From contig JBBRUX010000045.1 of the NCBI GenBank assembly GCA_038247415.1, forward strand, positions 1 to 31,247: a stretch of 31,247 nucleotides of DNA, in the 5' to 3' direction. The position numbers were made by a program, and so were the translations under genes. The notes beneath the pieces were generated by a model. It saw nothing but the letters and a program-made list of their open reading frames with translations. It searched no databases and was not told the DNA's origin. This document shows positions 1 to 31,247 of this stretch, piece after piece. Every line of letters begins with the position of its first letter. Position 1 is the first letter of the stretch. This stretch comes from Chitinivibrionales bacterium. GTDB taxonomy: Bacteria > Fibrobacterota > Chitinivibrionia > Chitinivibrionales > WJKA01.

Positions 1-2530
1 CACCATTGACATCGGCAGAGTCCTGGGCAAGAGCTCCACCATTCCAGTTTATATATACCTTCTTTACAACTTTGTTGGGGTCGGTTGATTTTATCGTGTA
101 GCCAACGGGGCGGAAAGCAAAGAGTGCGTCTTCGCTTACCGACAGTGTAACGGCAGTGACATACGGATAACCAGCCTTGACAATTACAGAGTCTTTGTAT
201 GCCACAGAAATGTTATTGTCATCGTCTTTTACTTTTATGTAGAGGTACTTCTTGCCGCTGTCTGCGAAGGTGTGCCGTAGCGTTGCATCTGTTGACCATG
301 CGCTGTAATTTGTGCCGTCATAGGATACCTGATATCCTGTGATAGTCCCATTGTCTTCTGCGGCAATTGTAAACTGGGTGTCCGTTGCCAAAAAGCATGA
401 ATCTGGTTGCAGGCTTAATACGCGGGGGTTCCCCTGGTCAACGATCAGGCTATCGGGAGCATTGTAGGTCGTGGAAACCTGTCCGTCATCATCCGTTGCG
501 GTCAAAGAGAATTTGTAGGCTTTGGCAGTAGTAAAAGTCAATTGAATGGTTGTATCAACAAATTGCCTGTTTGTTGCGATTTGCAAGGGTGAAGTCTGCC
601 CCCACGAAACACTCAGGTTCTTGACTGTCCCGTTCGTATCGTGTGCAAATATCCGCAACCCAACAGCACGGTTCAAATACGCTACAGTAGCGGAAAGTTT
701 TGTGCTGTCGACAATCGGTTTCCCTGTAATTACATCAATAGTACGTGTCGCAAGCGTTATAGCACTATCGCCCTTGCTGTTTGAACACCAGATACGTACC
801 GTGCGCTTGCCGGGTGCAGAATAATTTTTGTCAACGTATTGAACTGTCGTTGTGGTATCCCACGTGCCATTATTATCGAAATCCCATTTCCACTGAATAA
901 TCGAATCGTTCGCGTTTCCTGGCAGTGCTGTTCCATCATGACGAATAATATCATTGATGAATATCGATGTATCAACAGTCAATTTCTGGAAATAGGGCTT
1001 GTTCGTTGCAACATGAACAACAATGGCTACCGTATCCGATGTGAAATTGTCGTTGTCAAGTGCCCACACCCGAATACGTTGATCACCGGGAGCGATGAAG
1101 GTCATTCTGAGAGTGTCTTCTGTAAGCTTGCGTGTTGTAGTATCTGCATCCGACTTATAATAGATACCCCTAACAACCCCATCGAGGTTGGTGTCTGAGG
1201 CTTTTACATAAACTTTTATTCCGGCATTCAGAGTTGTGCTGACTTCAGTCGCCGTAACTTGAACGATTGGCCGGCTGGCAATAACATTTACAATCGCAGT
1301 TTTTCGGTAGGTTGAATCTACGCCAATCACGGCAATAACACTTTGTGTGAATTGTTTCGTCCCATTGAAACGGGCAGTCCGAACACCGGCAAGCGTCGTT
1401 ATGGTATCTTCGGCAGTGGTGTTAATTGTACACCAAAAATACTGTACATCGGCATCGGGAACATGTTGACCATTGCGACTAACATGAACTTTCCACATAT
1501 TCCCGGTTCGTGCTTGAACGGTTGTCGGGAAAGAGTCTACAACAAGTTCATAGGTGAACGACTGTGGAACGATAAGAACCGTATCACTTGTACCGATCAC
1601 ACCAATCTTGTTCTTAGCGGTAACAATTACGGTATCGGTGGTGCTATCCGGCCAGGTAAGTGTGAGAAGCGGGGCCGAAGTTGTTGTATCGATATTGAGC
1701 AGAATGCTTCGCCACCAGACGGAATCTGCATCGGTAAGGTTTACACTCAGGGAATATGCTTTGTTGACTGGAACGGATATGGAATTTTCTGCAAAGGATA
1801 CTTGAGGCGTGCCGGTGGGCCGCACTCGCAGCTGGAGAGTTTTGAGCGCGACCATATTCCCGCGAATGTCCCTGATGGTTGCACCAACACTAAAGTCTTC
1901 GGATAGAGCTGCTTTTCGAGTGAAAGACGATGTCAGTTTTGTACTATCGACTTTTGTATCATCAACGAACCAGAGTACGCGTAAACTGGTGTCGGAAAGT
2001 AGTGGCTGAAGATTTCCAATGTGGAAACTCACCATCAGCCCGCTGCCAAGCGTCGAGGAGTCCACGCATACCCTGAACGGATTACTGACTTTTACCTTAA
2101 TTAATGTATCAATAAATGGCTGTTTGTTTCTCATTATACCAACAAATGAAACCGGCCCATCGTACGTTTTAACAAAGTACATTCGCAGCGCAGTATCAGA
2201 TTGCGGGTCGTGAGGGATGTGCACATACGCAGAATCAATCGCACCGGCAGGGGTCGTGATTCCATGGAATGTCCAGTAGTGGTCGCGGCCTGTTTCCGTC
2301 CAGCGCACCAAGTACGGCGTAAAAACCCGCAGGCTGTCGAGCTTCAGGGTGTCGGTATTGATAGTGAAAGAATACCCGTCTGACGGGTAGTTCTGATCAA
2401 ATGGCGTGACCGGGAGCAGATTTTGTTGGGAACAATCGAGCACGCCAACAAGTGCTCCTGCACCTACGAGATAACAGAGCACCCAAAGTACTTTTGTCAA
2501 TACAGCCGTCTTTGTTTTTGAAGCGCCCAT
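1..2530 (-). CDS. Large exported PKD/Ig-like repeat protein (>843 aa, 3' end beyond window start); possible lipoprotein
   Basis: Absent from the ORF track because it has no stop in the window. Manual translation is open from ATG 2530 (RBS GGAGG upstream) to base 1. It begins MGASKTKTAVLTKVLWVLCYLVGAGALVGVLDCSQQ (hydrophobic leader then Cys). Recurring PKD-like motifs: WKWDFDNNGTWD, YSAPGKRTVRIW, TFTTAKAYKFSLTATDDDG, TFADSGKKYLYIKVKDDDN. Confidence 0.85.
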   Translation of the reverse strand, partial: MGASKTKTAVLTKVLWVLCYLVGAGALVGVLDCSQQNLLPVTPFDQNYPSDGYSFTINTDTLKLDSLRVFTPYLVRWTETGRDHYWTFHGITTPAGAIDSAYVHIPHDPQSDTALRMYFVKTYDGPVSFVGIMRNKQPFIDTLIKVKVSNPFRVCVDSSTLGSGLMVSFHIGNLQPLLSDTSLRVLWFVDDTKVDSTKLTSSFTRKAALSEDFSVGATIRDIRGNMVALKTLQLRVRPTGTPQVSFAENSISVPVNKAYSLSVNLTDADSVWWRSILLNIDTTTSAPLLTLTWPDSTTDTVIVTAKNKIGVIGTSDTVLIVPQSFTYELVVDSFPTTVQARTGNMWKVHVSRNGQHVPDADVQYFWCTINTTAEDTITTLAGVRTARFNGTKQFTQSVIAVIGVDSTYRKTAIVNVIASRPIVQVTATEVSTTLNAGIKVYVKASDTNLDGVVRGIYYKSDADTTTRKLTEDTLRMTFIAPGDQRIRVWALDNDNFTSDTVAIVVHVATNKPYFQKLTVDTSIFINDIIRHDGTALPGNANDSIIQWKWDFDNNGTWDTTTTVQYVDKNYSAPGKRTVRIWCSNSKGDSAITLATRTIDVITGKPIVDSTKLSATVAYLNRAVGLRIFAHDTNGTVKNLSVSWGQTSPLQIATNRQFVDTTIQLTFTTAKAYKFSLTATDDDGQVSTTYNAPDSLIVDQGNPRVLSLQPDSCFLATDTQFTIAAEDNGTITGYQVSYDGTNYSAWSTDATLRHTFADSGKKYLYIKVKDDDNNISVAYKDSVIVKAGYPYVTAVTLSVSEDALFAFRPVGYTIKSTDPNKVVKKVYINWNGGALAQDSADVNG

Positions 2531-2557
2531 GGTCGCCTCCTTCTATAGGTATCGATT

Positions 2558-3481
2558 CTAAAAAGGTATCGAAATAGTTAGCCCAGCCAGTCCGATTGCT
2601 GTAAGCGCCCAACCGATTCTGGTATATTTTTGATGATTCTGAACTTGACTTTTAAGATCTTGCGCTTTTTGATAGTTTGCTTCATTGACATCGTTGAATT
2701 TTGTTAATAGTATATAATCGCGTGAAGCTTGCCGTGCGGCGCCATCCTCAATGAAGACAAGGCTGGTTCCACCTATCAGAAAAACTCCGGAAAACACCAT
2801 GGAGAGCACATCGTTTCTGTGCTCTTTTTTCTGGAGGGGCGGAAAAATTCTTGTAAGTACACTCCGCGGCGGCATTTTTATTGATAAGTAAAGACTTGGA
2901 AATTGAAATCGCTCAAGCATATCGCCTTTGATAGGAATATCGGTTTCGCCAACTCGCAGATTGCTAATTTCATTATCTCTAAACCATGCGGTATCAATTG
3001 ACACAAATTGAGAAGAAGTATCGATTGAGATACCAATTGTGCTGTTGCTCACTCGTGTAAATTTCATGTCAAGGTGTCCGTCTTTTTCAACGCGAATACC
3101 TTCCCAAGCTAGCGGAAGCTCCTTGGCAGGTGGATTAAGGTAGTCCCCGCGCGGAAGGGATAGCAGGCTGACTTGATCTTTCCAGTTTCCTTCGCAAAAA
3201 AGCGAACCTCGTACTATTATTCTAGCTCCACGCGAAACGAAAACGAGAGCGCCAGCTCTGATGTTTACGGTTTTCCCTTTTTCGATGGTAAGATCTCCCA
3301 CGATAACAGCCGTTCCCGAAATTTCGCTATCATAGAATCCCGAAAGCGGAATGTATTGCTTTGTTTTTCTGAAGTGGTCGATTTCCGTTTCGGACATCTG
3401 CTGTGGCTGACTCCAAACAGTCTGGAGAGCCGTGAAAACAATCAGAGTCATTGCAGCATGCAGTGTCTTGTTAAATGACAT
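2558..3481 (-). CDS. Exported protein with beta-helix-like module and C-terminal two-TM hairpin
   Basis: Start reassigned to ATG 3481 (GGAGA RBS). Signal peptide MSFNKTLHAAMTLIVFTALQTVWS. Module GDLTIEKGKTVNIRAGA...IIVRGSLFCEG...WEGIRV. Two hydrophobic segments, ending GLTISIPF. Confidence 0.75.
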   Translation of the reverse strand: MSFNKTLHAAMTLIVFTALQTVWSQPQQMSETEIDHFRKTKQYIPLSGFYDSEISGTAVIVGDLTIEKGKTVNIRAGALVFVSRGARIIVRGSLFCEGNWKDQVSLLSLPRGDYLNPPAKELPLAWEGIRVEKDGHLDMKFTRVSNSTIGISIDTSSQFVSIDTAWFRDNEISNLRVGETDIPIKGDMLERFQFPSLYLSIKMPPRSVLTRIFPPLQKKEHRNDVLSMVFSGVFLIGGTSLVFIEDGAARQASRDYILLTKFNDVNEANYQKAQDLKSQVQNHQKYTRIGWALTAIGLAGLTISIPF

Positions 3482-3735
3482 GGTATCTCCGGTCGAAACT
3501 GACAATAGCGGCGGTATGCCGAGAAGTTAACAATAATGTATAAAAATATACTTTGGCATGGCTTTGTGGGTAGTACAATTGTCGATAGTGCAACCATTTA
3601 CGCAGCGTGTGCGCTTTGCAACTTCGACTTTCTATACCTTGGCAGACTAGCAGAATATATTTTAAAAAAAGTTTTGTTGAGCCGGATTCAACGGCACTGT
3701 TTCTAAATTATGAATATGTAAAGAAATGAGACTGT

Positions 3736-4284
3736 ATGTGTTGGCAGGCGAGGTTGCTTTTGCATTCCAAAATTTTTCTGGTTTCAATGACCTTCCTGTG
3801 TCATTTTATTCTGGTCAGCTCTGCATCCGCGCAACAAGCAGCAAACGTCTCCCCTATCGATGCCACTTTTAATCTTTCCAATCTGAATATATCGGCATTC
3901 TCGGCACGCCAGGAAACCAATCCGCTCCTATTCAAAAATTCTCCTGCGGGCCAGCCCGTTGTAACGAGACCCCACTGCAAAATTCGCACTGCCCTTTCCT
4001 GGGGCTTTGGTGCTATAATGATTGGAACGGCCGCTGGCTATATGATATACAGCCTCAACGTTGCGCAGAAAGACGATGAGATCCACAATGGCACAACACT
4101 AGAAATTGTTTCGCATGCTGATACCCAACGTCGGTCGTACATATCTTTGCGAACTCTCTGTGGAACCGCTTTTCTTGCAAGCGCTACTGCATTTACTATC
4201 ACCGTAACCATTCCCCTTGGTGGCGATGACTGCGAGACCTTCCCTGATAAAATTGCGCCCCTCTTCAAGAAGAAGGGGACGTGA
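3736..4284 (+). CDS. Hypothetical exported/membrane protein with C-terminal two-TM hairpin
   Basis: 182-aa ORF with a signal-peptide-like N-terminus (..ILVSSASA) and two hydrophobic segments (ALSWGFGAIMIGTAAGYMIY; LCGTAFLASATAFTITVTIP). First gene of a tightly packed + strand run. Exact start uncertain. Confidence 0.65.
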   Translation: MCWQARLLLHSKIFLVSMTFLCHFILVSSASAQQAANVSPIDATFNLSNLNISAFSARQETNPLLFKNSPAGQPVVTRPHCKIRTALSWGFGAIMIGTAAGYMIYSLNVAQKDDEIHNGTTLEIVSHADTQRRSYISLRTLCGTAFLASATAFTITVTIPLGGDDCETFPDKIAPLFKKKGT

Positions 4285-4288
4285 TCCG

Positions 4289-5260
4289 ATGATACCTTTC
4301 GGTAAAATTAAATTTGCTCTAAAATCAATGCCTGCTTGTGTTTGGGCACTTCTCTTGGTGCCTGTTGCGAACGCAGGCCAAAGCACGGCCACAGGATTTG
4401 GACCAGAACGTGCCGATTATCAGAAAAACGGCACGATTATGCTTCAAGGTACATTGTCAAGCAATACAACGATAGGGCCGGGCAATTATGTAATAGTCAA
4501 TGATGTGTTCGTACCTCCCACTACTAATTTAAGCATCAGGTCTGGAACAACTATCTGGTTTGAGAACGGAACACGGATTGAAGCTGGTGGATCAATCACT
4601 GCTCTGGGTGATATCTCGAGCCCCATCCGCTTTTTGATTCTGCCAAAAACAGAACGAGAACAAACCGCACTGAGTAGCGATTCTCTATGGGATGGTATTG
4701 CTTTGTCAAGAAATGCTTCGATTGTAATTCGCAATGCTTTTTTTGCAGGATGCCGAATCGGTATTAAGGCTCCAGAAGGTTGCAAGAGCGCATTTGTACA
4801 AAATGTGACTATTGTAAACGGAAGCCCAGCTTTTCAAATGGCTGGAACACCATCTTTGAAAGCCTCGGAAAAACCAATCGACTTTGCCTTTCCAACCCGC
4901 TCTATAAAGCTTTTGCCCGAAAAAACAAATAAAGAAGGCACCTCATGGACGAATGTACACTGGAGCAGAAAACTTCTCACCTATGGCCTTGGGCTTGCTT
5001 CTGTTGCTTTGGCAACGGGTGCTCTTATGGAATCCCTCGAAGCTGACAAATACCATAACCGTGGAAACAAACTCTACCTGGCAGCACTTGATAAATACAA
5101 GGATAATGGGATGCCACAAGATGTCAGGGCTGAATTTCTGGGTACATGGCAGACAGGCGCTAAACATACCGAACAGGCAGGATATCTGACTATAGGTGGC
5201 TCTGTTTGCGTGATTGGGTTTGTGTTCACGATTCCATCGATCCGGAAACATGAAAAATGA
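4289..5260 (+). CDS. Exported protein with beta-helix-like module and C-terminal two-TM hairpin
   Basis: Start reassigned to ATG 4289, 4 nt after the upstream stop. Signal peptide ..LLLVPVANA. Module GNYVIVNDVFVPPTTNLSIRSGTTIWF...GSITALGDISSPIRF...WDGIAL. Ends IGFVFTIPSIRKHEK. Confidence 0.75.
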   Translation: MIPFGKIKFALKSMPACVWALLLVPVANAGQSTATGFGPERADYQKNGTIMLQGTLSSNTTIGPGNYVIVNDVFVPPTTNLSIRSGTTIWFENGTRIEAGGSITALGDISSPIRFLILPKTEREQTALSSDSLWDGIALSRNASIVIRNAFFAGCRIGIKAPEGCKSAFVQNVTIVNGSPAFQMAGTPSLKASEKPIDFAFPTRSIKLLPEKTNKEGTSWTNVHWSRKLLTYGLGLASVALATGALMESLEADKYHNRGNKLYLAALDKYKDNGMPQDVRAEFLGTWQTGAKHTEQAGYLTIGGSVCVIGFVFTIPSIRKHEK

Positions 5261-5970
5261 TTAAATCGATATTCAGATACGTGCCGGTTTCTGTTCTGCT
5301 CATTATGCACTTGCATAGTGGGGGTGCTGCACAGATTTATCTGAGTGGGCCTATCTCAGGCGATATTCCTGCCGGTTCTTATATCATAAAAAATAATATA
5401 GTAGTTTTGCCGGGTAAGAATCTTTTGATACATCCGGGAGTTGAATTGCGGTTCGCTGATAGTGCTAGCTTTGATGTTTATGGATCTGTGCGAGCATTTG
5501 GTTCTTCATCCGACCCTATCAATTTTTCTTCTGTTGGTACTGCACAATGGAAAGGTCTGAGAATTTATCAAGGAGCTGGCCAGATTTTCTTGCAGAGCGT
5601 TTTAATCGCCAATTGCAGCGGCATTCTGGTGAGTGATAATAGAGACAGCCTCAGACTAGATATACAGCGCTGCATTTTCAAAAATTGCAAATCGGCAGTA
5701 TCTGGGACACATGGTATATCTTTTCTAGAAGCAACTGGCAAGCCAATGACATTTAGTTGCGCTTACCCTGGCAATTGCGATTGTTTGAAGGGTTTCGAGC
5801 CTTTTCATACAAGCTCCAAATTCGAATCGCTTGGCATTCCTAAAAGTAAATTGTCTACGAACAAAAATAAATCGGAACAGAAAATTTCACGGCAGGTAAT
5901 GGTTGTCGTGCTTGGTGCCGTAGCGATTGTGTTTGGGGTACAAATGATTTTTGATGTACATGACAGATAA
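5257..5970 (+). CDS. Exported protein with beta-helix-like module and single C-terminal TM anchor
   Basis: ATGA overlap with the upstream gene. Signal peptide present. Module GSYIIKNNIVVLPGKNLLIHPGVELRF...GSVRAFGSSSDPINFSS...WKGLRI. C-terminal VMVVVLGAVAIVFGVQMIF. Confidence 0.75.
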   Translation: MIKSIFRYVPVSVLLIMHLHSGGAAQIYLSGPISGDIPAGSYIIKNNIVVLPGKNLLIHPGVELRFADSASFDVYGSVRAFGSSSDPINFSSVGTAQWKGLRIYQGAGQIFLQSVLIANCSGILVSDNRDSLRLDIQRCIFKNCKSAVSGTHGISFLEATGKPMTFSCAYPGNCDCLKGFEPFHTSSKFESLGIPKSKLSTNKNKSEQKISRQVMVVVLGAVAIVFGVQMIFDVHDR

Positions 5971-5983
5971 AGAGAACTTACGT

Positions 5984-7057
5984 ATGAAAAGAATACTAAC
6001 GCAATTGCTTTTTGTAATCATCTTGTGCGGGGCATCGCACCGCGTAATGGCCACTCGTGCAGACCTGAATGGTGCGCAGAAAGGCACGCTTTTTGCAGGA
6101 GAATACATCGCGCAGGAGCAACTCCACATTGCTGCAGGTGATACCCTCTTTTTGTCGCCCGGGGTTACCATCTATTTTAAAATGTATGCTGGAATCGCCG
6201 TTAAAGGCACTCTGCTTGCCCTAGGAACTCCAGGACAGAAAATAATATTGACATCATACAAAGAGTTGCAGCCAACGGCACTTGATTTTCCCAAGCCTGC
6301 TGATTGGAATGGCATCAAAATTGACAAAAGTTCGCGTTCTGTAATCATGTCAAACGTACAGATAAAATACAGTACCTTTGGCATAGAATCCGCCACGACC
6401 GAACCATCGATCCAACTCAGGGATGTCAGCTTCTTTTCCAACGGGCTTTCAAATCTCACAATAGCAACCAATACAATTCTCCCCTCTGATATGCTAGTCG
6501 GTGATCTGCCGGTTTCATTGTGTCATGGAGAGAATGCAAATACAGGAACAAACATTGCAAATGTAATAAAAAAATATAAGAATATTGCTGGAATAGTGGC
6601 CGGCACGGTAGAACCTGGAGAATATTGTATCAACGGAACGCTTACCATCCCGAAGGGAAGCACATTGACATTTAAGGCACCATGCGTTGTTCGGTTAACA
6701 CCACATTCTTCGATACTTGTCAAGGGCCAAATAAAGACCGATGGTGGATTTTCAGGTACGGATGCGCATTACGCTAAAAAGCCCGGTGTGGTCTTTACTT
6801 CGTACCGTGATGGCACCGCAAACGATAGTGCTAGATTTGGGCCGGGTGCGGGAGATTGGGGCGGGATTAGAATTGCCGCTGGGAGTGATTCTTCGGTGCT
6901 CAAGTCGGTAAGAATCGACTACAGTGCCTATGGCTTACGATTAGAAAGCGGAGCAATGGTTTACGCAGAAGAAATAGATTTTGGTTCACATAATGGGCTG
7001 CTGAAACAGGATGGCCTGCATGACGTAACCACACTACCGGTAACCTTCGATCAATAA
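5984..7057 (+). CDS. Exported protein with two tandem beta-helix-like modules
   Basis: Start reassigned to ATG 5984 (MKRILTQLLFVIILCG.., signal peptide). Module 1: GEYIAQEQLHIAAGDTLFLSPGVTIYF..GTPGQKIILTSY..DWNGIKI..YSTFGI. Module 2: GEYCINGTLTIPKGSTLTF..VVFTSY..DWGGIRI..YSAYGL. Confidence 0.78.
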   Translation: MKRILTQLLFVIILCGASHRVMATRADLNGAQKGTLFAGEYIAQEQLHIAAGDTLFLSPGVTIYFKMYAGIAVKGTLLALGTPGQKIILTSYKELQPTALDFPKPADWNGIKIDKSSRSVIMSNVQIKYSTFGIESATTEPSIQLRDVSFFSNGLSNLTIATNTILPSDMLVGDLPVSLCHGENANTGTNIANVIKKYKNIAGIVAGTVEPGEYCINGTLTIPKGSTLTFKAPCVVRLTPHSSILVKGQIKTDGGFSGTDAHYAKKPGVVFTSYRDGTANDSARFGPGAGDWGGIRIAAGSDSSVLKSVRIDYSAYGLRLESGAMVYAEEIDFGSHNGLLKQDGLHDVTTLPVTFDQ

Positions 7058-8988
7058 CCCGCCGAGCTATTGAGTGCCTCCAGCTTTTTGCCCGCTTCAG
7101 AATAATAAGGATGTTGCGTTTCATTGCTCAGAAGGGTCTGCACCATTTTCCAAGTACTTATTGCCTGCCGAAGATTCTGATCCGTTTTATTCGTTTCGTA
7201 GAGTTCGGTGTACGCATTCGCCAAAAAATACGAGCCTTGTCGGCGCAGGAGTTCAGGCGATGAGATCAAGCTGGATGTACTCATTGATTTGCGCAAATTG
7301 TTGACCGCCGATTGAAGTTTTTTTGCTAACAAAGCCATCTGGCCTTTCTGCAGATAATACGCGCCGTCATCGCATTCGACTTTCTCGAAGAGCTGCAGAG
7401 ATCGTGTCAAACCAAGAATCTTCCCGGCGGCATCGAGGCAACGAATAGCGAGGCTGACCTTTTCTTTTGTGTTAATAGGTGTCGTTGTTAGCAAGGTTGT
7501 GACTTCTAAAAAGTTTCCTAATGCCAATGCGCTTTCGATGCCGGAAGAAAGGTTGCCATTGCGTAAAGTTTTTACCGCCTTTTTCTCTGGCAAAACACTT
7601 TGATCAACAGCACGTGCTTTTTGGGAAAATGCAGAAGTTAGCTCGGAAGAGGCAGCACGTTGTGGCAATTCTTCGGTTGCTTTTGGTACCACCAGGAGCG
7701 CGCCATCAGGCATGCTATCATTATTGACTGATACGTTTTCGGTAAGGTTTGGGGCTGATTGTTGCACACTGTTTTCTTTTTTAGGAACCGCAGTCAATGT
7801 CTGTTTGGGTAGCGTAAAAATTAATACGGCTACAAGTGCTACAAGGATAGCTGCTGCACCTGCGATAGTGGCTGGGTTTACGAACCATTTCTTCTTCTCT
7901 ATACGAATGCTGATTGCGTGCGTGTCCGGTAGTACACCGGGATCTTCCATGAACGCTACCATCGTTTTTTCTGGGGAGAATTTGGTTATTCCATGGTGCA
8001 TTCTCTCTAATGCGTAAAGAAGATCGTCCGCAGTTGTGTATCGGTCTTCCTTATTGTATTCTAGGCACTTATTAATAATCTTGGTGAGTGTAGACGGTAG
8101 TTGCAATCCAAACTCGCTGGGTTTACGGAATTCACTACGTGATTTCGCCTGGAGCAGTTTAGTAATTTCCTGCTGCGGAAAGAGCATTTCACCGGTGATC
8201 ATCTCGAATAGTATCGCCCCTAATGGATAAATATCAGTGCGTTCATCAATGTTATGTCCATCCATCTGCTCAGGAGAAAGATACGGAAGAGTACCTGTGA
8301 TATTGCCATCGATCGTATGCAGACTGGTCTGTGTTGGCCGGGCGATTCCAAAATCCATCAGTTTGACTAAACCCGTCTTGGTAATCATGATATTTTCGGG
8401 CTTGAGGTCACGATGAATTATTCCTTCGTAATGCTTCCCATAGAGCACAAAACGCTGGGAATGGGCATATGCAAGCGCCCGACAAATAAGAATTGCTGCT
8501 GCGGTACAGACCGGCAAAGGAAGGCGGCCATGGTGGCGGATAGTCTGTTTCAAATCGAGTCCATCCAGAAATTCCATTTCAATGAATGGCAGACCATTCC
8601 ATTCATCGACACTATGAATTTCGACTATGTTTTGGTGCCGGAGTTTGGCAGTTATCCGGGCTTCGGTCTCAAATCGTTGATAGGCGTCGTGGGGCATCGA
8701 AGGAAGAAGAATCTTGATAGCCCGGAAGATTTCAAGCTTTTCGACCCAGATCTTGTAAAGCTTTGCCATGCCTCCGCAGCCAATAATGCAAACTATAGTG
8801 CCATTGCCAATTTTGATTGGATCGTTTCCTGATGGAAGCTGCGGTTTTTCGTAGCCACCGGAATTTGGAGCTACGCTCGTGGATAATGGGGCAGAGGAAC
8901 CTTCAATGAAGGTCTTCTCTATCTGGCGCTCCTGATTCGAAAATTCGTTTTTGTTCAAGTCCTGCTTCACCCGGTTGATTTTTTCCAA
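7051..8988 (-). CDS. Hanks-type Ser/Thr protein kinase, single TM, extracytoplasmic helical (TPR-like) C-terminus
   Basis: Kinase motifs IGCGGMA, AIKIL, HRDLKPEN, DFG, GTLPYLSPEQ. TM IAGAAAILVALVAVLIFTL. C-terminus with TPR-like helices (AYYLQKGQMALL, SYFLANAYTELY). The TTG start is uncertain. 7-bp convergent overlap with the neighbouring gene. Confidence 0.93.
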   Translation of the reverse strand: MEKINRVKQDLNKNEFSNQERQIEKTFIEGSSAPLSTSVAPNSGGYEKPQLPSGNDPIKIGNGTIVCIIGCGGMAKLYKIWVEKLEIFRAIKILLPSMPHDAYQRFETEARITAKLRHQNIVEIHSVDEWNGLPFIEMEFLDGLDLKQTIRHHGRLPLPVCTAAAILICRALAYAHSQRFVLYGKHYEGIIHRDLKPENIMITKTGLVKLMDFGIARPTQTSLHTIDGNITGTLPYLSPEQMDGHNIDERTDIYPLGAILFEMITGEMLFPQQEITKLLQAKSRSEFRKPSEFGLQLPSTLTKIINKCLEYNKEDRYTTADDLLYALERMHHGITKFSPEKTMVAFMEDPGVLPDTHAISIRIEKKKWFVNPATIAGAAAILVALVAVLIFTLPKQTLTAVPKKENSVQQSAPNLTENVSVNNDSMPDGALLVVPKATEELPQRAASSELTSAFSQKARAVDQSVLPEKKAVKTLRNGNLSSGIESALALGNFLEVTTLLTTTPINTKEKVSLAIRCLDAAGKILGLTRSLQLFEKVECDDGAYYLQKGQMALLAKKLQSAVNNLRKSMSTSSLISSPELLRRQGSYFLANAYTELYETNKTDQNLRQAISTWKMVQTLLSNETQHPYYSEAGKKLEALNSSAGY

Positions 8989-9229
8989 AAATAAACAGAA
9001 TTAGGTAACAAAATAAATCCCGAACTCGCCCAAAGGAAGTAGGAAAGTAAAATTGGCAAAAAAGGGCTTTTCAAATCAGTTTTTTGACTAATTCTGAAAA
9101 TAGCATCCAAACGCTTTTATTCGGTAATCCGTTGGCGAATTACCGCTCAGTTTTCGACACTACCAAAGGGATATGGCGGGATCTTGCTGGATGTAATCGG
9201 AAAGCATCCCTGCATCCGCCAACATGCTA

Positions 9230-10399
9230 TTATAATCCAGTTTTGATTGTGAAGTAAAATAGTTTTTCCGAAGACTCCCCATCCCAGGTATACCCGCTGA
9301 ATATCTTGATAAAGTACTGCCCTGGCACCAGATACTTCTTATAGCGCAAACTCCCTTGTCCGTCGTCATTGGCACTGCCTAGCCCGACAAGCTCCTTATC
9401 AAACAAATACATCTGGAAACTTGGTAGTTTCGAAGAGATTGAATCAACCGAAAATCGAATAGTATCCGCCTGTCCAACAGTAAATTTGAAAAAGTCAATA
9501 TCTGCGACAGGAAACATCGTAGCTTTCATTGTATCACCAAGTGCAGCTTGGTAGGCATGCGCAGTATCGTCGTTCCATTCTGTAGGATCAGTTGTGTCCT
9601 TTGAGACCGAAAATTTGTATCGTAGTTCTGAGGATGCATCACCATATACATCATAGATTTGAAAGTAGTACGTTCCCTTCTTCAGGGAATACCCAAAGAT
9701 ATTCGATACGCCCGAAGTAATGTATTTATAGTCAATTTGTGTGCCCTCAAAATCAAGCAAGTCAATCTGCGCATTGAAATTCGGTTTCATTGAAAAAGAG
9801 TCGAGCGTGGCTCTTACTATTTGATTGGAATCAAGTGTCAAACGATAGAAGTCATAATCAGACGTTGGGAAAATTGAACCCCGGTATGTTGGGCCAAGCT
9901 TCATTACGGTTGCGTTAGCTGTATCGTTATTCCACTCTAATGTGTCAAAACTATCCATTGATGCGGTTACGGTGAATTCTTGCGCAGATACGGCATAATT
10001 TTCGGACTCGACTTTAATGAAGTATTGTCCAGCTTTGACCAGGCAAGGAAGACGAAGCATATCCACGGTGCGATTATAGGTCATTGCTGTAATATTTTTC
10101 AACCGAACATCATCGGTACTGAGTAGACTGAGGACAAGAGATATGGCCGGCATATTTCTAACAACAATATTAAGCACTCCACCTTTTGGAACCGAGATAT
10201 GGTAAAAATCAACATCATTTTCAGGGCTGATCTTCATCTTTGCAAATTAACCCAGTGTCAACTCTGTTGCGGTCGAAATGTTGTCATTTCCATCAGGTTT
10301 GATCGTGTTGGAACCACCACCATCTGTATTCACAATTGCACTACAAGAAAACATGAATAATGTAGCTATGGAAGCAATGAAACTCTTTACAGAACGCAT
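9230..10399 (-). pseudogene. Lipoprotein with three tandem PPC (pre-peptidase C-terminal)-like repeats, interrupted by one in-frame TAA at 10247-10249
   Basis: Track ORFs 10247..10447 and 9230..10237 are in the same frame, 3 codons apart. Lipobox-like LFMFSC after ATG 10399. Repeat 1 NDNISTATELTLG*FAKMKISPENDVDFY aligns without gaps to NNDTANATVMKLGPTYRGSIFPTSDYDFY and NDDTAHAYQAALGDTMKATMFPVADIDFF. Confidence 0.85.
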
Positions 10400-10546
10400 G
10401 TATCCACCTTCAATAATGGGTAATAGGGATATGAAAGGCACCAGCATTTAGCACGAATTTCAGTATTTCGAGTGTAAATAGGTTTATTAGAACATAGTTT
10501 CGAATATTGTTTACAAAAAATAGTTTCACCACGTTTAATGCTTGAG

Positions 10547-10584
10547 AAAAAAAAGCGCTGCTCGTATGATACCGGCAGCGCTTT
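10547..10584 (-). terminator. Intrinsic terminator of the dehydrogenase operon
   Basis: 10-bp inverted repeat AAAGCGCTGC/GCAGCGCTTT with a T8 tract on the minus strand, 27 nt after the E1 stop. Confidence 0.88.
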
Positions 10585-10611
10585 AATTCCAAAACGATAC
10601 ATGCGAATCTA

Positions 10612-13080
10612 TTAGATTCCCAATTTGCTCCGTCTGAGCGTTTCTACTTCAGTATAATTATTCTTGACCTTATGATTAGCCAGGGGAATAATCTTTTCTG
10701 AAATAGCATCCAGAATCCAGTCGGGCTGAGGGAAGAAATCCTTTTCGAGCTCGTACGCTGGAGTAATCCAGTTTCGAGATCCCACAACAACAGGAGGCGC
10801 ATCGAGATAATCGAACGCAAGCTCAGAAATATTTTGAGCAACGTCATTAAGATACGAACCACGTTGACATGCATCGCTGGCCAAAAGAACCTTTCCGGTC
10901 TTCTTGACAGATTCGATAATCGGGCCGTAATTAAGAGGCGACAGCGAACGAAGATCGATAAGCTCAGCTTCCAATCCATAGGTTGCCTTGAGCGTTTTTG
11001 CAGCTTCAAGCGCAACATACAGCGTTGAACCAATTGTGATAATAGTAATATCTTTTCCAACTTTTTTAATATCGGGTTCACCAATAGGAATTTCGTACAT
11101 TCCTTCTGGCACACCACCTTCATGAAATATTTCTCCAATATCGTAAAGTCTCTGAGATTCAAAGAATATGACAGGATCGGTCCCAAGCAATGCAGAGTGC
11201 ATAAGACCCTTTGCATCGTAGGGCGTTACAGGAAAAACAACCTTAAGCCCGGGAATATGAGTACATAAGCTCGACCAATCTTGCGAATGCTGCGCACCAT
11301 ATTTCGAACCAACCGAAACGCGTACAATTACGGGCATTTTAAGGACACCCGCACTCATCGATTGCCACTTAGACAACTGATTAAAAACTTCGTCTCCAGC
11401 ACGGCCTAAGAAATCGCAGTACATGAGCTCTGCTATTACACGACCGCCACATAAACCATATCCTACTGCCGAACCAATAATTGCAGCTTCGGAGATGGGT
11501 GAATTAAATACACGATGATACGGCATCGCCTCGGTAAGACCTCGGTATACCGCAAATGCCCCACCCCAATCACGATTTTCTTCGCCATAAGCAACAAGCG
11601 TTGGATCGGTATAAAAGCCATGAATAATTGCTTCGAAAACCGCATCGCGAAATTGGATCGCTTTTCCTTTTGCCAATTCTTTACCATTTTCGTCAACTCC
11701 GTTGCGACTGCGCTTAGCTAATTGCTTAACCCGAGGATTATCTGCAAGAGGCATAAGACTTTCGATGGGTCGATCGTCCAGCTTTTCGATTTTCTGATTG
11801 CTGAACATATACTTGGCAATTGCATCGGGGTCTTTGCTGCAATCGAGTAAAGGAGATACCGTAACATCAATGGCTTTTTTAAGCGTCTTTTCGATGAGGC
11901 CAATAATAGTAGAACGCACCGCAGCCAATTCGCTTTCGGTACAAACTTTATGAGAGATTAAGTTCTCACCAAATTGTTTGATTGAATCTTCATTTTCCCA
12001 TGCTGCAATTTCTTCCTTCTCGCGATACGAAGATGCATCTGAAGGAGAATGTCCTGAAATGCGATACGTAAGAGTGTCAAGCATCACAGGGCCCTTTTTG
12101 TCAGCAAGCACTTTTTTCTTGCGACGGTATGCATCAATAACTGCAAGCGGATTGTATCCATCGATACGTTCGGTATGCATTTGATCGGCATTTACACCTG
12201 CGCCAACGCGCGCAAGCATATCGTATCCCATGGTTTCACCGCAAGTCTGGCCACCCATTCCATACTGGTTATTCATAAAATTGAAAATCAGCGGCAAACC
12301 ACCTTTGTGTGCACCTTCCCACAGTAAACGATACTGATCCATGCTCGCCATCATCATTGCTTCCCAAACAGGTCCGCAACCCATAGAAGCATCGCCAATA
12401 TTACACACCACAATGCCATTTTTGAAATTGCACTTTTTGTAAAGGGCTGCTCCCACAGAAATATCGGCAGATCCACCTACAATTGCATTATTAGGATAAA
12501 TACCAAAAGGTGTAAAAAATGCATGCATCGATCCGCCCAGGCCTTTATTAAACCCTGTTGATCGGGCAAAAATTTCGGCGAGAGCACCATACAAGAGGAA
12601 GTCTGTTGCGAGGTCTTTAACCGAACCGCTCTGATTCTTTTCTACCACTTTAAGAGTGGATCCGCCAAAGAAATTCTTCATGATAGACATGAGGTTGTCG
12701 TCGCTTGATTTTTGAATTGCGCTTAAGCCTTTTGCAAGAATCTCGCCATGACTACGATGCGAGCCAAAAATAAAATCGTCGATATCGAGCACATAGGCCT
12801 GGCCAACACTCGACGCTTCTTGACCTATTGACAAGTGAGCAGGACCCGGATGATCGTATTTGATACCATTATATTCGCTTGCGATTTTAATTTGATTAAG
12901 CATAGTTTCGAATTCACGTATCATCGCCATATCATGATAAATACGAACAAGCTCTTCTTTAGAAAAATTCTTAACTTCATCGGCAAATGGAGTAGCATAT
13001 TGATTGACTGCAATGTCGGACATCTTGATTTTTCCGGCTTTGCGAACTTTTTTTGGATCGATAAACTGGGACTTAGGCAT
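10612..13080 (-). CDS. ThDP-dependent 2-oxoacid/acetoin dehydrogenase E1, fused alpha+beta (substrate unknown)
   Basis: E1alpha motifs HLSIGQEA, SHRSHG, GGSMH, ThDP motif GDA..NNQYG, YRISGHS. E1beta motifs NSPISEAAIIG, ELMYCDF, GAQHSQ, IPGLKVVFP, ELIDLRSLSP. Confidence 0.93.
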   Translation of the reverse strand: MPKSQFIDPKKVRKAGKIKMSDIAVNQYATPFADEVKNFSKEELVRIYHDMAMIREFETMLNQIKIASEYNGIKYDHPGPAHLSIGQEASSVGQAYVLDIDDFIFGSHRSHGEILAKGLSAIQKSSDDNLMSIMKNFFGGSTLKVVEKNQSGSVKDLATDFLLYGALAEIFARSTGFNKGLGGSMHAFFTPFGIYPNNAIVGGSADISVGAALYKKCNFKNGIVVCNIGDASMGCGPVWEAMMMASMDQYRLLWEGAHKGGLPLIFNFMNNQYGMGGQTCGETMGYDMLARVGAGVNADQMHTERIDGYNPLAVIDAYRRKKKVLADKKGPVMLDTLTYRISGHSPSDASSYREKEEIAAWENEDSIKQFGENLISHKVCTESELAAVRSTIIGLIEKTLKKAIDVTVSPLLDCSKDPDAIAKYMFSNQKIEKLDDRPIESLMPLADNPRVKQLAKRSRNGVDENGKELAKGKAIQFRDAVFEAIIHGFYTDPTLVAYGEENRDWGGAFAVYRGLTEAMPYHRVFNSPISEAAIIGSAVGYGLCGGRVIAELMYCDFLGRAGDEVFNQLSKWQSMSAGVLKMPVIVRVSVGSKYGAQHSQDWSSLCTHIPGLKVVFPVTPYDAKGLMHSALLGTDPVIFFESQRLYDIGEIFHEGGVPEGMYEIPIGEPDIKKVGKDITIITIGSTLYVALEAAKTLKATYGLEAELIDLRSLSPLNYGPIIESVKKTGKVLLASDACQRGSYLNDVAQNISELAFDYLDAPPVVVGSRNWITPAYELEKDFFPQPDWILDAISEKIIPLANHKVKNNYTEVETLRRSKLGI

Positions 13081-13102
13081 GAGAAAAACTCCAATCGTTT
13101 AA

Positions 13103-14458
13103 TTAATGTGTAATACTCAACAAAGTATCTTTGATAATTTCTGAAACTGTGGGATGCGGAAAAACAATCTCCTTAATATCATCAACACGCAACTCTTGCT
13201 CAATCATGATTGCAGCTCCATAAATCATTTCGGAACATGCAGAACCTATTATATGAACTCCAAGTATCGTTCCATATTCTTTGTCAACTATAACCTTACA
13301 AATTCCTCGCCCGGCATCGGTTTCGGCCAGATATCGACCATTAAAACTAAGGGGTAGCTTTCCGCAGATTACGCTTTTTCCCTGCTTTTCTGCTTCTTCT
13401 TTGGTAAGTCCTACACTTGCAACTTCAGGGTGAGTATAAATGACACCCGGTATGGCATTGTAACGCATTCTGTCTGATTTACCTAAAATATCATTAATGC
13501 ACACTTCACCTTCGCGATACGCAGTATGAGCAAGCATCGATTTCCCGTTGACATCTCCGGCAGCCCACACCCCCGGGATATTAGTGCGTCCTTGCTCGTT
13601 TGTTACTACTGCTCCTCGTTCACAAAACACATTGAGCGACTCAAGCCCAAATCCTTTGGTAACAGCGCGTCGACCTACCGACAAGAGGACATATTCGGCA
13701 TCGACGGTTTGTGTTGCATTATCGAGTGTAAAGGTTACCGTATGATCGCCAATGCCCGTCACCTTAGCATTAAGCTTAAAGGTAACGCCCATCTTTTCCA
13801 TTTCTTTTTGTAAAATCCCTGCAATGTCACTATCAAGCATTCCTCCAATTGACGGCAGCATTTCTACAACGGTAACCTTAGCTCCTACTTCTGCAAAGAA
13901 CGTAGCAAGTTCGAGACCAATAACTCCCCCACCGATAACCACCATGGTTGCAGGGATTTTTGTAACAGAAAGCACTTCTTTGTTTGTCATAACAAAGGGC
14001 TGATCGGCACCAGGAATGGGTGGTCTGATTGCTTCGGAACCGGAACAAATAAGAAGCTTTGCACCCTCGTGTACGATATCGTGTGCCTTGACGCAAAACG
14101 CATCCCCTTTTTTGGGAAGAATTTCGCCCAGTGCACTAACAACCGTAACCCCATATTTTTTAAGCGTAGCAGCAATGCCTTTGCGCAACATTTCGATTAC
14201 TTTTTGCTTACGAGCCATGGCCACCGTAAGATCAAATGTGACATTTGATGCCGTAACGCCAAAGGCGGCTCCATGAAGAGCGTTACTATAATATTTGGCA
14301 CTATTGAGGATTGTTTTTGAAGGCACGCAACCTTCGTTTAAGCACACCCCACCAAGATGATTTTTCTCGATTAAGAGTGTTTTAAGCCCCGCTGCTCCGG
14401 CACGTTCTGCTGCCAAATAACCAGCTGGGCCCCCGCCAAGAATAATAAGATCAAACAT
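13103..14458 (-). CDS. lpdA: Dihydrolipoyl dehydrogenase (E3)
   Basis: GGGPAGY FAD motif, redox disulfide GGVCLNEGCVPSK, GGGVIGLE, C-terminal HPTVSE. Start reassigned to MFDLIIL (ATG 14458). Confidence 0.96.
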   Translation of the reverse strand: MFDLIILGGGPAGYLAAERAGAAGLKTLLIEKNHLGGVCLNEGCVPSKTILNSAKYYSNALHGAAFGVTASNVTFDLTVAMARKQKVIEMLRKGIAATLKKYGVTVVSALGEILPKKGDAFCVKAHDIVHEGAKLLICSGSEAIRPPIPGADQPFVMTNKEVLSVTKIPATMVVIGGGVIGLELATFFAEVGAKVTVVEMLPSIGGMLDSDIAGILQKEMEKMGVTFKLNAKVTGIGDHTVTFTLDNATQTVDAEYVLLSVGRRAVTKGFGLESLNVFCERGAVVTNEQGRTNIPGVWAAGDVNGKSMLAHTAYREGEVCINDILGKSDRMRYNAIPGVIYTHPEVASVGLTKEEAEKQGKSVICGKLPLSFNGRYLAETDAGRGICKVIVDKEYGTILGVHIIGSACSEMIYGAAIMIEQELRVDDIKEIVFPHPTVSEIIKDTLLSITH

Positions 14459-14526
14459 ATTTAAGCGTTTACCTTTGCTACAGTAATGGTGAATAATGCA
14501 CCGCACGTGCATCATTAAAGCTCAAA

Positions 14527-15867
14527 TCATCGTGCCAAAGACAAGCCGATATTTTCTATTTCACTTACCAATGCCTTAAGAAAGCGCGCTGCTGGAGCCC
14601 CGTCAAGTGCACGGTGGTCGATCGTGAGCGATAAGCTGATATGTTGACGCATTTCGAAAGTGCCATCTTTTTTAGCAACCGGTTTATACGCCATGGCTCC
14701 AACGCCAAGTATTGCAACCTGAGGAACATTAATAATAGGCGTAAAGCTTTCTATACCAAATGCTCCCAAATTCGACAGCGTTATGGTTCCACCACCTAGA
14801 AGGTCTGGGTTTATAGATCCTTCGCGGCACGACAAAGCCAACACCCGTATAGCTTTGCTCAGTTCATTAAGTGACAGACAATCAGCATAGCGAACAACAG
14901 GAACCATCAATCCGCGGGGAGTATCAACCGCTATCGCAATATTGACATGAGAATACTGACGAATTGTGGAACCCTCTATCGTTGCATTAACTTCAGGGAA
15001 TCTGGTGAGAGTTCGTGCCAGTGCAAAAGACAAAAGATCGCCGATAGTGATATCTTCGAGGCCAAGGTCTTTTGCTTGACTCTTTACCATTGCGCGATAC
15101 GCTAACAAACCTGTTGCATCTGCGGAAGCGGTCATGGTAAGCTGGGCACCCTTAGCCAGCGAGTCCATCATGCGAGAAGCAATAATTGTCCTCATTTTAT
15201 TCATGGGGATTTCGGTGTATTCGGCATCGGAACTCATTTGAGGTAGAGGTGCGCCGCCTGCAGCAACGAGATCTGCAGCAGTAATTCTACCAGCAGCGCC
15301 GCTTCCCCTTGACGGTGCAACAAGACCCGTAGCCAAAGATTTTGCCACAGCAGACGATGTCATGTGTGCTGGTGCAGAAAGCACATCACGCTCAATAATT
15401 CTTCCATGGGGGCCAGTTCCAGCAATACATGCTACATCAACACCTTTTTCGGTGGCTTTGTTGCGTGCACGAGGAGATATTCCATGAGCTCCTGCTTGCG
15501 AAGCATCTGAAGCGGATTGCTTGACAATAGCGGCTGATGCTACAATAACTGGGGTTGCATCCTTGGAAGTAGGAGCTCCACTGGCTATTGATTGTCCACC
15601 TTGGGGTGCAAAAGATGCGCTCTCTTCGCCTGCCGCACCAATAACACCAACATTTGTCAATACGGGAACATCTTCTCCTGCGGAAAAGAAAACATCAAGC
15701 ACTACCCCGGCAACGGTTGCTTCACATTCAAAAGATGCTTTATCGGTCTCATAGCTAAAAAGGACCTCACCAACTTTAACGGTATCGCCTTTTTTCTTGA
15801 GCCATTCGTTTATAACACAAGACTCAACCGACTGCCCTTGACGCGGCATTACAACCGGAGTTGCCAT
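14527..15867 (-). CDS. Dihydrolipoamide acyltransferase (E2)
   Basis: Lipoyl domain YETDKAS; subunit-binding motif ISPRAR..GTGPHGRIIERDV; catalytic DHRALDGA. Confidence 0.95.
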   Translation of the reverse strand: MATPVVMPRQGQSVESCVINEWLKKKGDTVKVGEVLFSYETDKASFECEATVAGVVLDVFFSAGEDVPVLTNVGVIGAAGEESASFAPQGGQSIASGAPTSKDATPVIVASAAIVKQSASDASQAGAHGISPRARNKATEKGVDVACIAGTGPHGRIIERDVLSAPAHMTSSAVAKSLATGLVAPSRGSGAAGRITAADLVAAGGAPLPQMSSDAEYTEIPMNKMRTIIASRMMDSLAKGAQLTMTASADATGLLAYRAMVKSQAKDLGLEDITIGDLLSFALARTLTRFPEVNATIEGSTIRQYSHVNIAIAVDTPRGLMVPVVRYADCLSLNELSKAIRVLALSCREGSINPDLLGGGTITLSNLGAFGIESFTPIINVPQVAILGVGAMAYKPVAKKDGTFEMRQHISLSLTIDHRALDGAPAARFLKALVSEIENIGLSLAR

Positions 15868-15980
15868 GGATTCCCCTTTAGATTAAAATTGATGATAAAA
15901 AAAGCACTATATTTTTTAAAAATTCCAAATAAAGCATTCTAATAATATATACTATTGCCTGCATTATTTCAACCAATTCG

Positions 15981-16108
15981 TGCGCATTCTTGCGCATTCT
16001 CACAGTTTAATGATCAAACGAGACCTAGATTTGATTAGAACTGCGCATTCGTTTTTTCGAAATCGAAATTCTTACGCATATTCCCAAGAAGGCAGCCGGC
16101 TCGCATTC
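15981..16108. promoter_or_regulatory. Direct repeats TGCGCATTC in divergent promoter region (candidate operator)
   Basis: TGCGCATTCT tandem at 15981 and 15991, TGCGCATTC at 16042, degenerate TACGCATATT at 16073 and CTCGCATTC at 16100. Confidence 0.5.
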
Positions 16109-16206
16109 GATAGCCGCCTAATACACTATGTATATTAAATTTTAAATAGTAGTACGCGCACGACATAAAAAAAGAGCGTTGCACACTCTCAAAGAATCAA
16201 AAAATT

Positions 16207-18045
16207 ATGAATCCTTTGGCTCAACAAACGCCATTAGCCCCACTTCACCCTGTTGTGCGTTTGGGTCGGTCTATCGAAAACACAATCGCTTTTTTAGCAC
16301 TCGTGCTTATAGCCCTCCTGCCAACCATTGAGGTAATCGCTCGATTTTTTAAAACAGGCATTCATGGATCAACCGAATATGTTGAGCATCTTGTGATTAT
16401 TATCGCCTTTGTTGGAGCAATGATAACATCGCGAGAAAATAGGCACCTCTCGTTTTCGGCAGGCATAGAGCGCATTAAACCTCCGCTTCAAAATTATTTA
16501 AAAAGCATAACAGCGCTCATATCAAATTTTGTTATTTCGCTTTTGGCATTTGCTTCGTACGAATTTATTCAGACAGCCTTTTCCGCAACCGACAAAATAG
16601 TGGACATACCAGCACGCCTTTTAGTTGCGGTTATTCCCATTGGACTTGCATTTGCTTTACTACGGAATATTACCAATGCACCCCTTGGTTTTATTCACAA
16701 AGCATTCGCAACCTGTGGTGTTATAAGTGCTGCGTGCACGCCCTTACTGCCACTAGCGATTCTTCCGCTCCTTGTTTGGCCAAGTATCATTATCCTGTGT
16801 AGTATCATGTTTTTAGGTGCACCGGTCTTTGTTGTTCTGGGTGGGTTTTCTCTGCTCTTTTTTGCCACCACAGGAGGATCAATTGCAGTCATACCCAACG
16901 AAGCCTACACACTCCTTACTGGCCCTTCTATTCCTGCAATTCCCCTCTTTACGTTAGGTGGATTCATTCTCTCTGCCAGCAAAGCAGGCGAGCGGCTTGT
17001 GCGACTTTTTAAAGCCACATTTGGTTGGATGCCGGGCGGTTTGGCCATTGCAACAATTCTTATCTGTACATTTTTCACATCCCTCACGGGAGCTTCTGGC
17101 GTTACGATTTTAGCGCTTGGCGGAATTTTATCGTTTGTTCTTTTGCAAAGTGGGTATGCCAAAAAGTTTACACATGGTCTCATTACCGTAAGTGGTATTG
17201 GAACGCTTTTTCCCCCGAGCCTTCCACTTATTATGTATGGTGTCATTGCCCATATCAATATACAGCACCTTTTCATTGGGGCTAGCATCCCCGGACTTTT
17301 TCTTGTTGCAATACTCTCGCTCTTTGTAGTATTTAACGCAAAGAAAGCATCGATTCCAACGATCCAATTTAACAGAAAAGAACTCTTTTCCTCAATAATC
17401 GAATCGATCTGGGAAATTATTCTCCCCTTTTTAATACTGTTCCTCTTTTTCTCTGGAATATGTACTCTCGTAGAAACGGGATCAATAACTGTTGTGTATT
17501 TGCTTATTGTAGAAATTTTTATAAAAAGAGATATTGCCTTTAAAGCCCTTCCCAAGGCATGCCTTGAAGCAATGCCAGTGCTTGGAGGAATTTTAATAGT
17601 TTTAGCAATTGCTATGGGGCTTTCATATGCAATTGTAGATGCGGGAATTCCTGAGCAGCTTTCTGCGTGGCTTTTAGAGCGAATTCATTCAAAACTTCTA
17701 TTCTTGCTTATTCTCAATATTGTTCTTCTTATTGCAGCAAGCGTTATGGACGTTTTTGGGGCAATAATTGTAATTGTCCCCTTAATTATTCCTCTTGGTA
17801 TAGCCTATGGCATTGACCCTATCCATTTAGGAATTATTTTTCTGGCTAATTTAGAATTGGGCTACCTAACGCCGCCGCTGGGCCTCAATTTGTTTTTATC
17901 CTCTTTCCGATTCGATCAACCTTTCTTATCGATATGCAAATCGATTATTCCTTTTTTCTTAGTTTTGTTTGGTGGCGTGCTTATCATTTCCTATGTTCCG
18001 GGTTTAAGCCTTTGGATTTTTGATGTGCTGAAAATTGCTCGATGA
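16207..18045 (+). CDS. TRAP transporter fused small+large permease (DctQ-DctM type)
   Basis: 612 aa, very hydrophobic. N-terminal DctQ-like part (GAMITSRENRHL). DctM motifs AIPLFTLGGFIL, PGGLA, GTLFPPSLPLIMYG, GIDPIHLGI, GYLTPPLGLNLF. Confidence 0.92.
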   Translation: MNPLAQQTPLAPLHPVVRLGRSIENTIAFLALVLIALLPTIEVIARFFKTGIHGSTEYVEHLVIIIAFVGAMITSRENRHLSFSAGIERIKPPLQNYLKSITALISNFVISLLAFASYEFIQTAFSATDKIVDIPARLLVAVIPIGLAFALLRNITNAPLGFIHKAFATCGVISAACTPLLPLAILPLLVWPSIIILCSIMFLGAPVFVVLGGFSLLFFATTGGSIAVIPNEAYTLLTGPSIPAIPLFTLGGFILSASKAGERLVRLFKATFGWMPGGLAIATILICTFFTSLTGASGVTILALGGILSFVLLQSGYAKKFTHGLITVSGIGTLFPPSLPLIMYGVIAHINIQHLFIGASIPGLFLVAILSLFVVFNAKKASIPTIQFNRKELFSSIIESIWEIILPFLILFLFFSGICTLVETGSITVVYLLIVEIFIKRDIAFKALPKACLEAMPVLGGILIVLAIAMGLSYAIVDAGIPEQLSAWLLERIHSKLLFLLILNIVLLIAASVMDVFGAIIVIVPLIIPLGIAYGIDPIHLGIIFLANLELGYLTPPLGLNLFLSSFRFDQPFLSICKSIIPFFLVLFGGVLIISYVPGLSLWIFDVLKIAR

Positions 18046-18149
18046 AGAATCCTGTTAGCATCTGCAAACTAGTAGCCGCATCAAGGAATCGCTCCGTGCG
18101 ATAGTAACGAAATTATGAGGAAAATTAAAAATCGGCGCTATAATAATTA

Positions 18150-18212
18150 CTAGTTAGAATCGATATTGAGACGCACGTCTTCTAGCGACGAGCACAGCAC
18201 TATACCATTCAT
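18150..18212 (-). pseudogene. N-terminal remnant resembling AroQ-type chorismate mutase/isochorismate pyruvate lyase
   Basis: Strong RBS GAAGGAG, then MNGIVLCSSLEDVRLNIDSN*. This resembles the C.SL.EVR.NID start of CM_2 proteins. An in-frame IISLLS follows at 18116-18099 after stops. Very short match. Confidence 0.4.
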
Positions 18213-18271
18213 AAACCGACTCCTTCTCTGATAGTATCAAGAATTTCCAAACAAATTCAAAGGATTCCTTG

Positions 18272-18420
18272 TTACGGCAGATACGCTTCAATAGCCCCAA
18301 CAGAATTTCCGTTGTTATCAATTCCACCAACAACATAAATTTGACCATTGTACGTTGCAACGCCAACGTAGGAGCGTGGAATAGCAAGGGAGGCACCGGT
18401 TTGAGCAATGCCAAATCCAT
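18272..18420 (-). pseudogene. C-terminal fragment of a kelch-repeat protein
   Basis: TGASLAIPRSYVGVATYNGQIYVVGGIDNNGNSVGAIEAYLP* is one canonical kelch repeat (PR, IYVVGG, E.Y). The upstream part of the track ORF shows no further repeats. Confidence 0.7.
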
Positions 18421-18722
18421 CTTTGCTCGAAACTGTTCGGGATATTTTTTGACCACCGAGAGAATCTTTAAACCATTCAAGCGAGATAATTGTTCGGCAA
18501 AGATTACGAAAGTGCACTACAACTCTCGTGCTATCTCCGACCCCAGGAGAATCGAGGCGAGAAAACTCAAAATGCGTTGTTACCAGATCGGGAGATGCTA
18601 CAAAAATTGCCCCACTTGCAGACCCTTTGTCACTTTCGGCACCCGAAAAATCCAGAGCCTTTTTTGCAGAATTTGGAAGCTCTGCCGGAGAACCATCGTC
18701 CTGTAACACTGCTTCACGCCAC

Positions 18723-19298
18723 ATGATTACCTATTGCGTTAATCAAGGAACCAATGGCGACTACATAAAGATATTTCAGGATTCTCTTGTAGAGAAAATG
18801 AGGATCTTTAAGCCAGATCTTATAATTATTTCATGCGGATTTGATCTCAAAGCCAACGATGGGCTGGGTTCCTGCTCTGTTTCAGCAAAAGGCATTAGTC
18901 AACTTACAAAAATTCTGATGGATATCGCCGACGAACATTGTAATGGCCGTATTGTCTCGCTTCTCGAAGGCGGCTATTTCGATAGAGGATCAAATCCGCA
19001 AACCTATTATGGACTTTCTCAATGCGCAGAGAATCATGTAAGAACACTCATGACTGGCGAAATCCAGAACGAAACCGAGTTTTTTGTCTCATCGTCAATT
19101 AAACCAAAAGAATCCAAGAAAAGCATTCTGCCAGACAATTTTACACGATCTTTTAAACCAGCGTATGTATATGATATGAGAGGAAAATTGCTTTGCCCAT
19201 CTGGTTCCAAAGCATCTTTTCCTCCTGGCATATACCTTAAAATTGAAGAAAGTTTGAAAAATCACACTTCCCTGCGAACAACCTTAGCAGAGAAGTAA
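18723..19298 (+). pseudogene. C-terminal fragment of a histone-deacetylase-family (AcuC/AphA-like) Zn deacetylase with a secretion-tail-like C-terminus
   Basis: FKPDLIIISCGFDLKANDGLG and GRIVSLLEGGY are HDAC-family motifs. The N-terminal HH and DxH motifs are absent. Tail VYDMRGKLL...PGIYL. Confidence 0.82.
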
Positions 19299-19380
19299 CC
19301 CCGCCAAAATCTGCAACCGCGAGTATCGAAGAAGGTACCTTTTAGTTGACCTCTACGGGAAGAAAGACTCAGGTTTATGT

Positions 19381-19823
19381 GCCTCAAAAAGTGTCCTGAT
19401 CGTTGGGAACAGCTTTACTTATTATAACAACGGCGTTGATACCCACCTTCAGCGACTCTTCGATTCGGCGAACATCGACTGCCATGTTTCTTCCTCCACG
19501 GGTGGCGGATATACCTTGAATAACCACTTCAATGATAGCAATTCCATGAAGGCTATCAAGGACGGCTATAACGGCAAGCCGTTGGATCTAACACCTACTT
19601 TGAATTGACTTGGTCCTATAAAAGCGTAACCGACAACTCCATGTTCAACGCCCTTATCGCAGGTTAGGACTCAGCATCAAACCTGTGCGGTAAAGCTCCC
19701 GTTGTTCCGGCAGGCTATGCGTGCATGAGCCTACGCGATAGCCTGGATATTTATGCTGACGATAAACACCCGACCCCATTTACCACGTACATGATTGCCT
19801 GCACCTTTTTTCAGACTATTTGA
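19381..19823 (+). pseudogene. Degraded SGNH-hydrolase-family gene (DUF4886-like)
   Basis: Not in the ORF track. Frame 1: SVLIVGNSFTYYNNGVDTHLQRL..GGGYTLNNH..GKP. After a frameshift near 19590-19608, frame 3: TWSYK..MFNALIAG*DSA..VVPAGYA..IYADDKHPTPFTTYMIACTFF (TAG at 19665). GNS and DxxHP blocks are present. No start codon, and the middle block is deleted. Confidence 0.75.
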
Positions 19824-20004
19824 TTCTAACGTTAACCGGTCGAACAGTCAATCATGGATCACATTCAGGTTCTATCAACGGTGCAGGGAATGGCTGAGGC
19901 GTTTACATCATCAAAGCCGCTCAACGCGACCAGAACAGTGTGCGAAAGGTTGCTATAAATGCAATTTTAAAATGACCGCATTGCAACAATTACCGAGCAC
20001 TCTT

Positions 20005-20199
20005 TTATGCAGGTTTCAACAGTGAGGAAAGATACGTCGTGAGATCATTCTCCCCCGAATCGAATTCGGCAACACGGGATTCGGAGTACATCTCGATCGG
20101 GTAGGAAACTGCCGGCCTTAGAATAATCCCCTGATCCAAAGATTCCACCATGATCGTACCACGCAAACTCAACCTGCGCGCGCATTTATGAGACATCAA
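20005..20199 (-). pseudogene. AbrB/MazE/SpoVT-like antitoxin remnant, N-terminus missing or degraded
   Basis: RRLSLRGTIMVESLDQGIILRPAVSYPIEMYSESRVAEFD resembles the C-terminal half of AbrB-type antitoxins. No GQ(I/V)TLP start and no recognisable toxin downstream. Confidence 0.5.
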
Positions 20200-20216
20200 G
20201 GAAACGCAAGGGAGGT

Positions 20217-21524
20217 TTAGATATCATTAAGCATGCTGCGAATCATGGTTCGAAGCCGTCCGGCGCTCTCCCAAAAGAATGCGCCATAAGGGATATCTCT
20301 TCCTGTCTCATAAGCTTTTTCAAAAATGATCCCTTGCTTTACAAGCGCTTTTTCTGCATGACGCACTGGTTGAATCATGATGGAGCCCTCGGTCTTGCAC
20401 CGTGTTTCTGATGAAGCATCGTGCTCATAGCGAGAAATTTGAACCGTAACATCAAAAACCAGGTCATATAAATCGGATGGTCCAGCTATGCGCATATTGC
20501 AGCTATCCCGCAAAAACTTCTCTAAGTTTGACGCTGTAGCGAAATCGGGCGGGATGGCAAGATCGCTTACAGCATTGACAGCATAATGGATTGCACACAA
20601 CGGAGCCGATATCTTAAACATAAGCATGTGATCGGGGACCGTGCCGGTAACTCCTAAATTTTTGAGCCTCCATTCGCCACCATCCCCGCATTGACTGGCG
20701 GGATCTAACTTTACATACAAAAAAGAGCCATTTACGACATAGGGAATTGTCATGCTATTAAGCCCTAATTGCCCACCCGCATCGGTTTTTCCCATAGCAA
20801 CTTTTTTTCCCGAAGGCAGTATCACACAGAGCGAAACGCCGTGTAAAGGAATTGAATCGAAAAGAACCTTTACAGCACAATTATTGGATGGTTCCGAACC
20901 TGGTTTTCCAACAACCACCATGCTGGGAGAAAAAAACGAAAGTTTGTGCACCAAAGCAGTAAGACGTTCCAGAGCGTCGGGGATTAATAGCTTTGTCGAA
21001 TCAGGTTCACACAGGAGAGAATCACCTACGTGTCCGTAAGCATTAAACAAGGATTGGACAAGATTTGAATAGTAGCCGCTATAATCGTGCTTTGATTCTG
21101 CCACTACCGCTTGCGCATAAAACCCGCGTGCCATCGAGTCGCAAATCTGATTATACTGGGTAATTGCGGTAACTATCTGCTCTTGGGAAAGTGCTATGGT
21201 GTAATACCAATCACGCAGCTCAATTTTAGAGGTGATCTCGGCGCTTGGTAAACATTTATCGAGTAATGCAGCAACATGCGCTCTTCGTACAGGATTGGCA
21301 ATATCCCATTGTTTTTGAACATTCTCATTGATCCAGGCATATAGTTCGATCCTAAGGCTATCAGTAGCAGCCTTTTTTGCCCGAGCCGTGATTTCTGCAT
21401 TTACTGGAGTGGTGAGCTTGATCAAACTCACACCTTGAGCAGAACGCCCAAAGAGAGGGGAAACAGTAACCGATGCACAGAGGATTAACACGCCAACTAA
21501 AAAATATTTACACATGAATACCAT
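20217..21524 (-). CDS. Hypothetical exported protein
   Basis: Long open frame. Signal-peptide-like MCKYFLVGVLILCASVTVS suggests a start at 21524 or 21515 rather than 21596. No family recognised. Confidence 0.7.
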   Translation of the reverse strand: MVFMCKYFLVGVLILCASVTVSPLFGRSAQGVSLIKLTTPVNAEITARAKKAATDSLRIELYAWINENVQKQWDIANPVRRAHVAALLDKCLPSAEITSKIELRDWYYTIALSQEQIVTAITQYNQICDSMARGFYAQAVVAESKHDYSGYYSNLVQSLFNAYGHVGDSLLCEPDSTKLLIPDALERLTALVHKLSFFSPSMVVVGKPGSEPSNNCAVKVLFDSIPLHGVSLCVILPSGKKVAMGKTDAGGQLGLNSMTIPYVVNGSFLYVKLDPASQCGDGGEWRLKNLGVTGTVPDHMLMFKISAPLCAIHYAVNAVSDLAIPPDFATASNLEKFLRDSCNMRIAGPSDLYDLVFDVTVQISRYEHDASSETRCKTEGSIMIQPVRHAEKALVKQGIIFEKAYETGRDIPYGAFFWESAGRLRTMIRSMLNDI

Positions 21525-21647
21525 ACCTTGATGAGGTCTGATACCTGTCGTAAACATATACCATACTATAATACACCATAGTATATTAAAATACATGCCC
21601 CCTGTGTTCTAAAGCAACGATTCACAATGTATTTTGATAAAATACTT

Positions 21648-22301
21648 ATGAATACCCCACTCTTTCGATCCCCTTTTCGGTTCGCACTGCATACAGCCCT
21701 ATGCTTATTTATGGTATGCTTCCCTACAGCAATTTTTGGGCAATCACCACGACCATGCATTATTCTTGGAAGCCAAACCACGGTAAACGATCCCCGCTGG
21801 AAAGACAAGCGGATTGGTTTTGGAATCTCAAACCTTATTGCTGAGATTATCTATGATTCAAAACAATTTTCACTTTTTGATGAAAAGGAGTCTGTACGCG
21901 AATCGCTCGCACAGGTACGCGCGCTCATGTGGAATGGCGATGCGCATTGCATAGACTTTGCCATTGCAAAGCTCCAAAGCGATTCTATTGTAACGATTAT
22001 CGGGCGTGTGATTTCGTGCAATGCTCCCAAATCGCGTGCTTCGCTCGGACCTTTTTCTGCTGGAACCGATAAGATTATTATCACCTCAGACGTTGAAATC
22101 ATCGTTTCAAATCGTCTCACATATGTTGGCCGTGGAACAGGATCCGCTACAAAAACAGCTACCGGATCGTTTCTTTCACTTTCGGAAAATGCAATTCTTT
22201 TCGATCAAACAACTCTTGGAAGTGCCCTGCAACAATCTATTTCGAGTGCCACAAAAAGTGCTCTCTCGCAATATTTACAAAAGGCTAAAAATGCGCGTTA
22301 A
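21648..22301 (+). CDS. CsgG/HfaB-like exported protein, paralog 1
   Basis: Signal peptide (..CFPTAIFG). IGFGISNLIAEIIYDSKQFSLFDEK and FDQTTLGSALQQSISSA match the downstream paralog and the CsgG/TolB-N-like pattern. Start is 21627 or 21648. Confidence 0.6.
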   Translation: MNTPLFRSPFRFALHTALCLFMVCFPTAIFGQSPRPCIILGSQTTVNDPRWKDKRIGFGISNLIAEIIYDSKQFSLFDEKESVRESLAQVRALMWNGDAHCIDFAIAKLQSDSIVTIIGRVISCNAPKSRASLGPFSAGTDKIIITSDVEIIVSNRLTYVGRGTGSATKTATGSFLSLSENAILFDQTTLGSALQQSISSATKSALSQYLQKAKNAR

Positions 22302-22983
22302 TCCGATTTGTCATGCTCTCGTTGTGTGGTGCGCCACCCTTATGTTTTGCGCACACGTCAAGACAACAACACCAGTCAACGAAACAAAAAACGATCACAC
22401 TATTTTAGAAACCCGCTATGAAGGTCCAAAAACACGCATCAAAGTTATACAATTTGATATTCCGCAGCATTATCTGGTTCAGTACCCAGAACTCGCACAA
22501 AAAAATGTAGGATTTGGTTTATGCAGCAGATTAGTTGACGGGCTTTATGAGACGAACCGGTTTGCATGTCTCGAAGAAAAAGATTCCATTACGCAAAGAA
22601 TTTTTGATCAATGGAAATTGAGCCAGAGCGGCGCAGTTTCAGATTCAACTATCATAGAACAAACCGGGCTATCGGCCCCTCAATATCTCATGTATGCAGA
22701 AGTGTATGACTTTTCGGTAGGATCTAGCGAAGCCCTCGTTGGCGTTGCTGCATCTTCCAATACAACAACACGCATCGGTATTCAAATAAGGCTTGTCGAT
22801 GTTAAAAATGGGTCGTTCATCCCAGCATCGGGAATTGGCGAAGTTGCTATAGCAAAAACCGGTACCATTTGGGCGCTAGACGAAAAATCCTTTGACCAGT
22901 CTACTGTTGGTAAAGCTAGTCAGTTTGCCATTACTACTGCAATTAATCAGCTCGTGCGCAGGCTTCCCCAAAAAACACAATAA
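22291..22983 (+). CDS. CsgG/HfaB family protein (probable lipoprotein), paralog 2
   Basis: Start reassigned to ATG 22291 (11-bp overlap with the upstream gene). Leader ends LMFC. Motifs YEGPKTRIKVIQF, LYETNRFACLEE, YAEVYDF, IQIRLVDVKNG, FDQSTVGKA. Confidence 0.75.
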   Translation: MRVNPICHALVVWCATLMFCAHVKTTTPVNETKNDHTILETRYEGPKTRIKVIQFDIPQHYLVQYPELAQKNVGFGLCSRLVDGLYETNRFACLEEKDSITQRIFDQWKLSQSGAVSDSTIIEQTGLSAPQYLMYAEVYDFSVGSSEALVGVAASSNTTTRIGIQIRLVDVKNGSFIPASGIGEVAIAKTGTIWALDEKSFDQSTVGKASQFAITTAINQLVRRLPQKTQ

Positions 22984-23002
22984 CCTTTTCGGTTATTGTT
23001 TT
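22971..23002. terminator. Probable bidirectional intrinsic terminator between convergent genes
   Basis: 9-bp perfect stem ACAATAACC/GGTTATTGT (22977-22999) with a 5-nt loop, an A tract on the left and a T tract on the right. Confidence 0.6.
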
Positions 23003-23924
23003 AGAACCGGGTACTTGCTCCCAGGGTAATTCGAAGCATTGCCAAAGATGTCTTGTTGGTTGAATTGGCACTCTTTGGCATAAAAACCTTGGGCCATTTT
23101 ATTCCAGGAACTAGTACAAACTTTTCCGAAACGCTAATGCTTGAAGAAGCGCCTATAACTATAAACTCATGCGATACAGCAAGATCAACATGTGCATTTA
23201 TTTTTTCGGTAGCCTGATAGTCAACAGAGCCAAGCAGTGCGTAGGGAAATGTTGAATAACCTTTTTTATCAATAAGTGCTATTGCATACCCGACAAAAAA
23301 ACCAGCGTTCCAATCTATCGGACCTACGTTTTCTGAATATACACCTGTAAGAAGAGGGTTTATCGAAGTCTTGACAAATCCTTTCCCTGCTTGCCAGTTG
23401 ACATTAAGCCTTGCACTAGCATGAATGTGTTGAAGATATTCGCGTTTATAAAACCCGCTGATCAAAAAGAAATTGGACCCACTGGAAACTGATCCAAAGG
23501 TATCCTTTGCAAATACAACACCTTCATCGTACAGGGCCCCGCCAAAGGCCGACACATCATCGGGCCAATAAGCATATTCAGCCTTTCCTGCAAAAACCGA
23601 CCCAAATGTTTCCCGCGCACTGCCAAAACCAAAATCTTGGGTATGGTGTAGATAGCCATATTCTAAATTGCAGCTCACATCATGCGGGATCGAAAGAAGA
23701 GAGAGCGTTGCAGATTTAGCCCCTTTTTGCTGTTCATTTATTGACACACGCGGTTCCACAAGAGATCCAACTTCAGGAATATCTACCCAATTATAATTGC
23801 TTGCGGTACCTGGCACTGGCATGTCGGGTTGAGCTGCAATGGTTTCGGGTACCCAAAGTGCTTGAACGGGAAAAAACAAACAACCAACAACAAGAGCACT
23901 CAAAAGAACTTGAGAAACGCGCAT
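23001..23924 (-). CDS. Probable outer-membrane beta-barrel protein of unknown function
   Basis: Signal peptide ..FFPVQA, alternating hydrophobic/aromatic strands, and a C-terminal strand LRITLGASTRF ending in Phe. Confidence 0.7.
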   Translation of the reverse strand: MRVSQVLLSALVVGCLFFPVQALWVPETIAAQPDMPVPGTASNYNWVDIPEVGSLVEPRVSINEQQKGAKSATLSLLSIPHDVSCNLEYGYLHHTQDFGFGSARETFGSVFAGKAEYAYWPDDVSAFGGALYDEGVVFAKDTFGSVSSGSNFFLISGFYKREYLQHIHASARLNVNWQAGKGFVKTSINPLLTGVYSENVGPIDWNAGFFVGYAIALIDKKGYSTFPYALLGSVDYQATEKINAHVDLAVSHEFIVIGASSSISVSEKFVLVPGIKWPKVFMPKSANSTNKTSLAMLRITLGASTRF

Positions 23925-24088
23925 GAATTTCCCCTTCGAAAATGTGTTACATTTGTCAGTGCAGATATATTACAGTGAGTACTTATTCTTTAACGCAAAA
24001 ATATGCATTACAATTTAGGATACACAAGCATCATTGCTTGAATATAAGCTGATTATAACATAATCCCAGAAGTATTTCACGCATACTG

Positions 24089-24856
24089 CTAGCGTACTTT
24101 AGCGGGAGGAATTTCCTTTTCGGGAGAATTCTTAAGAATGGTGGCCTCATCGGAATCGGGGCATTGTTCGAGAAGCTTTTTAAAGACCATATCGCGAGAT
24201 TTATCCTTTTTGGCGAGTTCAAATACGAGCCCAAGCTTATGCAAAGCGCTACAAATCTTTTTACCCTGAGGATATGTTTTGATATAACCCAGCAAGGCTT
24301 CTTCGGCAGCTTGATAATTATTGAGAAGATAGTAGCTCTCTGCGATAAAATATGTAGCTTCATCGATGAGGGGAGATTCTGGATAGCGAACTTTAAAGTC
24401 TTTAAACCCGCCAATTGCAAGTTCATAGCGCTTTGCATTGAAATCGTCGGTTGCCAATTGATAGAACTTGGCAGTTTCATCGACCTTTTGCTTAACTGCA
24501 AGGGAATCTGCTTTGGCTTTTTCTTCCCATTTACTTTTAAATTCCTGTGTTTTTTTATCTATCTGAGAAAGTCTTTGCTGACTTTCGGAAAGATTGCCGG
24601 CAATCGATTCAACCTTGCGGTCGATTTCGGAAAACCGCAGCTGTTGATCTGCGCGAAGCAATCGGATCAGTTCATATTCATCTTTTTGCTGCTTTGTGAT
24701 TGCATCCTGAAATAGGGATAATTGAGCACGCGTAGAATCGATGCGCGATTCGACAGCTTTAAGTTCCTCTATGCGAAGCAATGTTATGCGAGAGCACCCG
24801 CTGGTGCTCACAAGAGGTAATGCAGAAAGAAGAATCAACAAATATCTCTTGAGCAT
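24089..24856 (-). CDS. cpoB: Tol-Pal system protein CpoB/YbgF (coiled coil + TPR), lipoprotein-type leader
   Basis: Directly downstream of pal. N-terminal coiled coil; TPR part AIGGFKDFKVRYPESPLIDEATYFIAESYY..YPQGKKICSALHKLG..PDSDEA. Leader ends STSGC. Confidence 0.88.
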   Translation of the reverse strand: MLKRYLLILLSALPLVSTSGCSRITLLRIEELKAVESRIDSTRAQLSLFQDAITKQQKDEYELIRLLRADQQLRFSEIDRKVESIAGNLSESQQRLSQIDKKTQEFKSKWEEKAKADSLAVKQKVDETAKFYQLATDDFNAKRYELAIGGFKDFKVRYPESPLIDEATYFIAESYYLLNNYQAAEEALLGYIKTYPQGKKICSALHKLGLVFELAKKDKSRDMVFKKLLEQCPDSDEATILKNSPEKEIPPAKVR

Positions 24857-24980
24857 ATACAAGTCCTTATTGTAAACAGGGAATACACCTTGAAACATTA
24901 GCATCACAACACCTCTCTATGCAAGGAATTCCCCTGCTCAAAGAGATTGTAAACCAAATACATCTAGAGCGCAAACCATT

Positions 24981-25538
24981 TTATTTTGCAAGCACTTGAA
25001 ACTCTGCGCGTCTGTTTTTAGCATGACAAGCATCATCTGAACCGCAATTAGGAGTTGCTGGTCGTTCTTTGCCATACGAAGTTACTTCCAAGCGATGTGC
25101 CTGAATTCCATAGGTTGAAAAATATTCCTTTACAGCCCGTGCGCGACTTTCTCCAAGTGCCATGTTGTATTCGGAAGATCCGCGCTCATCGCAATGTCCT
25201 TGAACCAGAATCCGCAAGTTAGGATAATCGCTTAGAAATTTAGCTGCTTTGCCAAGATTACCAACAGTCTCTTGAGTTAATTTAGAACTATTGTACTCAA
25301 AATAAACCGCTAGCAAGTTTTCTCGAACCATGCGCTCGAGTTCTGCAGCAAGCTGAGCTTCGCGAAAGCTTGCATTGTCGGATGTATCTACAACTGTTGG
25401 TTTTTCCACAACAGCAGGTGCTGGTGGAGCAACTTCAGCTTTCTTTTCGGGCATTGGACTAACCTTAGGCTTGCAACCAACAACAAGACCCAACCCTAAA
25501 AGCAATGACAAACCAAAAACGAGATGTCGAGATTTCAT
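24981..25538 (-). CDS. pal: Peptidoglycan-associated lipoprotein
   Basis: Lipobox VVGC; OmpA-like domain VYFEYNS..GHCDERGSSEYNMALGESRA..SYGKERP..NRRAEF. Confidence 0.95.
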   Translation of the reverse strand: MKSRHLVFGLSLLLGLGLVVGCKPKVSPMPEKKAEVAPPAPAVVEKPTVVDTSDNASFREAQLAAELERMVRENLLAVYFEYNSSKLTQETVGNLGKAAKFLSDYPNLRILVQGHCDERGSSEYNMALGESRARAVKEYFSTYGIQAHRLEVTSYGKERPATPNCGSDDACHAKNRRAEFQVLAK

Positions 25539-25550
25539 AAGAATCCTCCA

Positions 25551-26804
25551 TTAATATGTTAAAGACCAATCTGGCATTTTTGCATTTCCACTAGTCGTTA
25601 ATTGATGAACATCAGTACCATTTGCACGAATTGAAAAAATATCACTTTTCCCACCCCGAGTGCAAACAAAAACCAAATGAGTCCCATCAGGAGACCAGCA
25701 AGGATATTCGTTGCTACCCACTACATTCGTAATTTGTTGAGCAGAAGTTCCATCTACTTTAATTGTCCAAACATCAAACTTACCGCTTTGCAAAGATGCA
25801 TACGCAATATAATCACCCTTAGGCCCCCACGATGCACCATCCTGATAATCGCCTTCGAAGGTGAGCCTTTTTGGATTACTCCCATCGCGATCCATTATAT
25901 AAATTTGAGGGGAACCGCTTCTATCGGATGTAAAAGCAAGTTGCCCACCATTGGGTGACCATGTTGGTGAAATATCTATGGCATTACTCGTTGTAATCCT
26001 GCGAAGATTCGATTTATCCGAATCACAGGTATAAATTTCCATATTGCCCTCGCGTGACGATGCGAAAGCAACTTTGCCATCTATCGGAGACACGGTGGGT
26101 GATGTTTGAATATAGCGGCTGTATGAGAAAATATCGCTTTTCCCTGTGATCAAAGATCCTTTGTAAATATCGGGTTTTCCGCGTAGGTAAGATACCCACA
26201 CAAACCGGGTGCTATCCATAAATGCTGGAAAAATATTTATGGACTCATTTGAAACCACTTTTCGCTGATTGGCACCATCGTAATCCATGAGCCACAGGGT
26301 TTTAGTTTTACCTTCGTCCTTGACAAAAATGATCTTGCTAAAAAACGGGGCGCGTTCGTTACAAATAGCAGAAAGGATATCTGCAGCATAGCGATGTGCT
26401 ACAACCCTAATATCAGAAAGTGGTGCTTGATATTTCTTGCCAAGAATTAAAGTTTTTGTTCCTACTTCATACAAAAGACAATTGAGTTCAATATTATCCC
26501 CAACAATGGTATAGTCGCCATCGATATATAATGCGATATTTCGTTGAGCAAAAGCAACACTATCGATACGAGGAGCCCGATACATGCTGAATCGTGTTGT
26601 AAAGGCGAGATCATCGGCAATGATTTTCCAGGGTTCGTTTTGCGTTAAGGCAGTTGTTGATGCACCGGGCTTAAATTTAAGGATAGCAACCGGTATACTA
26701 TCAAATTTGCTCGCGTAAACTTCCAGATTCACACGATCTGCAGCGCACAGAGCAGAAACCAAAGTCATTCCCAAAAACATAAGACCTATCAAACGTCGTT
26801 GCAT
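25551..26804 (-). CDS. tolB: Tol-Pal beta-propeller protein TolB
   Basis: Signal peptide, TolB N-domain, PD40 repeats (SPTWSPNGGQLAFTSDRSGSPQIY, PCWSPDG, PDWS); operon context. Confidence 0.93.
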   Translation of the reverse strand: MQRRLIGLMFLGMTLVSALCAADRVNLEVYASKFDSIPVAILKFKPGASTTALTQNEPWKIIADDLAFTTRFSMYRAPRIDSVAFAQRNIALYIDGDYTIVGDNIELNCLLYEVGTKTLILGKKYQAPLSDIRVVAHRYAADILSAICNERAPFFSKIIFVKDEGKTKTLWLMDYDGANQRKVVSNESINIFPAFMDSTRFVWVSYLRGKPDIYKGSLITGKSDIFSYSRYIQTSPTVSPIDGKVAFASSREGNMEIYTCDSDKSNLRRITTSNAIDISPTWSPNGGQLAFTSDRSGSPQIYIMDRDGSNPKRLTFEGDYQDGASWGPKGDYIAYASLQSGKFDVWTIKVDGTSAQQITNVVGSNEYPCWSPDGTHLVFVCTRGGKSDIFSIRANGTDVHQLTTSGNAKMPDWSLTY

Positions 26805-26809
26805 GATGT

Positions 26810-27517
26810 TTACCTTAATGCTGTGTTAAGTTTTACCGAAAATTCCTGTCGATCAGCCGAAAATGCTGGCGGTAAGCTTGAAAAGGGTGCAGCCTGATTA
26901 ACTGCATTCATAGCTAAATTATCTACAACGGTAGATCCAGCCGATTCACTTACCACAACCTCCGAAATGGTGCCATTCTGAAAAATGGTAAATGCCACGG
27001 TTACTGTCACATCTTTTTTTTGCGAAGGAGGTTGCCATTTCGATTCGATTTTAGATTGCACATACATTAAATAGGCGTTGAACCGAAATTTCCCCACAGC
27101 AGACACCTGCGCTGGTGGCGGAATTTCGTTGAGCAAACTGCTCAATTCATCAAGATTTTCCTGTGGTGGCGGCGGTTCGCGCTGCTCAACCTTTTCTGGT
27201 TCTGCTTTTTTAGAGTCCTTGGTTTTCTGAGCTGCTGGTTTTGGTGCTGGTTTTGGTTTTGCCGGTGCCTGTGCAGTAGCTTTGGCAGCAGGCTGCGGCG
27301 CTACAATCGGTGAGGGTGGTGTTGGTAGTCGTGGTGGAGCAACAAGTTGAAATGCTTGAGGGCGCTCGTAGACAACCTTGCGATTAAGCAAATGTGTTAG
27401 CAAGGGAACAACACCTGCAAGAAATAAATGCAGCGTGAGCGATATAATAATGAATGGAACAAGCGCCGAATCGTCGGGTTTGCGAAGTGCCTGCATGCCT
27501 GACGATTCATCGCTCAT
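26810..27517 (-). CDS. tolA: TolA/TonB-family energy transducer
   Basis: TM with SLTLH motif, Pro/Ala/Lys-rich linker, and TonB-type C-domain (KIESKWQPP..SAGSTVVDNLAMNAVNQAAPFSSLP). Lies between tolR and tolB. Confidence 0.8.
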   Translation of the reverse strand: MSDESSGMQALRKPDDSALVPFIIISLTLHLFLAGVVPLLTHLLNRKVVYERPQAFQLVAPPRLPTPPSPIVAPQPAAKATAQAPAKPKPAPKPAAQKTKDSKKAEPEKVEQREPPPPQENLDELSSLLNEIPPPAQVSAVGKFRFNAYLMYVQSKIESKWQPPSQKKDVTVTVAFTIFQNGTISEVVVSESAGSTVVDNLAMNAVNQAAPFSSLPPAFSADRQEFSVKLNTALR

Positions 27518-27518
27518 T

Positions 27519-27929
27519 TCAAATCCTGCCTGTCTTATCAAGAGGTTGCGTTAAAAAACCTAGCTTGACAGCCCCCGCATTTTGAATATCATTGATAAGA
27601 CGCACGACAAGGCCATAAGGAACCCTTTTATCCGCATTTAAAAAAATAGGAGTCTTTACTTTTCCGGCCAAAACTTCTTTAAACCTTTTCCCAAATTCAA
27701 GGAGTGACGTTTTTTCCTGATCGATGTAGATCTCATTGCGAGCGTTGACAGATACCTGAATGTACTCGTTGACTTCTACATTTTCCGATTCAGCTTTGGG
27801 CAGATCAACCTGCACGCCTTGCGTCATCATGGGGGCTGTAATCATGAAAATAATCAGTAACACGAGCGTAATATCAACCAAGTTTGTAATGTTGAGATCG
27901 GCAATCAGACGCCGTTTTGCGCGGCGCAT
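27519..27929 (-). CDS. tolR: TolR/ExbD family protein
   Basis: LNITNLVDITLVLLIIFMITAPMM..VDLPKA..NADKRVPYG. Confidence 0.92.
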   Translation of the reverse strand: MRRAKRRLIADLNITNLVDITLVLLIIFMITAPMMTQGVQVDLPKAESENVEVNEYIQVSVNARNEIYIDQEKTSLLEFGKRFKEVLAGKVKTPIFLNADKRVPYGLVVRLINDIQNAGAVKLGFLTQPLDKTGRI

Positions 27930-28669
27930 CAGAGAACCTTCCCGCTTTGTCCTGCTTCTCCTTTATTTCCGCCATACAAAAGCGACATCATCTCGCGTTT
28001 GAGTCGAGAAAGAGCAGTTTCCTTGAAATCATCGAGATCCTGCTCGATGCGCTCCACCTTATGAATGAGATAATTATAGAAAAAGACTGCCGGGATGGCT
28101 ACCGCAAGACCCATCGCCGTGACCACCAAGGCCTCTGCAATACCCGGAGCAACCACAGGAAGACTTGCAGACCCTTGATTTCCAATTTCAAAAAAGGAAT
28201 CCATAATTCCCCATACGGTTCCAAACAAACCAATAAAGGGGGCAACGCTTGAAATAATCGCCAGAAAAAACACACCACTGTCAAGCTTCGCAGTAAGCAA
28301 AGCCGTTGCATTTTCGAGCGATTCCTTTGCAAGAGAAAATTGATTTTCGATAAAAAACGACCAGTCTTTTATACCGGTATACGATTGTGCATCCCCCAAG
28401 ATTCTTTTAAATTCAAAGGCTGCTACCCTACCCAGTTGCGCCAGAGGAGTATCTCCTGAACTGAGAGCAGGACTATCAAACTCGACAATTGTTTTAACGG
28501 AAGCCGAAGCTATCCGAAACCGTTTGTTCTGTTTCTTGACAGAATGCAGATACACGATCTTTCGGATGATGATACCCCAGGTAACCACCGATAAGACAAC
28601 AAGCATTGCTACGATAGTGCGGGCAATCCAACCAGACCGAAGTATCATATGAAACACCGGAGATTCCAT
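27929..28669 (-). CDS. tolQ: TolQ/ExbB/MotA family protein
   Basis: APFIGLFGTVWGIMDSF..VAPGIAEALVVTAMGLAVAIPAV; TGATG coupling with tolR. Start is 28669 (ATG) or 28684 (TTG). Confidence 0.93.
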   Translation of the reverse strand: MESPVFHMILRSGWIARTIVAMLVVLSVVTWGIIIRKIVYLHSVKKQNKRFRIASASVKTIVEFDSPALSSGDTPLAQLGRVAAFEFKRILGDAQSYTGIKDWSFFIENQFSLAKESLENATALLTAKLDSGVFFLAIISSVAPFIGLFGTVWGIMDSFFEIGNQGSASLPVVAPGIAEALVVTAMGLAVAIPAVFFYNYLIHKVERIEQDLDDFKETALSRLKREMMSLLYGGNKGEAGQSGKVL

Positions 28670-28921
28670 AGCATCCCTTTCCAAAAGTTAATTAACCGTT
28701 TTTCGTTTTAAATACTATCTAACCCTAAAAATATAAATTACGTGTAAGAATTACGATTTGGCAATCCGAATCTTCATTTCTAATATACTTTTTTTATGCG
28801 CTCGTGGCTTTGGCTAAAGAATCTGCATTAAATGATGTATTTTCTTTTAAACTGTGTAGTCGTGCAATTGTGCACGTGAAATATTTCTTCTACGGTTGAT
28901 TTTATAAAGAAGGCACACCTT

Positions 28922-29848
28922 ATGCGGTATTACGACCAAATACATTTCGACATGCCCCCCGTGATGCTGGCGGCTTGGCCGGGGATGGGCAATGTGGGGC
29001 TCATTGCAATGGATTACCTAAGGAAAGCTCTTGGTATGCAGGTTTTTGCAGAACTTGATATGAGTCCTTTTTTGGCACCCGATTCCATTAGTGTTAAAGA
29101 TGGTATTGCACAGCATCCCGAAATGCCAACAAGTCTCTTCTTTTACCGCAAAGAGCCCAATCTCATTATTTTTATCAGCAATGCACAGGTATCTGGACGG
29201 GATGGCATTACCGTAATAAAAACTATTCTCGATGTTGCAAGCCAATTTCAGGTAAAACGATTATTTACTGCGGCTGCCTTTGCACAACCAATGAGCTACC
29301 AAACACCTTCCAACGTATTTGCGGCCTGCTCTAATGAATCATTACTTAATCTCCTTATGGAGTTTGGCGCAACTTCAATGCCCGATGGCTACATCGCGGG
29401 GCTCAATGGTTTGGTTCTTGGGGTTGCAGCACCTCGACACATTGAAGCAGCCTGCCTCTTAGGAACAATTCCTTCATATGCCACAGCCCTCACCTATCCA
29501 AAAGCCTCTCTAGAAATTATCCGTTTAATCGGCAATCTTTTTTCCTGCGATATCGCAACCGAAGATCTCGAAACAGTTGTTGCCGAAATGGATACCCAAC
29601 TAGAAGCCATAGAGGAGCGCATAAAAGAATTTTTCCCAACTATCAACGAGGAGCACGAAGGAACCGATGAAATAGAGGAAGACAAAGTCCCGCATTATAT
29701 CATGGAAAAAATCGAAAAACTCTTCGGAAAAGTTAGTGCCGATAAAACGGTTGCCACCGAACTTAAAAATGAATTGGTTCGTTGGAATATCTATGAACTC
29801 TATGAAAAACGCTTTTTAGACCTTTTTAAAGAATCAAAGGACGAGTAA
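28922..29848 (+). CDS. PAC2 (proteasome assembly chaperone-like) family protein
   Basis: PVMLAAWPGMGNVGLIAMDYL, GYIAGLNGLVLGVA, AACLLGTIPSY..YPKAS are typical PAC2-family motifs. C-terminal helical extension. Confidence 0.8.
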   Translation: MRYYDQIHFDMPPVMLAAWPGMGNVGLIAMDYLRKALGMQVFAELDMSPFLAPDSISVKDGIAQHPEMPTSLFFYRKEPNLIIFISNAQVSGRDGITVIKTILDVASQFQVKRLFTAAAFAQPMSYQTPSNVFAACSNESLLNLLMEFGATSMPDGYIAGLNGLVLGVAAPRHIEAACLLGTIPSYATALTYPKASLEIIRLIGNLFSCDIATEDLETVVAEMDTQLEAIEERIKEFFPTINEEHEGTDEIEEDKVPHYIMEKIEKLFGKVSADKTVATELKNELVRWNIYELYEKRFLDLFKESKDE

Positions 29849-29853
29849 CGAGT

Positions 29854-30255
29854 ATGTCAAAAATTGTTGTATCAAAAGGGCAAACCGAAGCGGCACTGTG
29901 TGAAGCAATCACCAAATTCGAAAAAGAATATATGGGACGAGGCCCTCTGGAGACAAAAACGACCATATTCGATAATATTGTTTTGATTCGCTTAAAAGGG
30001 ATCCTAACAAAGGCAGAGTTTCGACTTGCAAGCTTCGATAAAAATGGCAAAGGAAGAGATCTCATAAAACAAGTTCGAACTGAACTGATAGAAAATAATA
30101 GGCCGATACTCGAAGCGATCATTAAAACTATTACGCGTCGCAAGGTTAAAAGCCTCCATACCGATATATCTACGGTAACCGGTGAAAAGATCATAGTTTT
30201 TATTGTCGATCGGCCTTTTGAGTTTGCCAATTCACCCTCCTCAAATGTATCTTAA
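29854..30255 (+). CDS. DUF2294 (MpsC/YbcI-like) family protein
   Basis: KGQTEAALCEAITKFEKEYMGRGP, RLKGILTKAE, GRDLIKQVRTELIE, SLHTDISTVTGEKIIVF match the DUF2294 signature. Confidence 0.88.
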   Translation: MSKIVVSKGQTEAALCEAITKFEKEYMGRGPLETKTTIFDNIVLIRLKGILTKAEFRLASFDKNGKGRDLIKQVRTELIENNRPILEAIIKTITRRKVKSLHTDISTVTGEKIIVFIVDRPFEFANSPSSNVS

Positions 30256-30258
30256 ATA

Positions 30259-30325
30259 TCCCTGAAGGGGAGGGGAAGGCACAGTGTGCTAGCCATCTTC
30301 CAAGCAGGGAATGATCCTTTTTTTT
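30259..30325 (+). terminator. Structured hairpin after the DUF2294 gene, possible terminator
   Basis: Nested stems TCCCTG/CAGGGA, GGAAG/CTTCC and GCAC/GTGC. A T8 run starts 7 nt after the stem, so the geometry is imperfect. Confidence 0.45.
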
Positions 30326-30385
30326 AAAAAGCTGCGTTTTCAGTCCTCTTTGAGACGTATTTATGCGGAGCAGAGCAGGAAGGGC

Positions 30386-30452
30386 GACCAGGAAGTGCTT
30401 CCAGGAACAGAATTCTGAATTCCTGAAAACGGTATTTCTGGTCTTTTTTTTT
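30386..30452 (+). terminator. Intrinsic terminator in the pckG upstream/leader region (candidate attenuator)
   Basis: Outer stem GACCAG(G)AAGTGC/GTATTTCTGGTC and inner stem CAGGAA/TTCCTG, followed immediately by T9. Ends 55 nt before the pckG ATG. Confidence 0.8.
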
Positions 30453-30507
30453 GATAAACGCTGCAAAGACATTCGATAATTAACATTGAACTTGTAAAGG
30501 AATCATC

Positions 30508-31247
30508 ATGGCTCATCAGAAATTGCAATCGTGGGTTTCGGAAGTTGCACTCCTCACACAACCAGATACAATATATTGGTGCGATGGATCAGTGCAGGAA
30601 TACGATGCGATGATAAAAATCATGGTTGATGGCAAACTTGCCACACCACTTGCGAAACGCCCCGGAGGATACCTCTTCAGATCCGATCCTTCCGATGTTG
30701 CTCGCGTAGAAAACCGTACCTACATTGCTTCTAAATCCAAAGACGCTGCTGGCCCTACCAATAACTGGATCGATCCCGAAGAACTTAAAACAACCATGCG
30801 GGGCCTGTATAAAGGCTGCATGAAGGGCCGTACACTGTACGTTATCCCCTTCTCGATGGGGCCTGTAGGATCCACCATTGCAAAAATTGGCGTTGAAATC
30901 ACCGATTCTCCTTATGTCTTTGTCAACATGCATATCATGACTCGTGTGGGCAAAAAAGTTCTGGATATTTTAGGCGATACGGGCGAATTTATCCCGTGTC
31001 TTCATTCAGTCGGAAAGCCTTTGGCCGACGGCGAACAAGACAATGGCGTTTGGCCATGCGCCCCAATCGACAAGAAATACATTTCTCATTTCCCCGAAGA
31101 GCGTACTATTTGGTCGTATGGCTCTGGGTATGGTGGCAATGCACTTCTTGGAAAAAAATGCCTCGCGTTACGCATAGCATCGTCTGTTGCACGTGATGAA
31201 GGCTGGCTTGCAGAACATATGCTCATTCTTTCTATTACAAATCCTGC
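30508..31247 (+). CDS. pckG: Phosphoenolpyruvate carboxykinase (GTP), 5' part
   Basis: Not in the ORF track because it has no stop in the window. [109 protein letters not shown]. Confidence 0.97.

Follow-up and report, generated by a model that had tools for sequence, protein, structure and literature searches.

The sequence from about position 30260 to 30452, ahead of the phosphoenolpyruvate (PEP) carboxykinase gene pckG, very probably corresponds to a transcribed leader with a conserved, cis-acting terminator, and belongs to a widespread and so far uncatalogued family of attenuator RNAs. Across phyla, this leader RNA is tightly linked to genes for DUF2294/MpsC proteins. The best explanation that we can offer, and one that we hold to be reasonably likely, is that a DUF2294 protein stabilises a structure in the pckG leader that sequesters the terminator. 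The window, that is, the whole stretch of DNA analysed, is an entire contig of 31,247 nt (JBBRUX010000045.1) from a Chitinivibrionales bacterium (Fibrobacterota; assembly GCA_038247415.1).

Architecture and conservation of the pckG leader

The layout described in a first-pass annotation of this DNA proved to be real: the DUF2294 gene is followed by two hairpins with T runs, the second run being T9, and 55 nt further on by the pckG start codon. The elements of the region are the following.

28922..29848, + strand: PAC2-family gene (Pfam PF09754, E = 3.8e-33), ending 5 nt before the DUF2294 gene
29854..30255, + strand: DUF2294/MpsC gene, 'a-type', 133 aa (Pfam PF10057, E = 7.7e-37)
30224..30253, + strand: promoter-like TTGCCA-18-TATCTT within the 3' end of the DUF2294 gene (consensus scan, 9/12 matches)
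30259..30310, + strand: 5'-domain hairpin, the "first hairpin" (−28.4 kcal/mol, z = −2.9, 0/200 shuffles as good)
30318..30325, + strand: internal U8 (T8) run, read from the sequence, 7 nt after the 5' hairpin
30332..30341, + strand: candidate antiterminator 5' strand (P0 plus extension), pairing with 30383-30391 (constrained fold)
30337..30454, + strand: leader core with P0, internal loop, P1 and apical stems, purine linker and intrinsic terminator (covariance model R1, 59.2 bits, E = 1e-10)
30340..30384, + strand: P0/P1 hairpin with conserved internal loop (model alignment and MFE folds)
30375..30390, + strand: purine-rich segment GCAGGAAGGGCGACCA, read from the sequence, overlapping the terminator 5' arm
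30386..30452, + strand: intrinsic terminator, stem GACCAG..CTGGTC at 30386-30443 plus U9 at 30444-30452 (−23.6 kcal/mol, z = −3.2)
30451..30480, + strand: sigma-70-like match TTGATA-18-GATAAT, 3' of the terminator (consensus scan, 10/12 matches)
30496..30502, + strand: Shine-Dalgarno-like AAAGGAA, read from the sequence
30496..31245, + strand: 5' part of pckG (GTP-dependent PEP carboxykinase) including the Shine-Dalgarno element, ATG at 30508, cut by the contig end (PEPCK_N, E = 2.8e-98, 328 bits)

The PF10057 match of the window protein covers residues 8-120 with 126.2 bits (curated cut-off 23 bits), and a second PF10057 copy elsewhere in the genome scores 126.8 bits. The PAC2-family and DUF2294 genes are probably co-transcribed; a PAC2 homologue also adjoins DUF2294 in three relatives of the same family (L004, L017 and L021). 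The pckG gene is truncated here, and full-length PEPCK homologues behind the same leader have both the PEPCK_N and the PEPCK_GTP domain. It had been remarked that no mpsAB genes are adjacent, and in fact DabA/MpsB (PF10070) has no match anywhere in the 96%-complete genome.

The promoter-like element at 30224-30253 aligns with a conserved CTTGC..TATCTTTA ahead of the leaders of relatives, and judging from the sequence the leader transcript probably starts near 30260. The first hairpin and its T run do not form a separate terminator by this comparison: the GGAGGGG-hairpin-UAGCC part of 30259-30310 aligns with the 5' domains of the relatives' leaders and lies downstream of the conserved promoter-like element inside the end of the DUF2294 gene. 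The U8 run is peculiar to the window genome, unrelated sequence occupying the aligned position in relatives, and by this comparison it is no conserved terminator tail.

The leader core at 30337-30454 is the only strong match in the 3.84-Mb genome to a covariance model built from the relatives and, at 59.2 bits, lifts the observation beyond chance. P0 is formed by pairs 30340-41/30383-84, P1 by 30345-51/30372-79 and the apical stem by 30356-58/30365-67. The purine-rich segment was correctly seen to overlap the terminator 5' arm: it is made up of the 3' strand of P1, the AAG on the 3' side of the internal loop, the GG of the P0 3' strand, a linker C and the base of the terminator 5' arm, and aligns with the family's conserved GGAAGUGA-GGNCC. 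The terminator stem holds an inserted inner hairpin at 30402-30425 and is directly abutted by U9, as in intrinsic (Rho-independent) terminators. The entire spacer (30256-30507) folds with z = −3.77. The consensus terminator scan listed no sites because both hairpin loops exceed its 8-nt limit.

Starting from a seed of 16 sequences, we obtained a consensus with P0, P1 and the terminator. In an alignment of 65 sequences, which was fitted to the model and therefore leans towards the structure, 87.6% of cells are paired, compared with 39-53% when the partners are slid, and double (compensatory) changes occur at all 23 model pairs. The covariation score of the same alignment is 0.549 as opposed to 0.11-0.16, a value reached by none of 500 shuffles. 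Each P1 pair is doubly changed in 6-31 sequences. The terminator stem GRCCAAAGAA..UUCUCUGGUC is conserved across families, with compensatory changes at 11/11 pairs. The suggestion that the T9 hairpin is a regulatory element is thus borne out to the extent that the comparison places it in a conserved cis-acting pckG leader and does not leave it as a chance terminator. Across the phyla compared, only one hairpin with an internal loop and the terminator are shared, while the 5' domain varies by lineage. A K-turn reading of the internal loop was weighed by eye only.

The literal motif first put forward for the leader, GCAGG-N2-3-GGCGACCA, fared less well. Its sole match in the genome lies in the window, GGCGACCA by itself being found 62 times, and what relatives keep is ..AUCA-AG..[stem]..GGAAGUGA-GGNCC... 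We therefore rejected it as the defining motif.

The leader could not be matched by eye to a known riboswitch class during annotation, and Rfam 15 agrees: a scan of 29700-30700 gave no credible match at E ≤ 10, and at 19 loci of relatives only tRNAs were found at E ≤ 1. At 13 loci from other phyla, the same database yielded tRNAs and two sub-threshold chance matches outside the leader. Our literature search found no paper describing the leader RNA, with the supplementary motif lists of RNA-discovery papers, which might name it, lying outside the search; no paper on a bicarbonate/CO2 riboswitch, nor on a bicarbonate riboswitch or antitermination with carbonic anhydrase; and no relevant paper under DUF2294, PF10057, ybcI or IPR018745.

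Genes behind the leader and linkage to DUF2294

For counts at the level of the window's order, we kept 51 covariance-model matches of at least 27.7 bits; matches below this value (L026, L001 and second matches in L073, L068 and L049) were left out of the context counts. Fifty of the 51 copies are co-oriented with and upstream of a gene for PEPCK (34), AccD (13) or FabD (3). The spacers from these leaders to the start codon measure 12-140 nt, about half being shorter than 47 nt. Two genomes (G007 and G015) carry three copies each, before accD, pckG and fabD. A 29.6-bit match in L081, inside an ORF and with no target gene, is a likely false positive, as is a match in L177 that falls inside an EAL-HDOD ORF.

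In other phyla, the leader precedes genes for AccC, CarB, PurE-type AIR carboxylase (2), PurC (4), PEP carboxylase (2), gamma-CA-like proteins (2) and GTP-PEPCK. The genes controlled by the leader thus encode mostly CO2- or bicarbonate-using enzymes. Also encoded behind the leader in other phyla is an unclassified family of 590-615-aa proteins, for which Pfam and NCBIfam give only sub-threshold PEPCK/HprK hints and a PDB profile search found nothing; hhalign assigns it 67% probability against DUF4914 and 31% against GTP-PEPCK, in both cases for the P-loop region only. At three loci (L119, L105 and L176), the gene behind the leader is a divergent paralogue of DUF2294.

Two proteins encoded behind leaders, FabD and NhaD, do not use CO2.

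These contexts bear on two readings in which the hairpins have no cis-acting role at pckG. According to the first, which we consider highly improbable, they are ordinary terminators closing the PAC2-DUF2294 operon, with pckG transcribed from a promoter of its own at 30451-30480, where TTGATA-18-GATAAT (10/12) indeed lies 3' of T9. However, both the terminator stem and the hairpin ahead of it show sequence conservation and covariation between families and phyla, the first hairpin is preceded by a conserved promoter-like element, and identical leaders stand before pckG, accD and fabD with no same-strand DUF2294 within 700 nt in 15 of 50 cases. The second reading, somewhat less remote but still quite improbable, sees a free-standing small RNA gene of ~190 nt that acts in trans, possibly with DUF2294, its proximity to pckG being incidental. 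The promoter-like element upstream and the strong terminator downstream would suit such a gene, and the promoter-like match between terminator and pckG could drive pckG separately. Yet this last element is a mere consensus match in a region where the promoter scan gave 6 matches with 1.9 expected. Moreover, 50/51 copies stand immediately ahead of, and in the same orientation as, genes of three classes, with spacers of 12-140 nt, and about half of the spacers, at less than 47 nt, are too short for a promoter and a 5' UTR.

The association with DUF2294 was assessed from both sides. Among the order's leaders, 35/50 have DUF2294 less than 700 nt upstream on the same strand, and 15/50 are without an adjoining DUF2294. 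Conversely, the leader RNA lies 96-367 nt downstream, on the same strand, at 56 of 80 DUF2294 loci from several phyla; the groups represented are Fibrobacterota, Planctomycetota, Desulfobulbia/Thermodesulfobacteriota, Nitrospiraceae, Hydrogenedentota and others. The comparison of DUF2294-positive and -negative genomes proposed in the first-pass annotation was made for the leader RNA, the literal motif aside: in 151 genomes of the phylum, which are related and therefore overstate the independence of the counts, all 35 genomes with the RNA at E ≤ 0.001 have PF10057, and the 98 genomes lacking PF10057 gave no RNA match at this threshold. In addition, nine PF10057-positive genomes without an RNA match carry only the b-type paralogue, which indicates that the RNA tracks one DUF2294 subfamily, the a-type. 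Of five weak model matches in PF10057-negative genomes, four are plain terminators without the hairpin and were discarded. A PF10057-negative genome that is 93% complete (G044) has a weak match of 26 bits about 100 nt before pckG with a homologous terminator, so that a terminator-bearing pckG leader can exist without DUF2294.

This last genome is also in line with a protein-independent riboswitch, in which the core, possibly together with the 5' domain, would directly bind an ion or small molecule, for instance bicarbonate or a metabolite of central carbon metabolism, and thereby switch the terminator; DUF2294 would then often lie nearby as a gene of one and the same physiological response, or would itself belong to the regulon. 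Like riboswitches, the leader combines several stems and conserved unpaired nucleotides with an expression platform, the 15 of 50 order leaders that stand apart from DUF2294 have their own promoter-like element, and copies before the divergent paralogue look as if DUF2294 genes were themselves regulated. We nevertheless regard a riboswitch as unlikely. The RNA is absent at E ≤ 0.001 from all 98 PF10057-negative genomes and tracks the a-type only, and at 56/80 loci across phyla it lies at a fixed distance behind DUF2294, whereas the regulated gene differs from case to case. Besides, the part conserved across phyla, an internal-loop hairpin plus the terminator, is more suggestive of a protein-binding site than of an aptamer pocket.

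A candidate antiterminator and its proposed protein partner

In the window, an alternative helix can form between 30332-41 and 30383-91 when the 3' base of the terminator is blocked. It sequesters GACCAG and has a predicted energy of −32.1 kcal/mol compared with −39.6 kcal/mol for the terminator state, a cost of 7.5 kcal/mol. When homologues were folded with truncation before the terminator 3' arm, the terminator 5' base paired with nucleotides just 5' of P0 in 45 of 65, compared with 26.1 for shuffled flanks; in the window itself, the fold truncated in this way paired that base with a different partner. In a fixed register, ~60% of sequences pair per position, with no covariation, the partner CC hardly varying. 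A fixed P0 extension of the form 'UCA/UGA plus GG..CC', being only about 60% consistent, was not adopted and was kept as a hypothesis. The proposed geometry of antitermination or of a riboswitch is thus supported insofar as an alternative helix can sequester the 5' arm, this helix being a candidate antiterminator.

The favoured explanation, DUF2294-dependent antitermination, may be put as follows. The leader would start at its own promoter overlapping the end of the DUF2294 gene, and the RNA alone would favour the terminator, with transcription stopping 55 nt before pckG. A trans-acting factor would stabilise P0 together with its extension (30332-30341 paired with 30383-30391); the stabilised helix would sequester GACCAG, the base of the terminator 5' arm, and allow read-through into pckG. 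The factor would most likely be the a-type DUF2294/MpsC protein encoded immediately upstream, and we consider the assignment of DUF2294 as the partner of the leader fairly probable. Since the leader precedes genes for PEPCK, acetyl-CoA carboxylase subunits, FabD, AIR carboxylase, SAICAR synthetase, carbamoyl-phosphate synthase, PEP carboxylase and gamma-CA-like proteins, the signal is probably connected with inorganic-carbon supply or carboxylation demand; CO2 or bicarbonate itself is proposed more tentatively.

The a-type DUF2294 protein is small and highly conserved, with invariant Arg/Lys residues; the window protein shares 52-66% identity with homologues of its relatives and, equally, 52-66% with those in other phyla. 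Pfam gives PF10057 only, and a PDB sequence search returned nothing significant. The AF2 model (pLDDT 90.2) gave nothing at E ≤ 0.001 in Foldseek against the PDB, the weak top rows being YslB, Bet3/TRAPP and H-NOX. In a wide VIA-align search, no score rose above background, the best Z being 6.9 and those of RbfA and V4R 5.8 and 4.4, and a search of the ESM Atlas with PF10057 excluded gave no usable match. Judged from the model, the protein has no clear structural relative, and these searches established no known RNA-binding fold.

Relation to known systems and biological meaning

Three known mechanisms resemble the proposed one in part. In the hut operon of B. subtilis, the small regulatory protein HutP is encoded at the head of the unit and an intrinsic terminator precedes the regulated genes; once activated by its ligand, HutP binds RNA near the 5' side of the terminator and permits read-through. 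The window likewise has a small protein gene, then an intrinsic terminator, then a putatively regulated gene. Unlike HutP, however, DUF2294 matches only PF10057, its RNA would be an internal-loop hairpin and not spaced UAG triplets, and the linked leader has its own putative promoter and sits at several unlinked operons, DUF2294-RNA binding being putative. The RAT hairpins of BglG, SacY and LicT have conserved internal loops, and their 3' strand overlaps the terminator 5' arm, so that their stabilisation prevents termination. The leader hairpin also has a conserved internal loop and a 3' strand overlapping the terminator 5' arm. By contrast, DUF2294 is without a CAT or PRD domain, the hairpin differs in sequence and shape, and the genes are for carboxylation enzymes instead of sugar utilisation. 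Finally, the fluoride, guanidine-I and Na+ (DUF1646 motif) classes are transcriptional ON riboswitches with terminator expression platforms. The leader resembles them in its conservation, in a closing helix that would compete with the terminator and in its occurrence in many phyla before functionally related genes, but it is outside Rfam 15 and is strictly tied to one protein subfamily, both in phyletic distribution and in position.

Some of the genes behind the leader encode enzymes of CO2- or bicarbonate-dependent reactions through which bacteria come to need CO2 or carbonic anhydrase, namely acetyl-CoA carboxylase, carbamoyl-phosphate synthase, AIR carboxylase and PEP carboxylase/carboxykinase. 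To our knowledge, no general regulator that matches carboxylation capacity to inorganic-carbon supply is known.

The founding DUF2294 member, MpsC of the S. aureus MpsABC/DabAB system, is described in passages of Fan et al. (2019, PMC6689103) as lying behind a 'weak transcription terminator' after mpsB. According to the same passages, mpsC deletion gave no growth phenotype and mpsC was dispensable for MpsAB function. As far as these passages go, that system shares with the window a DUF2294 member, a terminator and a CO2/bicarbonate context. In the window genome, by contrast, DabA/MpsB is missing, and DUF2294 instead adjoins pckG, to which an RNA leader links it. The linkage of DUF2294 with mpsAB/dabAB that the first-pass annotation had taken as established is weak on the strength of these passages.

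For DUF2294/MpsC, a family without assigned function, a conserved RNA partner with a terminator is a concrete hypothesis. In its boldest form, which we consider speculative and somewhat unlikely, a-type DUF2294/MpsC proteins would be cross-phylum RNA-binding antiterminators that sense CO2 or bicarbonate and govern a 'carboxylation regulon' through one cognate leader. If true, the regulon would comprise PEPCK, PEP carboxylase, acetyl-CoA carboxylase subunits, fabD, carbamoyl-phosphate synthase, AIR carboxylase/PurC and gamma-carbonic anhydrase, each paralogous DUF2294 subfamily would have its own RNA variant, and heterotrophic bacteria would have their first CO2-responsive control circuit at the RNA level. 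As a widespread structured RNA, the leader would be an addition to the catalogue and would explain the regulation of pckG and of fatty-acid initiation genes in Fibrobacterota and several poorly studied phyla. The module could reveal how bacteria that do not photosynthesise keep their carboxylation capacity in step with the supply of inorganic carbon.

Conserved RNA between the DUF2294 and pckG genes

The window is one whole contig (31,247 bp) of a 3.84-Mb genome that is 96% complete. The features that matter here lie at its right end:

28922-29848, co-oriented with the DUF2294 and PEPCK genes: PAC2-family gene
29854-30255, co-oriented: DUF2294/MpsC gene (PF10057, E = 7.7e-37)
30224-30253: promoter-like TTGCCA-18-TATCTT, within the 3′ end of the DUF2294 gene
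30259-30310: first hairpin (-28.4 kcal/mol), with a T8 run starting 7 nt beyond
30386-30443: second, long hairpin GACCAG...CTGGTC (-23.6 kcal/mol), with T9 directly after it; the ATG is 55 nt further on
from 30508, co-oriented: 5′ part of the GTP-type PEP carboxykinase gene, pckG (PEPCK_N, E = 2.8e-98)

The DUF2294-pckG spacer of 252 nt folds better than its shuffled versions (z = -3.77). The first-pass annotation had described two hairpins with T runs and a purine-rich segment over the 5′ arm of the second; sequence and folding bear this out, the segment being GCAGGAAGGGCGACCA at 30375-30390. It had also pointed out that no mpsAB genes are adjacent, and indeed a DabA/MpsB gene was not found anywhere in the genome; the MpsAB/DabAB context is absent.

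In 40 relatives, a DUF2294 homologue is followed by a spacer of 200-500 nt and then by pckG or accD on the same strand. These spacers have in common a promoter-like element, a hairpin between flanking AUCA-AG and GGAAGUGA, and a terminator with the stem GRCCAAAGAA...UUCUCUGGUC and U7-10, whose sequence is kept across families; such conservation is unusual for a plain terminator. According to RNAalifold, 16 core sequences share a closing pair (P0), an internal loop and a 5-bp stem (P1) with apical stems, followed by the terminator, with compensatory changes in 18 of the 23 consensus pairs. A covariance model built from the core, R1, matches the window copy at 30337-30454 (59.2 bits, E = 1e-10), its sole strong match in the genome. 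Among 65 matches from several phyla, in an alignment fitted to the model, 87.6% of cells pair vs 39-53% with slid partners, all 23 pairs show double changes, and the covariation score is 0.549 vs 0.11-0.16, a value reached by none of 500 shuffles. Neither the window nor any of 32 related loci gave an Rfam 15 match for this leader RNA. Judged by these comparisons, the spacer is a conserved RNA rather than a pair of chance terminators.

The promoter-like TTGCCA-18-TATCTT aligns with a conserved element of relatives, CTTGC...TATCTTTA, and the 5′ domain of their leaders corresponds in the alignment to the window's GGAGGGG-hairpin-UAGCC (within 30259-30310). Because of these alignments, the transcript is predicted to run probably from ~30260 to 30452. 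The first hairpin with its T run, which the first-pass annotation had listed ahead of the second hairpin, is the 5′ domain of the leader and not a terminator of the upstream operon. This domain is lineage-specific; across phyla, only the core is common.

Several further observations concern the window. Its terminator loop (30402-30425) holds an additional inner hairpin with a GAATTC palindrome, making this terminator ~25 nt longer than that of any relative. A near-perfect 9-nt inverted repeat with one mismatch (30331-30339, GCTGCGTTT; 30457-30465, AAACGCTGC) encloses core and terminator; it is paired in the minimum free energy fold of the full spacer and could form only after read-through. As in the window, the three relatives of the same family in which a PAC2-family gene was detected (L004, L017, L021) have it directly 5′ of a DUF2294 gene of the window copy's subfamily (a-type, see below). 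Three adjacent ORFs at 26810-28684 on the minus strand resemble, by eye, a TonB/ExbD/ExbB-type (TolA/R/Q-like) energy-transducing cluster.

Position of the leader and its link to DUF2294

R1 matches were found in 48 of 81 genomes of the order (E <= 0.01). We annotated the context of the 51 matches with at least 27.7 bits, leaving out five weaker ones: 50 stand immediately before a gene for GTP-PEPCK (34), AccD (13) or FabD (3) in the same orientation, and the 51st, located inside an ORF, is probably false. The distance from match end to start codon is 12-140 nt. About half of these distances are below 47 nt, too short for a promoter and an untranslated region; where this is so, the gene must be reached by read-through of the terminator. 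In two genomes the leader is present in triplicate, ahead of accD, of pckG and of fabD. By its positions, the leader is best described as a cis-acting RNA serving a small regulon. The positional rule and the conservation fit poorly with a trans-acting small RNA, which we regard as very unlikely. They also fit poorly with plain terminators followed by a separate pckG promoter; despite a 10-of-12 promoter-like match at 30451-30480, this explanation is highly improbable.

Of these 50 leaders, 35 have a same-strand DUF2294 gene no more than 700 nt before them; the other 15 lie away from DUF2294, and their genomes contain it at another place. R1 was trained on Fibrobacterota only. Scanning 80 DUF2294 loci from named public genomes gave a same-strand match starting 96-367 nt past the gene in 56 (22/27 labelled Fibrobacterota and 34/53 others, including Planctomycetota, Desulfobulbia/Thermodesulfobacteriota, Nitrospiraceae and Hydrogenedentota); two loci had matches farther off and 22 had none. 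In a sample of 151 genomes of the phylum (RNA cut-off E <= 0.001), the RNA was found in 35 and PF10057 in 53, all 35 RNA-bearing genomes being PF10057-positive and all 98 PF10057-negative ones lacking the RNA, although kinship among the genomes inflates adjacency and co-occurrence counts alike. Nine PF10057-positive genomes without an RNA match carry only the b-type paralogue, 63-85% identical to the second copy of the window genome vs 51-55% to the window copy (a-type). Sequence relationships indicate that the leader tracks one DUF2294 subfamily, the a-type.

A counter-case is the PF10057-negative genome G044, with a weak, hairpin-poor R1 match. Here (L170, G044:C174), a terminator homologous to that of the leader, GGCCAAAGAGG..CCCUCUGGUC+U9, precedes pckG by ~100 nt, but a P0/P1 hairpin could not be recognised; the leader may have decayed or been rewired in this genome. 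Four other weak matches in PF10057-negative genomes are plain terminators. This remnant, together with the copies unlinked to DUF2294, would suit a protein-independent riboswitch. The RNA depends strictly on a single DUF2294 subfamily, however, and its core across phyla is minimal; both points speak against a riboswitch, which we consider rather unlikely.

In the window genome, the b-type gene belongs to locus L001 (contig C76, 854-1851, minus strand); downstream of it, across a 188-nt spacer, come genes for a putative carbonic anhydrase (Pro_CA_2, E = 2.5e-44) and then citrate synthase. R1 has no match in this spacer. A GGCCGC..GCGGCC+U5 terminator there encloses a UAUCAAG-CCCC..GGGG hairpin in its loop, which resembles a relative of the leader with changed wiring. 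Members of one family within the order (L025, L026, L027, L032) have a DUF4914 protein (E down to 1e-197) encoded 8-340 nt behind b-type DUF2294; DUF4914, too, is an uncharacterised P-loop family with a link to DUF2294. Elsewhere, b-type DUF2294 repeatedly forms a tandem with a second, divergent DUF2294 gene that lies 250-430 nt behind it (G023:C196, G017:C40, G002:C94, G048:C8, G047:C46, G070:C22, G013:C14, G019:C873); the same gene-gap-gene arrangement contains the leader in L119 and L176 (Nitrospiraceae) and L105 (Hydrogenedentota).

Predicted switch and candidate factor

In the 16-core consensus, the P0/P1 hairpin and the terminator can coexist. In the window, a helix extending P0 (30332-30341 with 30383-30391) occupies GACCAG, the base of the terminator 5′ arm. 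If the 3′ base of the terminator is blocked, this becomes the best fold, at -32.1 kcal/mol; the terminator state reaches -39.6 kcal/mol, and therefore termination before pckG would be the default. A factor stabilising the P0/P1 hairpin would sequester GACCAG and allow read-through. When folding stops short of the 3′ arm, 45 of 65 homologues pair the terminator 5′ base with the 18-nt stretch ahead of P0 (26.1 with shuffled flanks). We infer the antiterminator step, since in a fixed register only ~60% pair, with no covariation, and the truncated fold of the window itself chooses a different partner.

The best candidate for the factor would be the a-type DUF2294 protein, a putative RNA binder. 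It is small, shares ~60% identity between phyla, and contains an HTDxST-GE segment as well as invariant Arg/Lys. Its confident structure model (pLDDT 90.2; alpha-beta-beta-alpha-alpha-alpha-beta-beta) and sequence have no clear relative among solved structures. Protein-dependent antitermination is known from HutP and from LicT-type proteins with RAT elements. The leader may resemble these, or terminator-coupled ON riboswitches, by mechanism, but it belongs to none of them: it has no Rfam match, and DUF2294 matches PF10057 only. Full-text literature searches found no paper on the leader RNA or on DUF2294 function.

Genes behind the module in other phyla

Genes behind DUF2294 and the RNA in other phyla (number of loci)
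Biotin carboxylase (AccC): 1
Carbamoyl-phosphate synthase large chain: 1
AIR carboxylase: 2
SAICAR synthetase: 4
Archaeal-type PEP carboxylase: 2
Gamma-carbonic-anhydrase-like hexapeptide protein: 2
NhaD antiporter: 1
Divergent second DUF2294 gene (once then pckG): 3
Unclassified 590-615-aa family with P-loop: 8
Unassigned ORF: 7

The 590-615-aa family (L128, L133, L097, L162, L149, L126, L160, L175; protein alignment A6), the commonest gene behind the module outside Fibrobacterota, is highly conserved with a GDTAAGKSE P-loop and shows only sub-threshold similarity to PEPCK, HprK and DUF4914. FabD and NhaD have no direct fit to a CO2/bicarbonate theme. With PEPCK and AccD included, most assignable downstream genes encode CO2/bicarbonate-consuming or -releasing reactions, an enzyme property that is established biochemistry. 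We conclude that pckG has a real and conserved leader RNA, a probable attenuator that is uncatalogued and goes together with DUF2294.
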